A stretch of 63,701 bases of DNA, the filler included, from Thermoplasmatota archaeon (GTDB taxonomy: Archaea; Thermoplasmatota; E2; JACPAO01; JAHFTW01): NCBI GenBank assembly GCA_041623215.1. It is 4 parts of 4 records of this genome, joined end to end, with 100 filler letters (N's around TTAATTAATTAA, not from the genome) between each part and the next. Parts side by side here need not be neighbours in the genome. Positions count along the whole stretch, not along the records: positions 36,778 to 54,719 come from JBFJXH010000028.1; 3 more parts are not named here. One strand, given 5' to 3'. Numbering within the stretch: the first letter of the stretch is position 1; each line of letters begins with the position of its first letter. The translations under genes were made by a program, and so were the position numbers. This document shows, one piece after another, positions 1 through 63,701 of the stretch. Below the pieces are notes generated by a model. The model was given only the letters and a program-made list of their open reading frames with translations. It was not told the DNA's origin and did no database searches.

Positions 1-317
1 ATGTCCTGGTTGCTGGGGCGGGCGCCAGTCTCCACGTCATAGAGATTCGCCTGAACATCCGTCAGGAATCCGCCTTGGACCGGGACATCGGCGGTCACGC
101 GGTTGATGTCCTGCCCTGGCGGAATCGTGAAGGGGCCGTAGAAGAAGGTCATCTCTCGTTCAACGCCCGGCGCCCGCGGCGTAAAGCGGTCGGCCAATTG
201 TTGCGGCGTCACCGGTTCCGGCTCTTCTTCATGGGCGCCTGCTGGCATGATGACGAGGGCAGTTGGTAAGGCTAGCATCAGAGCTGCAATGGCAATTGCA
301 AGGGTTCGAGTGTTCAT
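1..317 (-). CDS. Secreted protein, 3' end runs off the window (not in the ORF track)
   Basis: Manual translation from ATG at 317: MNTRTLAIAIAALMLALPTALVIMPAGA-HEEEPEP...FFYGPFTIPPGQDINRV..., open to position 1; Sec signal peptide; starts 12 nt after the cupredoxin stop. Confidence 0.8.
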   Translation of the reverse strand, partial: MNTRTLAIAIAALMLALPTALVIMPAGAHEEEPEPVTPQQLADRFTPRAPGVEREMTFFYGPFTIPPGQDINRVTADVPVQGGFLTDVQANLYDVETGARPSNQD

Positions 318-329
318 GGTATCAACTAG

Positions 330-752
330 TTAGAGCGTCAGAAGCTGAGCTTTCATCCAAGGGTGGACGGTGCAATAGAAGTCGTACAAGACGCCGGGAA
401 CGAGATCTTCCGTTCCTTCAACGACGGCTGTATTGCCCAGGCCTGGAATGACAGGCGTGGCAAACAGCGGGCAAGTTCCGTTCTCGGTGTCACTGGAGGA
501 ACAGTAGGAGCGAACCACCGCACCGGTTGCAACTGCTACCACGTCGTGTCTTGTCACATCGAGGTTGACGTAGGAAATCGCGCCGTCCTTGTCGGCAACA
601 AAGAGTTCCGAATCATATTGGAATCCGCCCGGCTTGAACGTGGAAGAAATAACGGATGGGGCCTCCGCAGGGCTTGCAATCCCACCGGGAAGCAGCATCA
701 AGACGACCACCGCCGCGCCCGCGATTGCCAGGGGCTTATGCCTACCGACCAT
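330..752 (-). CDS. Secreted cupredoxin / plastocyanin-azurin-like type-1 copper protein
   Basis: Signal peptide; upstream His (TRHDVV) and C-terminal YDFYCTVHPWM with the Cys-His-Met ligand loop. Confidence 0.85.
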   Translation of the reverse strand: MVGRHKPLAIAGAAVVVLMLLPGGIASPAEAPSVISSTFKPGGFQYDSELFVADKDGAISYVNLDVTRHDVVAVATGAVVRSYCSSSDTENGTCPLFATPVIPGLGNTAVVEGTEDLVPGVLYDFYCTVHPWMKAQLLTL

Positions 753-808
753 ACCCCGTCATCCCAGCTTCCTCGGTTGAAGGTTTCTGCCGGGCTGGCG
801 AGCCGCTG

Positions 809-1981
809 TCATCCCGTGATGCGGCCAATCCAACCGCCGAGTGGGTCACTTTGCAGCCCTAGTGCGGCCACGTACTGGGTACCGTCAGGCCCCACGTCCA
901 TGCTACTGATGTCGGCACCAGAATCGGCAATCAGGACCTCGCGGCCGGCGGTGGCGTCGTAACTCCAAATGGTGCGGCTGCAATAGTCGCCGAAGAGGTA
1001 CTTGCCAACCAGGGGCGTCAAGGTCGGGTCGCTGCCGCGGTACACAGAGCCGCCCGTGATGCTGCACCCCTCATTGTGGTGGTACTCGGTGACTGGTTCC
1101 GCCAGGGGGTGCGGCGCTTGATGGCTGCTGCTGTCGAAGTCATGCTGGCCTTCCCGTAGCCGCCAGCCGTAATTCATGGCCGGCGGGTTGCCAGGCGCGT
1201 GATTGACCTCTTCCCAGAGGTTTTGGCCCACATCGGCAATCCACAGGTCGTTGCCGTCGAAGCTGAAGCGCCACGGATTGCGAAGGCCGTACGCCCACAC
1301 TTCATCCGCCCCGGCAAGGTCCCCCACAAACGGATTATCGGCGGGGGCAACGTAACCAGCCGGTAGGGTGTCAACATCGAGTCGAAGGATGCTGCCGTAG
1401 AGGTCCGATGGGTCCTGCCCCGTGTCCAACGGGTCGTTGGCTAGGCCTCCGTCGCCTAGGCCGTAGTAGAGGTAACCGTCGGGCCCAAACAAGGCCAGGC
1501 CGCCGTTGTGGTTGAAGAAGGGTTGCTGCAGCGATAAGATGGGCGTCAAACTCAGCACATCCACTGTGTCGGGGTCGGCCGAGGACCGTGTGAAGCGGTC
1601 AAGATGGGTTCGCTGGGCCTGGTCAACGTACGAAACAAAGACGTAGCCATTGGACGCGTGGTCCGGGTGGAAGGCGATGGATAGCAGGCCAATTTCCGGG
1701 AACCATGCTCCTGCTACGCCGCGGATGTCGAGGAATGCCTTGGGTTGGCCAAACGAGTCACGAACGTAATCGCCGGTATCCATGTCAAACATGAGGACGC
1801 GGCCTAGACGCTCGGAGATGTACATCCGGTTGTCATCAACGCCGTCGAAGGCCACGTGGACAGGTTCGGCTAGGCCATTAGCCACAATCTCAATGTGGGC
1901 GCCATCGCCATGGGTTGCTAGACTCGGTAGAGCCAGACCTGCTAGCATGGCTGCGACCAACGTGACCACCACGCGATGCAT
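809..1981 (-). CDS. PQQ-dependent glucose/sorbosone (soluble aldose sugar) dehydrogenase, secreted
   Basis: Motifs GLLSIAFHP, NHNGG-x3-FGPDGYLY, GSILR, AYGLRNPWRFSFD, DVGQ-x2-WEEVN, NYGW; start reset to ATG 1981 (MHRVVV..., signal peptide). Confidence 0.92.
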   Translation of the reverse strand: MHRVVVTLVAAMLAGLALPSLATHGDGAHIEIVANGLAEPVHVAFDGVDDNRMYISERLGRVLMFDMDTGDYVRDSFGQPKAFLDIRGVAGAWFPEIGLLSIAFHPDHASNGYVFVSYVDQAQRTHLDRFTRSSADPDTVDVLSLTPILSLQQPFFNHNGGLALFGPDGYLYYGLGDGGLANDPLDTGQDPSDLYGSILRLDVDTLPAGYVAPADNPFVGDLAGADEVWAYGLRNPWRFSFDGNDLWIADVGQNLWEEVNHAPGNPPAMNYGWRLREGQHDFDSSSHQAPHPLAEPVTEYHHNEGCSITGGSVYRGSDPTLTPLVGKYLFGDYCSRTIWSYDATAGREVLIADSGADISSMDVGPDGTQYVAALGLQSDPLGGWIGRITG

Positions 1982-2107
1982 ACACGCCAACAGAGGGGGC
2001 GGGTGATGAGGGTTTGCCTGGGGGCCTAGGCTGCCGTGCCGGCTAAATAGGAGGCGTTTGTCGGCGGCTCCGGGCCCGGTCCCCGGGTTCAAGCATTCGC
2101 TCCCCAT

Positions 2108-2181
2108 GGGCTGCTAGCTTAGCTAGGTAGAGCAACGGACTCTTAATCCGTCGGTCGCCGGTTCGAACCCGGTGCAGCCCG
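2108..2181 (+). tRNA. tRNA-Lys (CTT)
   Basis: Acceptor stem GGGCTGC/GCAGCCC, anticodon arm ACGGA-CTCTTAA-TCCGT, T arm GCCGG-TTCGAAC-CCGGT; CCA not encoded. Confidence 0.96.
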
Positions 2182-2185
2182 CTAC

Positions 2186-3367
2186 ATGTTCTCGCGCCGC
2201 GAAGCGGCGTTGATCGCCACGGCGGCAGCGCTGGTTTTCAGTCGCGTCTTCGGCCTGGCGGTCGTCCTGCCAGGGTTTCGAGACTACTATGGGTCGGCCT
2301 TCGATGCCGCGCCTTGGCTGCTCGGCCTCGCCTTCTCGGCCTATGGTTTGACCCTCGCCTTGATGCAACTTCCCATGGGCCTACTGTCGGACCGCTTCGG
2401 ACGTAAGCCGGTGCTGCTGGCAGGCTCGGCGCTCTTCGTGGTCGGTAGTGCCTGGGCGGCCTTTGCGGGAGGTGCTTGGGAACTCGTTGCCGCCCGGCTC
2501 GTGCAAGGCGCCGGGGCAGTGGGCAGCACGGCAGTCGCCATGGTCGGAGAGACCCTACCACCCGAGCGGCGCACGACCGGCATGGCGCTGGTGGGGATTC
2601 CAGCCGGCATCGGGTTTCTGGCCGGCATGATGGCCGGTCCCTGGCTTTCGCCCTTGACGGGTGTCCCGGGTTTGTTCCTGTTGGCGGCTGGATTGGGCCT
2701 GGTAGTGGCGTTGCCCATACCGTTCCTGCAAGGGGCGAAAGGAGCCATACCTGCACCAAGCCTTGGGAATCCTGGCACCGATACGGCGCCCACAGTTGAC
2801 AATGGTCGCTCCCTGGGCCGGCCGGAAGTGGCCCTCGCCGCCGCAGGTCTGGTGGCAAATTTTGCTCTGATGACAGTCCTGTGGGGACTGCCGGATGCCT
2901 CCGGGCGGGCGTTGCTGCCGCAACTGTTGGTGGCGCTAGTGGCCATGGCGGTAGCTAGTCGTGCAATCGACCGATCTGGCCTTTCCTGGCAGCCGGTGCT
3001 GGTTGGCGTGGCGGGCTTGGCGGTGGGCGCGTTTGCCTACTTGGCCGCCGGAGGGTGGCTGATTTTTGCCGCCGGCGCTTTCTTCTTCAGCATCCACGCA
3101 ACCATGGCGGCCGTCCTTCCATCGCAGGTGAGCCGCATCGCGGGGCCCCGTGGCGGCCGTGGCCATGGCTTGCAGGCTGTGGTCGCGTATCTTGGAACTT
3201 TCCTCGCGGGACCGGTGTCCGGCTGGGCCCAGGGCCAAGGCCGTCCCCTTCTCACGGTTGTCGTGCTAGCTGCCCTGGCGTCGGTGGCGGCCGGGTTGAC
3301 GTGGCGGTGGCTTCGCGCGACGCCACTCAATGCCGGCTCCCCAACGGCTAAAACGCCCGCTTTGTGA
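2186..3367 (+). CDS. MFS transporter (YajR-like)
   Basis: Motif A GLLSDRFGRKPV, ARLVQGAGA, about 12 hydrophobic segments. Confidence 0.9.
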   Translation: MFSRREAALIATAAALVFSRVFGLAVVLPGFRDYYGSAFDAAPWLLGLAFSAYGLTLALMQLPMGLLSDRFGRKPVLLAGSALFVVGSAWAAFAGGAWELVAARLVQGAGAVGSTAVAMVGETLPPERRTTGMALVGIPAGIGFLAGMMAGPWLSPLTGVPGLFLLAAGLGLVVALPIPFLQGAKGAIPAPSLGNPGTDTAPTVDNGRSLGRPEVALAAAGLVANFALMTVLWGLPDASGRALLPQLLVALVAMAVASRAIDRSGLSWQPVLVGVAGLAVGAFAYLAAGGWLIFAAGAFFFSIHATMAAVLPSQVSRIAGPRGGRGHGLQAVVAYLGTFLAGPVSGWAQGQGRPLLTVVVLAALASVAAGLTWRWLRATPLNAGSPTAKTPAL

Positions 3368-3376
3368 GCGCTCAAC

Positions 3377-3955
3377 ATGGACCTTGCTCGTCGCGTGGCT
3401 GCCCTACGACGCCTTGGCGTCACTGTTGTGGCGCTGACGTTCGTACTCATGGTTCTCGGGTCGTGGGTCAAGGCCACCGGCAGCGGCTTATCTTGTCCGG
3501 ATTGGCCAGCCTGCTACGGCCAATGGATGCCACCGTTTCCTAGTTTGGAAAACGGGGGCACGGACCCTGCGACTGGTGAACCGGTGAGTTACACCCAGGC
3601 CCAGATTCTCTATGAATGGGCGCACAGGGCGGTCGCCTCCATCCTTGGCGTACCCATGTTGGCTTTCGCGATTGTTGCCTGGCGAGGCCGCGAATTGCAT
3701 CCTGCCACACGCTCCCTCCCAGTTGCGGCCATCGGCATTCTTGCCATCCAGATTCTCATCGGTGGGGCCACCGTCCTGCAAGGCAACCCCGCAGCGACGA
3801 CGACGCTGCACCTGGCGACAGCGACCCTGTTCTTTGGCACGGTCGTCACGGCCACGGCCTTTGTCTTCCTGCGCCCCGTTGCGGCGGCGGCACCCATTGT
3901 CGTGCGTGAAGTTCCCCGGGAGCGGCTTGTCTATCCGGGTGAGGCAGAGCCATGA
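3377..3955 (+). CDS. ctaA: Heme A synthase COX15/CtaA, half-size 4-TM form
   Basis: GLSCPDWPAC, EWAHR, TLHLA motifs; stop overlaps the heme O synthase start (ATGA). Confidence 0.85.
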   Translation: MDLARRVAALRRLGVTVVALTFVLMVLGSWVKATGSGLSCPDWPACYGQWMPPFPSLENGGTDPATGEPVSYTQAQILYEWAHRAVASILGVPMLAFAIVAWRGRELHPATRSLPVAAIGILAIQILIGGATVLQGNPAATTTLHLATATLFFGTVVTATAFVFLRPVAAAAPIVVREVPRERLVYPGEAEP

Positions 3956-4854
3956 GCGCCGCCGAGCCCTCGACGCCGTCGCTGCTGCGGGACTACGTGG
4001 AAATCAGCAAACCGCGTATCATTCTCCTTCTGCTGATTGTGGCGTGGGCGGCCATGTTCGTGGCCGATGGCGGCTTGCCGGGCGGGGTGGCCTTTGCCGC
4101 TGTCACGGTCGCGGGTATCGCAAGTACAGCTGCCAGTGGTGCGCTCAATCACGTCATCGAACGCAAGCGCGACCGCCGCATGGGGCGAACCGCCGACCGC
4201 CCCGTTGCTGCGGGGCGCATTTCGCCCCTGGCGGCTTCCGTTTATGGCGCCGTGATGACGCTGGTGGCGGTGGCGGCGCTCGCCGCACCCGGTCTGTGGC
4301 TCGCAGCGGCCTTGACGGCCGGCGCGGTGGCGTACTACCTGGTGGTGTACACGCTTATCCTGAAGCCAACCACGGCGCAAAACATTGTCATCGGCGGCTT
4401 TGCAGGATCGTTTCCAGCCCTCATTGGCTGGGCCGCGGTCACTGACAGCCTAGGTGTGGGGGCATGGTTGCTGGCTGTGCTTGTGTTCCTGTGGACGCCT
4501 GCTCACTTCTGGTCGCTGGCCTTGTTGTACAAGGAGGACTATGCGGCTGCCGATTACCCCATGATGCCCAATGTGCGCGGGGAGGTACACACGCGGCGCC
4601 TCATCGTCGCCTACTCGGTCTTGACGTTGCTTTGCAGTCTGGCGTTCGTTGCGCTTGGCCTGGCGGGCGTGCTCTACCTGGTGGCAGCGGCTGTTCTTGG
4701 GGGCCTACTGGTGGTCCGGGCGGCGGGCCTTCGAACGCACCCCGAGCCGGCTCGATACCGGAGCTTCTTCCTGTTCACGATTCAGTATCTTGGAATTCTT
4801 CTGGTGGTCCTCATGGTGGACCGCTTGCTTCCGGTCGCCGTGCCGTTCATCTAG
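3952..4854 (+). CDS. cyoE: Protoheme IX farnesyltransferase (heme O synthase)
   Basis: KPRI, N-x3-ER-x2-D-x2-M-x-RT-x2-RP, YTLILK, NIVIGG, WTPAHFWSLAL-x4-DY, YPMMP. Confidence 0.95.
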   Translation: MSAAEPSTPSLLRDYVEISKPRIILLLLIVAWAAMFVADGGLPGGVAFAAVTVAGIASTAASGALNHVIERKRDRRMGRTADRPVAAGRISPLAASVYGAVMTLVAVAALAAPGLWLAAALTAGAVAYYLVVYTLILKPTTAQNIVIGGFAGSFPALIGWAAVTDSLGVGAWLLAVLVFLWTPAHFWSLALLYKEDYAAADYPMMPNVRGEVHTRRLIVAYSVLTLLCSLAFVALGLAGVLYLVAAAVLGGLLVVRAAGLRTHPEPARYRSFFLFTIQYLGILLVVLMVDRLLPVAVPFI

Positions 4855-4883
4855 GCGATGCCAGGGCACAACGTGTGCCGGCG

Positions 4884-6176
4884 CTAGGGGTAGCTTGGCA
4901 AGGCTGCGCCGCGTTGGTTGGCAAAGCGGAGCTCGTAGCCGGTGGCGATACTCGCCAGTTCACCAAGCACTTGGTACACGTGTGCACTAACGGCGTCTAG
5001 GGGCATCTCATCATCACAGCAATCACCTTCGGCTTGGGTTACGAAAGGCTCGAAGGTGCTGCCCGGCGTGTTTAGGCTGTCATCGGCCCCTTTCTGCGAA
5101 TGGACGCGGTGAAAGCCGCCAACCACGTTGCCGCACACCATGTACAGGACCGGTTCAGCCACCAGGTCCGCTTCCGTGCGAACATCCGTCGTGACGCCTT
5201 CTTGCACAATGACACTGGTGGTGGCTGCGCCGCCTTTGCTGCGGGCCATCTTTTCACGGCCCTTTGAGTTGATGTTCAGAATGTCCTCGGGCGAGTTCAC
5301 GGCCATGACGCCCATGCCATACGTGCCTGCATCCGCTTTGACAAAAACGCGTGGTTCGCGCCGGATGCCGTAATGCGTGAAGCGCTTGCGCATTTGCTCA
5401 AGCACGCGACCGACCGCTGCGGCCACCTCTTCAAGTCCTTCTTTGGCCTTGAAATCCACACCGTCCACGCGCTCATGGTAGGCTGACAGGAGCCATGGGT
5501 CGAGGCCAACGTAGGTCCCCAATTGGTCTGCCAACGCATTGACGATGCGGAAATGCTCCGACTTGCTACGGCGATGCCATCCCATCACGGGGGGCGGGGT
5601 GACGGGTTGAGCCAAGCCGTCGAGAATGGCGGGCGAACCATCGGAGAGGTCGTTGTTGAGAATCACCACGTCGGGAACCATGCCATTGGCGACTACGTCA
5701 TCGCCCTCTCGCTGCACGCCGTGGATGGTCAAGGGGTCGCCTTTGGCGGTGGTGGTGGCCAGGCTTGGCCACGCCTCGTCCGACAAACTGCCCACGGTCA
5801 CATGGTAGCCTGCGGCGGTGAACAAATCGGCAAGTTCCTTGAGATTCTGCAGGTACCATTTGTTGCGCGTGTGGGACTCTCCGATGAGTAGCAGGTCCCT
5901 TGCACTCGGATACACTTGCTGCATGTAGTGGCTGATTGCCTGCGACGCCGCGTCGCGGCTCCGGGTGGCGAGGTTGTTGAAGCCGGCTGGAAACGCGTTG
6001 CAATCAACGACGGCGGCCTTGTGGCGGTTGCGCCTGACGTCCACCGATGTGTAAACGGGACACAACACTTGGTTGCGGTGATAGGCCAGAAAGTCCTCAA
6101 CGCGCTCGTGTTCCTTGACGAGGATGGCATCCAGCTGACCGATGGCACCAAGCGGCGTGGCATCGTCTCCGGTCAT
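4884..6176 (-). CDS. gshA: Glutamate--cysteine ligase, GshA (PF08886/TIGR02049-like, ATP-grasp type)
   Basis: PVYTSVDVR...VDCNAFPAGFNNL, ESHTRNKWY, LNNDLSDG, GWHRRSKS-x-HF, FVKADAGTYGMGVM, VIVQEGV, SLNTPG; start ATG 6176 overlaps the asnB stop. Confidence 0.85.
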   Translation of the reverse strand: MTGDDATPLGAIGQLDAILVKEHERVEDFLAYHRNQVLCPVYTSVDVRRNRHKAAVVDCNAFPAGFNNLATRSRDAASQAISHYMQQVYPSARDLLLIGESHTRNKWYLQNLKELADLFTAAGYHVTVGSLSDEAWPSLATTTAKGDPLTIHGVQREGDDVVANGMVPDVVILNNDLSDGSPAILDGLAQPVTPPPVMGWHRRSKSEHFRIVNALADQLGTYVGLDPWLLSAYHERVDGVDFKAKEGLEEVAAAVGRVLEQMRKRFTHYGIRREPRVFVKADAGTYGMGVMAVNSPEDILNINSKGREKMARSKGGAATTSVIVQEGVTTDVRTEADLVAEPVLYMVCGNVVGGFHRVHSQKGADDSLNTPGSTFEPFVTQAEGDCCDDEMPLDAVSAHVYQVLGELASIATGYELRFANQRGAALPSYP

Positions 6177-7861
6177 GCCAAGTCCTCCAGGGTCACACCT
6201 TTCCACGTACCCCGCTCCACAAAGACCTCGTGCCACAAGTCGGCCACCAGTTGTTCGGCCGGTGAGCGAAAGCCGGGCCGCAGCGGACGTTTTCCAACCA
6301 GCTTCGCGGCCCGTTCTTCGAAGCGTTGAATCGCATGCGGAGCGGTCGCTCGCCCAGCCGGAACTTTGCGACGCCAAACTAACTCCTTGGGGAGACCCAC
6401 ATCGGCGACGGCTTTGCGGAAGATCCACTTCTCCATCGCCTCAGCAGCCGGTGCCAAAGGTGGCGTTGCCACTTTCCAACCCCAAGGCGCGGCACGACTG
6501 GCGGCGTGCAAGGGCCTGCTGAGGAAGGGCACGCGAACCTCGAGGCCGTGTGCCATGCTGTTGCGGTCCACGAGGCGGAGCTGGAAGTTGTTGAGTTGCC
6601 CTTGCTGGTCCCATTCCGCCAACGCCGAGCCCGAAAGATGGGTCAAGGCGACGGTGGTCGCGAGCTCTTCGGCGTGCGCTGGCGCAGCGGCCCGTATGCG
6701 TGCGAGGCGCTCCTTGGCCAGAGCCATGGGCTGCTTGTAGCGTTCATAGCCGCCCCATAATTCGTCGCTCCCCTGGCCACAAAGGCCAACGGTTACGTCC
6801 TGGCGCATGAAGGAAAACAGTGGTTCGAAGAAGAACTCAGTATAGTTGATGTTCTCATTGTGCCAGGCGTATTTGGGTAGTCCAGTCCAGACATCGTCGT
6901 CGTCAAAGAAGGTCTCCTTGTGCGTTGTGCCCAGGTGCTCGGCTAGGCGCCGCGCGGCCTGAAAGTCTTCCACATCTTCGGAATCGGCAATGGTGAACGT
7001 CTGGATGGGAGCATCGGCAAGAAGTGTCTGGTGGACCGCTGCAACGGCTGCCGAGTCCAAGCCACCCGAGAGAATCACACCAAGGGGTACGTCTGCCATG
7101 AGTTGCTCGTCAATGCTGGCAACGAAGCGCTCTCGGATGGCGCTGGCCGCCTCCGCGGGACTTGCAAAAGCCTCGTTGGCGACCTGGTAGTATGGCTGCC
7201 ACGCCACATGGCAATCGCCTCGCTGGTCGCCGGCGGAGAGAATCACGAAGGTTCCTGGCGGCAACTGGTGGACGCCCCGGAAGAGGGTTGCTTGCCCCGT
7301 CAAAAATTCGAGCGCCGCCCGTTCCTTGAGCCGGTCAAGGTCGGGCACCGGGAGAATGTCCGGGTGGACGAAGAGCGCCTTTTGTTCCGAGGCAAAAACC
7401 CACTCGCCGCCTGGGGTGCAGGCGTAAAAGAAAGGCTTGATTCCCCAGGGGTCACGGGCGATGGACAAGGTGCGAGCGTCCCGGTCCCAGAGCGCGAACG
7501 CGAACATTCCCTCCAGGCGCCCCAGCAGGCCTTCGAGGCCCCATTGGCGGTGGCCCTCAAGGAGCACTTCCGTGTCCGAGTGATCGGAGGCGAAGCGGCA
7601 ACCAAGCTCCTCCAACTGAGCCCTGAGTGAACGGTGATTGTAGATTTCGCCATTGAAGACAATGCAGCGGCTCCCATCGTGGCTCTGCATGGGCTGAGCG
7701 CCGAAGTCATGATCAATGATGGAGAGGCGCCTATGTCCAAGGGTAACGCCGTCGTCGAGCCAAATGCCTTCGCCGTCCGGGCCGCGATGCGACAAGGCAT
7801 CGGTCATGCGTCGAACAAGGTCGGGGTCTTCGCGACCCAAGATGCCGGCGATGCCGCACAC
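6173..7861 (-). CDS. asnB: Asparagine synthase (glutamine-hydrolysing) family amidotransferase
   Basis: N-terminal (M)CGIAG Ntn Cys, HRGPDG, GHRRLSIID, FNGEIYN, SDTEV, LSGGLDS, GQGSDELWGGY, EVRVPFL. Confidence 0.93.
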   Translation of the reverse strand: MCGIAGILGREDPDLVRRMTDALSHRGPDGEGIWLDDGVTLGHRRLSIIDHDFGAQPMQSHDGSRCIVFNGEIYNHRSLRAQLEELGCRFASDHSDTEVLLEGHRQWGLEGLLGRLEGMFAFALWDRDARTLSIARDPWGIKPFFYACTPGGEWVFASEQKALFVHPDILPVPDLDRLKERAALEFLTGQATLFRGVHQLPPGTFVILSAGDQRGDCHVAWQPYYQVANEAFASPAEAASAIRERFVASIDEQLMADVPLGVILSGGLDSAAVAAVHQTLLADAPIQTFTIADSEDVEDFQAARRLAEHLGTTHKETFFDDDDVWTGLPKYAWHNENINYTEFFFEPLFSFMRQDVTVGLCGQGSDELWGGYERYKQPMALAKERLARIRAAAPAHAEELATTVALTHLSGSALAEWDQQGQLNNFQLRLVDRNSMAHGLEVRVPFLSRPLHAASRAAPWGWKVATPPLAPAAEAMEKWIFRKAVADVGLPKELVWRRKVPAGRATAPHAIQRFEERAAKLVGKRPLRPGFRSPAEQLVADLWHEVFVERGTWKGVTLEDLA

Positions 7862-7907
7862 AGCTTCGCCACCTTGGATGTGTGGTTAAGAGGTGTCCAA
7901 TGGGACC

Positions 7908-7941
7908 GAAAGGGGAAAGGGAAGGGAAAGGGGAAAAGAAG
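7908..7941 (-). terminator. Pyrimidine-rich (T/C) putative terminator
   Basis: Purine-only run on + strand, reading as a pure T/C tract on - strand, about 10 nt after the stop of the 7953..9239 gene. Confidence 0.55.
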
Positions 7942-7952
7942 CGAGACGACGC

Positions 7953-9239
7953 TTATTCGTCGGCGCCGTAGTTGTCGCAGCCTTCGGGCAGCGTCTGGTT
8001 GGTTTCGCTGCAGCGAAGCGGCGTGAACTCACGCAGGAAGCCAGCTTCGCGGCGGGTCAAGGCCCAGTCCACTTCGTCGCGCGTGGTGTTCTCGGCGTTG
8101 TTGGCGATGCCACCGGCGAAGCCGTCAGGGTCCGCGGCGATGGCAGAGACATCTTCGACGGTGTTGTTGACGCCGTCGTTGGCCATGCCGGTAACCACGT
8201 CAACCGGGTCTTCCGGCGGGTCAGCCTCGGCTGCTGCACGGGTGAAGCACTCGGCGTTCGATTCGTCGTTGCGGTCCTCAATGTCCGCGCAGGAGTGGCT
8301 GCCGCAGCGGCTACCTTGTGTGAAGGAGCGGCCGTCGGGGCTCGTACCGGCAGTGTCAGTTCCGGACCATCCAAGGTCCCAGCACTTGTAGTTCAGGAGC
8401 TTGGCGTTGCAGGTGGGTGCGAAGCCTTCCCAGTAGTCGGTCATGAACTTCTTGACGTAGGGCTGGCCTTCAGGGGTCCAGGTTTCCCAGCGGCCAACGA
8501 CGTTGCCACCTTCATCGGCCCACGTTTCGTTGAAGCGCTTGGGCTGGAAGTGGTCTTGCGTGACGGTGCCGAGTTCGGGGTCCTCGTAGGTGATGTCTAG
8601 CTTGTTCCACACTTGGCCTTCGAGTTCACAAAGGTCGAGCGGCGGGTCAGCGACGACCGTCGAGGCGCGCACGCTGAATTCCGCGCCGGGAGCGCCGAGC
8701 CAGAGGTAAACGAGCAGGTGAGTGGCACCCGGAATGCGGGGGCAGTTTGCTTCGCCGCCGCCAGTGGCACAGCCGCTGTTACCCAAGTATTCCCAACGGT
8801 CGGGGCCGTTTTCGTCACTCGGGCTGAACTTGAACCAGCGAGCGTCGAAGTCGGGCGCTAAGCCACACGCCGGGCCGGGGGAGTCATAGCATTCGTTGCC
8901 TAGCACGCTAACGCCGGTAATCTTCGGGGAACCAATCTCGAACAGAATGGAGTCGACGCCCTGAATGCCGGTGCCGGCTTCGCCATCGTTCGGGTCGGCG
9001 TCTTCGTACGTAAGCCAGTAGACGAAGTCACCGCGGGAATCTACGAAGGTACTGCAACAATCGGTCCGGAGGGCCGCGATGGAGGCGTCTTTGCCGCCTT
9101 CCACGTAGCAGCCGACCTGTGGATTGTCTCCAAGGGTCGAACAGAAATCGGTCGAGTTCGCTTCCGCGCTGAGCGGCATGGTGACCATCAGCATCAGAGC
9201 TGTGGTCAGGGATGCAAGTAGCTTGTTCATGGGGGTCAC
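7953..9239 (-). CDS. Secreted acidic Cys-rich protein of unknown function (16 Cys)
   Basis: Signal peptide MNKLLASLTTALMLMVTMPLSAEA (ATG 9230 is an alternative start), AGGAG upstream, downstream T/C tract. Confidence 0.85.
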   Translation of the reverse strand: MTPMNKLLASLTTALMLMVTMPLSAEANSTDFCSTLGDNPQVGCYVEGGKDASIAALRTDCCSTFVDSRGDFVYWLTYEDADPNDGEAGTGIQGVDSILFEIGSPKITGVSVLGNECYDSPGPACGLAPDFDARWFKFSPSDENGPDRWEYLGNSGCATGGGEANCPRIPGATHLLVYLWLGAPGAEFSVRASTVVADPPLDLCELEGQVWNKLDITYEDPELGTVTQDHFQPKRFNETWADEGGNVVGRWETWTPEGQPYVKKFMTDYWEGFAPTCNAKLLNYKCWDLGWSGTDTAGTSPDGRSFTQGSRCGSHSCADIEDRNDESNAECFTRAAAEADPPEDPVDVVTGMANDGVNNTVEDVSAIAADPDGFAGGIANNAENTTRDEVDWALTRREAGFLREFTPLRCSETNQTLPEGCDNYGADE

Positions 9240-9342
9240 ACTCTCCTATCCACCCTTTTGTTGGGGTGCTTGGTGGCGACAAGCGCCGTATTACAAAAGC
9301 ATTGTTGAGGTTCGGTTCCGCAGCCTAGCCGCGAAAACTGGC

Positions 9343-9720
9343 TCAACTGGAGGGGCCAAGACCATCTGTGTAGGTGTAGGTGGCCGGGCCGGGCACAATA
9401 CTCACCTGTTGGCCAAAGCCCGTGCCCCACAGGCACACGGCCACCTCAGTGGCGCCGGCCGGCACGATGCCACCAAACGACCCTTCGTCGGTGTTGACAA
9501 AGGTGGCTGCCTCGTCATTGAAGAACAGGTCGAAGTCGGCGCTCGGCGTGTCAACTTCGAGAAGGAAATGGCTGCCGCCTTGGGCGGGATGGGTGGTGCA
9601 ATCCAGGTACAAAGGAAGGATGTGTTGCCCGTCGTGGCTGGCCGGCTGGGCAGCGCCAGGCATGGCTAGGACGGCGGCGGCAACGAAGATGCTGGTGGCC
9701 AAGCGGAGGGCAGCCTGCAT
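9343..9720 (-). CDS. Small secreted protein of unknown function
   Basis: Signal peptide ...AAAVLAMPGAA; shares DFD...PxGAT-x3-VxLW motif with the downstream gene. Confidence 0.7.
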   Translation of the reverse strand: MQAALRLATSIFVAAAVLAMPGAAQPASHDGQHILPLYLDCTTHPAQGGSHFLLEVDTPSADFDLFFNDEAATFVNTDEGSFGGIVPAGATEVAVCLWGTGFGQQVSIVPGPATYTYTDGLGPSS

Positions 9721-9782
9721 GGGAAGGCAGGTGGGCTGGGTGATTGAAAAGGCTTGAGGACCGGGGCGGCACCGGCTCCAGG

Positions 9783-10319
9783 TTAGGTGCCGTCACTGGA
9801 AGTAAGTCGCAAATGGGCGATGACAGGCATCATCAGGTCGCCGAACCGCATGCCACGCGCCGTCAGAGAATATTCGACGCGTACGGGCACCTCGGCGAAG
9901 GCACGCCGCTCAATCATGCCTCTAGCTTCGAGGTCTTTCAGGCGCTCGGATAGGGTGCGGCTGCCAACGCCGGCCAGATCTTTGACACGCTTGCCGATCG
10001 AGTCCGGTCCGACGGCGGCCAATTCTTCCTTCAGTTGGTTGAAACGCATGGTGCCGCGTAGGCGAAGGAGAAACAGAATCTCGAAGGACCATTTCTGGAA
10101 CAGGCTGCCAATGGCAGCGACTGATTGGTGGATTTCATGTTCTAGGTTGCCGGACTTCCACAACCAATTGACCACTTCTTCCATGGCGCGGCGGTGGTCT
10201 TCAGCCTGCTCGTCCAGAAAGATGTCCAAGCGTTCGAGCATGGCACGGCCTCCCTCGGGCGCATCGGGGGTTGTCCCACCACGGGCCTCCGCGTCGCTGC
10301 GTGCTTTTGTCTTGGACAC
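9783..10319 (-). CDS. HxlR-family winged-helix transcriptional regulator
   Basis: KWSFEIL, MRFNQLK, SRTLSERLKDLE-x2-G-x2-ER, EVPVRVEYSLTARG. Confidence 0.9.
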   Translation of the reverse strand: MSKTKARSDAEARGGTTPDAPEGGRAMLERLDIFLDEQAEDHRRAMEEVVNWLWKSGNLEHEIHQSVAAIGSLFQKWSFEILFLLRLRGTMRFNQLKEELAAVGPDSIGKRVKDLAGVGSRTLSERLKDLEARGMIERRAFAEVPVRVEYSLTARGMRFGDLMMPVIAHLRLTSSDGT

Positions 10320-10394
10320 CTGCTTACGCTCCGGGGACCAGCGCGCAGCCAGCCCACTTGGCGGGTTATACTCACTCGCCTTTTGGCTTGACCC

Positions 10395-11384
10395 ATGCAG
10401 GAAGCCTCAGCACGTGCCTCGCGGACGCCTGCCTCGAATGCCAGCGCCGGCGACAGCACCGCGTCGGTGGCGGCAGGCGCCGACGCAACCTACCCATTCC
10501 TTGGCAAATCAGTCATGAATCGCATCATGGTTACGGCTGCCGCCTTCATTCCGTTCGCCCTCCTGTGGTTTGGCATTGCTTGGGCGATTGGAAATGGCAC
10601 CCACTGGGCACCCTTCGTCGCCCTAGCCTTGTTCACCATGCTTTCAGGCCTTGGCATCACACTGGGCTATCATCGACTCCTGGCCCACGGGGCCTTCAAG
10701 GCATCCGCGCCGGTCCGGTTCATCCTCGTTTGGATGGGTGGTTTGGCCCTGCAAGGTGGCCCCGCAAGCTGGGCAGCTACCCACCGTCGCCATCATGCCT
10801 TGGCCGACCGTCCTGGTGACCCCCACTCGCCATTGGAAGGTCTGTGGCACGCTCACTGGGGGTGGCTCTACAAGGGCAACCTCGTCCACGCCGGCCCTGG
10901 CCACGAACGGCTCATGCGTGACCCCGTGGTTCGGTTCCTCGAACGCTACCAATTAGCGGTCTATGTCTCGGGCTTCATCCTGCCGGGGCTTCTCACGTGG
11001 AGCCTGGGTGGCACCTTCTGGAGTGGCGTGCTATGGGGTGGCGCCATTCGGGTCTTCACGGTCCACCATACCACCTGGAGCATCAACAGTATCTGCCACG
11101 CCTGGGGAACGCGGCCGTACGAATCTCCCGACGTCGCCCGCAACAACGCCATCTTTGGCTGGCTAGGATTTGGCGAGGGCTGGCACAACAACCACCACGC
11201 CTTCCCCAAGAGCGCCTACCTGGGGCACCGCTGGTACCAGTTTGACCTAGGCAAGGTGGTGCTGCTGGTCCTGAAGCCGCTTGGCCTGGTGCGCGACCTT
11301 CACATTCCATCTCGCGAAGAACGGGGCTCGAAGCGCGTCGCACGCCGTCGTCGTCGTCAGTCGGCTGGCGCGGCCAGCCTGTAA
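10395..11384 (+). CDS. Acyl-CoA (delta-9 type) fatty acid desaturase
   Basis: His boxes GYHRLLAH, HRRHH and GEGWHNNHH, plus DPHSP and INSICH. Confidence 0.93.
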   Translation: MQEASARASRTPASNASAGDSTASVAAGADATYPFLGKSVMNRIMVTAAAFIPFALLWFGIAWAIGNGTHWAPFVALALFTMLSGLGITLGYHRLLAHGAFKASAPVRFILVWMGGLALQGGPASWAATHRRHHALADRPGDPHSPLEGLWHAHWGWLYKGNLVHAGPGHERLMRDPVVRFLERYQLAVYVSGFILPGLLTWSLGGTFWSGVLWGGAIRVFTVHHTTWSINSICHAWGTRPYESPDVARNNAIFGWLGFGEGWHNNHHAFPKSAYLGHRWYQFDLGKVVLLVLKPLGLVRDLHIPSREERGSKRVARRRRRQSAGAASL

Positions 11385-11983
11385 CCGCCTACGCGTATCG
11401 ACCTGACCGCCTCCTTGTGGTGGTCCATGGTGGCCGGTAGAGGGTAGTCCCAGACGCCAATCTGCTCAATGCGCCAGCGGGCATCGCGCGCATAGGCGGC
11501 CAAGAATCGCTGCGACACGGTAGGTGCCAGCAACCAGCAAGCGCCACCGGGTCGCAGTGCCGCCATGGCAACGTCGTAGAAGACACGGTCGCCGCCTCGG
11601 TTACCGCGCTGGGCACCAAAGGGCGGATTCATGACGACCACGTCGAAGCTCGCCCCAAGCTTGGCATCGTCCTCCCGAAGGTCGTTCACCACAAAGGTGC
11701 ACGGGAGATTCCGGCGCTCGGCCTCTTGGCGCGCGAGAGCGACGCTGGCCGCGTCAACGTCCACGCCGACGACTTCGACTGCTCCCAGCAGCGCCGCGCC
11801 AATGGACAACACGCCGGTCCCGCAACCAAGGTCCAAGACGCGGCAGCCTTCCAGCTCATCACGAGCTTGCCACAGGAAATCGGTGGCGATGGCGCTCGGC
11901 GTCACATATTGTTCAAGCGCAGGACTGGGAGAAGGATGAGGGGGAATGGCCGCCAAGGCCGCTTCCAAGTCGCGCCGCTTCAC
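11357..11983 (-). CDS. METTL5-family SAM-dependent methyltransferase
   Basis: LEQY-x-TP, VLDLGCGTG, MNPPFG and C-terminal HH pattern. Confidence 0.88.
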   Translation of the reverse strand: MKRRDLEAALAAIPPHPSPSPALEQYVTPSAIATDFLWQARDELEGCRVLDLGCGTGVLSIGAALLGAVEVVGVDVDAASVALARQEAERRNLPCTFVVNDLREDDAKLGASFDVVVMNPPFGAQRGNRGGDRVFYDVAMAALRPGGACWLLAPTVSQRFLAAYARDARWRIEQIGVWDYPLPATMDHHKEAVRSIRVGGYRLAAPAD

Positions 11984-12891
11984 AGGCTGGACAGGCTGTC
12001 GGCCGGGTCTTCGATGACTTCGAAGGCGAGGTCCAACAGGCCAAGCCGCGTCGGATCCGTGATGAGGATGCCTGCGACGATGAGGTAGAAGCCGACGCCG
12101 ACGATGGGGTCGTACTCCAAATCCACGTAACCGGCCGTGACGTTGGTGAAGGCCAGGGTCACGATGGCGGTCGTGTTGTCGCCGTTCATGTCAATGTCGG
12201 ATTCGACGATGGCGAGGTCTTCGGTGCCGTTGCCGTAGCGAACCGTGGCATTGGGTGCCCATTCGATGTAGGCGGTGTGAGCGCCGGTGCTGTTCTGGAA
12301 TCCAACGCCGTTTTCGGCCCCTTCCATGGAGTCGCCACCTTGGGCCATCAACTTGAAGTCGAAGACCAAGAGGTGCTCGTTGTCAACGGCGTCCTCGTTC
12401 CAGTCCCAGTCGTCGACGAAGAGGTCGAACTTGGCTGCGTTGTTGCTCTTGTTGTAGTGGTAGACGAAGGTCACCAGTGCTTCGCCGACCTTGCAATTAC
12501 TGGATTTGCCGGGGCTGATGCACTCGTTGCTGCTGAGCGTCACGGTGAGGTTGGTATCGTCTTCCTCCACCGTGCAGTTGCTGGCCTGCGCGTTGGCGTT
12601 GTTGAGCTTGGCGGAGGCGATGGTGTTGCCGTCGCCGTCAACTTCGCGGACGCTGAGGGTCTTGTACGAGTAGCCACCGCCGGTGCTCATGTTGTTGACG
12701 ACGTTGAAGAAGCCCTTCTTGCCCTGGAACCAGAGCTCGAAGTCTTCGTTGCCGAACATTTCGGCGTTGCAAGCGCCGTGGGCATTGTGATTGGCGCCGT
12801 GGTCGGCGGCAACGGGCGTGGCAGGCAGGCTGATGCCCACCAGCAAGAGCGTGATGAGGGCAGCGACAACGGAGCGCATAATCAAATCCAC
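11980..12891 (-). CDS. Secreted / membrane-anchored Asn-rich surface protein
   Basis: Signal peptide (ATG 12879 alternative), many N-x-S/T sequons, YDPIVG followed by a hydrophobic segment; GTGA overlap with METTL5. Confidence 0.8.
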   Translation of the reverse strand: MDLIMRSVVAALITLLLVGISLPATPVAADHGANHNAHGACNAEMFGNEDFELWFQGKKGFFNVVNNMSTGGGYSYKTLSVREVDGDGNTIASAKLNNANAQASNCTVEEDDTNLTVTLSSNECISPGKSSNCKVGEALVTFVYHYNKSNNAAKFDLFVDDWDWNEDAVDNEHLLVFDFKLMAQGGDSMEGAENGVGFQNSTGAHTAYIEWAPNATVRYGNGTEDLAIVESDIDMNGDNTTAIVTLAFTNVTAGYVDLEYDPIVGVGFYLIVAGILITDPTRLGLLDLAFEVIEDPADSLSSL

Positions 12892-13022
12892 AAGACCATC
12901 TTATTTACGTCTTACTCCGGGCATGCTGGCGGCCAGGCGGTTGGCCTTGTGGGCAACAGGGCAGGGGCCGGACGTCATCCCGGACCATCACGGGTTAAGT
13001 GCCCTGAGGGAGACTGTTCCAT

Positions 13023-13664
13023 GTGGGCCGAATCTTCGTCATCCGGCATGGGCAAACAACCCACAATGCGGACCGCATCATTCAGGGGCCGCGCATCGAT
13101 AGCGACCTGTCCGCGCTCGGTCGGCAACAGGCCGAGGCCGTCGGCCAGGCGCTCCGGTCGCACGACCTGGACGTGGTTGTAAGTAGCCCCTTAGCGCGCG
13201 CCAGGCAGACCGCGCAAAGCATTGTGGATGCCCACCAAACGGGACGCAGCAGCGACCAGGTCACCTACAGCGTCGCGCCGGGCTTGTACGAATTGGACTA
13301 TGGGACCTTCTCGGGCCAAACCTACGATGCCGTGGCAGATGAGGTGGCGCAGATTCTCGATGCGTGGCAACTCGGCTTCATTGACCAGCCGTTTCCGGGC
13401 GGTGAATCGGCGCTCTTGGCGCAGCACAGGATTCGCGAGTTTGCGGCGCGCCTACGTGCTACCGACAAACGTGTGGCGGTGGTAGCGCACGGCCGCATCA
13501 ACCGCATTCTCTTGGCGACGCTTACCGGCGACGGTCTGACCAAGCTAGAAGAATATCCGCAGGACAACGGCAACGTGACGGAGCTTCAGACCAATGGCAG
13601 CGTTGAGGTCGTGCGGCGTAACGACGTGCGTCACTTGGACCTTGGTACGAGCGGCTTCAGCTAG
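13023..13664 (+). CDS. Histidine phosphatase (phosphoglycerate mutase-like) family
   Basis: IRHGQT, SSPLARARQTA, ELDYG, FPGGES, VAHG. Confidence 0.92.
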   Translation: MGRIFVIRHGQTTHNADRIIQGPRIDSDLSALGRQQAEAVGQALRSHDLDVVVSSPLARARQTAQSIVDAHQTGRSSDQVTYSVAPGLYELDYGTFSGQTYDAVADEVAQILDAWQLGFIDQPFPGGESALLAQHRIREFAARLRATDKRVAVVAHGRINRILLATLTGDGLTKLEEYPQDNGNVTELQTNGSVEVVRRNDVRHLDLGTSGFS

Positions 13665-13722
13665 CAGGCGAGCCCGTCGCCGATGGATGCGGACGCTGGC
13701 GCAAGCCGGTGCGGATGCGTAG

Positions 13723-13806
13723 TGCGGGAGACCGGATTCGAACCGGTGAACCACTAAGGACCTGATCTTAAGTCAGGCGCCGTTGGCCAGGCTTGGCAAC
13801 TCCCGC
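13723..13806 (-). tRNA. tRNA-Leu (TAA)
   Basis: Reverse complement gives GCGGGAG/CTCCCGC-A acceptor, CCTGA-CTTAAGA-TCAGG anticodon arm, long variable arm, ACCGG-TTCGAAT-CCGGT. Confidence 0.95.
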
Positions 13807-13888
13807 GGGGTGTGCGTTGTCGATGGGCTGAGTTGGAGAAGGTGCTCGGATTCGATGGGTGAGTGGAGCTGCTGAAACAGGCACTCCA

Positions 13889-15274
13889 TCAGGCGACGAA
13901 CTTCTCGACGAAGTCTGCCAGGGAGCTGCCCTCGGCCGGCGTCATCCAGCCTACGTCCACGAGGAAGCCCAGTATGCCTAGTGCGGTGAGGGCACCAAGG
14001 AGCACTGGTAGGACATAGCGGATGGTGGGCCGTAAGATGGCCGCGCCACGTTCGTGGCCGCCGCCGACCAAGAGCTCGTCTAAGATCTCAGGTCGGACCC
14101 AGCCCACATAGATGGATAGCAAGAGGCCGCCGGTAATCAGTAGGACGCGGCTGACCAGGATGTCGGCGTAGCCCAGGAAGTCAAGGTCAATGGCCGAAAA
14201 CAGACCCACCAGATAGACGATGATGCCGACGAGCAAGACAGCGCGGCCACGGCCCCAGTCCGGCTTGCGGTCGGCCAGCACGCTCACCGGGACCTCCAAC
14301 AGGCTGATGGCGCTCGAGAGCGCAGCGAAGGTCAACATGAGGAAGAAGCCACCTGCCAGGATGCCGCCCAGCGTTCCTCCAACGTCCGCGAAGGCGGTGG
14401 GCAGTGCGATGAACAAGCCGCCGACGCTGCTGGAGCCTGCATCGCCGATGAGGTGGTCCAGGCCGAGGCTGAAAATGAGGGGGAAGACCATGAAGCCCGC
14501 TAGCACGGCGACAGCCGTGTCCGCCAGGCCGATGGTGAGCCCGGTTCCCTGTAAGTCGCCGTCGCGGCTCAGATAGCTACTGTAGGTCAGCATGGTGCCG
14601 ATGCCAAGGCCGATGCTGAAGAACGCTTGGCCCGCCGCCGCTGACACGGTGCCCCCAGTAATGGCGCCAAAGTCAGGCTCCAGGTAGAAGGACCGGCCGG
14701 CGCCGCTGCCGTCTTGGACGTTGGCATAAATGACGAGGCCGATGACGGTGGCAAACAGGATGGGCATCATGATGAGATTGGCCTTCTCGATTCCCTTGGA
14801 CACGCCGCGCGTGACGATGGCCAATGTGGCTGCCATGAAGAGGAAATGGAAGAGGACCGCTTGCGGGCCTTCTGATATGTCGGCGAAGTAGCCGCCGGCG
14901 TCGTCGAAGTAGGGTGCGAAGAAGGCATCCAACATGTAGCGCACGGACCAGCCCGCGATGACCGAGTAGTAGGAAAGCAGCAGCATGGCCGTTAGCGCGG
15001 CCAAGATGCCGGCACCCGCCCACGCCTTCCGTTTACCATCTTCCCCGTAGGCATCGACTGCGTTGCGGCGCGTTTGCCGGCCGAGGCTCAGCTCGGCCAT
15101 CAAAGCGGGGATGCCGATGATGAAGAGCATGCCAAGGTAGAGAATCAGGAAGCTTGCTCCACCGTTCGTGCTGGCCAGATAGGGGAAGCGCCATAGGTTG
15201 CCAAGGCCCACGGCGGAACCTACGGCGGCCATGACGAAACCGATGCGGGAGTTGAACGCACCACGCGCTGCCAT
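13889..15274 (-). CDS. Sodium-dependent transporter, NSS/SNF family
   Basis: GSAVGLGNLWRFPY, GGASF, GIEKAN, GQAFFS, AALSSAISLLE; true start at ATG 15274 (MAARGAFNSRIGF). Confidence 0.95.
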   Translation of the reverse strand: MAARGAFNSRIGFVMAAVGSAVGLGNLWRFPYLASTNGGASFLILYLGMLFIIGIPALMAELSLGRQTRRNAVDAYGEDGKRKAWAGAGILAALTAMLLLSYYSVIAGWSVRYMLDAFFAPYFDDAGGYFADISEGPQAVLFHFLFMAATLAIVTRGVSKGIEKANLIMMPILFATVIGLVIYANVQDGSGAGRSFYLEPDFGAITGGTVSAAAGQAFFSIGLGIGTMLTYSSYLSRDGDLQGTGLTIGLADTAVAVLAGFMVFPLIFSLGLDHLIGDAGSSSVGGLFIALPTAFADVGGTLGGILAGGFFLMLTFAALSSAISLLEVPVSVLADRKPDWGRGRAVLLVGIIVYLVGLFSAIDLDFLGYADILVSRVLLITGGLLLSIYVGWVRPEILDELLVGGGHERGAAILRPTIRYVLPVLLGALTALGILGFLVDVGWMTPAEGSSLADFVEKFVA

Positions 15275-15394
15275 CGTGGGCGCACCGGGGCCGCCTTTGA
15301 AGGGTTCTGCGCTTGCGCACGGTCGCCAATACCGGGGCGCACTTTCACTCGCCTCCAGGTTGGGACCATACGCGGGATGGGCCGTGGTGGTGGC

Positions 15395-15724
15395 ATGCAC
15401 CGCCCTTTGACCAGCGATTTGGCCACGGCCGGTATCCTCGAACGTCGTCGGCAACCGGGCGCGCGTCACGCCACTTTGCGCGTGACCCATCGCTTTCTGG
15501 ACCACGCCGAAGCGCAGGCGCTGACTGGGAGCAGGCCTGCCACCCACGGCCAACCACAGGACGCTGCAACCGTGTTGCTGCAGCGCGCGCTGGCAACCTG
15601 GGATGCCTTTCACGGAGACCCTCGCGAAGCGGCCCTCTTGTTGCGAGATTTCTTGGACCGGCGCGATCAACTTGGCAACTTGGCGCCTGCTTTTCCGCCC
15701 CTCACTGCCTTTGCAGCTGCGTAA
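15395..15724 (+). CDS. Hypothetical protein
   Basis: Open frame filling the gap between the NSS gene and tRNA-Asn with helical-looking composition; no family recognised; ATG 15377 alternative. Confidence 0.5.
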   Translation: MHRPLTSDLATAGILERRRQPGARHATLRVTHRFLDHAEAQALTGSRPATHGQPQDAATVLLQRALATWDAFHGDPREAALLLRDFLDRRDQLGNLAPAFPPLTAFAAA

Positions 15725-15805
15725 CGGGTGTGACGAAACCGTCAAATGGGGCACCAGGGTCGGCCGGCCTGCCCTCCTGGAAAGGAGGTTCCACCTTTTC
15801 GCCCT

Positions 15806-15878
15806 GCCGTGGTAGCTCAGTTGGTGGAGCATCGGACTGTTAATCCGACGGTCGCCGGTTCGAGTCCGGTCCACGGCG
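15806..15878 (+). tRNA. tRNA-Asn (GTT)
   Basis: GCCGTGG/CCACGGC-G acceptor, TCGGA-CTGTTAA-TCCGA anticodon arm, GCCGG-TTCGAGT-CCGGT. Confidence 0.96.
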
Positions 15879-15979
15879 CTTCGACAAGGGTCCCGTTCTG
15901 CATGACCCTTGGCGCTGACAACCCTTTTGACAGGTGTCCGGGTCGGCGGCCAGCCCACCGGTGCCGGACCGGTCGTGGC

Positions 15980-16052
15980 GGGGACGTAGCTCAGTTGGAA
16001 GAGCGCTGCCTTCGCAAGGCAGAGGCCGGGGGTTCAAATCCCCCCGTCTCCA
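15980..16052 (+). tRNA. tRNA-Ala (CGC)
   Basis: GGGGACG/CGTCTCC-A with the G3:U70 Ala identity pair, CTGCC-TTCGCAA-GGCAG, GGGGG-TTCAAAT-CCCCC. Confidence 0.96.
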
Positions 16053-16254
16053 CTTACGGGCCAGGTGCGGGACCACCAAGGTCCAGGGGTGCTTTCGTTG
16101 ACCTGCCGGTAGTCTTTACCCGGGTGGCGCGTATCCATCCTTATGGGACGCACCATTACTGCTTATTGCCGCGCATGCAAGGACCCAACTGAGCACCGCG
16201 CGCTGGATGCTGCCTCGTGCCGATGTGGCCAATGCGGCTCGGTGGAACTGTTGG

Positions 16255-16695
16255 TCACTCCTTTGTTGGCTTGACGTCCCGAGGCCGAATCCAGAACGGG
16301 CATCCGTTCCCTCCTTGCCCGCGGATGTGCAGCAACGCGAGCCCTGCCGTGTGAAGGGCCCAAATGGCGAACAAACTGCCCCAAAAGATTGCGCTGCCGG
16401 TTTCCGTTTGGAGACCTTTGCTGGCCAAGTAGAGGAGGCCGAAAGCGGTCAGCAGGCCGAGGACTCGTCCAATGAAGCCCCACTTGCTGGGCGCGATGTC
16501 GGCGGCCGAGACACCCGATGCAAACACCACCAGTCCAACGAGGTGGATGACGACGAGAGCCCACAGGTAGATTTGGGCCCCGAGTTCGCTCTGCATGAGC
16601 AGAATGGGAATGAGGGCGATCGTGGTGGCCGCTAGGAGAAGGGTCTTGGTCCAGAAGCGCCGGTGTGAGTGGAATTCGAGAGCGGGTCGAGCCAC
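16255..16695 (-). CDS. Hypothetical 4-TM membrane protein
   Basis: Four hydrophobic segments separated by short charged loops. Confidence 0.75.
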   Translation of the reverse strand: MARPALEFHSHRRFWTKTLLLAATTIALIPILLMQSELGAQIYLWALVVIHLVGLVVFASGVSAADIAPSKWGFIGRVLGLLTAFGLLYLASKGLQTETGSAIFWGSLFAIWALHTAGLALLHIRGQGGNGCPFWIRPRDVKPTKE

Positions 16696-16931
16696 GTGGT
16701 GCCTTCGGCCGCGCGGGTTTTAGAGGGCAGCGCCTCCAACCGCGACATGTCAATGACGATGCTGGCGCCTCCCCAGAGCACTGCCGCCTAATCCAACTTG
16801 TTCAGCAAAATACAAGATTTTCAAGGATTATTCATGGAAGCCCACTGCGGTTACTTTTATTCGTGGTGACGCTAGGCTTGCCTCCGTGGTTTGGTGGTGC
16901 TTGCGCGCCGCAGCCACGCAATCGTGATTGC

Positions 16932-18427
16932 ATGTTGCTCAACTTTCTTGTCTCAAAGCGTCGTCCTGCGACGGCCGTGCTCGTCGTGGCCCTGCTACTG
17001 GGTAGCGCCTTCCTTTTCAGCGCCCAGGCAGCCCACGACGACGGCCGCTTCGAACTTGACGGCAACGCCATGGGCAGCATTTCCCCCGGCGAGGATTGGA
17101 GCGATTACTACCTTGGCAGCGCCGACACGGCCGATGCCTTCGTTTTCGTGGCCGAGCCAGCCAGCAACGACACCAGCTATTTTGCGCCGCATGCCAGCGA
17201 TGACACAGACTTTCCAAACTGGGAATATGACATCGATGCCAGTGCCCCCGACAAGAACGAATTAACGAACGTTTACGCCTTGATGTACGACGCGACCGGC
17301 AATGATTCCTTCTTCATCGCGGGAGCTGACCGATTCGGCACCAGCGGCGACTCAGCCTTGGGCGTCTGGTTGACCCAAGATTACGTCGATGTCGGGCCCC
17401 TGGTAGATCCCACGGACCCCAACGATGATCCCACACGCGGCAACTTCGTTGGCAACCACGTAGTGGGCGACCTGTTCATCGTCAGTCATTTTGTCCAGGG
17501 AGGAAGCAGCGCCGAAATCATCATCTACCGCTGGGTCGGAAGCGGCGGCAGCGATGGGTCGCTGGACCAAATTGCGACGCTTGCTGAATGCGGGGTGAGT
17601 GGCCCCGGAGACGCAGGCTGTGGCCGTTCCAATCTGGGCGCCACCCCGGCCCCCTGGCCCTACACTCCTAAAACAGGGGCGCCCGGCATGTTCCCAGCCA
17701 ATGCCTTCACTGAGTTCGGTCTGCGCCTCGCAGATTTCTACCCTGAGGGAATGCCTTGTTTCAACTCCATCATCATTGAGAGCCGTACCAGCCAATCGGT
17801 CAATTCCAAGCTGAAGGACTTCGCCATTGAGCAGTTCCAAACCTGTGACGCTCGCATCAGTATTGACCCCCAAGTGGCTGACAACGTTGTGGGTGACCCC
17901 CATACCTACACCATCACTGTCGAACGCGGCGGCCTCGGCGCGCCATGGCAACCGATGAGTGGGGTTGACGTGAATGCGTCCATTACGGCTGGCCCCGGTG
18001 ACTTCGTCGGCCCAAATACCTGCACTACGGGGCCGGACGGAACCTGCACCGTCACCATCGTGAGCACAACACAGGGAACAACAACGGTCCAGGCGGAGGC
18101 CAATGCCACCGTCCGTACGACGGGCTTCAAACTCGTTACCGACGGGGAAGGCGAAAATTCGGGCCCCGCGACCAAGAATTGGATTCGGGCGCCCAGTACC
18201 ACAACCACGACTCCTTCCAACCTGACCCCAGTTCTGGGCGACAGCGTCTGGGACTCAGTTGCCGTAACCGGCGATGTGGCCGGTGCGCCGCCGTCGGGAA
18301 CGGTGGATTTCTACGTCTGCAATCCGGCCGAAGTAGCTGCCAACGGCGGCACCTGCAGCGCTAATGGCACGTTCATCAGCACGGAGACGCTCAACGCAAC
18401 GGGTGAGGCGGCGAGTCAACCGGTGAC
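16932..18427 (+). CDS. Large secreted surface protein with Ig-like (Big_1-like) domains, 3'-truncated by a gap
   Basis: Signal peptide ending SAQA; acidic N-terminal domain; CTTGPDGTCTVTI Ig-like module; Thr-rich; open into the N run. Confidence 0.8.
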
Positions 18428-18527
18428 NNNNNNNNNNNNNNNNNNNNNNNNNNNNNNNNNNNNNNNNNNNNTTAATTAATTAANNNNNNNNNNNNNNNNN
18501 NNNNNNNNNNNNNNNNNNNNNNNNNNN
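18428..18527. other. Artificial contig spacer (N44-TTAATTAATTAA-N44)
   Basis: 100 nt with a six-frame stop linker, identical to the other two gaps. Confidence 0.97.
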
Positions 18528-18986
18528 GCGGTGGCCGGCTACAGCGACATCGACTTTTTCACGCCCGCCAACGAAGTGCGCTCCTTCGTGTGGAACTTGT
18601 TCGCTCCCCACTACCTCGAAATGGTGAAGGGGCGTGCCTACGAAGGCGACGCGGCCGCCTGCTGGACATTGCACGAAGTGGCCCGAACGGTGCTGCAACT
18701 GTTGGCCCCCATTACGCCCTTCATTTCGCACTACCTTGCCAAGGAAGCCTACGGGCTTGACGTGCATGGTGAAGCGTTCCCGGCCGGCGACGCAGCCGCT
18801 GGCGACCCCGACCTCACCGAAGCCGTGATTAGCTTCAACTCGGGCGTCTGGAAGGCCAAGAAAGAAGCCGGCCTATCGCTAGCGGCGGGCATTGATGGCA
18901 TGGACGTGCCCGACCTGCTATCGGGCATGGCAATGGACTTGACGGCGATGCACAAGCTAGGTCAGGCTGAGACGGTTGAGGCTTGA
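18528..18986 (+). CDS. valS: Valine--tRNA ligase, C-terminal fragment (5'-truncated)
   Basis: Class Ia anticodon-binding domain: FVWNLFAPHYLEMVKGRAY, LLAPITPFIS, archaeal ValRS-like tail VWKAKKEAGLSL. Confidence 0.8.
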   Translation, partial: AVAGYSDIDFFTPANEVRSFVWNLFAPHYLEMVKGRAYEGDAAACWTLHEVARTVLQLLAPITPFISHYLAKEAYGLDVHGEAFPAGDAAAGDPDLTEAVISFNSGVWKAKKEAGLSLAAGIDGMDVPDLLSGMAMDLTAMHKLGQAETVEA

Positions 18987-19897
18987 CCCGAGACGTGCGC
19001 ACCGGCGTCCTCCTGGCTATCGCCGCCTACGCCGCCTGGGGCCTGCTGTCGCCCGTTGGCAAACTGTTGCTGGAGGACTTGACGCCGCTGTGGCTGAATG
19101 CGACGCGCATGGTCATCGCGACGCTGGTCTTGGTGCCCATCATCGGCATGGCGCGGGCGCGTGCTGGCCTGCGGTTGCTGCGGCGCCCCGAAATTCTCTT
19201 GTTGGCCCTAGTCGGCAATGGTGTGAGTTTCACGTTCTTCATTTGGTCCGTTGAGCGTCTACCGGCGACGTATGCCACCTTGGGATTCTACACGGCACCA
19301 CTGTGGACCGCCGTGCTGGCTCGATGGGTGCTGGGCGAGCAGATTGGCGGGGCCTTTGTGCCGGCCGTGGCGGCGCTGTTCATTGGGGCCTGGTTTGCGT
19401 TGGGCGGCGGCCCCGGTTTGTCCACCGTTGATCCGCTTGGCCTGGCGTTTGCTGTGGGTGCGGCCGTCACGTGGGCATGGTTCACAATCTTGCTTCGACG
19501 GCATGCGCCGGGTGTCGCGCTGCGGCCACTGATGATGGCCACCTTCGTTGCGGGGACCTTCTACTTCGTCGTGATGGCCTTGGTTCTAGAGCCACTGCCG
19601 GATTGGGGGGCCTTGCCTGCCGATGCCTGGCCGTGGCTCGGCTTGTTCGTGCTGGTGCCGAGCCTTGGAGCCCAAGTCCTGTTCAACGGCGCCTTACAGC
19701 GCGCCCCGGCAGCTGTTGTCAATGTGCTGGTGGGCGTGGAATTGGCAGCCACGGCGGTCTTCTCGGCGTGGCTGCTTGGAGACCGCTTCACGGGGTCCCA
19801 GTTGGCTGGCTTGGTCGTCGTCTTGGCCGCTGTTTCGGCCTATTTGTGGACGCGGGGTCGGGCCAGCACGAAGGTGGTCACGCAGGCTGCGTCCTGA
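18983..19897 (+). CDS. DMT/EamA-family transporter
   Basis: Two EamA repeats (P-x5-LA-x3-LGE; AV-x4-LLGD), about 10 TM; TTGA overlap with valS. Confidence 0.9.
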   Translation: MTRDVRTGVLLAIAAYAAWGLLSPVGKLLLEDLTPLWLNATRMVIATLVLVPIIGMARARAGLRLLRRPEILLLALVGNGVSFTFFIWSVERLPATYATLGFYTAPLWTAVLARWVLGEQIGGAFVPAVAALFIGAWFALGGGPGLSTVDPLGLAFAVGAAVTWAWFTILLRRHAPGVALRPLMMATFVAGTFYFVVMALVLEPLPDWGALPADAWPWLGLFVLVPSLGAQVLFNGALQRAPAAVVNVLVGVELAATAVFSAWLLGDRFTGSQLAGLVVVLAAVSAYLWTRGRASTKVVTQAAS

Positions 19898-20367
19898 ACA
19901 TCGTGGCGAAGGACGTTGAGGCCGAAGATTCCAGCGGCGGCCTCCCCTGCGATGGCACCGATGGAGGAGTCCTCCTGGGCCCGCTGGGCGGCCGTTGCCG
20001 AGTCACTGGCGGGCACGGCGGTCAAGCCCATGCTGGCCAGAGTGGATTCGCATTGTGCCAAGGCAGCCGGGTGGCCGTACACTACTTCCAAGGTGTTCGG
20101 GTCGGCATCGGGTCGCCCCAAGAGGTGGTGCCGGATGGCCATGCCGTGCCGCTCAAGCTCTTCCCATCCCTCGATGGCCGCCGCTGCATCGAGGATGTCG
20201 CCGGCGAGGTTGTTGTGGACCGGCAGCCAAACGGCGTCAGCGTCTCCGTTAGTGGCGGCTGCGGCGGCCTCCTCAAAGCTGCCACGCGAAACAATCGCAT
20301 CGGTATGGCCGGCGTCCATGAGGGCTTTGGCAGAGTGAGTTCCAAGGGCAAGCGTAGCGATGCGCAC
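19840..20367 (-). CDS. Stand-alone prephenate dehydratase-like domain (no ACT domain)
   Basis: GTHS, LPVHNNLAG, HPAALAQC, DSATAA, AIAGE-x-AA; start uncertain (GTG 20367). Confidence 0.75.
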   Translation of the reverse strand: MRIATLALGTHSAKALMDAGHTDAIVSRGSFEEAAAAATNGDADAVWLPVHNNLAGDILDAAAAIEGWEELERHGMAIRHHLLGRPDADPNTLEVVYGHPAALAQCESTLASMGLTAVPASDSATAAQRAQEDSSIGAIAGEAAAGIFGLNVLRHDVQDAACVTTFVLARPRVHK

Positions 20368-20426
20368 GCGCCGGCCAGTCGCGCACCCAAGAAAAGCATG
20401 AAGAGTCCGACTCGGCGTGGCGACGC

Positions 20427-21425
20427 GTGGCACCCGTCATCGTCGTTCGCGACTTGGAAAAGACCTACCGCGATGGTACGCAGGCCCTGCGGGGGGTGTC
20501 CTTCGTGGTTGAGCCGGGGGAAATCTTTGGCCTCTTGGGGCCCAACGGGGCCGGCAAGACCACCACGATGAAGGTATTGGGAACTCTGCATCACGCCACG
20601 TCGGGCACAGCCACCGTGTTGGACTTAGACCCCCGCAAGGATGCCGCGCGCTTGCGTCGGCGTATTGGGTTTGCTATGCAAGAGGTAGGCATGGACGAAT
20701 TGGCCACAGCGCGGGAGATGTTGATGCTGCATGCCAGACTGTACGGAATTTCTCGCTCCGAGGCACGCGACCGCGCCGACGAACTACTGGCGACCTTCGA
20801 TTTGGCGGCCCATGCTGAGCGCCGCGTGACCCGATTCAGCGGCGGTATGCAGCGACGCTTGGACCTGGCGGTGTCTCTCATCCATGAACCTGAGGTGCTC
20901 TTCCTTGACGAGCCTTCGACGGGCCTGGACCCGAAGAGTCGAAGTGACCTTTGGCAAATTTTGCGCCGGCTTCGCGATGACAAGGGTTTGACGATTGTCA
21001 TGAGCACCCACTACATGGAGGAGGCGGACGAGTTGTGCGACCGCATTGCCATCATTGATGCCGGCACGGTTGCAGCCATCGATACGCCCGAGAATCTCAA
21101 GCGAAGTGTTGGCAGCGACCGGCTGTTCTTTCGGCTGCAAGGAGCACTGACTGCTCACCAGCGCCAGCATCTTAGCGCGGTTTTCGGTACCAAGAATGCC
21201 GTCTTCCAGGATGGCACCCTGGAAGTTCGGGTGAAGGACGGCGGACGTAACCTCATGCCCGCGTTGCAGGTGCTACAGAAGGTCGGCGTGCGGGTGGCCT
21301 CCACCCGCGTGTTGACACCCACCTTGGATGATGCCTACCTGAAGTACACTGGGCAACGGTTGGCTGAGGCCGATGAAACGCCCCCTGGCGCGAAGATTGG
21401 CTCGGCCGGGGGTGTGGCAGCATGA
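20427..21425 (+). CDS. ABC transporter ATP-binding protein (DrrA-like)
   Basis: GPNGAGKTT, FSGGMQRR, LFLDEPSTGLDP, STHYMEEA. Confidence 0.95.
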   Translation: MAPVIVVRDLEKTYRDGTQALRGVSFVVEPGEIFGLLGPNGAGKTTTMKVLGTLHHATSGTATVLDLDPRKDAARLRRRIGFAMQEVGMDELATAREMLMLHARLYGISRSEARDRADELLATFDLAAHAERRVTRFSGGMQRRLDLAVSLIHEPEVLFLDEPSTGLDPKSRSDLWQILRRLRDDKGLTIVMSTHYMEEADELCDRIAIIDAGTVAAIDTPENLKRSVGSDRLFFRLQGALTAHQRQHLSAVFGTKNAVFQDGTLEVRVKDGGRNLMPALQVLQKVGVRVASTRVLTPTLDDAYLKYTGQRLAEADETPPGAKIGSAGGVAA

Positions 21426-22201
21426 GTCGAATCGGCAATTTCCTTCGCCTCTATGGTCGTAATTTACGCCAGATTCCGCGCATTCCTACCGTCCTGGTGT
21501 TTGGCATCATGATGCCCGTGATTCAGCTACTTTTGTTTGGTCAGATTTTCAGCGCCACCACGGACTTGCCGGGCCATCCGTATCAAGGCCAAAATTATGT
21601 CACGTACATTGCGCCCGCCATTGTGTTGCTGACCGCGTTCTTGGGCATGGCGAATGCCAGCGCCGCGCTCCTAGTGGACCTACGGTCTGGCTACTTTGAC
21701 AAGCTGCGCACAACGCCGGCCAGCCCTGGTGGCGTTGTCGTGGCACGACTGTTTGCTGAAATGACGCGAGTCGCGGCGCAGGCAGCCTTGATTTTGGGCA
21801 TAGCGTATCTCATGGGTGCCCGAATCGAAACCGGCGTCCTTGGCGGCCTCGCCATGGTCGTGTTGGCCGTGGTCTTTGCCGCGGCGACTTCGGGTCTTGC
21901 CGTGACCGCTTTGTCCATGAAAACCGGCAGCGACCAGGCAACCCAATCGGCCTTCCCGCTGTTCTTCATTTTCCTGTTCCTGTCCACAGCCTACATGCCG
22001 GAGCAATTGCTACCGGAGTGGTTGCAAGCGGTGATTCCCTTCAATCCCATTGACTACATGATTCAGGGTGCAAGATCACTCATGTTTGAATCCTGGTCGG
22101 ACGCAATTGTGGACCTGGCCATCGGAATGAGCATCGCCGGGGGCGTGGCCGCGCTGTTGGCACTCATGAATTGGCGCGTTTACCGTCGCATGGTGGATTG
22201 A
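21422..22201 (+). CDS. ABC-2 type transporter permease (DrrB-like)
   Basis: Six TM segments, GYFDKLRTTP, LPEWLQ-x4-FNP; ATGA overlap with the ATPase. Confidence 0.92.
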   Translation: MSRIGNFLRLYGRNLRQIPRIPTVLVFGIMMPVIQLLLFGQIFSATTDLPGHPYQGQNYVTYIAPAIVLLTAFLGMANASAALLVDLRSGYFDKLRTTPASPGGVVVARLFAEMTRVAAQAALILGIAYLMGARIETGVLGGLAMVVLAVVFAAATSGLAVTALSMKTGSDQATQSAFPLFFIFLFLSTAYMPEQLLPEWLQAVIPFNPIDYMIQGARSLMFESWSDAIVDLAIGMSIAGGVAALLALMNWRVYRRMVD

Positions 22202-22218
22202 CCGCGTGGCAACTCGTC

Positions 22219-22353
22219 TCAGGCAGCGGCAATTGCGGCCTTGATGAGCAAGGCCACCGCAATACCGAGACCCAGTGTTACGATGGTGGCCATCCCTTCC
22301 ACGAGCCGCCCTGCCGGACTCAATTGATGGGGGGCAGGCGTAACGCTGGGCAA
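22219..22353 (-). CDS. Possible small single-TM protein (about 44 aa)
   Basis: Manual translation (TTG)PSVTPAPHQLSPAGRLVEGMATIVTLGLGIAVALLIKAAIAAA; TTAA box upstream; start uncertain. Confidence 0.4.
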   Translation of the reverse strand: MPSVTPAPHQLSPAGRLVEGMATIVTLGLGIAVALLIKAAIAAA

Positions 22354-22481
22354 CAGGTTGCGTAACTTTTCCCCACCATGAAAGTTTTGTTAAGCCCTAT
22401 ACGCAATCATTTGACCAAGGCCGTTGGCGCATGGCCCGCCATTGGTTGCCTCTGCTCGTATTTCGACTAGGTTTTGTCGCC

Positions 22482-23999
22482 CTAAGCGTCGTCATCGCCG
22501 AAGAGCCGAGCCACCAACCAATCGGCGTCGAAGGGCTTCAGATCGGGGTAATCTTGCCCAACGCCAACAAAAAGCAGGGGCTTGTTGATGGTGTAGGCCA
22601 CGGACAAGGCGGCCCCCCCCTTGGCGTCCACGTCGGTTTTGGTTAGGATGGCGCCATCAATGTCCACGACGGTGTCAAACTTCCGCGCCTGCTCGACGGC
22701 ATCGTTGCCGGCTAGTGAGTCACCCACAAACACAACCATGGCGGGATTGGCCACTCGACGAATCTTGTCCATCTCGTCCATCAGATTGGTGTTGGTTTGC
22801 ATGCGGCCTGCGGTGTCGAGCAACACCACTTGCTTGCCGCGTGCGCGGGCGTGCTCAACGGCATCGTAAGCGACCGCAGCCGGGTCGGCGCCGTCGCCGT
22901 GGGCCACAACCTTGACCCCCAGCGTCTCGCCGTGCTGCTTGAGCTGCGCGATGGCGCCGGCCCGGAACGTGTCGCCAGCCGCCATCACGGGCGTGATGCC
23001 GCGTTGTTGCAGGCGCCAGGCAATCCGCGCAATGCTGGTCGTCTTGCCCGTCCCGTTGACGCCGACAAACATGACCACTACCGGCGCCTTACCGTCGGCA
23101 ATACGCTCGTCAACGAAGGCATCAAAGTCAACGGGATTCGTTTGCAGCACTCGGCGGACGGCTGTCCGAAGCACCTTCTCCACGATGGCCGCGGGGTTTC
23201 CGCCGCCCACGCTCAAGCTCAACAATTGGTCCTTCACGGACTCCTTGATGGCCTCGATGACCGGCAAAGCAACGTCAGATTCCAACAGGCCTACTTCCAA
23301 TTCCCACAGGATGTCCTCCAGCACATCCTCGTTGATGGTGAACCGGCCACTCGCCTTGGCTTCGGTTTTGACGACCGCTTCAACTTCCTTCTGGACCTCG
23401 ACAGCTTCCGCCATTTCGCGCGCCAAACGCGCTTCAATTTCGGCCTCCGACAATTGTTTTCGGCCTGTGATGACGGGCGGCACCGGCGTTGGTTTTGCTG
23501 CGGTCGCTGGCTGGGTTGCCGCAGAGGTGGCGGCCGAACGTGCAGGGGCAGCTTCGGGTTGCGGGGCCGCAGGCGTAGGCTCGGCCGGAGGCGCTGCGGG
23601 TGTGGGTGGGGTCGTAGGCTTGGGGGCCGGCGGCGCTGCGGGCGTCGCCGTTTCACGGTCCGTGGCGGGCGGTGCCTCGGTCCTCTCGGGGGCGGGCGCA
23701 ATCGTTTCGGCGGCCTGTGAGCTACTCGACGCGGGAGCCGCCTCTCGGGCGGGTGCAGGCACCTCGGGTTCGGGTGCCGGTGCAGGCGTGGCGGGGGGCG
23801 CGGGCGCTTCCACCGGTTCGTCGGTGGCCTGCGATGGTTCCGCGACGGGCGCGTCTGTGGTCGCCGTCGCCGCGCCGGCGTCGTCACTGCCCAGGCTGGC
23901 TGCCAGTTCGGCCTCAAGCTGCGCCTCCAATTGCTTCTCTAGCTCGTCCTCCAATTGCTCGGAGACGCCCTTGAGGCGGTCCTTGAGGCCCTTGAACAC
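22482..23999 (-). CDS. ftsY: Signal recognition particle receptor FtsY
   Basis: GVNGTGKTT, DTFRAGA, DTAGR, TKTD, GVGQDY; long Ala/Pro/Thr-rich N-terminal linker. Confidence 0.97.
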   Translation of the reverse strand: MFKGLKDRLKGVSEQLEDELEKQLEAQLEAELAASLGSDDAGAATATTDAPVAEPSQATDEPVEAPAPPATPAPAPEPEVPAPAREAAPASSSSQAAETIAPAPERTEAPPATDRETATPAAPPAPKPTTPPTPAAPPAEPTPAAPQPEAAPARSAATSAATQPATAAKPTPVPPVITGRKQLSEAEIEARLAREMAEAVEVQKEVEAVVKTEAKASGRFTINEDVLEDILWELEVGLLESDVALPVIEAIKESVKDQLLSLSVGGGNPAAIVEKVLRTAVRRVLQTNPVDFDAFVDERIADGKAPVVVMFVGVNGTGKTTSIARIAWRLQQRGITPVMAAGDTFRAGAIAQLKQHGETLGVKVVAHGDGADPAAVAYDAVEHARARGKQVVLLDTAGRMQTNTNLMDEMDKIRRVANPAMVVFVGDSLAGNDAVEQARKFDTVVDIDGAILTKTDVDAKGGAALSVAYTINKPLLFVGVGQDYPDLKPFDADWLVARLFGDDDA

Positions 24000-24116
24000 G
24001 AGCCGCGCGACTCCGCTCCTCCTGATAAGGCCCGCGCCGGCTCCTTCCTGTTGTACTCCTGGGCCGTTGCAGGTGCCTTGCCAGTCCTTATCAACGATGG
24101 GTGAGCATCGAATGCC

Positions 24117-25112
24117 GTGAAGGGGCCAGGAGCGGTACTGCTCCTGTTCATGGCAAGCATGGCAGGCTGCGTTGGACCAGCGCCAGCTGAAGACTCCGGC
24201 GAGGGCGCCGGCGTCCCTGAAAATCCGTTCCAGACCGACGAACCCGCCTGGCGCTGGGTCGTTGGAGCACCGCTTCCGTCCGCCCGTGCCGCGGCGGCCT
24301 GCGCCCTATCGGCCGGGGACGTTTGGAGCCTCGGCGGCATTGGCTCGCACGGCATCACGGAAAGCCGCGTTGACGTCTTTGATCCAGGACGGGGCACGTG
24401 GTCCGCGGACATTGCCTTGCCAACGCCGTTGCACCATGGCGCAGCAGTGGCCTACCAAGGTGAACTGTGGCACCTGGGCGGCTTCCGGGCCTTGAGCGGC
24501 AATGATGCCGACGCAACTGCATCTGCCTACCGGCTGCACAAGCTTGGCGTGTGGGTCCAGGCAGGCGACTTACCCGGCCCTCTGGCGGAAGCGACCGCCT
24601 TCCAAGCAGACGGCCGACTCTACCTGGCTGGCGGAACCGATGGCAACGACCGAAGCCGAGCCGTCTTACGGCTGGATGGGCTACTTGGGACGTGGATGAC
24701 GGTGGCATCGCTCGAGGAACCGCGCCTCGGCCCGGCGGTGTGGGCTGACGAAGCCACGGTCACTGTGGTGGGGGGAGCCCAGGGCAGCGGCGTCCAAGGA
24801 GAGCAATGGGATTTGCATGCCGGGACGGTGGCCCATGTAGCCGACTTGCCCGAACCGCGCGACCATGCGGCGCGCGCCGTCGTGGGTCAGCTGCTCGTTG
24901 TCGCGGGCGGAACGCACCCAGACGGAACGGTCACGGCCAGGGTTGACGTCCTCGACACGACCACCGGTGAATGGACCATGGCGCCGCCCTTGCCAGCTGG
25001 CTTGACGCAGGCATGCGCCGTAACTGCCGCCGAAGGAATCCACGTCTTGGGCGGACGCCACGACGCGGCGGGCTCGCCCGTCAGCGACCACTGGATTCTC
25101 GAGTGGTCCTAG
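24117..25112 (+). CDS. Kelch-repeat beta-propeller lipoprotein
   Basis: Lipobox MAGC; six repeats of hydrophobic-GG...W...LP (WSLGG, WHLGG, YLAGG, VVGG, VAGG, HVLGG). Confidence 0.88.
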   Translation: MKGPGAVLLLFMASMAGCVGPAPAEDSGEGAGVPENPFQTDEPAWRWVVGAPLPSARAAAACALSAGDVWSLGGIGSHGITESRVDVFDPGRGTWSADIALPTPLHHGAAVAYQGELWHLGGFRALSGNDADATASAYRLHKLGVWVQAGDLPGPLAEATAFQADGRLYLAGGTDGNDRSRAVLRLDGLLGTWMTVASLEEPRLGPAVWADEATVTVVGGAQGSGVQGEQWDLHAGTVAHVADLPEPRDHAARAVVGQLLVVAGGTHPDGTVTARVDVLDTTTGEWTMAPPLPAGLTQACAVTAAEGIHVLGGRHDAAGSPVSDHWILEWS

Positions 25113-25137
25113 TGGCGAACAGGGTCGGCTGATTGTA

Positions 25138-25208
25138 TGCGGATACCGGGATTTGAACCCGGGTAAGCAGCTTGGGAAGCTGCTGTCATACCACTAGACC
25201 ATATCCGC
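25138..25208 (-). tRNA. tRNA-Gly (CCC)
   Basis: Reverse complement GCGGATA/TATCCGC-A, GCAGC-TTCCCAA-GCTGC, CCGGG-TTCAAAT-CCCGG. Confidence 0.95.
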
Positions 25209-25224
25209 AAGGGGAAGGAATGGG

Positions 25225-25668
25225 TCAGGCGTGTTTGGCGGATTGGCCGCCTGCGCCTTGTTGTTGCGCCTGCATGAGTGTAGCCTGCAGGCCCCTCGCT
25301 TCGTGGACGAGGCGCTCCACTTCGTCGTGCACGGCTTCAGTGTCCTTGCGCAACTTGGCGCTGCGGTCTTCGAGGCGCTGGGTGGCGGAGGGCAGATCCT
25401 CGCCAACCGCATACCCTGAACCAATGGGTACCACCACGTGCTTACCAGCATGGACATCGGCGTGGGCGTGCACCCCCCCGCCAAGCGGCACGAGTGCCGG
25501 GGCAGAGGCGTCATCGTCTAGCGCGTCGAGCGCCGCACGGGCCTGCTCAATCTCAATGAGCGCCTCTTGCAAGGCCTGACTGCGGGTATCGAGCGCGCCG
25601 ATCCGCCGTTGCAAAACCTCCAGTCGCGCTTGCGCCTGGGCGGCACCTTGCATGGATGCTTCAGCCAT
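25225..25668 (-). CDS. pfdA: Prefoldin subunit alpha
   Basis: Coiled coils flanking LVPLGGGV...VVPIGSGY beta hairpins; conserved position after LX. Confidence 0.9.
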   Translation of the reverse strand: MAEASMQGAAQAQARLEVLQRRIGALDTRSQALQEALIEIEQARAALDALDDDASAPALVPLGGGVHAHADVHAGKHVVVPIGSGYAVGEDLPSATQRLEDRSAKLRKDTEAVHDEVERLVHEARGLQATLMQAQQQGAGGQSAKHA

Positions 25669-25679
25669 GGGCGAAGGCC

Positions 25680-25901
25680 TCAGGACTGCATCCGCTGCTT
25701 GGTGATGGGGTCAACGGCATCGCCGTCAACCGCCGTGACGCCCGTGATGGTCACTTGGCGGCGGGGCACGCCGTGGCGGCTGCCCAAATCGGTCAACGCC
25801 CGTTCGCGAGCGTCGTCTTCGGTCTCACCAATCATTTGGATGGTGAAGTGCTGGCGTTGTCGGCCCATTTGGAAGTCGCCTTCCACGTTGAACGCTTTCA
25901 T
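25680..25901 (-). CDS. rpl18a: 50S ribosomal protein eL20 (LX/L18Ae)
   Basis: MKAFNVEGDF...LGSRHGVPRRQVTI; ATGA overlap with eIF6. Confidence 0.92.
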   Translation of the reverse strand: MKAFNVEGDFQMGRQRQHFTIQMIGETEDDARERALTDLGSRHGVPRRQVTITGVTAVDGDAVDPITKQRMQS

Positions 25902-26593
25902 GGTGTCTCCTCGTGTTGGGTTGGGGGTTGGTGCAGGGTCTCTTCGATGCGACCCAATTCGATGCCGGTCGTGCGCGATCCGCACACGGCACCGTGCTGG
26001 TTGGCCGCCATGCCGGCGCCAACCATGCCGTGACCGTGATTGACGGTCCCGATGGTGGCTCGTGCATGCAAGGCCTCGGCTAAAAAGGAAAGTTCGGCCT
26101 CCGTGGCGCGAGGGTGGACAAGGACGCCCGCATCTGTAGCAACTGCGGCGGTGCCAACGGTGCCACGGCCATCAATACTAGCAGGCAAGAGCTCGACGCC
26201 CAAGGTATCCGACATGGCCGCCACTTGGTCGGCCGGCAAATCGGGGTGGTGGACGCCGCCCTTGTTGTTGACCAAGAGATTGTTGCCCGCCGCGTTGAGC
26301 CGTGAATCTGTCAGCCGGTGGACGGGCAAGCCGCTTGCCTCGCCGATGACTTCCACCTCGTCGTCCCGCGCCAAGTCCGCCACGACGATGCCATGCCGGT
26401 TGGCAGCCATGAGGCTGCCAATCAGGTGGTCACTGGCCACCGTCAGAACAATGGCTTCCAAGCCGAGGGCTGCCTCAAAGTCGGCAATATTTTGCTTGGT
26501 TAAGCCAGGGGGAAGGAAAAGATGGTTGCTGGTGGCGCGCGCGTAGACCCCGACATTGGGATTCCCGAACGGGTCAAGGCGGCGAAACACCAT
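25898..26593 (-). CDS. eif6: Translation initiation factor 6 (aIF6)
   Basis: GNPNVGVYA, LIGSL-x2-AN, AAGNNLLVNN, GTVNHG, TTGIELGRIE. Confidence 0.95.
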   Translation of the reverse strand: MVFRRLDPFGNPNVGVYARATSNHLFLPPGLTKQNIADFEAALGLEAIVLTVASDHLIGSLMAANRHGIVVADLARDDEVEVIGEASGLPVHRLTDSRLNAAGNNLLVNNKGGVHHPDLPADQVAAMSDTLGVELLPASIDGRGTVGTAAVATDAGVLVHPRATEAELSFLAEALHARATIGTVNHGHGMVGAGMAANQHGAVCGSRTTGIELGRIEETLHQPPTQHEETP

Positions 26594-26620
26594 GGAAGCT
26601 CAGACCGCGCAGAGGCGGGT

Positions 26621-27097
26621 CTATTCTTCCTCGCCGCCGGCGTCGGCGACGACCGTTTCAGCATCGCCTTCAGCCTCGTCCGAGACTTCGGGTTCGCCGT
26701 CCGTTTCGTCGTCGCCTTCGTCGCCTTCGAGACCTTCCAAGTCGTCCATGCCGGCCGGGGCCAGGATGGGCGTCTCGGCGGCAGCTTCCTGCCGCTTCTC
26801 GATGGCGCTGCGTTGGGATTCGCTAGCGTCGGCATCTGGCAAGGTTACTTCCACAACGCCGTCGTCGAAACGAACGGCGCGGACGCGAATCTTGCTCGGG
26901 ATGGTGAATTTGCCGCGGCTCCACAGGGCTTCGTTGACTTCGTTGTCAATCCAGACTTGACTGCCCTTCATGTGGCGTTCCATGAACGCGCGGACGTCGC
27001 GGATGGCCCGGTTGGCGCGCTTGGAGCGCGTGCCGTGCTTGGCCTTGCGTAGCGGGACAGTGTAGATGCGTTCCAGTTCGGTGCTCTTGTCAGCCAT
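26621..27097 (-). CDS. rpl31e: 50S ribosomal protein eL31 with long acidic C-terminal tail
   Basis: ERIYTVPLR, RANRAI-x2-VR-x-F-x2-RHMK, VNEALWSRG, PSKIRV. Confidence 0.95.
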   Translation of the reverse strand: MADKSTELERIYTVPLRKAKHGTRSKRANRAIRDVRAFMERHMKGSQVWIDNEVNEALWSRGKFTIPSKIRVRAVRFDDGVVEVTLPDADASESQRSAIEKRQEAAAETPILAPAGMDDLEGLEGDEGDDETDGEPEVSDEAEGDAETVVADAGGEEE

Positions 27098-27106
27098 GAG
27101 ATCGAC

Positions 27107-27262
27107 CTATTGCTTGAGGGTGCTGCGGCGCCATTGGCGTTGCTTCGGGTGTCGGCTGAAGCGGCGGCTGGTGCGGATCATGATCCACGCCGGCACACGG
27201 CGATTACTCTTACCGGCCCGCAGTAGGCGCATTTTCTTGGCGAGGGGCTTTTTGCTTGCCAT
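27107..27262 (-). CDS. rpl39e: 50S ribosomal protein eL39 (below ORF-track cutoff)
   Basis: Manual translation, 51 aa: MASKKPLAKKMRLLRAGKSNRRVPAWIMIRTSRRFSRHPKQRQWRRSTLKQ. Confidence 0.95.
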   Translation of the reverse strand: MASKKPLAKKMRLLRAGKSNRRVPAWIMIRTSRRFSRHPKQRQWRRSTLKQ

Positions 27263-27287
27263 GAGGTTTCCTCCCCTGTCGGGGTGT

Positions 27288-27638
27288 TTACTTGCGTGTG
27301 ATGTTGTAGTCGCGCGACGGTGGTGTGGCCTGCTGAAGGAGAGCCTTCAGTTCGGCGTCACCGAGACGCTTGGCGAGCCGACCTTGCTGGGCGAGGGCAA
27401 CCAGTTGCCTGGCCACCGCGTCACCCAAGTCGGGTCGACTCATGCGGATGCGTTGGAGGCGGTCACGCGCCTCCGTGTCCAAGACCTGGAGAAGGATGCG
27501 CTCAATGGCAGCCTCCTGTGCCGCGGCCTGTTCGGCTGCGGCGTCTTGAGCAGCTGCCGGGTCTTGGGCGGCAGCTGCTGCTTGTGCGGCCTGGAGTTCC
27601 CGCAACCGTCGCTGACGGATTGCCTCCAGGTCGTCCAT
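27288..27638 (-). CDS. PDCD5-family DNA-binding protein
   Basis: MDDLEAIRQRRLRELQ...LDTEARDRLQRIRMSRPD...ITRK; start reset to ATG 27638. Confidence 0.92.
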   Translation of the reverse strand: MDDLEAIRQRRLRELQAAQAAAAAQDPAAAQDAAAEQAAAQEAAIERILLQVLDTEARDRLQRIRMSRPDLGDAVARQLVALAQQGRLAKRLGDAELKALLQQATPPSRDYNITRK

Positions 27639-27646
27639 GTTGCTCC

Positions 27647-28099
27647 TTAGTACTTGGCCAAGGCCGGGATGTCCTTGACAATCCCTTCCTTGGCGGTGTG
27701 GGCGGCGTTGTCCATTAGGCTGCGGCCAGCGCCGGTTACGACGCGGCCTTGGGCCTGAATGTTCTGCACCAGGCCCGCGGCTTCCAGTTGCTGCAGCGCC
27801 TTGCGGGCGATGCTGCCGCTGCCGCTGACCGCCTTGTTCGGCTTGCTGCCGCGGTCGCGGAAGCCGCCGAAGTGGGCGCGCAGGCGTTCGGTTCCAATGG
27901 GGCCGTCCACGTACACCTTGCGAAGAACTGCGGCGACACGGGTGTGCCACCAGTCCTCTTCCACCGGAGGCTTCTCCGTGTGAATGCCGGTCTTTACGAA
28001 GGGGGCCCATTCGGGCGCTTCTACTTCCTTCATGTCCTTCAGCTTGGAAGCTGCGGTCGCAATCAGGGCATCTGCTGGTACATCATACACCGTGGTCAT
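27647..28099 (-). CDS. rps19e: 30S ribosomal protein eS19
   Basis: MTTVYDVPAD, PEWAPFVKTG, DWWHTR-x-AA-x-LRK, GSGSIARKALQQLE. Confidence 0.97.
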   Translation of the reverse strand: MTTVYDVPADALIATAASKLKDMKEVEAPEWAPFVKTGIHTEKPPVEEDWWHTRVAAVLRKVYVDGPIGTERLRAHFGGFRDRGSKPNKAVSGSGSIARKALQQLEAAGLVQNIQAQGRVVTGAGRSLMDNAAHTAKEGIVKDIPALAKY

Positions 28100-28203
28100 T
28101 GGGTTGCCTCCCAGGGTTGCAGGGCCGGCCGAGATGGGTGTCCTATAAGAGTGTATCCTGAATAGGAGCTTGCGCGGGGTGCCGCCCGCTTCCAAGAGGC
28201 AAG

Positions 28204-28905
28204 ATGTCCCATATACGCGGGTTCCCTGGCCGCCCTGTGGCTGGCAGGGAATCCGCGCCCACGTTCCGCGTCCGGGTGACGTCCCACATCAGCAACGGCT
28301 GGCACATTGCGACGGCCACGACGCGGGGGCTCGTTCGCGCTCGTCAGGAAGACGCGTGCGTTGTGTTGCCCGCCGGCCCCACAGTCGGAGTGTTTGATGG
28401 CGTGGGGGGCCTACCCGCCGGGGACTTGGCGAGCCAAGCTGCTGCGGATGGGTTGGGGGCAACGCTGGCGCAGGGACGCCGCGGGCTGCTGGGGCGACTG
28501 GATACCCTTGTGCGCCGCACGGGAGGTGCCACCACGGCCTGCATCGTCGACTTACCAAGTGGCGATGTGTGGAGCATTGGTGATTGTGGCGTGTACCGTC
28601 TGGATTCGCAGGGTCGCGTCGAAGGCGTCGCTCCTAAAGATCGAGCCAGCCGCCACCAGCTGACTGCCTGCTTGGGCCAATCAGTGGCGTCGGGCGAGGG
28701 CCATTACCAGGAGGCCCGACTCATTGGCGCCCGGGCGGTGCTGGTGTGTAGCGACGGCGTGGATGGGTTTGTGGACGACGCTTGCCTGGCGGCGGCTCTT
28801 CAGGGCGGGTCCCTGGAAGATTTGATGGCCGCAGTCGAGGCGGTCGGGGCGCCGGATAACGCCACGGCCATCCTTGCCCGTCGAATTCCCGCTCAGCAAG
28901 CCTAG
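28204..28905 (+). CDS. PP2C/PPM-family Ser/Thr protein phosphatase
   Basis: RQED, VFDGVGG, IGDC, CSDGV, DNAT motifs; start may be downstream (GTG about 28276). Confidence 0.85.
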   Translation: MSHIRGFPGRPVAGRESAPTFRVRVTSHISNGWHIATATTRGLVRARQEDACVVLPAGPTVGVFDGVGGLPAGDLASQAAADGLGATLAQGRRGLLGRLDTLVRRTGGATTACIVDLPSGDVWSIGDCGVYRLDSQGRVEGVAPKDRASRHQLTACLGQSVASGEGHYQEARLIGARAVLVCSDGVDGFVDDACLAAALQGGSLEDLMAAVEAVGAPDNATAILARRIPAQQA

Positions 28906-28927
28906 CTGCGGCGGCGGCGCTCGCGGG

Positions 28928-29200
28928 CTAATGGCGCGCCTTGCAGTAGACGGCTGTGTGGCCGCGCACTTCCACCAGTTCTCCGTCACAGGCTTGTTCC
29001 AGCGCTTCGGCTTGGCTGGCATTTTCGCTGCCACCACTAGTGGCAGAGGGAAGCAATCGCACCTTGACCAACTTGCGCCGTTCGAGTTGCGCATTCAACT
29101 CCTGGATGAGAGTCTCGGTAATGCCGTCCTTGCCCACTTGTAGGGTGACGTTGATGCTTTGTGCCTCACGCATGCGGGCGCGGCGGGTCTTGTTGTCCAT
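28928..29200 (-). CDS. YhbY/CRM-domain RNA-binding protein
   Basis: QVGKDGIT, ELNAQLERRKLVKV, RGHTAVY. Confidence 0.9.
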   Translation of the reverse strand: MDNKTRRARMREAQSINVTLQVGKDGITETLIQELNAQLERRKLVKVRLLPSATSGGSENASQAEALEQACDGELVEVRGHTAVYCKARH

Positions 29201-29501
29201 GTAGGGGTCTCCGGTGGGTATGTCCGCATGTCAAGCATGTGGTGATGATTTGGTTGCGCTGCACGCGCGTCCGGCTGGTCGTCGCTCGGCGGTAGGTGCC
29301 GCACTTGCGGCACACTTGGCTGGCCTCGGCGGGTCGAAGACTCAACTGGTATCGCCTCGCGATTCGGTTGGTCAACTGGCCGTAGCGGTCGGCCAGATCG
29401 GCGTCGGGCCCAAGGCTCTCGCGGCGTGCCGTCTCCAGCAAACTGCGGATGCGGCGCGCGGCGATGCCACGCTCTTCGCCCTTCTTGCGACGCTTCGCCA
29501 C
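29166..29501 (-). CDS. rnp4: Ribonuclease P protein component 4 (Rpp21)
   Basis: IA-x2-RI-x2-L, RY-x2-L-x2-RI, zinc ribbon CRKC...CLTCG-x3-R; conserved context. Confidence 0.88.
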   Translation of the reverse strand: MAKRRKKGEERGIAARRIRSLLETARRESLGPDADLADRYGQLTNRIARRYQLSLRPAEASQVCRKCGTYRRATTSRTRVQRNQIITTCLTCGHTHRRPLHGQQDPPRPHA

Positions 29502-29598
29502 GATGCGGCGAGCACTGCTGGTCCAAAAAGGAACACCTGGCGGCGTAAGCTTGGGGGCGCGGCGACGCCCTCATGTCCCGGTCGGCCGTGGCCATCGC

Positions 29599-30216
29599 AT
29601 GGAACGACCGCCGAATTCATGGGACCGCTACTATCGGTACCATGCCGCGCCATGGCGGGGAGAGCGTTCTGTGAATGCCTTGCTGCCTTACTTGGGTGAT
29701 GGCCCTGTGCTAGAATTGGGCTGTGGCAACGGCAAGGCGCTTCACCCTATGGTCGCCGCCGGCATTGATGTCGTGGCCTTGGACATTTCATGGCATGCCC
29801 TGCGGCGGCTTGACCATCCATCACGTGTCCTGGGTGACGCGGCGCAGTTGCCCTTTGTCGACGGGGCCTTCACTGCCGTTTTGGACCTCCATTGCACGGG
29901 GCATTTGCTGGCCGATGGACGCCGCCAAGCCGCAGCCGAAGCGTTTCGTGTTTTGAGCCCCGGCGGCCACTGTGTCGTCGAACGATTGCACCCTGACGAC
30001 CTGCGCGCCGCCCATGGCGATGCCGTGGAGGCTAACACACGTCGCTTGGCTGACGGGCGGACCACGCATTTCAGCGACGAAGCAGCGCTGAACCACGAAA
30101 GGAGCGGGGCTGGTTTTCAGAAAGTTTGGGCAGAAACCACCGTCCGCACCCCCTCGCTGCGAGGCCAAACCGTAACACGGGCATCAACGCGGGCGGCGTT
30201 CCAGCGGCCACTGTAG
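29599..30216 (+). CDS. Class I SAM-dependent methyltransferase
   Basis: VLELGCGNGK, ALDIS, GDAAQLPF, RVLSPGG; start reset to ATG 29599. Confidence 0.88.
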   Translation: MERPPNSWDRYYRYHAAPWRGERSVNALLPYLGDGPVLELGCGNGKALHPMVAAGIDVVALDISWHALRRLDHPSRVLGDAAQLPFVDGAFTAVLDLHCTGHLLADGRRQAAAEAFRVLSPGGHCVVERLHPDDLRAAHGDAVEANTRRLADGRTTHFSDEAALNHERSGAGFQKVWAETTVRTPSLRGQTVTRASTRAAFQRPL

Positions 30217-30238
30217 GCCAACGCCCAGAAGCCGGGAT

Positions 30239-30880
30239 TTACGCAGTTTCGGCGGTGCTGCTACCCTCGGCGGAAGCCGCACGAAGAACAGAGCCTTCGA
30301 TGGAGAATGCGGTTTCTTGGCCCAACTGACCCCCCGCGACGCCTCCAGCCGACGTGTAGGTGTGCCACGCCACGAGCCTGTAGGTCGTGGCGGGGTCGAG
30401 TCCGCTTACCTGGAAGCTGATGGGGCTGTCTCCGTTGCCGCCGTTAGCGATGGCACCCGACACGAAGGTGCAGGGGCCGCTATTGCACTCGGTGGCGATG
30501 CCGAAGCTGAGGCCGCCGTTCATCGGATTGTCCCAGGAGAGAGTCAGGTCCGCTCCATGGATGAGGGACAGTTCCGTGGATTGGTCCCAATTGCCTTGGC
30601 TAACGCCGGTGCAGCCCGCAGCCATGGCGCAACCAGCTACTTGGTGCCCGACGGAGCCGGACCAGGAGAACGCTTCCTCAACGGGCTCTGCTTCGACTTC
30701 GGGCGTGCTGGCGCTTCCTTCGTCGTTGCTTGAACCTGCAGCGGTTTCGGAGGAACCCGATGATGGGCTGTCGCCATCCGCTGGCTCGGCCGCGTCGGTG
30801 GTGTTGTCATCATCTACGCAGCCAGCGAGGCCCACGAGGCCCACCACGGCTGCTACCAGGAGCAAACGCATACGCGTCAT
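30239..30880 (-). CDS. Lipoprotein of unknown function
   Basis: MTRMRLLLVAAVVGLVGLAGC lipobox, acidic Ser-rich linker, beta-rich domain with four Cys. Confidence 0.8.
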   Translation of the reverse strand: MTRMRLLLVAAVVGLVGLAGCVDDDNTTDAAEPADGDSPSSGSSETAAGSSNDEGSASTPEVEAEPVEEAFSWSGSVGHQVAGCAMAAGCTGVSQGNWDQSTELSLIHGADLTLSWDNPMNGGLSFGIATECNSGPCTFVSGAIANGGNGDSPISFQVSGLDPATTYRLVAWHTYTSAGGVAGGQLGQETAFSIEGSVLRAASAEGSSTAETA

Positions 30881-30999
30881 CCTGGGAAGCCCTTCTTGAA
30901 CACTTCGGGCCAAGGGCTCGGGCGCAATCGTTCCGGGGAAGCGCCTGTGCGGCGAGCTTGGACCGGCCGATTCAACAGGCAACCCCGAATGGACCACGC

Positions 31000-31752
31000 G
31001 TGTCCGATTGGCTTGTGGTCCTCGTCGTTGCCTTGGCCGCCAGCGCCCTGACGCTGTTTTCGGGCTTCGGCTTGGGCACACTGCTCTTGCCGGCATTTGC
31101 CTTGGTCTTTCCATTGGACGTCGCAGTGGCCGCAACGGCGGTTGTCCATCTGGCGAACAACATTTGGAAGGGATTCCTGCTTGGGGGTGATGCCGCCATG
31201 CGGGTGGTGGTCCGCTTTGGCTTGCCTGCGTTGCCGGCAGCATTTCTTGGTGCTTGGCTGCTGCTTCGGTTGCCGGAGCGACGCCTCTTTGCGTGGGCTG
31301 GAGGGGAGGTGACTGGGCTTGGGGTTACGCTGGGCGTCCTCATTATGGCCTTCGCCTTGTTTGACCTGGTGCCGCGCCTTCGTGCCTGGAGCGTGTCGCC
31401 GCGCCACCTGCCGATTGGCGGAGCCTTGTCGGGGTTCTTTGGTGGTCTGAGCGGCCATCAAGGCGCGCTACGGTCGGTCTTTCTCACGAAGGTGGGCCTC
31501 GACCCCAAGGCGTTCGTTGCCACGGGCGTCCTGTGCGCCATCATGGTTGATGTGGCGCGGCTGGCCACCTACGGTGTGGCGGGACTACGGCCTGATAGTT
31601 GGCCATTGGTTGCGGCCGCTACGATTGCTGCTTTTGTCGGCGCCGTTGTCGGCAAGGCGCTCCTTGGGAAGGCGACGATTGATGGCGTGCGCAAGTTGGT
31701 GGGCGGCTTGCTGCTGGGCGTCGGGGCAGGCCTCGCGTCGGGCATTCTTTAG
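31000..31752 (+). CDS. Sulfite exporter TauE/SafE (TSUP) family
   Basis: SGFGLGTLLLP, GFFGGLSGHQGALR; start reset to GTG 31000. Confidence 0.88.
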   Translation: MSDWLVVLVVALAASALTLFSGFGLGTLLLPAFALVFPLDVAVAATAVVHLANNIWKGFLLGGDAAMRVVVRFGLPALPAAFLGAWLLLRLPERRLFAWAGGEVTGLGVTLGVLIMAFALFDLVPRLRAWSVSPRHLPIGGALSGFFGGLSGHQGALRSVFLTKVGLDPKAFVATGVLCAIMVDVARLATYGVAGLRPDSWPLVAAATIAAFVGAVVGKALLGKATIDGVRKLVGGLLLGVGAGLASGIL

Positions 31753-31776
31753 GAGGCGGGGCTGTGTGGCAGCCCT

Positions 31777-32502
31777 ATGACGCGCCTGCTGTACATGGAC
31801 TCCGTGGACGCATGTTATGACAAGGAGTTTGACGCCGAGGTGACCATGGCCAAGCCCGATTGGCTCATGCTGGACCAATCGCTCTTCTATCCTCTTGGCG
31901 GGGGCCAGGACTGGGACACCGGTCGCTTGGTCACGGAGGATGGTGTCGAGTTATCGGTTGGCGAGGTGACCAAGCGCGGTCCGGTAAAGCACGTGGTGGG
32001 GCCCGGCCATGGCCTTGAGCCGGGGGCCCGCGTGCATGGCGTCATTGACTGGGATCGTCGCTATGCTCACATGCGAATGCACACGGCGCAGCACGTGGTT
32101 TCGGGCATGGCCTACGAGCTGTTTGGGGGGACACGGACCGTGGGCAATCAATTGCATGCGGACCGCTCGCGCATTGATTTCAATCCCATCGATTTTACGC
32201 CTGAAATGCTGAAGGATTTGGAGGCCGCGGCCAACGCCGAAATTCAAGCCGCGCGCCGCGTGGAGGCGGTAACCATGACTCGCGACGATGTGAACGCAGT
32301 CATGCCGGAGGCCCGGACCAACATGGATCTACTGCCCAAATCAGTGACGGAACTGAGGGTTATTCGCATTGGCGATGACCTCGACTTGTGCCCTTGTGCG
32401 GGCACGCACGTCCGCAATACGAAGGAAATTGGAGAGGTTCAGGTGCTGGGCCGAAAGTCGAAGGGCAAGGGGACACAACGCGTGGAATACACGTTGGTCT
32501 AG
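31777..32502 (+). CDS. alaXM: Alanyl-tRNA editing protein AlaX-M
   Basis: FYPLGGGQ-x2-DTG, HMRMHTAQH, CPCAGTHV. Confidence 0.93.
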   Translation: MTRLLYMDSVDACYDKEFDAEVTMAKPDWLMLDQSLFYPLGGGQDWDTGRLVTEDGVELSVGEVTKRGPVKHVVGPGHGLEPGARVHGVIDWDRRYAHMRMHTAQHVVSGMAYELFGGTRTVGNQLHADRSRIDFNPIDFTPEMLKDLEAAANAEIQAARRVEAVTMTRDDVNAVMPEARTNMDLLPKSVTELRVIRIGDDLDLCPCAGTHVRNTKEIGEVQVLGRKSKGKGTQRVEYTLV

Positions 32503-34193
32503 CCGAGAACGCGCCAAGGTCGCTTTGTCTCGGGGCGACGGCGCCCTAATTCCTTGGCAGGTAGGATGAAGCTGGCTACCAATTTGGGCCCCACCATGCG
32601 GACGTGCGCTTGGCCGCCAAGGCGTCGTGCAACCCGGTCCGCGACGTACAAGGACATGGCGCGACCAATGCCGCCGCGAACATTGTCGCCGGCCTCACCC
32701 AGCCGGGGCAAGTCACTTTCGTTGGCCAGGGAGTTGTTGTCAATGAGTTGAATGACGGCGTACCCGTCACTCTCACGCACGACCCCCTCAAGATCCTCCG
32801 GATTCACGGAGTTGGACGCTACAATTCGATGCAGTTGCTCCAACGCGAGCGACAGAACTGTGGACGTACCGGGAAGCACGAGGTTACTGGCCCTGCGGTC
32901 CAACGCCGCGTTCGTGAACGGCGCTGGCGTAAGCGGGTCGTGAAGCACTTCCTGGAGCGAGGTTTCGCCGTGAGTGGCATCCTGTAGATGTTGCTCCAAC
33001 CGGGAAACTTCGAGAAACATCTCCACCACGCGCCCAAGGTCATCGAGATTCCGCTGCACGATGTCCAACGCCTTGGCTTGCCGGTCGTTCACATCGCCGA
33101 GATGGCCGGCACGTAGCAGGGACATTTGCATCAGGATAGGCGTTAGCGGCGTGTTGAACTCGTGGCTGGCAGCATTGATGATGGCGGCGTGTGCCTCCTT
33201 GATGCGCGTTTCATGCTCGTGGCGAGCAGCTTCCCGTTCGCTGAGGTTGGTCACATGAAGGGTTACGCCCATGACATCGCCATTCTTGCCTCTTAGTGGC
33301 AGGGAGGAAATGCGCCCCAGCACCGTTCCACCTGCCCATTGAAACGTTTGTTCTTCGTCAGTTGCTTCCCCTGACAAGGCGCGCGAGGCGAGCGCCGTAG
33401 CCCGTGCGTGCACCTCGGGTGGCAGGCAGGCCAGCAGGTTGTCGCCGGGTTGGACTTTCACCCCGAACGCGGCGCTCAGGGCTTGGCGGGCTTGCTCATT
33501 GCAAGCGAGCACCTGGTAGCGCCGATCAATGCTAATGATGAGGGCGTCAATGCCCCCCAGCAGGGCATCAGCCTCGGCGGCCTGGACTTCCAGTTGTGCG
33601 GCACGTTGATCGGTCATCAACACCATGGTCGCCAGCACGAGCGCTCCGACAAGGTAGCTGAGCGTTCCCAGCCACCATTCCTGGGCAGGAACCTCGAAAA
33701 AGATGGGGGTGCCAAGGAACAGGACGATGTTGATGGCGTGGTGCGAAACGAGCGCCTGGCCGCGCAAAAACGAGGTTCCAACGATGGCGATGAGAAGGAT
33801 GGTTCCGTAGGCGGAAGCGGAGCCCTCCGGAAGCCGACTCCAGGCCAACACCCAACCACCTGCTTGAATGGCGCTCACGTGCAGCAAATTGGCCAAGTTC
33901 AGCTTGCCATAGCGAAGGACAACCCATGCCAAAGCTATGGCGACCATGGCAACGGCGCCCAGCATGAGGGTCAAGCCCAGTTCGGGGCTTCGCGTAGTTC
34001 GCCAAGCAGCAATCGCGCCCGAGATATAGGCCAAGCCGGCCGCAGTCATGACCAAAAGAAGAGCTGCGGTCAGCCTAGCGCGTCGCTGATCGTCCGGGTC
34101 CGTGAAGGACGAATGTGCCCGAATGAGGGTATCGTACCACGGCACTCGGGCTCCGTCTGTCTGCGGCCGCACCATTGGCTCGTTATCTGGCAC
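32499..34193 (-). CDS. Membrane sensor with PAS and HisKA domains and a degenerate HATPase domain
   Basis: About 6 TM, PAS-like region, H-box ASHEFNTPLTPI; N, G1 and G2 boxes not conserved. Confidence 0.8.
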   Translation of the reverse strand: MPDNEPMVRPQTDGARVPWYDTLIRAHSSFTDPDDQRRARLTAALLLVMTAAGLAYISGAIAAWRTTRSPELGLTLMLGAVAMVAIALAWVVLRYGKLNLANLLHVSAIQAGGWVLAWSRLPEGSASAYGTILLIAIVGTSFLRGQALVSHHAINIVLFLGTPIFFEVPAQEWWLGTLSYLVGALVLATMVLMTDQRAAQLEVQAAEADALLGGIDALIISIDRRYQVLACNEQARQALSAAFGVKVQPGDNLLACLPPEVHARATALASRALSGEATDEEQTFQWAGGTVLGRISSLPLRGKNGDVMGVTLHVTNLSEREAARHEHETRIKEAHAAIINAASHEFNTPLTPILMQMSLLRAGHLGDVNDRQAKALDIVQRNLDDLGRVVEMFLEVSRLEQHLQDATHGETSLQEVLHDPLTPAPFTNAALDRRASNLVLPGTSTVLSLALEQLHRIVASNSVNPEDLEGVVRESDGYAVIQLIDNNSLANESDLPRLGEAGDNVRGGIGRAMSLYVADRVARRLGGQAHVRMVGPKLVASFILPAKELGRRRPETKRPWRVLG

Positions 34194-34248
34194 GCGGTAC
34201 TCATGAGGGGCAGCGGTGACGGATGATGGACCAATGCCCCACTAGGGC

Positions 34249-36189
34249 TTACGGACTGACTAGGGTAACGCGAATGTCCGCGCCGGCCTTTTGGGCCGCC
34301 TTGAGTGCTTGGCCTTCTGGACTTGTGGCCTTGAAGCGGAGGCGGCCATTGCTAGCCGCCAGTGCTTCCCCAATGACCGCGCCTTCCACTTCGACGCGGT
34401 AGGATTTTCCGCCGGCGGTGGGCCCTAAGAGGAGGAATACATTGCTTCCCGTTGCCTTGACGGGTGGGTCGTCCAGGCTGCCGGCGGCGCTGCGGCGGCT
34501 ACCCTCCTCGCGCGCGCGGCCGGCACCGTCCTCTTCGCCCCGTGAAGCAAAACGGGTGAGGGCCCCAGGCCCCGCAGGGCCGCCCGGGCTGTCGTCCGCT
34601 TGAATGTCGAGGCGAATCCCAAGCCGCGACTCCAAGGCCTGTACCGTGCGGCCACCTTTGCCAATGAGTTGTGGCACCACGTGCTGCGGCACTCGGACCG
34701 TGGCACGATTTCCGTGCACTTCGACCCACATGGGGCCACGAGCATACCGGGACAAGGTCCGTTTGATTTCTCGGACCGCAAGGCCCGCAGCGCCCGAACG
34801 GGCCTCGCCCCCTGGGCCTCCCGCGCCAGCCACCTGGTCCAGCGGCATCACAACCACTTGCTCGCCGTACGTGTACAATTCAAACAACTCCTCGCGCGTC
34901 AACACGTCGCGGACCACCACGACGGGACGGGCCAAGTCCGCTTCGGTCATGCCGGCGGGCACGCGCACGGTGAAGTCCACTTCCAAGACCGCTTCCACCT
35001 TGCCATCGTGGATGTAAACCACCGTATCAACGACTTGCGGAATCATGCCCAATTCGACGCGCCCGACGAGGCGCTGGATGGCATCGATGGGGCGGTTGGC
35101 GTGCGTTACTCCGAACAGGCCAATGCCAGCCAGTCGCATGTCGGCAAATACCCGGAAATCGTCCGTCGTGCGCACTTCGTCGTACAGGACGTGGTCGGGG
35201 CGTACCAGCAGCATCACTTCCCCGGTGTCGGCCATGCGGCCCCCGAGTGCGCCATACTGGGTCACGTCATGTGGGACTTGCAGGTCACGCGGTTGCTCCA
35301 TGGTTTTCACGACGCGATTCATGGCGTGCAGGTGCTCGCCAATGGCCGCCACGAACGTGGATTTCCCGCCGCCTGGCGAGCCGGCAACGAACACGCCCCG
35401 TCGCTTGTCCTCAATGCGTTCCACCAGGCCATCGGGCAAGTCGTAGTCTTCGAGCGTGGTCTTTGTGATGGGTCGAACCGCCGTCATTTCCAAAGCGTCG
35501 GAAAAGGGCGGTTGCGCGATGGTAATCCGCATGGGGCCCAGTTGGAGGACGGTGCATCCAGGTTTCTGCATCTCCACAAAAGAATGGTAATCGCGCTTGG
35601 CAAACTCGATGCATTCCCTTGCAATGCCACGCACCTCCTTGTGGCCAATTTCCTTGGTGGCGCAGGCGGCGTACGTGATGGCTCCCGGCGTGCCGGTTTT
35701 AGCCATGGGTCGGCAGTCTGCCTTGAGATGGACACTCATGGTTTCGGGGGTGAAGTAGCTCCACACTTTGAGTTGCTCTAGGCCGGGAGCTTCATCCAGC
35801 AGGGGCCGCTGATAGATGTGGGTTAGGCCCTGCGCACTTGCAGCATACGCTTGCACGCGGTCGCTGGTAACAAACGTCGCCTGGTGCTCGGCGGCGGCGT
35901 CGCGGATGAGCGCGTCGATTGCGCCGTCCTCGGCGTGGCTGACTTCTTCGGGCGTGGGCCGACGCCCCACGAGGCGAACCGTGCACGTGCCTTCCCGACC
36001 TAGGCGTTGCAAGGCGCGCAGTTCCTCAAGGCCGGCGAAGCCCGTTTCCTGACCCCGGTTGGCCTGCGCCTCCAATTCGGCCAAGGCGGCCAAGGGGACG
36101 AGCACTTCGGCGCCCGCGTACTCACCTTCCGTGACCAATTCCGTAATTCGGCCGTCGATGAGAACGCTGGTGTCGGGGACCAACTGCAT
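34249..36189 (-). CDS. PINA-type ATPase (PIN + VirB11-like ATPase + KH domains)
   Basis: VPDTSVLIDG (PIN), GSPGGGKST, LLVRPD-x3-YDEVR, GRVELGMIPQVVDT, LIGKGG (KH). Confidence 0.93.
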   Translation of the reverse strand: MQLVPDTSVLIDGRITELVTEGEYAGAEVLVPLAALAELEAQANRGQETGFAGLEELRALQRLGREGTCTVRLVGRRPTPEEVSHAEDGAIDALIRDAAAEHQATFVTSDRVQAYAASAQGLTHIYQRPLLDEAPGLEQLKVWSYFTPETMSVHLKADCRPMAKTGTPGAITYAACATKEIGHKEVRGIARECIEFAKRDYHSFVEMQKPGCTVLQLGPMRITIAQPPFSDALEMTAVRPITKTTLEDYDLPDGLVERIEDKRRGVFVAGSPGGGKSTFVAAIGEHLHAMNRVVKTMEQPRDLQVPHDVTQYGALGGRMADTGEVMLLVRPDHVLYDEVRTTDDFRVFADMRLAGIGLFGVTHANRPIDAIQRLVGRVELGMIPQVVDTVVYIHDGKVEAVLEVDFTVRVPAGMTEADLARPVVVVRDVLTREELFELYTYGEQVVVMPLDQVAGAGGPGGEARSGAAGLAVREIKRTLSRYARGPMWVEVHGNRATVRVPQHVVPQLIGKGGRTVQALESRLGIRLDIQADDSPGGPAGPGALTRFASRGEEDGAGRAREEGSRRSAAGSLDDPPVKATGSNVFLLLGPTAGGKSYRVEVEGAVIGEALAASNGRLRFKATSPEGQALKAAQKAGADIRVTLVSP

Positions 36190-36240
36190 AACGGCTGGAG
36201 GGCCTATGAGGATGAAAGCACCAGGGGTCGAGATTCGGCC

Positions 36241-36677
36241 CTAGACGTCCCGCAGGGTGCGGACATCCGGCGGCGCCTCGTCGAACGCAAATGCGAATTC
36301 GTACAGCGCTGGTACCAGGTGGGCGACCGAGAAGTAGTAGTCACCCGTGGACGGCAGCGTTACTTGCAACGGGCCCGTGTTAACGGGTGCGCCGCCGTAC
36401 GAGCACGCGAAGTCCATCGCTTCTCCCTGAGCGTTGTGCAGGTAGTAGCAGCCGGTGTTGCCGTCCGACCAGCCCTGGAACACTTGGCCTGCGATGCCTG
36501 TGAAGTGGTAGTAATCCCGGCCGTCAGTCAACGACCCCGTGCCGGCTCCGCTGTAAATGATTCCGGGCTGGATGGTAATCTCCTTGGACGGTGCGTCAGG
36601 GGCATCGCGACCGCTGCCGGCGTCGTCCTGCGGGATGATGCCGTAATCCTCGGCCGTTGCAAGGGGCATGGCGGTGA
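36241..36677 (-). CDS. Secreted protein with PPC-like domain, 5'-truncated by a gap
   Basis: End of a signal peptide (...TAMPLATA), QDDAGSGRDA, DYYHF-x-G-x-AGQ, LPSTGDYY. Confidence 0.7.
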
Positions 36678-36777
36678 NNNNNNNNNNNNNNNNNNNNNNN
36701 NNNNNNNNNNNNNNNNNNNNNTTAATTAATTAANNNNNNNNNNNNNNNNNNNNNNNNNNNNNNNNNNNNNNNNNNNN
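36678..36777. other. Artificial contig spacer
   Basis: N44-TTAATTAATTAA-N44. Confidence 0.97.
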
Positions 36778-36778
36778 C

Positions 36779-37933
36779 CAGAACACTGGCGAGCGCTTTG
36801 AAACTCCAATTCCGGGGCACGCCTGGGAGGACAACGGGCCCAACCACATCATGCGGACCTTCATGGACCGCTACGCGCTTCGCGCCGAAGGTGGCCGGTT
36901 TGGATGGTACAGCACCTCCGAAAGCGAGGACTGGGCAAGCCACTGCGAAACCGTCCCGACCCTTGTCTACGCGGCGTCGAACGACCCCTTCGGGAACGCG
37001 CCGCCCCACTTCTTCGGCGGCTCGGACTACCATGACACGGCTTTCTCGTACGTCATCTACTACTACGAGTGGTCCCGCCTGGTACCCATGGATGCAGTGT
37101 TGCCAACAATGAGTGCCACCAATGTGGACGACCCTACCGGAACCTGTCTGTACTTCGACCGCGACGAATACGAGGGCTTCGGCCAGGGCACGGAAGACCA
37201 CCCTTGTGCGACGGAAGAAGCCCAGTGTAAGATTGGCTACGATGAGAGCGTGGAAATCGAGACCGGCGTCGGCCTGTCGCCCTCCCCGTGGATGTACTCG
37301 TTCGGCCCCTTCCGCCACTTCCAACTGGCAGACGCCCTAAAGCTGCAAATCCTGCGCTGTGACTTGGCTACCAACGACCCCAACACTGGCCACCCCATTC
37401 GGCCTGGCCAGATTGTTGGTTCCCAGGGTGACAGCGATCTCGTGTTGATCGGCGATGGCCTCGGCCCCTGGAAGGGTGAGCTCATCTTCGATTCCAACAA
37501 TGGTGAAGGTTGCCTGCCACTATTGGACCAATCGAGTAACCTCATCAACCTGAGGCCCTCGACGAGCAGCAACTCGCCCTGTGGCGGCGGCGACTGTCAA
37601 GCGACGACCCCTGGTGCGATTCTGCTGAGCCAAAAGGCCAAGGACTCCTGGATGGCGCCCGTGTTCGACACCAGCGACCGGCCCTTTGCCAGCACCATTG
37701 CGGTGATGTGCGCGGGCATGGCTGGGTACTACTTCGACGCCACGGAAGACCCCGTCAACAAGGGTTCGCCGTACGGCTGGCTCGTGGCCCACATGTCGGA
37801 CTACGACTGGATTGTTCTGGCTGCCGCCAACGACCCCGAAATCATTTCGTGGGGTCTTGAACCGGCTAACCAATCGGACGTCGGCTACGGCAACTCCGGT
37901 TGCCAAGACTTCGACGGCGATCTGACCAACTAA
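36779..37933 (+). CDS. Cys-patterned secreted-family protein, paralogue 1 (5'-truncated)
   Basis: Frame open from the contig edge (QNTGERFETPIPGHAWEDNGPNHIMRTF...); aligns by eye with the four following genes; 10 Cys. Confidence 0.9.
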   Translation, partial: QNTGERFETPIPGHAWEDNGPNHIMRTFMDRYALRAEGGRFGWYSTSESEDWASHCETVPTLVYAASNDPFGNAPPHFFGGSDYHDTAFSYVIYYYEWSRLVPMDAVLPTMSATNVDDPTGTCLYFDRDEYEGFGQGTEDHPCATEEAQCKIGYDESVEIETGVGLSPSPWMYSFGPFRHFQLADALKLQILRCDLATNDPNTGHPIRPGQIVGSQGDSDLVLIGDGLGPWKGELIFDSNNGEGCLPLLDQSSNLINLRPSTSSNSPCGGGDCQATTPGAILLSQKAKDSWMAPVFDTSDRPFASTIAVMCAGMAGYYFDATEDPVNKGSPYGWLVAHMSDYDWIVLAAANDPEIISWGLEPANQSDVGYGNSGCQDFDGDLTN

Positions 37934-37945
37934 GCTCGCCGAGCA

Positions 37946-37971
37946 CCTTTTTCCCTTTCTTCCCCTTCCTT
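37946..37971 (+). terminator. Pyrimidine-rich putative terminator after paralogue 1
   Basis: Pure T/C tract just after the stop; similar tracts follow all five paralogues. Confidence 0.55.
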
Positions 37972-38043
37972 GGATCGTTCCCGAATTTTTGTTCGAAGAC
38001 CGCCGATTGAGGCCCACGCGGCCTTTGATTTCGTCAGCTGAGC

Positions 38044-38107
38044 GCATGTAGTTAAGAATAGGAAGCCGTAGGCCACCTGTAGCGCGGCGATAGCCGCTCT
38101 TAGGTGA
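38044..38107 (+). promoter_or_regulatory. Promoter GCAT-N3-GTTAAG and SD AGGTGA of paralogue 2
   Basis: Same motif and spacing recur before paralogues 3 and 4. Confidence 0.65.
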
Positions 38108-38113
38108 TGAATC

Positions 38114-39442
38114 ATGTCTCGAACCCTGAAAATGGTGGCCGTGGTGGCCATGGCGATGCTGACAATGCCGCTTGTGGCGGCCGATTTTCAAGATGGCAAC
38201 TACGTTGCATCCTTCACCAGTGGCGGCGTGACGACGGAAGAGCGCGGCGAAGAGGTTCTGCACGGTCATCCCTGGGAACAGGCAATGCCAGGCATGGTTA
38301 TGCGCACATTCTTTGACCGAATTTCCACGCGGACGGAAGGGCGTGTGGGCTGGTACACCACGCAGTCGGCTGAGGAGTCGGAAGCAAACTGCGACAATGT
38401 CCCCACGGCGTCCTTCGTGTACGACACGGCCGCCTACCCTAATCCGCCCCTGTTCGTTGATGACGCCTTTGCCTGGCTGCCGCCTAATTTCTTTGGCGGC
38501 AATGACTACGACGAAGAGGGCTATCTTCTACTGTCCTTGTACAACGAGTACAATCGCATGATTTCCCTGGATGCGCTAGCACCCACCACTTACGGCCAAC
38601 ACCAAGATGATCCCACCAACTGTCTCTACGTTGACCGCGATGACACGGCGGGCTTTGGCCAAGGCAGCGAAGACCATCCCTGCAAAACGGGTGAAACGGA
38701 GTGCCGGATTGGTGCCGAAGAAGACACCACCATCGACGTAGGCCCGGGCTTCGGCGTCTCGGCATGGCAATTCGCCAAAGGCCCGTTCCGCCACTTCCAG
38801 CTCAACGACCTGCAGCAACTGGCCGTTCTCCAGTGCGACTTAGTCGTGCGGGACCCCACAACCGGCGATGTCATTCGGCCGGGCCAGATTGACGGCATTC
38901 TAACAACCACGGAAGGCGACGATGTAACCATCATCTTTGATGATGGCCTGGACCCCGGATTGAACGGCGTGGACTTGTACTACTCGCCGGCGGGTGCAGG
39001 GTCCAACGCCTGTGTGTCCCTCATCGACGAAACCTCCAGCTGGATTAATCTCAATTCAGGAACCAGCAGCGGGCCCTGCAACGTGCATGACTGCGTCATG
39101 GGCAACACGGGAGCCATTGTCCTGAGCGACAAGGCCCGCGAATGGCTTCCGAGTGCCGGCACTGAGAGTCGCAATGGCAACAACTACGGCCGCCCCTTCG
39201 GTAGCACCATCGCCGTGGTTTGCGGGTCCATGGGGGGCTACTACTTCGTTGCTGACGAAGACCCGGCCAACATCGGTTCGCCCCTGGGCTGGGCGGTCGT
39301 GCACCAATCGGACTACGATTGGTTTGTGCTCTACAATGCGGATGACCTGGAGATGGTCACCTGGGGCCTCAATCAGCAGCATGTTAGCGCTGTGCCGGGG
39401 GCTGGGGGGACACTGAACCAGGGCTGCGCCGAATTCGCGTAG
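38114..39442 (+). CDS. Cys-patterned secreted protein, paralogue 2
   Basis: Signal peptide ending PLVAA/DFQDGNY; 10 Cys; no C-terminal TM. Confidence 0.92.
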   Translation: MSRTLKMVAVVAMAMLTMPLVAADFQDGNYVASFTSGGVTTEERGEEVLHGHPWEQAMPGMVMRTFFDRISTRTEGRVGWYTTQSAEESEANCDNVPTASFVYDTAAYPNPPLFVDDAFAWLPPNFFGGNDYDEEGYLLLSLYNEYNRMISLDALAPTTYGQHQDDPTNCLYVDRDDTAGFGQGSEDHPCKTGETECRIGAEEDTTIDVGPGFGVSAWQFAKGPFRHFQLNDLQQLAVLQCDLVVRDPTTGDVIRPGQIDGILTTTEGDDVTIIFDDGLDPGLNGVDLYYSPAGAGSNACVSLIDETSSWINLNSGTSSGPCNVHDCVMGNTGAIVLSDKAREWLPSAGTESRNGNNYGRPFGSTIAVVCGSMGGYYFVADEDPANIGSPLGWAVVHQSDYDWFVLYNADDLEMVTWGLNQQHVSAVPGAGGTLNQGCAEFA

Positions 39443-39443
39443 A

Positions 39444-39474
39444 TTCTCCATCCTTCTCCTTCTCCTTCTCATCC
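39444..39474 (+). terminator. Pyrimidine-rich putative terminator after paralogue 2
   Basis: TTCTCCATCCTTCTCCTTCTCCTTCTCATCC directly after the stop. Confidence 0.5.
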
Positions 39475-39519
39475 GACCTAGGGCCATGCCGCGCCCGCCG
39501 GACCACCGGATTGCCCCAC

Positions 39520-39582
39520 GCATAGCGTTAAGGGGGGTGCCATTGATGCGGCATTTGGGCGGGTGTGACTTGCCCTAGGTGA
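39520..39582 (+). promoter_or_regulatory. Promoter GCAT-N3-GTTAAG and SD AGGTGA of paralogue 3
   Basis: TTAAG 61 nt and AGGTGA 12 nt before ATG 39589. Confidence 0.65.
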
Positions 39583-39588
39583 ATGCAT

Positions 39589-40914
39589 ATGAATCGAACG
39601 TTCAACACTCTTGCCGCAGCCCTGGCGCTACTTGTGGTGGCACCGCTTGCGGCGGCAGACTTTGAGGATGGCAACTATATCGCATCGTTTTCCAGCGGGG
39701 GTCAGTCGGAGTCCGAGCGTGGCGAGTCGCCCATTGCGGGCCATCCGTGGGAAGAAGACATGCCGGGCATGGTGATGCGCACATTCTTTGATCGCATCTC
39801 CACCAGGACAGAGGGCCGCATCGGCTGGTACACAACGCAATCCGCTGAAGAATCCGAAGCGAACTGCGACAATGTCCCCACGGCGTCCTTTGTATACGAC
39901 ACGGCCGCCTACCCTAATCCGCCCCTGTTCGTTGATGACGCCTTTGCCTGGCTGCCACCCAACTTCTTCGGCGGCAATGACTACGACGAGGAAGGCTACC
40001 TTGTGCTGAGCTACTACTATGAGTACAATCGCATGGTTTCTCTGGATGCTCTGGGGCCGAGCTTGGCGGGGCAATACCAAGAGGATCCCACCAATTGCCT
40101 TTACGTGGACCGTGACGACGCTGCCGGATTTGGCCAAGGCAGCGAAGACCATCCCTGCAAAACGGGTGAAACGGAGTGCCGGATTGGTGCCGAAGAGGAC
40201 GCTACAATTGACGCTGGCGTCGGCTTCGGTGTATCGGCTTGGCAGTATGGCAAGGGCCCCTTCCGCCATTTCCAGTTGAATGACCTACAGCAGCTTGCCA
40301 TCTTGCAATGTGACTTGGTTGTGCGGGACCCGACGTCGAGCGACGTCATCCGGCCCGGTCAGATTGACGGCATTCTCACGACCACCGAAGGCGGTAGCCT
40401 CATCTTGACCGGAGACGGCCTTGATCCTGGACTCAACGGTGTGGACCTGAACTTCGCGCCCGCCGGCGCCGGATCCAATGCCTGCGTGGAACTCATCGAT
40501 GAAAACAGTGAATGGATCAATCTCAATTCCGGAACCAGTGGCGGTCCTTGCAACGTTCACGATTGCGTGATGGGCAACACGGGTTCGATTGTGGTGAGCG
40601 AAAAGGCACGCGAGTGGCTGCCGGCCGCAGGGGAAGAGACCCGCAACGGTAACAGCTATCTTCGTCCCTTCGGCAGTACGATCGCCGTGGTGTGCGGGGC
40701 CATGGGTGGGTACTACTTTGTGGCTGACGAAGACCCGCTCAACAAAGGCTCCCCGCGCGGCTGGGCCGTGGTCCACCAATCCGACTACGACTGGTTTGTG
40801 TTCTACAACACGGACGACCTCGAAATGGTGAATTGGGGAGCGGACCGGTCTCACGTGGTAGCCTCGCCCGGCTTTGGCGGCTCCCTGAACCAAGGCTGCG
40901 CCGACTTCGCGTAG
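39589..40914 (+). CDS. Cys-patterned secreted protein, paralogue 3
   Basis: MNRTFNTLAAALALLVVAPLAAA/DFEDGNY; closest to paralogue 2; start chosen by SD spacing (ATG 39583 alternative). Confidence 0.92.
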   Translation: MNRTFNTLAAALALLVVAPLAAADFEDGNYIASFSSGGQSESERGESPIAGHPWEEDMPGMVMRTFFDRISTRTEGRIGWYTTQSAEESEANCDNVPTASFVYDTAAYPNPPLFVDDAFAWLPPNFFGGNDYDEEGYLVLSYYYEYNRMVSLDALGPSLAGQYQEDPTNCLYVDRDDAAGFGQGSEDHPCKTGETECRIGAEEDATIDAGVGFGVSAWQYGKGPFRHFQLNDLQQLAILQCDLVVRDPTSSDVIRPGQIDGILTTTEGGSLILTGDGLDPGLNGVDLNFAPAGAGSNACVELIDENSEWINLNSGTSGGPCNVHDCVMGNTGSIVVSEKAREWLPAAGEETRNGNSYLRPFGSTIAVVCGAMGGYYFVADEDPLNKGSPRGWAVVHQSDYDWFVFYNTDDLEMVNWGADRSHVVASPGFGGSLNQGCADFA

Positions 40915-40986
40915 ATTCCCCTGCCTCTTCCCCCTCATCCGCCCCAGGGCACTGCTCGCCCGCCACTGAGTGATGCTGGCCCCCAG

Positions 40987-41049
40987 GCATATGGTTAAGG
41001 CTGATACTCAGGATGGCCGGCATGGGCGGGCAAGACTTGCCCTAGGTGA
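40987..41049 (+). promoter_or_regulatory. Promoter GCAT-N3-GTTAAG and SD AGGTGA of paralogue 4
   Basis: TTAAG 61 nt and AGGTGA 12 nt before ATG 41056; GACTTGCCCTAGGTGAA shared with paralogue 3. Confidence 0.65.
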
Positions 41050-41055
41050 AGACAC

Positions 41056-42306
41056 ATGAATCGAACGCTCAGAACCCTCGCCGCTGCAGTCGTGGCACTC
41101 ATGATTGCACCCTTGGCGGCCGCCGACTTCGAAGACGGCAACTACGTCGCATCGTTTACGATTGACTCCTCCACGGGCGACCGGACCGAGGAGCACATCC
41201 CGGACCATCCGTGGAACCAGAACCCTCCTTCCATGATGATGCGCACATTCATTGACCGATTCACGTCGCGCACCGACGGTAGGTTGGGCTGGTACAGCAC
41301 GGCCGATGCGGAGGACTGGCAAACGCAGTGTGACAACGTGCCGACTCTGAGTTACTTCTACTGGTGGTCTGACCTTCTTGGCTACGTCCCCCCGAACTTC
41401 TTCGGCGGCAACGATTACGATGAAGAAGACTACCTGATTCTCGGCCTGTACTTTGAGTACTACCGCATGATTCCCCTCGATGGGCTTGGCCCCAGCACGA
41501 CGGGCAAGTACGTTGAGGATCCCACAAACTGCCTCTACTTCGATCGGACTGCCACGGCGGGCTTTGGCCAAGGCGACGAGCCTCATCCCTGCGCGTCCTC
41601 CGAAATCTCGTGCCGCATCGGCGCCGAAGAGGACACGGAAATTGATGGCGGCATCGGCTTTGGCCCATCCGCTTGGATGTACCCCAAGGGACCGTTCCGG
41701 CTGTTCCAGCTGGCAGAACACCAGAAGCTGGCGGTGCTCCAATGTGACCTCATCATCGAGGACCCAACAAACGGAAACATCATCCGCTCTGGCCAAATTG
41801 CAGGCGTCACCCAGGATGCCCAGGATGGGCCATTTGGCGAAGTCTTCGGGGACAGTCTCATCTATCAGCCCAGCGCGGGTGCAGGGCCTTGCGAGGTTCT
41901 GATTAATCAGGACAGCGACTGGATTAACCTCGTCGTTGGTGGGAGTGCTGGGCCCGGTGCTTGCAACTGGGGTAGTGCAAGCTGCGTGATGGGCACGGAA
42001 GGCGCCATCATCATGAGCGAGAAGGCCAGTGCTTGGCTGCCCAAGAGCGGCGAAGGCCGTCCCTTTGCCAGTACCATCGGCGTTATGTGCGCCAACATGG
42101 CTGGCTACTACTTTGACGCCGGCGCAACGACGCCCGGTGGAAAGGAGCCATGGGGCTGGCTGGTTGCCCACCTGTCGGACTACGATTGGGTTACGTTCTA
42201 TGAGGCAACCGACACGACCTACATCGAATGGGGCCTTGACCCGGCGCACATGTCCAATGTGAGCGACACGAGTCAAGGTTGCGCGCACTTCACCGCCTCC
42301 GAGTAG
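41056..42306 (+). CDS. Cys-patterned secreted protein, paralogue 4
   Basis: MNRTLRTLAAAVVALMIAPLAAA/DFEDGNY; 10 Cys in the same register. Confidence 0.92.
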   Translation: MNRTLRTLAAAVVALMIAPLAAADFEDGNYVASFTIDSSTGDRTEEHIPDHPWNQNPPSMMMRTFIDRFTSRTDGRLGWYSTADAEDWQTQCDNVPTLSYFYWWSDLLGYVPPNFFGGNDYDEEDYLILGLYFEYYRMIPLDGLGPSTTGKYVEDPTNCLYFDRTATAGFGQGDEPHPCASSEISCRIGAEEDTEIDGGIGFGPSAWMYPKGPFRLFQLAEHQKLAVLQCDLIIEDPTNGNIIRSGQIAGVTQDAQDGPFGEVFGDSLIYQPSAGAGPCEVLINQDSDWINLVVGGSAGPGACNWGSASCVMGTEGAIIMSEKASAWLPKSGEGRPFASTIGVMCANMAGYYFDAGATTPGGKEPWGWLVAHLSDYDWVTFYEATDTTYIEWGLDPAHMSNVSDTSQGCAHFTASE

Positions 42307-42335
42307 GCGCATGAATCTGGCCGGACCCGGCCAAA

Positions 42336-42359
42336 TCTTTCCCTCTTTTCCTTTCCCTT
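42336..42359 (+). terminator. Pyrimidine-rich putative terminator after paralogue 4
   Basis: TCTTTCCCTCTTTTCCTTTCCCTT preceded by a short GC inverted repeat (GGCCGG AC CCGGCC). Confidence 0.55.
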
Positions 42360-42509
42360 GCGGCCGCTGGCCCGGTAACTGGCATGAATCACGTGCTACC
42401 CCGGCCAGCTAGAGCAGGCAGCTAATTTCATTTGCCGCCTTGCAAACCTCTTTTACTGCGCTCGCTTCTGCTAGGGGTAGGCGGCTTGTCCCCTGTAGGT
42501 GTGATGAAC

Positions 42510-43838
42510 ATGAACTTCCTGACTCGTAGCGCGTGTGCGTTCCTGATTGTTCTCTCGATGGCGCTCGTGCCGTTGGCGGGAGCGTCCCATGGCCCGTGGC
42601 ACAACTCAGACGGCAACTACAACGAACCCAACAGTGCTGGCCACCACAATGACAATCTCAATCTGGGAGCCGGCTTGCTTTCGCGTACCTTCATGATTCG
42701 CTGGGGAAGCGAGATTGACGGGCGCTACGGTTGGTACAGCAATGACGCCGACGACGGTTGGGCAAACGAATGTAACAACTACATGCTCGACGACCGATAC
42801 AAGGAATACAAGGAGGATATTCACGACCCTCTGCTAGAGCCACAGTTTGTGATTCCACCAATCCCCGATTCGCTGTTTGGGGATGACCACGACAACCGCA
42901 ACTACGACGGCATCAGCTACTACTACGAATATCACCGCACGGTCCACAAGGACGTCCGTGGGACACAGGTCAGCGGCCAAAACGTCGCCGACCCGACAGG
43001 TTGCGGCTACGTGGACCGTGGGGAATCCGCTGGCTTTGGGCACGGCAACGAAAACCCCTGCGATGACTGCCGTATTGGCATCGACGAGGATGGCACGTTG
43101 GCCACCGGTATTGGCTTCCAATTCTCGGCGCTCATCGCCACTGGCGGCCCCTTCCGCAGCTTCCAACTGGAAGGCGAACGCAAGGCGTCCATTCTGGCAT
43201 GCCAACTCGTCATCCTGGACCCAATCAGCGGCAGCCCCCTGCGTGGTGGCCAGATTCACGGCACAACCACCAGTGAAGGTGACGATGTCGTGCTGGTGGG
43301 CGATGGTCTGGACCCCGGCGTCTTCGGCCAGGACCTAGAATTCGGTGCCCTGCAAGGGCCTGGCAACAACCCCTCCGAGTGGGCCGATCGGGGCGACGGC
43401 GGCCGCTGCAAGAAGATTCTGGACCAGGAGGACCCTGCCTTCCGTATTCGCGAGCAGGTAAGTGCCAATGGACCCGGCATGGGAACCGACGGGGGCACCA
43501 TCATCACGGACCAATCGGCCTGGGTTCCCGACTGGAGCTACGTAGGTGTGACCTGCGCCCGCATGGGCATGTGGTTCTTCGACCCGGTACGCGACCAGCA
43601 GGCCTACGATGAGAGCGGCGGCCACGTGGACTCGCCGTACGGCTGGACCAAGGTGTACCGGTCCGACTACGACTGGGTGACCTACCCGTCCCATGGTGAC
43701 ACGGACTACTATTCGTGGGCGTACCAGAGCAATCACATGTCCACCGTGGGCTACCGCGACCAAGGATGCGCCCATTTCTCCAAAGAAGATGGCGACCCCG
43801 GCGATGGCGACCTAACCGACGCCGCTGCTACCACCTAG
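42510..43838 (+). CDS. Cys-patterned secreted protein, paralogue 5 (most divergent)
   Basis: Signal peptide; retains DGNY, RTF, GRYGWY, YYYEY-x-R, DPT-x-C, GFG-x-G, GPFR-x-FQL, SPYGW, SDYDW, QGCAHF; 8 Cys in the mature part; ATG 42504 alternative. Confidence 0.9.
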   Translation: MNFLTRSACAFLIVLSMALVPLAGASHGPWHNSDGNYNEPNSAGHHNDNLNLGAGLLSRTFMIRWGSEIDGRYGWYSNDADDGWANECNNYMLDDRYKEYKEDIHDPLLEPQFVIPPIPDSLFGDDHDNRNYDGISYYYEYHRTVHKDVRGTQVSGQNVADPTGCGYVDRGESAGFGHGNENPCDDCRIGIDEDGTLATGIGFQFSALIATGGPFRSFQLEGERKASILACQLVILDPISGSPLRGGQIHGTTTSEGDDVVLVGDGLDPGVFGQDLEFGALQGPGNNPSEWADRGDGGRCKKILDQEDPAFRIREQVSANGPGMGTDGGTIITDQSAWVPDWSYVGVTCARMGMWFFDPVRDQQAYDESGGHVDSPYGWTKVYRSDYDWVTYPSHGDTDYYSWAYQSNHMSTVGYRDQGCAHFSKEDGDPGDGDLTDAAATT

Positions 43839-43848
43839 GTGAATCATG

Positions 43849-43869
43849 TCTTTCTTTCTCCTCTTCTTC
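43849..43869 (+). terminator. Pyrimidine-rich putative terminator after paralogue 5
   Basis: TCTTTCTTTCTCCTCTTCTTC. Confidence 0.5.
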
Positions 43870-43905
43870 AACAACCGTTTTCAATAGGTAGACGACCCCA
43901 GGCTT

Positions 43906-46900
43906 GTGGTGTTAGCTCCTGGCCGGGCCTTGGCCTTCGCGTTCCTGATTGCAACTGCGTCGCTACTAGTGGCGGTGCCAGATGCCTATGCAGGTGCCCA
44001 TGGGGGTCGTGAGGTTCCGCTGGCCGCTTCGGACGCGGCTCGCGACTTTGTTGGCAGTGCGGATTCCGGCGCGGGGACCAGTGCCCGTGGGCTTGGCGCA
44101 AACCTTGCCAGTGTCCAAGTGTATGGCACCGACTACGCCTTGAGTCAAACCAGCTCCTTATGGGAGGACGCGCAAAAGGCTGCTGACCCCGCGCGGGAGT
44201 ATCGGAGTCAACTGGGTAGTATTCTCTTGCAGGCTGAGGCCCGTTTGGCGGGCGCCCGTGCTGCCTTCCTCGAATCCGTTGACGGCGGGGTTGACCGGAG
44301 TACATTCCAAGATCACCTAGCCGCAGCTAATCTGCTCGTGCTGGCTGATGCCGATCTTACACAATTTCGGTTGCAATCGTGGGATGCGCTGCAAGAAGAC
44401 CCTGACCAGGTGTATGCCGTCGCTAAGCGTATCAGCCTGTCATCGCCCCTGTTTACGGGTCAGGTGCTGTCGGAAGCAGCCGCGGGGGCGGCGGCGGTTC
44501 TACCCGCAGCCACCGGCCCGATGCTCGACTTGCAGCAGATGGCCGACCATTTGCCGGCAAGCGCGCTAGCCGGGGGCGAAAACGTCATTCTCGCCCTGGC
44601 CCGCCAGACCAATGACCGGGCACAGGCCATGATTGCTAACGAGCTGCCCAGGGAAATTGCGCAGCGCAACATCACGGCGTCCACCATTCTCGATGCCATC
44701 CAACTCGAAATTGACAATTTTGCGGCGCCGGGCAGCCTCGCCCGTGCCGGCTGGGCCACGACGTGGGCCGATGAAGTGGAGCGCGGGGCCAGTTGGTGGG
44801 TGGTGCACAACCGCGATGTTGAGCCCATCAAGACGGTGGCCGGCTCCCTGTACACCTGGGCGCTTCTGAAGGCCACGGCAGAGGAATCGGAGATGTTGCT
44901 GGAGGTCTACGGAGGCGAAGAGCGCGGCATCCCTGGCCCCGGCATCGCTGCCCTTCTCGTGGGGCTTCTGGGCTTGACGCGGTCCCCGCGCGGTCGCATT
45001 GTGGCTGGGCTTTTGGTTGGCCTAGCCATACTCACCCTCCTTGTTCCCGGAGGCTCGGCTCAGCCCTACTTGGTCAGTGATCCCGTTGCCCCGGCGCTGT
45101 TTGGGCACTCCACTAGCGATGATACTGGCTTGGTTCACTTTGTCTACATGGATACGGCTGCAGCCTCGAACAACTTCATTCAGTACCGCACCTATGACCC
45201 AATTTTGGACCGCTGGAGCGATGCAAGCGCCGTAGCGTTCCCGGGCGCCGAGGCAATCCGGGGCGAACCCCATATTTTCTCCAAGGGCAACAGGCTTGAC
45301 TTGTTCTGGACCAGTCAGGAGTCTGGCGGTCAAGACCCCGAAGCCTACTATCCACACACGTGTCGGCTCGTGGATGGCGCGTGCGGCATGGTCGAAGCCG
45401 TGGGTCGCCCGGATCACGCGGTCCGCGACCGAGCCGAGGTGGTCTATGGTGCGGACGACGGCGTCCTCCATACTGCTTGGCTCGAGGAGGCAGACCGTGA
45501 ACTGAATGAACACATCGTGCAATATCGCTACCGCGGCGCTGACGGCTGGATGGCACCCATTACGTTTGACACGGGCTCCAGGAACCAGTCTCACCCGGCG
45601 CTTGCGGTGGACGCCCGTGGCACGGCCCACATGGTGTGGCACGAAATGGATCCGGCCGTCCACTGCACGCCCTACTTGGTTGGCTGCCCGACTCGCATCA
45701 TGTACGCTCAGATTCCTGCCGGGGCTGCGGGACCCGCTCGGCTTGAAGAACTCGAGCATGACCCCGGGGAACGCCCAGCGCCCGCAGTTGCGTTGGCAAT
45801 TGAGGATGGCACAATCCACCTCGCCTATGGCGTCAAGTTCGGTCCCTTTGACCTGGACCCTGGCAGGCTATACCATCGCATGAAGCCTGTCGATAGCGGG
45901 TCGTGGAGCGAGCCGGTCTCCGTGCCGCATTACGAGCGCTCGGCAGCCAGCTACATCAGCTTCGATGTCAACGACGACGGGGTCATCATGATGTGGCACG
46001 AAACCAGTGAAGAATCTCCTGGATTCCAGGTCGCCCGGAGGACCGGCGGTCTCTGGCAACGGGCGGAGAACATCCTCGATAACCGGCTTGGTGCCCGCTT
46101 CACCGTGGCGGATCGGACGCCCGACGGGGTGCTACATTGGACATTCACGGGCACCGCGCCTGGAGATGGTCAGCCTCGCATCTACTACTTCCCTCACCTA
46201 GATATTCCTCCGTACCACCTGCCTGAAATTGCCGACGTTACGCCACCCAACGAAGTATGGGTTAATGACAACCCGCCTCGCGTTACGCTCCGTCCCATTG
46301 TAAGTCGAGCGATTGACTTGGAGGAGAGCAGAATCTTCGTCGACGGGATTCCCGTTAACATCCACCTCGAAGGCAATCTCTTGGTGAGTGAAGGGCTCAC
46401 CACGTTGCAGGACGGCAAGCATGCGGTGCGCGTTGTCCTCACGGATGTCGAAGGCGGAGAGGCCGAGGAATCGTGGTCCATGTGGCTTGACCGGCAACCC
46501 CCTTCCTTTGCTTGGAGCATCGAACTGGATAACGGGACCCCTGCGCGTGGCTGGCACGCAAGCCCTGTGTTCATCCGCCCGTCCGTTCAGCAAGACGGGT
46601 CCGCGTTTGCGTGGCTTGAAATTCAAACCAACGGCGGGCCATGGGAATACTGGGGCGACTCGGCACGAACCGAGTTCCAGATTCCCGAAGGCCGCCTGTG
46701 GACCATGCGGATGAGGGCCATTGACCAGGCCGGTAACGTCAACCTCGGGGACCCTGTGTCTGCAGGGTGGGATGATGACGCTCCCGTCATTGATCCCCCT
46801 ACCGCTCAATGGGGCCGGCCGGGTGCTGTGTTGCAATTCACATCGCCAACGCTGGGTAATGGCTCAAGTGTCGAGGCGCTGGTGGAACTGGTGCTGGCAG

Positions 46901-47469
46901 ACGGGCGCACGGTGAGCATCCCGTCGGTCCGCTTCGCGGAGCGAGATGGCTTTCGAATTACGCTACCTGAGGCACCTAGTGGCGACCATCAAGTCACCGT
47001 GGCATTGCAAGACCTTGCAGGCAACAGCGCCAACTTTGGCCCCTGGGCCCTACCGTATGACGTAGATGCGCCGCGCCTGTCGGCGACGCGAGGTGGAACC
47101 GGGGTCCTCGTCGCAGCCGAGGATGGGGAGAGCGGGCTCGTGAGTATCAAGGCGACCATGCGTGGCCGGGAATGGATTGAAGTTGGTCAAGGCGCCGCCC
47201 GGCTGGCACTCGACTTGCCTGAATTGGATGATGAAGTGCTGGTCACGGCGGTGGATGTAGCGGGCAATGCCATTACCCGTCTGTTGACTGTGGATGGCGA
47301 CCTGATTGAGGCCCCGCAGGACTCCCCGGACGGTGGTGCAACAGACGGCCACGCAGGTGCCCCGGGCGGCGACCCGGCGGGGGACGGAAACGGAATCCCC
47401 GTGCCTGGGGTGTTTGCGGCCGCTTTGCTGTTGGTTGGGGCAGCCTACGTCGGTCGCGCCCGCCGGTAG
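43906..47469 (+). CDS. Large surface protein: helical domain, internal two-TM hairpin, beta-propeller, Ig-like repeats, C-terminal anchor
   Basis: Signal peptide; internal GIPGPG-TM-RSPRGR-TM-GSAQ; about 7 blade-like repeats (VHFVY, LDLFW, LHTAW, AHMVW, IHLAY, VIMMW, LHWTF); three D-x-AGN Ig repeats; terminal GIPVPG-TM-RARR. Confidence 0.85.
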   Translation: MVLAPGRALAFAFLIATASLLVAVPDAYAGAHGGREVPLAASDAARDFVGSADSGAGTSARGLGANLASVQVYGTDYALSQTSSLWEDAQKAADPAREYRSQLGSILLQAEARLAGARAAFLESVDGGVDRSTFQDHLAAANLLVLADADLTQFRLQSWDALQEDPDQVYAVAKRISLSSPLFTGQVLSEAAAGAAAVLPAATGPMLDLQQMADHLPASALAGGENVILALARQTNDRAQAMIANELPREIAQRNITASTILDAIQLEIDNFAAPGSLARAGWATTWADEVERGASWWVVHNRDVEPIKTVAGSLYTWALLKATAEESEMLLEVYGGEERGIPGPGIAALLVGLLGLTRSPRGRIVAGLLVGLAILTLLVPGGSAQPYLVSDPVAPALFGHSTSDDTGLVHFVYMDTAAASNNFIQYRTYDPILDRWSDASAVAFPGAEAIRGEPHIFSKGNRLDLFWTSQESGGQDPEAYYPHTCRLVDGACGMVEAVGRPDHAVRDRAEVVYGADDGVLHTAWLEEADRELNEHIVQYRYRGADGWMAPITFDTGSRNQSHPALAVDARGTAHMVWHEMDPAVHCTPYLVGCPTRIMYAQIPAGAAGPARLEELEHDPGERPAPAVALAIEDGTIHLAYGVKFGPFDLDPGRLYHRMKPVDSGSWSEPVSVPHYERSAASYISFDVNDDGVIMMWHETSEESPGFQVARRTGGLWQRAENILDNRLGARFTVADRTPDGVLHWTFTGTAPGDGQPRIYYFPHLDIPPYHLPEIADVTPPNEVWVNDNPPRVTLRPIVSRAIDLEESRIFVDGIPVNIHLEGNLLVSEGLTTLQDGKHAVRVVLTDVEGGEAEESWSMWLDRQPPSFAWSIELDNGTPARGWHASPVFIRPSVQQDGSAFAWLEIQTNGGPWEYWGDSARTEFQIPEGRLWTMRMRAIDQAGNVNLGDPVSAGWDDDAPVIDPPTAQWGRPGAVLQFTSPTLGNGSSVEALVELVLADGRTVSIPSVRFAERDGFRITLPEAPSGDHQVTVALQDLAGNSANFGPWALPYDVDAPRLSATRGGTGVLVAAEDGESGLVSIKATMRGREWIEVGQGAARLALDLPELDDEVLVTAVDVAGNAITRLLTVDGDLIEAPQDSPDGGATDGHAGAPGGDPAGDGNGIPVPGVFAAALLLVGAAYVGRARR

Positions 47470-47572
47470 CTCCGTCGCGTCAGCCGAATCCCTTGCCTCA
47501 AAGATGGCTGGGCAGCCGCCATCGCTGTCTGCGGAGCGCAAGCATCTTTGTTGGGCGCGCGCTGCCGGCCCC

Positions 47573-48454
47573 ATGGAGGATGTCCGCAGCGCAGCCTGGG
47601 CCTTGCGTGATGCGTTTGGCGCCTCCAAGATTCTCTTGGCCGGGGGCGACCTGGAAGCAATCAGTGGTTGGCTGGCGGCTGCTGGCAGTGCAACCCCAAT
47701 TCTGGTGGCATCTCCGCATCCGGGTGCCACGGATCGCTTCCGACGCCCGACCAGTGATGGCGACGACCAGGCCGATGCCAATCAGGATGTAGAGGTTCTT
47801 CGACTTGGATTTCGCATGGGCAACGGCATCGACTCCCTTCGCCTTTTGCGCGATATCGTGCTGACCGCGTACGTCGAGGGTTACATTGCTGCCGACGAGC
47901 GACTCATGGTAGCGGCCCTGGGGGATGAGGGTGACGTCGGGCTGCATTGCTTTGACATGAGCCATGACGAATCGGTCGCCCGGCTCAAGAAAGACCTCGA
48001 GTACCGCGCAGATGTGGGTGTGGTCGAGGCGGTGTTGCATCTCGCAAGAGACTTGGCACGCGAGGGACGCGAACACAGCCCCGTTGGTGCCTTGTGGGCA
48101 ATCGGTGACACAGACCGTGTGCTCAAGCATAGTCGACAGGTCGTGCTGAATCCCTTTGAGGGGCATCCCCCGCAGGACCGCAGCGCGTTGGATCCCCGCA
48201 ATTGGGAAACCATCAAGGAATTCGCGCAGATTGACGGCGCTATGATTGTGCGGGACGATGGCGTCTTGGAAGCGGCTGGCCGCTACATCGAGGTGCGTGA
48301 TCCCACCGATCTGCAATCGGGCTTGGGGGGCCGTCACTTGGCGGCGGCGGCCATTACCAATGAAACCAAGGCCATCGCGATTACGCTCAGCGAAACCGGC
48401 GTTATTCGAATCTTCAAAGATGGGCGGTCCCTGTTGCGAATCGGGGTCACCTGA
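47573..48454 (+). CDS. dacZ: Diadenylate cyclase (DisA_N domain, archaeal DacZ-like)
   Basis: EGRE-x2-PVGA, LNPFEG, KEFAQIDGAMIV (DGA), GLGGRHLAAAAIT (RH); start reset to ATG 47573. Confidence 0.88.
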   Translation: MEDVRSAAWALRDAFGASKILLAGGDLEAISGWLAAAGSATPILVASPHPGATDRFRRPTSDGDDQADANQDVEVLRLGFRMGNGIDSLRLLRDIVLTAYVEGYIAADERLMVAALGDEGDVGLHCFDMSHDESVARLKKDLEYRADVGVVEAVLHLARDLAREGREHSPVGALWAIGDTDRVLKHSRQVVLNPFEGHPPQDRSALDPRNWETIKEFAQIDGAMIVRDDGVLEAAGRYIEVRDPTDLQSGLGGRHLAAAAITNETKAIAITLSETGVIRIFKDGRSLLRIGVT

Positions 48455-48528
48455 CGGCGCCCGTAAGGCGCCGTTGCCTTGTGCTAGCGCCCAAACGGGG
48501 TTTAAGTTGCGGGGCCCGGTCGAACCGC

Positions 48529-49422
48529 GTGCACATCCAGGTGCTGACCCGCGAACCTCGCCTGTATTCGGTGCGGCGCTTCCAGGAAGAAGCCCGCCGC
48601 CAAGGCCACCGCATCACCACCATGGATGTCATGAAGACGGCGCTCGTACTTCATGCGCAGCGGCCGGGCCTCTACTACCGGGGTGATCCAGTGCGGCCGG
48701 TTGACGTGGATGTCGTGTTGCCCCGCATTGGCGCCAGCGTGACCGACGCCGGTTGCAGTGTGGTTAACCAACTCGAAATCATGGGCATTCCGGTGGTCAA
48801 CGGGGCCCAAGCGATTCTGCGCGCACGAGACAAGTTGCGGGCTTTCCAGGTGCTGAGTCGTTGCGACGTGGACATTCCAAAGACCGTCGTCATTCGGGAT
48901 GTGCGCGACCTTGATGCGGCCCTGGACCTTGTGGGGGGCACACCTTGCATCCTCAAGCTGCTAAAGGGTACCCACGGCGTTGGCGTCATGATTGCCGAAA
49001 GTCGCGGTAGCATCGAGGCCATTCTGCAAACCCTGTGGAGCCTCGGCCATGTCATCCTGCTCCAGGAATTCATCAAGGAATCAAAGGGTCGCGACGTCCG
49101 GGCCTTCGTGGTCGGTGACCACGTGGTAGGGGCCATGAGAAGAGAAGCCAAGATTGGCGAGTTTCGTTCCAACATCCACCGCGGCGGCGACGGTCGTCCC
49201 GTGGACTTGACGCCGGACCAGCGATTGCATTGTATTGAGGCCGCTCACGCCATGGGCCTGTCAGTGGCCGGCGTCGATTTCCTGGAAGGACACGATGGGC
49301 CGAAGATTTTGGAAGTCAACGCCAGCCCTGGCTTCCAAGGCCTTGAGAAGGCTACGGGTCAGAACATTGCGGGCGAGGTAATTCGCTTCTGCGCCGAGTA
49401 TGCGCGGAGGCTGGACCGATGA
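48529..49422 (+). CDS. rimK: RimK-family alpha-L-glutamate ligase (ATP-grasp)
   Basis: LYSVRR, PRIGASVT, RDKLR, GTHGVGV, QEFIKESKG-x-DVR, FRSNIHRGG, EVNASPG; GTG start with a TTTAAG box at 48501. Confidence 0.92.
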   Translation: MHIQVLTREPRLYSVRRFQEEARRQGHRITTMDVMKTALVLHAQRPGLYYRGDPVRPVDVDVVLPRIGASVTDAGCSVVNQLEIMGIPVVNGAQAILRARDKLRAFQVLSRCDVDIPKTVVIRDVRDLDAALDLVGGTPCILKLLKGTHGVGVMIAESRGSIEAILQTLWSLGHVILLQEFIKESKGRDVRAFVVGDHVVGAMRREAKIGEFRSNIHRGGDGRPVDLTPDQRLHCIEAAHAMGLSVAGVDFLEGHDGPKILEVNASPGFQGLEKATGQNIAGEVIRFCAEYARRLDR

Positions 49423-50531
49423 GCGCTGAGTACCGGATGCCGGTAATCTGCGGGCAGCGCCCGAAGCGCGGTACGACGCGCAAGGTGAACATCAAGCTCA
49501 GCGAAACGGTGTTCCATCAACCGGCCCGTGTGCCCGTGACCATCATTGCCGGCCGCGAACCCGGTCCTACGCTCTTTCTGACCGCCGCCGTCCACGGCGA
49601 CGAGATTAATGGCGTGGCGATTGTGCGCCGCGTCCTCGAACGGGTCAACGCGGACGACTTGCGTGGCGTCCTGGTAGTGGTTCCCGTCGTCAACCGCTTC
49701 GGTTTCCCCCATGGGGATCGCTACATGCCCGACCGGCGCGATCTCAATCGTTCCTTCCCTGGCAACCCCGATGGCAGCATGGCGAGCCGTATGGCGCATG
49801 CCCTTTTCGAGAAAGTCATTCGTTCCTGCGATTACGGGATTGACCTGCACACGGCTGCGAGTGGACGAAGCAACCTTTGCCATGTTCGTGGCGACAGCGA
49901 AGATGAACAGGTACGTGCCATCATGAAGGCCTTCGGTGTGCCCATCATGCTCGATGGCGCTGGCCCAAAGGGAAGCCTCCGGGGCGCCGCAACAGCGGCG
50001 GGTGTCCCCACCATTATTTTTGAGGCTGGGGAACCAAATCGCTTCGAGGAGCACGTGGTGGAGATGGGCACCCGCGGGGTCCTCCGTGTCTTGCGGCACG
50101 TGGGGATGCTTCCCGGCCGGCTGCGAAAGCCCCCGCTCCAGACGCTCATTAAGCAATCCGAATGGGTGCGCTCCAACCATGGCGGCATCGTCCATATCCT
50201 CGTGGAGCCCGGCGATTTGGTTGGCCGGGGAAAACGTCTTGCCACCATCGAGGACCCTTACGGCCGCCACGTGGACCATATCCGCGCGCCCTTTTCCGGT
50301 GTGGTACTCTCAACCAGTACGATTCCCCTGTGCAACCCGGGAACGGCCATGGTCCACCTGGCTCGCCTGCGAAAGACCCTGAAAGCGGTCCGGACTTTTG
50401 TGGAAGACGGTGGCGACTTGGGGCACATTCACGTGCAGAAACCACGGACCGTCAAGAAGCGGTCGAAGGCGCGTGCTACCCCAGCAGCAAGCGCACCCAA
50501 GGACGATGCGGGCGGCTCGGCGCCCAGCTAA
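49419..50531 (+). CDS. Succinylglutamate desuccinylase/aspartoacylase (AstE/M14-like) protein
   Basis: AAVHGDEING, RRDLNRSFPG, IDLHT, FEAGE; ATGA overlap with rimK. Confidence 0.92.
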   Translation: MSAEYRMPVICGQRPKRGTTRKVNIKLSETVFHQPARVPVTIIAGREPGPTLFLTAAVHGDEINGVAIVRRVLERVNADDLRGVLVVVPVVNRFGFPHGDRYMPDRRDLNRSFPGNPDGSMASRMAHALFEKVIRSCDYGIDLHTAASGRSNLCHVRGDSEDEQVRAIMKAFGVPIMLDGAGPKGSLRGAATAAGVPTIIFEAGEPNRFEEHVVEMGTRGVLRVLRHVGMLPGRLRKPPLQTLIKQSEWVRSNHGGIVHILVEPGDLVGRGKRLATIEDPYGRHVDHIRAPFSGVVLSTSTIPLCNPGTAMVHLARLRKTLKAVRTFVEDGGDLGHIHVQKPRTVKKRSKARATPAASAPKDDAGGSAPS

Positions 50532-52141
50532 TATCCAAACGCGTCGTCGTCATAGGGGCCCGGCATCATGCTTGTGGCCAGTGGGGCAGCCATGGCAGGC
50601 CCTGTCAAGCTGAGGACGGTCACCATAGGCGCAACGTGCACCGTTCCTTCGTATTCGGTCAAATCTACCGTGGACGAAGCGAATGCCGTGAGACTGGCCG
50701 TGGAGGGCAAGGTCCACTCGCCGTCGTCGGGAAGGAAGTCGTTAGCATTGGCCAAGGCGGCCTCCAAGTCTGTTTCGTCCCACGCTTGCCGTACGTTTCC
50801 GGATGCGTGGACCGGCAGGTAGCCATCTTTGGCAAGCCACACTTGCGTGCCCGCGACTTCCATGGATTGATCAAGGCCTTGGCCACGGATGCGAATCAGG
50901 CTGTTGGCATCTAGGCGTAGGGTGTCAACGGCGCGTTCGCCAACCTGCCTGGTACCGCCTTCCGTAATCACGAGCTCTTGTTCAATCGTCATCCGGAGGT
51001 CGTCGTCGCCCCAATCGGCCTTGACAAGGAAGCGGTCGCCGGGCAGTAAGTCCATGCCCCAAAGGTCTGCCATGACGTCCGCGATTTCGCCCACGGGGGC
51101 GTCGTCGGGGGCGGATTCGCTGGAGCGTGGGAAGTCGCCGCTCAAGCGGCCCATGCCGAAGGTTGGGTCGTAACCTTCTGGGTGGTCTGGGTCCACGATT
51201 TCGACGTCGGCAGCTAGATTGTACGAGCCACTGGTTACCATGGTGCGAACTTCGAGGCCATCAAGCAGCAATTCCAAAAGTCCCTCTAGGTCGGCGCTAG
51301 CGTCAACGGTCGCGCTGACGGGACCGCTCCACGACTCGCCGGTGCCATCTTCGTAGGTGGTTTGTTGGTCCACTTGGGCGCCGGCATCCACTACAACGGC
51401 GGCGCTGAGGTCAATGTCCCACGCTTGATGGGTGTCATGGGAAATGCCAAGGTCGGCCTGGACGGAGGCCGTCACGCTGCCGTAGAGGTCCCGGGCCTGC
51501 AGGTCTTCGTATGTGATGGTTTCTTGCCATCCGCACGAGCCGTACGGGCTGTCTTCGGTCGGTTCGCTGCAACTGAAGGACTCGTCGCTAGAAGTGCCGG
51601 CATGGCCAAGTCGGTCAGCGCTCGCCTCGTACCCGCCCTCTGCGGTCATGGACCAACGAGCGCTGCTACCTGGCTGGGCGGACCAAGGCATGGGGTAGCC
51701 GGAGATTTCGAGCCAATCGACCACGTGGCCTTCGCGTTCAGCCAGCGTATCGTCGCCGGCGCGAAGCGCCACGGGGCTGTACAGAAGGACGTTGTCAATG
51801 ACCAATGTGTCCCCTGCGGACAGGGTTGTGGATTCGGTAAACCGGCTGGCGGGGTGCTCCCTGTCGCGGGCGCCAACATCCACGTACGCTACAGTCACAT
51901 CCTCGACCGCGACATCGGGCCCTTCGTGCGTGTAGCGGAATCGTGTCGTCGAAAACGCCGCCAAGATGTCGCTGGAATCGACGGCGTTGTCAAGCGCAGC
52001 GAGCGTTTCTTCATTGAAGTCCATGGTCACCTCGCGCGTCAACGTTCCTTCCGCAGCTTCGTCGCCGGGAGCAACATCTACGCAGCCAGCCATGCCGGCA
52101 ACAAGCATACTAATGACGGCCAACCGGGCCCTCACGTCCAT
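50528..52141 (-). CDS. Acidic lipoprotein of unknown function
   Basis: Lipobox VAGMAGC; Asp/Glu-rich, beta-rich composition. Confidence 0.8.
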   Translation of the reverse strand: MDVRARLAVISMLVAGMAGCVDVAPGDEAAEGTLTREVTMDFNEETLAALDNAVDSSDILAAFSTTRFRYTHEGPDVAVEDVTVAYVDVGARDREHPASRFTESTTLSAGDTLVIDNVLLYSPVALRAGDDTLAEREGHVVDWLEISGYPMPWSAQPGSSARWSMTAEGGYEASADRLGHAGTSSDESFSCSEPTEDSPYGSCGWQETITYEDLQARDLYGSVTASVQADLGISHDTHQAWDIDLSAAVVVDAGAQVDQQTTYEDGTGESWSGPVSATVDASADLEGLLELLLDGLEVRTMVTSGSYNLAADVEIVDPDHPEGYDPTFGMGRLSGDFPRSSESAPDDAPVGEIADVMADLWGMDLLPGDRFLVKADWGDDDLRMTIEQELVITEGGTRQVGERAVDTLRLDANSLIRIRGQGLDQSMEVAGTQVWLAKDGYLPVHASGNVRQAWDETDLEAALANANDFLPDDGEWTLPSTASLTAFASSTVDLTEYEGTVHVAPMVTVLSLTGPAMAAPLATSMMPGPYDDDAFGY

Positions 52142-52214
52142 GGCTGGGATGACGGGAGCATCCTACATGAACGGCTTGGGCAACCCTTGAAGCCCAAAGG
52201 CCCGTTTCCCACCT

Positions 52215-53525
52215 GTGGACCCAGTTGCCCGCATGCTCAGCCGTGCCTGGTTACGGCATGGTCGGGCCTGGTGGGCGGCGACGGTGGTCACGCTGGGCCT
52301 CGTGGTGGCGCTTCTCATCGTGGTGATGGCGCTCTTTGCCGGCACCCAAGAAGAAGTGGATGGACGGGTGGCGGCCTTCTTCACCGGAGAGGTCAGGGTA
52401 ACTCCAGTCGAAGCGGGTGTTGCCCCAACGGTGATGTTTCCCGCTGGGGCCCTGGCGGATGCACAGGAGGCAAGCGGCGCGGACCTGCGCGGGTCGTTGG
52501 AATCACCCGTCGTCCTGTCGAGGCGTTCGCTGCTGGAAGCCTATCTGGAGGAAGACGAGCAATTCCGGGTTGACGTGCCGGGTGCAGGCAACGGCACCGG
52601 CGACGGCTATGGCATTGGCATCCTCATCGGGTTAGACCCGGACGACCGCGACGCCTGGCGCAACTTAGCTCCGTACCGAACGTCTGGGCGATGGCCGGGG
52701 GTCGGCGACGACGGCGTCGTCGAGGTGATGATGGCCACTTATCGCCTCGACCGCTTCTTGACGCCGGCCGAACGGGCAAGCCTACCCTCCTGGCCGCCGG
52801 ATGCCGCCGACTTGGCCCGCTTCCGCTTTGAGATTACCACCGCCTATGTGGACCCAGATGCGCCGTTCAAGGATGTCATCCGGCGACCGGCCCGGATTGT
52901 GGGCCTGTTCGACACGGGCTTGGATGCGCTTGATTCTGTGGCCGTGGTGGTACCCATCCAGGATGCGCGTACCCTGGTGGGTCGCGCTCCCAATTCGAGC
53001 TTCGTGAATGTCATCACGGGGCCGGCAGAGTTGACGCCATGGGCTGCCAGCCACGGCCATGCAACGGAGGATGCACCCACCTTTTCCAAGCGCTATGTCG
53101 GCCAACTGATTGATGTTGTGCAGGCGTTGGCGCTGTTGTCTACGAGTTTACTCGCAGCCCTACCGGCCTTCCTGATTTGGTTCGGTCTATCGCAGGCGCT
53201 TCGGCGCCAGCACAAGGAGATGCGCGTGGCAAGAGCCATTGGCGTGGCTCGGACCCGCATCGGAGCGGCGACTGGCCTCCTTGTGTCGCACATTGCTTTG
53301 CGGTCGTTCCTGGCCGCCCTTGCGGTAGTCGCCGTCACGACTGCCATGGTGCTGGTCTGGCTAGCTTCTTGGTCCGGCAGCCCCCTGCCCCTTGGCATCC
53401 GAGTTCGTTGGACCCACGTCGTCGCCGGAGGCCTCGTGCTGGTTGCCACGAGCTTCATTGCATGGCTGGGCGCCGGCCGGCCGCCGCGCCGGGCCAGTGC
53501 TGCGCGCGGCTTGAGCGACGCGTGA
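52215..53525 (+). CDS. FtsX/MacB/LolE-like ABC permease
   Basis: One N-terminal TM, large extracytoplasmic loop (IVGLFDTG), then three TM with KEMRVARAIG. Confidence 0.75.
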   Translation: MDPVARMLSRAWLRHGRAWWAATVVTLGLVVALLIVVMALFAGTQEEVDGRVAAFFTGEVRVTPVEAGVAPTVMFPAGALADAQEASGADLRGSLESPVVLSRRSLLEAYLEEDEQFRVDVPGAGNGTGDGYGIGILIGLDPDDRDAWRNLAPYRTSGRWPGVGDDGVVEVMMATYRLDRFLTPAERASLPSWPPDAADLARFRFEITTAYVDPDAPFKDVIRRPARIVGLFDTGLDALDSVAVVVPIQDARTLVGRAPNSSFVNVITGPAELTPWAASHGHATEDAPTFSKRYVGQLIDVVQALALLSTSLLAALPAFLIWFGLSQALRRQHKEMRVARAIGVARTRIGAATGLLVSHIALRSFLAALAVVAVTTAMVLVWLASWSGSPLPLGIRVRWTHVVAGGLVLVATSFIAWLGAGRPPRRASAARGLSDA

Positions 53526-53555
53526 CCCTTTTTTGCCAGGGCCAGGTGGCGGCGC

Positions 53556-54704
53556 ATGGACTTCACGCCCACGCCCGAGCATGACCTGATTCGTCAGACC
53601 ATGCGGGAGTTCGCCGAAACAGAGGTTGCGGCGGTAGCCCAATCCATGGATGAAAGCGACCAGTGGCCGTCTGAGCTGGATGCCAAGTTGGCCGCCATGG
53701 GCCTCATGGGCATGGTCGCGCCGCAAGAATTGGGTGGCGCGGGCGTTGACACCGTGAGCTACAATATCGCAATCGAGGAAATCGCCCGGGTGAGTGGCAG
53801 TGTAGCCCTTTCGCTGGCGGCCCAGAACGGCTTGGGCTATGGGCACATCCTAGGCCAAGGGACCCCGGAACAACGGGAAAAATACGTACCTCCCATGGCA
53901 CGCGGCGAAGCCTGGGGGGCGTGGTGCCTCACGGAACCATCAGCCGGGAGCGACGCCGCCGGCATTCAAACGCAGGCGGTTCGCGAGGGTGATGGCTGGC
54001 GCATCAATGGCCAAAAACAGTTCATCACAAATGGCCACATCGCCCAGACCTTCACGATTATGGCCAAGACCGACCCGGACAAGGGGGCGCACGGCATTAC
54101 GGCGTTCATCGGTGAGGCCGGGGAGAAGGGCTTGAACCTTGGCAACAAGGAAGACAAGCTGGGCATGCGTGGCAGCATCACGAGCCAGATCTATTTCGAG
54201 GACCTGTGGCTGCCTGATGATCGCGTTATTGGCGGCGAGGCAGGCATCGGTCAAGGTTTCATTGGCACCATGCAAACCCTGGACGCAGGGAGAATTGCCA
54301 TTGGCAGTCTGGCGCTTGGCCTGGCCCAGGGGGCGTACGATGCGGCACTCGCCTATGCCAAGGAGCGACACCAATTTGGCAAGCCCATCGGATCCAACCA
54401 GGCAATTCAGTGGAAACTAGCCGACATGGCGACGCAAATTGACGCGGCACGTCTGCTTCTGCAACGCGCGGCGGTTCTCAAGGACCAAGGGAAGGGATTC
54501 ACCACGGAGGCCAGCATGGGCAAGCTTTACGCCAGCGAGGTCGGCATGAAGGCCACCACGGAGGCAATTCAAATTCATGGCGGCAACGGCTACACGCGCG
54601 ATTACCCGGTTGAGCGCATGTTCCGTGACGTCAAGTTGTGCGAAATTGGCGAAGGGTCGAGTGAAGTCCAACGCATGGTCATCTCCAAGCGCTTGCTGGC
54701 CTGA
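53556..54704 (+). CDS. Acyl-CoA dehydrogenase
   Basis: [56 protein letters not shown]. Confidence 0.96.
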
Positions 54705-54719
54705 GCGGGGGCGCGGGGC

Positions 54720-54819
54720 NNNNNNNNNNNNNNNNNNNNNNNNNNNNNNNNNNNNNNNNNNNNTTAATTAATTAANNNNNNNNNNNNNNNNNNNNNNNNN
54801 NNNNNNNNNNNNNNNNNNN
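54720..54819. other. Artificial contig spacer
   Basis: N44-TTAATTAATTAA-N44. Confidence 0.97.
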
Positions 54820-55434
54820 ATCCAAGTTGCCTACGGAGCGCTGGGTGGCAAATGGGCCCCGGTGCGCGACTACCGCGACCAATTCAGCGATGCTCCCCAG
54901 CGCACTGCGTCCCTGTTGTCGGCCCGCATCAACGCGATGGCCTACGTCGCCACCAGTGGCACCGTCCACATGATCATCGCCGAGCACTACGATGGCGCCG
55001 AAAGTGCCGACGGTTCCCCCTTCTTCAAGACCTACGCCGTTGTGCACGGAGGGGGCCGCACGCTTGGCACCTGGGACGTCGGCTACGGTGATCCGGCCAG
55101 CCGGGTCGCATTCCCGGCGCATGTCGCAGGCCTGGACGCCGGCGTTTATGGTGATGCCAAGGACAGCATCGTGGTCCACACCACCAACAGCGGGGACGAA
55201 CGGGTCTTCATCGCGTTCGGCGACCACGGCGTCGTTCGCTACGCCGAGCTGTTGGAGGTCCAGCCCACGCCGCCCGCCTTCCCGCCCATCACGCCAGCAG
55301 CACCCGTTCCAACACCCATCCCCGGTGCCAATCCCGCCATCGTTGGCGCGGTGGCAGGCACTCTCTCAACTGCGGTGGTCGCCCGCATGGTCGCGGCCAA
55401 AAAGAAGAAAACAGCGGAGGCACCGAGCCTATGA
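54820..55434 (+). CDS. C-terminal fragment of a membrane-anchored surface protein (5'-truncated)
   Basis: Frame open from the contig edge; Pro-rich linker, TM, KKKK tail; ATGA overlap with lonB. Confidence 0.75.
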   Translation: MQVAYGALGGKWAPVRDYRDQFSDAPQRTASLLSARINAMAYVATSGTVHMIIAEHYDGAESADGSPFFKTYAVVHGGGRTLGTWDVGYGDPASRVAFPAHVAGLDAGVYGDAKDSIVVHTTNSGDERVFIAFGDHGVVRYAELLEVQPTPPAFPPITPAAPVPTPIPGANPAIVGAVAGTLSTAVVARMVAAKKKKTAEAPSL

Positions 55435-57383
55435 GCCCAACATCCATTGACCTGATGAAGAACGCCGCAGTCCCCAAGCGCCTGGACCCTGATCCCCATG
55501 CCTGGGCCAAGCAAGTGCCCTTCAAGGACACCAGCCAAATCAAAACACCCGACCGCCTGATTGACCAAGTCATTGGCCAAGAACGGGCTGTACAAACGGC
55601 GCTGAAAGCCGCTGAGCAAAAGCGCAACTTGATGCTCATCGGCGACCCCGGAACGGGCAAATCCATGCTTGCCAAAGCCATGGCGGAAGTTCTTCCTAAG
55701 CAACGTGCACCGGATGTCATTGCGCACCATAACAACGCCAACGCCAACAATCCCAAGATCAAGACGGTCCCCGGCGGCGACGGCCGAAAGCTGGTGGAAA
55801 AATACGAGGCAGAAGCGAAGAAGAAGGGCCTCTTGTGGCGCCTCTTCGAATGGACGGTGGCGCTTTCGCTGATTGGCTTTGGCGTCTGGTTCAGCTTCCT
55901 CAAGGACCCTCCTGAAAGCCCGCTGACGTTCTTCTTCGTGCTACTCATCGCCATGATGTTCGTTTACTTCATGAGCCAGAAACGTCCCAAGTCGGACCTC
56001 ATTGTCCCAAGCCTCTTGGTCGAGAATGGTCCGGACGAAAAGACCGCCCCCTACTACGAGGGAACCGGCAGCCAAGCCGGCGCCCTCCTGGGCGACGTCC
56101 GGCACGACCCGTTCCAATCGGGTGGCCTCGAGACGCCGCCGCACTTGCGCGTCGAGGCCGGAGCCATCCACCGAGCGCACACGGGCGTGCTGTTCATTGA
56201 TGAAATCAACGTGCTGCGGCTGGCGAGCCAACAAGCACTGCTGACTGCCATGCAGGACCGCGAGTATGCCATTAGCGGCCAAAGCCAAACCAGCAGCGGC
56301 AGCAACGTCCGCACCGAACCAGTTCCCTGCGACTTCATCCTCGTGGCCGCCGGCAACCAAGATGCCCTCGAGGCCCCGGACGGTTTCGACAAAGGCATGC
56401 ACCCTGCCCTGCGCTCGCGTATTCGTGGCTACGGCTACGAAGTGTACGTGGACAGCCTCATGGACGACACGCACGAGAATCGCCTCAAGCTGCTGCAATT
56501 TGTTGCGCAGGAAGTGGTCCGCGACGGTCGGGTCCCCCACTTTACGCGCGAAGCTGCCGCCGAAATTATCCGTGAAGCGCAACGCCGCGCCGGCCGGTCC
56601 GGAAAGCTCACGCTACGCTTGCGTGAACTGGGCGGCCTCGTGCGCACCAGCGGCGACTTTGCCAACACAGACGGCAAGAACCTCGTCGCGCTGGAGCATG
56701 TGCTGGCGGCCAAGGATGCCGCAACCTCCATGGAGCAGCAAATGACCAATGCGGAGATTCACGCGCTGCAAATTGCCGGCACCGACTTCCAAAACGAAGG
56801 CGAAGCGATTGGCGCCGCCAATGCCGTTGCAGTCATTGGAACCGGGGACGTTGGCGAACCGGCGGGTATCATCGTGCCCATGGAAGCAGCCATCGCACCC
56901 ACGGATGGACACGGAACCGTTGTCGTTGACTCGGCGCTGGCGGCCTTTGACCACCACGGACTCAACAAAATCAACGGGCTGCTCAAAGCCCACAAGGGCG
57001 GAGCCACCCATGCCGAAGTGCACATTGACGGCACGGTCGTTCACGCCGAAGCAGACCTCGAAGGCATCAGCCTAGCCGGTGCCGTTGCCGCGGTCAGCGC
57101 CCTCGACGGCCTGCCGGTTCGCATGGACACGGTGTTTCTGGCCAGCGTCACGGTGGGGGGCGACCTGCGCGCGGTGCGCCACACCTTGCAACGGATTGAG
57201 GCGGCGGCGACGGTCGGCTTCAAGCAAGCCGTTGTGCCCACCTCCCTCAAGGAACGCATGGTCGTGGACAAGCACATCCTGGACAAGATCTCGGTCGTCT
57301 ATGTAGACCGCTTCCCGGAAGTCTTGGAATTGGCTTTGGCCAGCACGAAGGCGAAGGGCGTGCGGCGCCGCAAGGTTGCGTAG
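55431..57383 (+). CDS. lonB: Archaeal membrane-anchored LonB homologue, protease dyad apparently lost
   Basis: IDQVIGQE, GDPGTGKSML, two-TM insert, LLGDVRHDPFQSGGL, LFIDEIN, MHPALRSRIRGYGYE, LRLRELGGLVR; degenerate Lon_C domain. Confidence 0.9.
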   Translation: MSPTSIDLMKNAAVPKRLDPDPHAWAKQVPFKDTSQIKTPDRLIDQVIGQERAVQTALKAAEQKRNLMLIGDPGTGKSMLAKAMAEVLPKQRAPDVIAHHNNANANNPKIKTVPGGDGRKLVEKYEAEAKKKGLLWRLFEWTVALSLIGFGVWFSFLKDPPESPLTFFFVLLIAMMFVYFMSQKRPKSDLIVPSLLVENGPDEKTAPYYEGTGSQAGALLGDVRHDPFQSGGLETPPHLRVEAGAIHRAHTGVLFIDEINVLRLASQQALLTAMQDREYAISGQSQTSSGSNVRTEPVPCDFILVAAGNQDALEAPDGFDKGMHPALRSRIRGYGYEVYVDSLMDDTHENRLKLLQFVAQEVVRDGRVPHFTREAAAEIIREAQRRAGRSGKLTLRLRELGGLVRTSGDFANTDGKNLVALEHVLAAKDAATSMEQQMTNAEIHALQIAGTDFQNEGEAIGAANAVAVIGTGDVGEPAGIIVPMEAAIAPTDGHGTVVVDSALAAFDHHGLNKINGLLKAHKGGATHAEVHIDGTVVHAEADLEGISLAGAVAAVSALDGLPVRMDTVFLASVTVGGDLRAVRHTLQRIEAAATVGFKQAVVPTSLKERMVVDKHILDKISVVYVDRFPEVLELALASTKAKGVRRRKVA

Positions 57384-57459
57384 CCCGAAGCATCTCGTCA
57401 AGGAGGGATGGGGCAGGCGTTTGCGTCGGCTGGAGGCCCCCGTCCGCTCGGTGGCCATT

Positions 57460-58311
57460 ATGAACCCGCGCCGAGTGCCGGCAACCGTGCCCCAATCCTG
57501 GGCTGTTCTTCGCATCGAAGGCACCAACTCCGAGGACGAATCTGCGGCCTGCATCCGTGCGTTGGGCGGCCAAGCTGAAATCCTGCACTTGAAGCAATTG
57601 ACGGGTGGCCCAGGCGTCACCGCTGACGAACGCCGCAACCTATTGGACTACGATGGCTTGTGGGTGGCTGGCGGCTTCAGTGCCGGCGACTACGTGCGTG
57701 CCGGAGCGATTCTTGCCGCGCGGATGAAGAGCCAACTCGGCGGGCCGCTGCGGGAGTTCGTTGCCGATGGCCGGCCCATGTTGGGTATCTGCAACGGGTT
57801 CCAGATTCTCGTGGAGTTGGGGATCCTGCCCGACCTGGATGGCGTTCGCATGACCGATGCGCCCACCGCGGCGCTACACCTCAATGACTCGGGCCACTAC
57901 GAGTGCCGGCCCAGCTACCTTCGGCACGTGAATCAAGGCACATGCCACTTCACGCGCACCATCCCGCAAGGCGAAGTGCGCACCATCATCAGCAGCCATG
58001 CCGAGGGCAAATTCCTAATGGCGGACGAGGCGGCGTACCAACGCTTGCTGGACCAGGACCAAGTTGTGTTCACCTACACGGACCCGGACGGGTCCCAGGA
58101 CCCCGCCTACCCGTGGACCCCCAACGGCGCAGCTCATGCTATTGCGGGCATCTGTAATCCAGATGGCAACGTGCTTGGCATGATGCCCCACCCCGAGCGC
58201 GTCTTCTATCGCCGCCAACACCCCGATTGGACCCGCACGGGCCTAGACGCGGGACTTGGCATGGACGTGGGGGACGGCCGCGCAATCCTGGAGTCGGTTG
58301 TCCGAGCCTAG
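57460..58311 (+). CDS. purQ: Phosphoribosylformylglycinamidine synthase subunit PurQ
   Basis: EGTN, GGFSAGDYVRAG, GICNGFQ, HAEG, PNG, GMMPHPER; exact start uncertain. Confidence 0.95.
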   Translation: MNPRRVPATVPQSWAVLRIEGTNSEDESAACIRALGGQAEILHLKQLTGGPGVTADERRNLLDYDGLWVAGGFSAGDYVRAGAILAARMKSQLGGPLREFVADGRPMLGICNGFQILVELGILPDLDGVRMTDAPTAALHLNDSGHYECRPSYLRHVNQGTCHFTRTIPQGEVRTIISSHAEGKFLMADEAAYQRLLDQDQVVFTYTDPDGSQDPAYPWTPNGAAHAIAGICNPDGNVLGMMPHPERVFYRRQHPDWTRTGLDAGLGMDVGDGRAILESVVRA

Positions 58312-58438
58312 GGACTACGTCCGCTGCCGCGTCCTTCCCGGCGGCGGTTGGCCGCAGGCTGTGCTGAAACGCGCCCGGTCCTGCCCGAATCCACCCTGCA
58401 CTCAGTGACTCGTAAGCGCAGGCTTCCGATGTGGCCCT

Positions 58439-58747
58439 ATGGCAACCATCATTGCCCCCGTTCGCTACGCCGCGTGGCTGGCCGGCCAGTTGGGAGACGA
58501 CCTTCTGAAAGGCCTCAATGTTGGTCTGTCCAGCTTACCTTCGTGTTACGTCCAAAAGCTGCCACGCGGATTTCACGTGGCTGCCGACGAGGAGCCTGGA
58601 ATTCTGCTTGAAGCGGTCGCCAGCGCCATGGCGGACCTGGAATCGTGTACGCAAGAAAAATATCCCGTGTTCCACCACGAAATGGGCCCTGTTTGGACGG
58701 GAACCTTGCAAGCGGTCTTCAACCGCGATGCATCTACCCCAACGTGA
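58439..58747 (+). CDS. Hypothetical protein
   Basis: ATG-initiated ORF whose stop overlaps the next GTG start (GTGA). Confidence 0.55.
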   Translation: MATIIAPVRYAAWLAGQLGDDLLKGLNVGLSSLPSCYVQKLPRGFHVAADEEPGILLEAVASAMADLESCTQEKYPVFHHEMGPVWTGTLQAVFNRDASTPT

Positions 58748-59382
58748 ACCGGCTGACCGTGTACTTCGACTATGGCAGTCCGTACGCGTACCTGGCGTGG
58801 CAGCGCATTAGCAACCTAGTCCCGGAACGCTACGAGCAAACCGAGGTTGCCTGGGTGCCGGCTAGCGCGGGCCACATCTTCAAGGCGGATGGCTCTGCGC
58901 CCAATGCCACCATGCCGAACCAAGGAGCCTACCTCTACCAAGATGTAGCGCGCTGGGCGGACGCCTACGGTGTGCCCTTCTCGCCACCCGCCCGCAACAG
59001 CCGAGCGGCCATGCCGGTGAACAGCATCCAAGCGATGCGTCTGCACTTCCTTGCGGCCAATCGTGGCCAGGTGGCCGAGGCTGCTTGGATGGATGCGGTC
59101 TTCTATGCCTACTTCCGCGATGGCGTGGACATCAGCGACCGTGCGGTGTTGGCAAGGCTGGCTGCGAGCCATGGTTTGCCCAGCGAGCCCGAGGCGTGGG
59201 GTGCTCCCGACCTCAAGAAGCGGCTCATCGCATGCACGAACGCCGCCCTCGAAGCAGGCGCTCCGGGGGTGCCCTACATGGTTCTAGAGGTGCCTGGGGG
59301 GACCCGAGCAACCTACTGGGGCAACGACCGGTTGGCGTGGGTAGAGGCCGCCGTCGGCGGTGCGCCGCCACCGGCCTTGTAG
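58744..59382 (+). CDS. 2-hydroxychromene-2-carboxylate isomerase / kappa-GST-like DsbA-fold protein
   Basis: YFDYGSPYAY, DVARWA-x2-YGVPF, DISD, GAPGVP, YWGNDRL. Confidence 0.88.
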   Translation: MNRLTVYFDYGSPYAYLAWQRISNLVPERYEQTEVAWVPASAGHIFKADGSAPNATMPNQGAYLYQDVARWADAYGVPFSPPARNSRAAMPVNSIQAMRLHFLAANRGQVAEAAWMDAVFYAYFRDGVDISDRAVLARLAASHGLPSEPEAWGAPDLKKRLIACTNAALEAGAPGVPYMVLEVPGGTRATYWGNDRLAWVEAAVGGAPPPAL

Positions 59383-59395
59383 CTTGGCGGGGGTG

Positions 59396-59500
59396 TTACG
59401 GGGCGCCCAACTGGCTCAGTACGCCGATGAGCCCCATGGTCACGAACATCCCAATAATGAGGTACGCCATAATGCGGGCGTTCCGGGTGCGCTTGTCCAT
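59396..59500 (-). CDS. Small single-TM protein (34 aa, below ORF-track cutoff)
   Basis: Manual translation MDKRTRNARIMAYLIIGMFVTMGLIGVLSQLGAP; basic N-terminus then a TM helix; fills the intergenic space. Confidence 0.6.
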   Translation of the reverse strand: MDKRTRNARIMAYLIIGMFVTMGLIGVLSQLGAP

Positions 59501-59612
59501 GCCCGGTGGACGCCGGGCGGCATGATGGGGATTGTGGTGCACCGGCTACATTGACAAGTCCACGTGAAGGCAGCTATCAGGCTTGATATATCGGCCCTTT
59601 TTCGGGGGACTC

Positions 59613-60260
59613 ATGGCATTGGACTCCATCGCCAACGAGACGCTGTTCCGTTACTTCCACATCCTGTCCGGGATTACGTGGATTGGCTTACTGTACTTCT
59701 TCAACCTGGTGAATCTTCCTCTATTGAAGTTTGACATGAAGAAGCCCTTCACGGTCGATATGGCGGAGAAAGCTACGGCCAACATTACGCTGAAGACCCT
59801 GTGGTGGTTCCGCTATGGTGCCCTGTTTACCGTCATCTTTGGTCTCTTGCTGCTCGAAGCTAAGCGCCAGCAATATGGCTCCATGGGCGCCTACTTCTTT
59901 GACCAAGGCCCCGCCGGCCACCTCATCCTGATGGGCGTCACCTTCGGCCTCATCATGGCCTTCAACGTCTGGTTCATCATCTGGCCCAACCAACAAGTCA
60001 TTCTGGCGAACAACAAGAAGATCGCCGCTGGCGAAGACGGCGAGGGCAAGCTTGCCGAGGACAATGCTCCTCGGGTCAAGAAGGCCGTTATGGCGAGCCG
60101 GACCAACACTTGGCTCAGCATCCCCATGCTGTTTGGCATGGTGTTTGGAGCCCACGGCGCCGGCATCGGCATGGAGTGGGGCGCCTGGATTAGTCCTCTT
60201 GGCATCCTCGTTGCCGTGCTGTTGGTCATGATTGGCTACAGCACCAAGGCCAAGGAATAG
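59613..60260 (+). CDS. PuuD / Urate_ox_N-like membrane protein
   Basis: FRYFHILSGITWIGLLYFFN, LWWFRYGA, MAFNVWFIIWPNQ, ASRTNTWLSIPM; start reset to ATG 59613. Confidence 0.82.
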   Translation: MALDSIANETLFRYFHILSGITWIGLLYFFNLVNLPLLKFDMKKPFTVDMAEKATANITLKTLWWFRYGALFTVIFGLLLLEAKRQQYGSMGAYFFDQGPAGHLILMGVTFGLIMAFNVWFIIWPNQQVILANNKKIAAGEDGEGKLAEDNAPRVKKAVMASRTNTWLSIPMLFGMVFGAHGAGIGMEWGAWISPLGILVAVLLVMIGYSTKAKE

Positions 60261-60390
60261 GCGCTGGCCGGCGGACCACGCGTCCAAATCGAATGGACCG
60301 TGGCTTACCCAGCGAACCTTTGCTCCCTTTGACCCGCTTTTCCCACTCCTTTTGATTAGGGCCTCGGATGCTGATTTGAGGCCCCGCCCC

Positions 60391-61134
60391 TTACCTGGGC
60401 TCGTTGGTGTTGATGACGGTCCACCCGCGTCGCCTGGCCAACTTCCGCAGCCGCCCCCTTGGATTGACGCAGTAGCCGTGGCCGACCTCCGCTAGCATGT
60501 GGTAGTCGCTGTAGTGGTCCGTGTAAGCATGGCAATCGGCCAAATCCGTGCCGGCCGCCAGGCAGTAAGCCCGTACAATGTTCGCCTTGTCCGCGCCGTA
60601 CAGGGGCCCATCCACGCGGCCGGTCATGCGGCCGTCCTTGAGGTGCATGCGGCAGCCGATGGTTTCGATGCCCGGGGGAAAATGGCGCAGGCACCGTTGC
60701 ACGAGTTCCTCCAGACCGGTCGTGATGATGACGACGGGTCGACCGGCGGCCTGGTGGCGTTCAATTTCTGCCACCACAGCGGGGAATACGAGGTCTGGGA
60801 CGCGCAGGTCCACAAAGCGGTCCATCTCGCCTCGGAATACGTCGATGGGGACGCCGCGCAGGCCTCGGTACGCAAGGCGTGTCAAGGTGCTTCGACGCAG
60901 GAGGCCGACCCTGTACGCGCCCGTGGCCACCAGCATGCCGGTCATGAATCCGGCGTAGCGCACGTCGGTCACGCGATTACGAAACCATGCGGTCACGCCG
61001 TTGCGACTTACTTCCTCAATCCAATTTTGCTTGCGCTTGAACAAGTACATACCGAACGCCGGGCCCACGTCGGTGCTGATGAGTGTCTTGTCAAAATCGA
61101 AGAATGCGGCGCCCGCCGGCGATGCGGCGCTCAC
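60391..61134 (-). CDS. HAD-IB family hydrolase (SerB-like)
   Basis: AFFDFDKTL, IITTG, GADKA, AYTDHYSD, VNP. Confidence 0.9.
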   Translation of the reverse strand: MSAASPAGAAFFDFDKTLISTDVGPAFGMYLFKRKQNWIEEVSRNGVTAWFRNRVTDVRYAGFMTGMLVATGAYRVGLLRRSTLTRLAYRGLRGVPIDVFRGEMDRFVDLRVPDLVFPAVVAEIERHQAAGRPVVIITTGLEELVQRCLRHFPPGIETIGCRMHLKDGRMTGRVDGPLYGADKANIVRAYCLAAGTDLADCHAYTDHYSDYHMLAEVGHGYCVNPRGRLRKLARRRGWTVINTNEPR

Positions 61135-61976
61135 TGTGAGCCCGCCAGGTGTTCATCGAGCCATTCACGAATCCATAACTCGACTCGCTCATGGTCGCAG
61201 TCAAGGAATGCGGAGTGGCCACCGTCATGCACGCGCAGGGCCTTTGGCCCGGCCAGCGCTGCGTGAACGGCGCGGTGGTCCCGAAGTGGCACGGCCTTGT
61301 CGAGTTCGCTGCCAATCACGAGCACGGGTGCCGAGACATCGCCCGCCCACTTTGATACGTCCATGTCACGAAGGGTATCGTAGCAGCCCAGGTTCGCCTT
61401 ACCCGCCAGAAAGCCAATCTCTCGGCCCCGGCGCATCGCGTCCTGATCGGCGAAGAGGTTCGGATAGCTGTTCTTGTAGGGTATGGTCCGGCTGGCCTGG
61501 CCTCGTCGTCGCCGCCTGTTGTTCCAAGCGCCCAGCATGTGATAGAAAGGGCGTTCCAGTACGTGGAGGGTATCCAGGGGACGGTTGACTGGACTTACGA
61601 TGACGCCGGCTTGGAAGCGGTCGAGTCGAGCAAGAGCAGCAACCGCCCAAGCGCCTCCCATGGAATGGCCAATGACTGCTAACGGCGCTCCCTGGGGGAG
61701 GCGCTCGGCCAATGCATCGGCCCCGGTGGCAAGGTCACTGAGGCACCGGCCAAGCGTGAGCAGGCCCGTTTCGCCGTCGGACTCCCCGTGGCCCCGCAAG
61801 TCAATCGCCAAGCAGACGTGGCCAGCCACGGCCAAGCGGGCCGGGAGCCGTTCGAATTCCTTGCGGCACGAGTTGAAACCGTGTACGAAGAGGATGCCGC
61901 TGGTGGGCGGCGCGTCCGGCTCCCACAGGTCGCCGACGACGCGTTCACCGTCCACATCCAGCTCGATGCGGGGCAC
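61131..61976 (-). CDS. Alpha/beta hydrolase (lysophospholipase-like)
   Basis: FVHGF, DLRGHGES, GHSMGG, ELDKAV, GGHS; GTGA overlap with the HAD gene. Confidence 0.9.
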   Translation of the reverse strand: MPRIELDVDGERVVGDLWEPDAPPTSGILFVHGFNSCRKEFERLPARLAVAGHVCLAIDLRGHGESDGETGLLTLGRCLSDLATGADALAERLPQGAPLAVIGHSMGGAWAVAALARLDRFQAGVIVSPVNRPLDTLHVLERPFYHMLGAWNNRRRRRGQASRTIPYKNSYPNLFADQDAMRRGREIGFLAGKANLGCYDTLRDMDVSKWAGDVSAPVLVIGSELDKAVPLRDHRAVHAALAGPKALRVHDGGHSAFLDCDHERVELWIREWLDEHLAGSQ

Positions 61977-62046
61977 GAGGCGGCAGGGTAGCGCCGGCGG
62001 TTAAGCCGTCCGCCACGTTCTTCATGGCGTCTTGGGTCGGCGCGCC

Positions 62047-63701
62047 GTGGACCCCATCGAGGCCTTCCAGTTCGAAGCCAAGCAATGGCTCCAGGACGCT
62101 GCCGCCGCGCTGGGCTACGACGGAGACCTACCTGGCCTGGAGGATCCCCCGAGCCCGGAAATGGGCGATGCTGGCATGCCCTGCTTCCCGCTTGCCAAGG
62201 CCCTTCGCAAGGCCCCTGTCGCCATCGCATCTGAATTGGCCGGTGCCCTGGACGCCCCGCAAGGCGGGTGGATTCGCGACGTCCAAGCAGTGGGGCCGTA
62301 CGTGAATTTCTTTCTCGACAAGAATCGCCTCGCGAAACAGGTCCTTGATGACCCGGCTGGCAGCCTGAAGTCGCCGGTGCGGCCGGGCCTCGTACTCATT
62401 GAACACACCAGTGCCAATCCCAACGGCCCCCTGCATGTGGGGCGTGCCCGCAACCCCATCCTCGGGGATACCTTGGTGCGCCTACACCGCGCCGCCGGCT
62501 ATGACACACGTGCGCACTACTACATGGATAATCTTGGCCGGCAAGTGGCCCTGCTGGCCTGGGGCAAGAACAACCTAGATGCGGCCGACTTACCGCCGGT
62601 CGCTGACGGGCGCGAGGGGAAGCCGGACCACGACCTCGTGCGGTATTACCAAGCCGCCAACGAAAAGCGCGAGTCCGACTCGGCGGTGGCCGCGCAAGTG
62701 GCGGCCCTCGTTGCTGACTTGGAAGCCTGCAATCCTGAGGCCCTGGCGCTGGTTCGGCCGGTCTATGAAGCGTGCTTCACCGGGATGCAGCAAAGCCTCA
62801 GCCGGCTCGGGGTGGCCTTCGACCAGGTGGATGATGAGTCGGACCACGTGGAAGATGGAACCGTGGCCCGAGTCATCGAAGGCTTGCAAGCATCACCACG
62901 CCACGGAGTCACCGCCGACGGGGCTCATTACTTGGACCTCTCCGCCGAACTCAAAGGCAACAAGTCCACCAACTTCCACTTTACGCGCCGCGACGGCACA
63001 AGCGTCTACGCGACCCGAGACATAGCCTACCACCAATGGAAGAGTGACTTTGTGGGCGAAGGCGGCCACCTCATCGATGTGCTTGGGGAGGACCACCGCC
63101 TGCAATCGCTGCAAGTAGGCATCGCCCTCGATGAATTGGGTGCTCGACGCCCGCGTGTGGTCTTCTACGCCTTTGTGGGACTGCCCGATGGCAAGATGAG
63201 CACCCGCGCCAATCGCGTCGTGTTTCTGGATGACTTGCTCGATGAGGCTGTGCAGCGGGCGCGCGACGAGGTGGGTGCCCGCCGGGGCGACGACCTTCCG
63301 GATGCGGTGCGAGACGCCATTGCCGAGGCGGTTGGCATCGCAGCGATTCGGTTTAACATCGCCAAGGTCCAGCCTGAGAAGCCCATCCAATTCCGGTGGG
63401 AAGAGGCCCTTTCGTTTGACGGGGACTCGGCGCCGTATCTCATGTACGCGCATGCCCGAGCAGCTAGCTTGCTTCGCAATGCCGAGGCCGCTGGGCTTGA
63501 TGCCTCGGGCACGGCTTCGTTAACGGACGCCGAGCTTGCCAAGCTGGGAGAGCCGGAATACGACCTACTGGCCCTCGTGGCCCGTTTTTCACGGGAGGCC
63601 AAAGAGGCGTGCGACGAGGCCGCACCGCATCGGTTTTGCTCCTATGCGTTGGAATTGGCTAGTTCGTTTACTTCCTACTACCGGGACCGACCCGTGCTAG
63701 C
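62047..63701 (+). CDS. argS: Arginine--tRNA ligase, 3' end runs off the window (absent from the ORF track)
   Basis: Manual translation from GTG 62047: GPYVNF, EHTSANPNGPLHVGRARN (HIGH), RRDGTSVYATRDIAYH, GKMSTR (KMSKS), GDSAPYLMYAHARA. Confidence 0.95.
   Translation, partial: MDPIEAFQFEAKQWLQDAAAALGYDGDLPGLEDPPSPEMGDAGMPCFPLAKALRKAPVAIASELAGALDAPQGGWIRDVQAVGPYVNFFLDKNRLAKQVLDDPAGSLKSPVRPGLVLIEHTSANPNGPLHVGRARNPILGDTLVRLHRAAGYDTRAHYYMDNLGRQVALLAWGKNNLDAADLPPVADGREGKPDHDLVRYYQAANEKRESDSAVAAQVAALVADLEACNPEALALVRPVYEACFTGMQQSLSRLGVAFDQVDDESDHVEDGTVARVIEGLQASPRHGVTADGAHYLDLSAELKGNKSTNFHFTRRDGTSVYATRDIAYHQWKSDFVGEGGHLIDVLGEDHRLQSLQVGIALDELGARRPRVVFYAFVGLPDGKMSTRANRVVFLDDLLDEAVQRARDEVGARRGDDLPDAVRDAIAEAVGIAAIRFNIAKVQPEKPIQFRWEEALSFDGDSAPYLMYAHARAASLLRNAEAAGLDASGTASLTDAELAKLGEPEYDLLALVARFSREAKEACDEAAPHRFCSYALELASSFTSYYRDRPVL

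Follow-up and report, generated by a model that had tools for sequence, protein, structure and literature searches.

Chaperone-usher pili and the type V pili of Bacteroidetes are Ig-fold pili in which minor subunits bear passenger domains, and archaeal S-layer glycoproteins are exported, acidic and beta-rich. Among archaea, published accounts describe Pyrodictium cannulae (CanA/CanX) and AbpA/AbpX of the TasA superfamily as secreted, anchorless, beta-rich products of clustered paralogous genes, with jelly-roll subunits that polymerise by Ca2+ donor-strand complementation (PMC12518558; bioRxiv 10.64898/2026.01.04.697558). CanX homologues are mainly placed in Thermoproteota (PMC12518558; bioRxiv 10.64898/2026.01.04.697558), and 11 of 15 cannula-like proteins lie in two clusters (PMC12518558). 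Our search of the literature returned no description of surface structures for the uncultured Thermoplasmatota order considered here.

The window, a 63,701-nucleotide stretch of assembly GCA_041623215.1 joined from four parts, carries five paralogous genes that a sequence-only reading had proposed to be a head-to-tail array. All five are real and lie on the + strand. Copy 1 (36779..37933) is truncated at its 5' end by the contig edge, and another contig, C113 (L001:5225), supplies its start codon together with its signal peptide. It is followed by copy 2 (38114..39442; 442 aa, 10 Cys), copy 3 (39589..40914, alternative start 39583; 441 aa, 10 Cys), copy 4 (41056..42306; 416 aa, 10 Cys) and copy 5 (42510..43838, alternative start 42504; 442 aa, with 8 Cys in the mature chain). 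All motifs on the proposed shared list coincide with columns that are invariant among the five aligned copies, and the fixed cysteine register corresponds to eight invariant Cys columns. Pairwise identity ranges from 35 to 81%, the highest value being that of copies 2 and 3, and copy 5 is the most divergent. The dN/dS ratio is 0.11–0.46 across all 10 pairs, values that are only rough because dS is near saturation. We conclude that the five paralogues are intact and under purifying selection. Copies 2 and 3 share three identical tracts of 29–68 bases, a hint of gene conversion.

The expectation that more copies might lie past the contig edge was not borne out. C113 and the array contig share a 325-base overlap at the start of the latter, with 3 differences, and the DNA upstream of copy 1 on C113 holds a MoxR operon and no additional copies. 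The array thus comprises exactly five copies, with a MoxR/DUF58 operon on one side and an Ig-like gene whose product is membrane-anchored on the other, and no sixth copy was found elsewhere in this 88% complete genome. Positions 36678..36777 of the window are an artificial linker that joins contigs C27 and C28, and the DNA to its left is not the array's true neighbour. Downstream, 43906..47469 (+) encodes an 1187-aa protein whose sequence, comprising an Ig-like (Big_13) domain and, at the C terminus, a hydrophobic-plus-basic anchor, makes it a candidate tether for the array proteins.

The array proteins are predicted to use Sec export and to form disulfide pairs. That they are secreted without an anchor was upheld, with signal peptides assigned by eye: the maximum 19-residue hydropathy of the five mature chains is 0.87–1.41, none contains a hydrophobic stretch of membrane-anchor length, and all lack the C-terminal membrane or lipid anchor of archaeal S-layer glycoproteins. 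Their acidic composition was likewise evident, with mature net charges of -37 to -45. N-glycosylation sequons are scarce in the five copies (2 observed vs 12.1 ± 3.2 in shuffles), in the G001 members (0 vs 10.2) and in seven other members (2 vs 12.5), and show no avoidance in the 12 members of G029 (22 vs 26.0 expected); these statistics are overstated because paralogues are not independent samples. In the array's genome, which has an STT3-family gene, the ratio of sequons to expectation is 1.87 for anchored secreted proteins, 0.94 for other secreted proteins and 0.10 for the array, which therefore lacks the sequon richness expected of an S-layer glycoprotein.

Searches with the five copies as queries returned the array's own genome only, whether in a 5.8-billion word search, an HMMER scan of 1.84 billion representatives, searches of 60 relatives and 400 genomes of the phylum, scans of metagenome, genome and viral contigs, or the ESM Atlas and PDB sequences. 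Tracing the same gene slot into relatives led to a divergent family of 30 aligned members, with mature chains of 300–420 aa and 6–10 Cys. Membership was significant at the profile level only: for the first G001 protein, comparison as a single sequence with the profile of the array proteins was not significant. Members of the congeners G000 and G001 are only 14–23% identical. Standard searches are blind to the family even between congeners, so it belongs to a portion of the archaeal secretome that escapes annotation. The proposal that the family is unrecognised held up, as neither the five copies nor 17 relatives matched Pfam, no family score exceeded the curated Pfam or NCBIfam cut-offs, and PDB sequences gave no meaningful match. 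One phylum-level match (G388, E 7e-5) was rejected, being on the opposite strand of another gene, presumably adenosylhomocysteinase-like. A secreted Cys-rich pair in the corresponding slot of G037 has no match to the profile and is a separate orphan family.

The proposed survey of copy number and synteny placed the family in 6 of the order's 38 genomes, in none of 159 further genomes from the class and on one metagenome contig. We thus found it only in this archaeal order, and its true range is under-sampled because the 1.84-billion scan used the narrower five-copy queries and the last word search gave a single G001 member. The array's slot carries surface genes in relatives, and in G001 it is occupied by six or more members in an array. 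Members adjoin anchored surface genes in G000, G023, G028 and G029, and copies are dispersed in the last three. In a tree of members, copies cluster by genome, those of G001 forming two clades, a topology that shows separate expansion in each genome. Some relatives bear extra domains at either end (N-terminal in two of them), including fusions to an SBBP propeller or a Cys-rich tail.

AlphaFold gave no fold for an array protein from the five-row alignment (pLDDT 29). The model of a relative, L163, about 15% identical to the array proteins, reached a pLDDT of 69 and a pTM of 0.68 and consists almost entirely of strands. Among the best matches in both VIA lists, its structural neighbours are mostly Ig-like or related sandwiches over about 85–125 residues, with alignments lying within model range 1–273. 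The best neighbours are Legionella DUF4785 (4kh9), the MG domains of complement C3/C4/C5 and alpha-2-macroglobulin, and the ZP module; the best Ig-like matches have Z 5.5–6.8, rmsd 2.5–3.2 Å, 97–118 residues and 4–10% identity. The top match (Z 6.8, rmsd 2.5 Å, 107 residues) has a Z that the tool grades as common. With Z below 8 and about a third of the L163 chain matched, the likeness to Ig-like adhesin and macroglobulin domains points to a shared common arrangement and not to membership. Foldseek returned no match at E ≤ 0.001 in the PDB and viral libraries. The model predicts an Ig-like core of about 100–115 residues broken by a large insertion. The best-conserved motifs of the array proteins map to its long strands, and the first strand, bearing the RTF motif, lies inside the Ig-like region of the monomer. 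A two-copy L163 complex scored 0.00 in two runs, which is no answer and counts neither way.

These features bear on the comparison with cannulae (CanA/B/C) that had been drawn for the array. It stands as an analogy, in that secreted, anchorless, clustered paralogues occur in both. It goes no further than that: the L163 model resembles Ig-like sandwiches, no PDB sequence matched, no cannula, TasA or bundling-pilus chain occurs among the 50 best matches of either VIA list, and TasA (PF12389) was found in none of five family-bearing genomes tested, the B. subtilis control being positive. Ig-fold pili also combine multiple paralogous beta-sandwich subunits, some with adhesin domains added. The family differs from them in that no usher, lipobox or sortase motif was seen, in its lack of a sequence or clear fold match, and in its archaeal host.

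Our tentative reading, to which we give a probability of roughly 0.45, is that the array encodes uncatalogued, secreted, disulfide-locked beta-sandwich subunits that co-assemble into an accessory adhesive surface fibre or coat. Each copy would be transcribed separately. Because the proteins have no anchor, their retention needs protein contacts; subunits may hold each other through edge strands and unglycosylated faces, and anchored Ig-like neighbours would act as tethers for the assembly. Paralogues may vary their exposed loops, so that the coat would display variable faces, and the fused versions could be minor subunits presenting propeller or Cys-rich domains. A simple terminal donor-strand polymer is awkward because extra domains occur at both termini. 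Counted against the fibre or coat are the transfer of the fold over so low an identity to proteins that themselves gave no confident model, the average codon bias of copies 2–4, the G029 sequons, the presence of an anchored Ig-like gene beside only 2 of 12 members surveyed, and the absence of a TTAAG box before copies 1 and 5. We think it unlikely that the array represents, in the full sense, an archaeal surface fibre of a new class, namely a disulfide-locked, unglycosylated Ig-like heteropolymer built from paralogue sets peculiar to each genome, unrelated to TasA, type IV pilins and S-layers, tethered by anchored Ig-like proteins, assisted by the adjacent MoxR chaperone operon and decorated with minor subunits that bear propellers.

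The array proteins could instead be soluble or loosely cell-bound monomers that bind a glycan, a particle, a partner cell or a virus, with copies diversifying by ligand. We regard this as somewhat unlikely, although fast divergence between congeners, a patchy range, dispersed copies, the propeller and Cys-rich-tail fusions, the Ig-like resemblance of the L163 model and average codon bias in three copies all agree with it. An anchorless monomer would be expected to diffuse off a marine cell, dN/dS stays under 0.5 in every pair, and three of four groups avoid sequons almost wholly, which suggests that most of the surface has to stay bare. Should the family polymerise, it would amount to a previously undescribed class of archaeal filament; otherwise it would still be a new group of surface-binding proteins that evolve fast. 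Either way, it now has 30 aligned members and a foldable representative. The sequence-only reading had also envisaged an envelope layer. Its outline, an uncatalogued, secreted, anchorless, Cys-patterned family in a surface-gene slot, is retained; an essential layer is unlikely because the family occurs in so few genomes of the order and avoids sequons though anchored proteins are rich in them. The main S-layer or essential wall of the cell is thus scarcely credible, even for exported, acidic, beta-rich proteins that adjoin anchored surface genes.

An unrecognised fold, as a secreted enzyme, an inhibitor of enzymes or an antagonistic effector would require, could lie in the roughly 170 residues of the L163 model that fall outside the Ig-like matches. 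Of 30 members, 23 retain an HDW motif, yet all five array copies have Tyr in place of its His. The earlier observation that no catalytic motif is apparent extends to the family, in which conservation is confined to Cys, Gly, Trp, Asp and Pro (columns shared by at least 26 of 30 members contain Cys, Gly, Asp and Trp alone) and no conserved catalytic set is found. As Pfam, NCBIfam and PDB sequences gave no match and no small cognate immunity-like genes were found between the copies, we consider this explanation quite improbable. A matrix cross-linked by lysyl oxidase, with the family as substrate, is very improbable: in G023 and on contig L149 a member is immediately preceded by such a gene, and G000 has one elsewhere, but the gene occurs in 4 of 6 family-bearing and 18 of 32 other genomes and so shows no association, and the array proteins have only 4–8 Lys and no conserved Lys column.

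TTAAG boxes, TATA-like and of putative function, lie on the + strand 62 bases upstream of copy 2 (38052..38056) and 61 bases upstream of copies 3 (39528..39532) and 4 (40995..40999). A scan of the locus for sigma-70 promoters and hairpin terminators was uninformative, the host being archaeal. A pyrimidine-rich tract lies 3' of copy 1 (37946..37971, +) and similar tracts lie 3' of copies 2–5; we take them to be probable archaeal terminators. Codon bias is high in copies 1 and 5 (91st and 88th percentiles) and average in copies 2–4 (52nd–59th) in a weak test that used 10 heuristically chosen reference genes. For the G023 member, the ESM Atlas returned matches to unnamed Acidobacteriota clusters at 0.94.

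The array forms the first genes of contig C28, in a window made of four contigs and linkers. The sequence-only reading claimed five head-to-tail ORFs sharing a set of motifs: all five were found in the same orientation (36779-43838, + strand), and a five-way alignment bore out every listed motif, with eight invariant cysteines. Pairwise identity of the copies is 35–81% and dN/dS 0.11–0.46. The suggestion that more copies may exist did not hold; the array comprises five, because its neighbours on both sides are other genes. Contig C113, whose 325-base overlap with C28 contains 3 differences (such contig-end overlaps are common in this assembly), completes copy 1, and upstream lies a MoxR operon made of a giant TSP3/Ig-like DUF4129 gene, DUF4350, a MoxR AAA ATPase, DUF58 and a 175-aa membrane gene (L014:1-4844 joined by overlap to L001:1-5071). 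On the downstream side the neighbour is a gene for an anchored Ig-like protein of 1187 aa (43906-47469, + strand). This protein has an anchor-like hydrophobic stretch in its middle; in the congener G001 (L009:963-4309) each half is a gene of its own, with its own C-terminal anchor.

The copies are probably transcribed separately. TTAAG lies 61–62 bases upstream of the start in copies 2–4, a box found 30–85 bases upstream in 27 of 1508 predicted genes, and pyrimidine tracts stand 3' of every copy. At 43836-43888 the copy 5 stop overlaps a ribosome-binding motif and an ATG resembling those of the array genes, from which a 13-codon frame opens inside the pyrimidine tract; this frame may be chance or a remnant. 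Related sequencing runs carried 28 variants within the array genes (21 silent and 7 not, each scored singly), among 40 of 72 variant rows. Two runs, both marine metagenomes from a single study, cover most of the stretch and may represent the source sample.

The array proteins are predicted to be exported and disulfide-bonded. Signal peptides were assigned by eye, and the mature chains are strongly acidic, with no membrane anchor found in them. The genome holds an STT3-family gene, and its N-glycosylation sequons stand at 0.93 of expectation in cytoplasmic (788), 0.94 in secreted (154) and 1.87 in anchored (30) proteins, as classed heuristically. The four complete array copies are at 0.10. Shuffles confirmed the deficit in the copies of this genome, in those of G001 and in seven other family members, but not in the members of the related genome G029.

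Searches using the five copies alone found no relatives. In the G001 slot, the 175-aa membrane gene is followed by a gene with a TTAAG box whose product is an acidic, secreted Cys protein. A second G001 contig carries five further members arrayed in tandem, together with the tail of a sixth that is possibly the end of the first. Once signal peptides were removed, the two arrays could be aligned end to end: global hhalign gave probability 86.8, E 4.8e-7 and score 37.6, against 5.7 ± 5.8 (maximum 31.3) for 40 block shuffles and 3.2 for the reversed control, and the local score was 37.8 against 19.3 ± 3.7 (maximum 34.2). Each array's profile ranks the other's members above a background of ~920 ORFs, but at E 0.008–0.17 only. 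Profile iteration added members in G032, G023, G028, G029 and contig L149. One G023 member bridges the groups, combining the RTF/GW/YYE-x-R motifs of the window genome with the HDW/NGC motifs of G001.

The resulting 30-row profile (5 rows from the window genome, 6 G001, 3 G023, 2 G028, 1 G032, 1 L149 and 12 of the 16 G029 matches, four short fragments being left out) matches 6 of 197 genomes of the class, all six among the order's 38; these six themselves supplied profile rows, and more divergent members would escape it. In a tree, the copies of each genome cluster together, those of G001 as two clades, and the family's history therefore reads as repeated local expansion. Neither the literature listings consulted nor the two reports cited below describe such a family. 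We conclude that the family is real, uncatalogued and restricted to the order, with a probable surface role.

Structure prediction gave no fold for the window protein. A model of L163, a G029 member, built with the 30-row alignment (pLDDT 69, pTM 0.68) is nearly all beta, and the conserved window motifs fall on its long strands. Foldseek with this model returned nothing significant. VIA lists, read also as a fold comparison with the cannula superfamily, are dominated by Ig-like sandwiches (Z ≤ 6.8; best hit 2.5 Å over 107 residues), with alignments spanning residues 1–273, and suggest an Ig-like core split by a large insertion; a Z under 8 may reflect a common arrangement only.

Our best reading, at a probability of roughly 45%, is an accessory adhesive fibre or coat. 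Exported, oxidised subunits would co-assemble, anchored Ig-like neighbours would tether the product, and paralogues and fusions would vary what it displays. One G023 member lies directly 5' of a homologue of the 1187-aa gene. Anchored surface genes adjoin 2 of 12 surveyed members and secreted Kelch proteins another 2 of 12 (IgGFc-binding/Kelch at L185:5738-8914 and Kelch at L176:14680-16479, divergent beside members in G023 and G029), with no pattern in the rest. In G029, two members carry a domain at the N terminus, an SBBP propeller in one case; Cys-rich extensions at the C terminus occur in several members. Cannulae and bundling pili are likewise clustered, secreted, anchorless paralogues, according to two reports (PMC12518558; bioRxiv 10.64898/2026.01.04.697558), and by analogy the array may work like them; a sequence test gave the family no match to their superfamily.

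The main competitor, a set of monomeric binding proteins, is somewhat unlikely; a bare, sequon-poor surface fits packing into an assembly and also a binding role, and codon bias, high in two copies and average in three, does not decide between the readings. An enzyme or effector is improbable: the columns that at least 26 of the 30 members have in common hold Cys, Gly, Asp and Trp, and the family shares no catalytic set, because the His of HDW is Tyr in the window proteins. A matrix cross-linked by lysyl oxidase is less probable again. Such genes (PF01186; L010:13373-14515, L149:3-584 and, in the window genome, C60:8714-9181) occur in 22 of the order's 38 genomes, with up to 7 matches each, and directly upstream of a family member in two cases, but in 4 of 6 family-bearing genomes against 18 of 32 others. 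An S-layer is the least probable of these readings.

The MoxR operon is kept across the order, with variable surface genes after it. Thermoplasmatota supply three of the top four rows among the nearest named MoxR relatives, and one paper mentions three of the operon's domains together. Where the sequence continues past the operon, in G003, G021, G022, G007, G015, L017 and L018, secreted or anchored surface genes follow the operon, with no family member there. In G037, another orphan family (secreted, acidic, Cys-rich, ~360 aa; L098:3434-4572 and L098:13221-14297) has one copy directly after the operon; it was found in none of the order's other genomes and does not match the array family. This slot is an island of variable surface genes. 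Elsewhere in the window genome (C10:13868-15997), two acidic, Cys-rich secreted ORFs in tandem, of 324 and 385 aa, do not match the family profile and are possibly another orphan pair. Contig L018 bears the title Proteobacteria but shares its gene order with the Thermoplasmatota contigs L015 and L017, with 61% MoxR identity, and is probably mislabelled.
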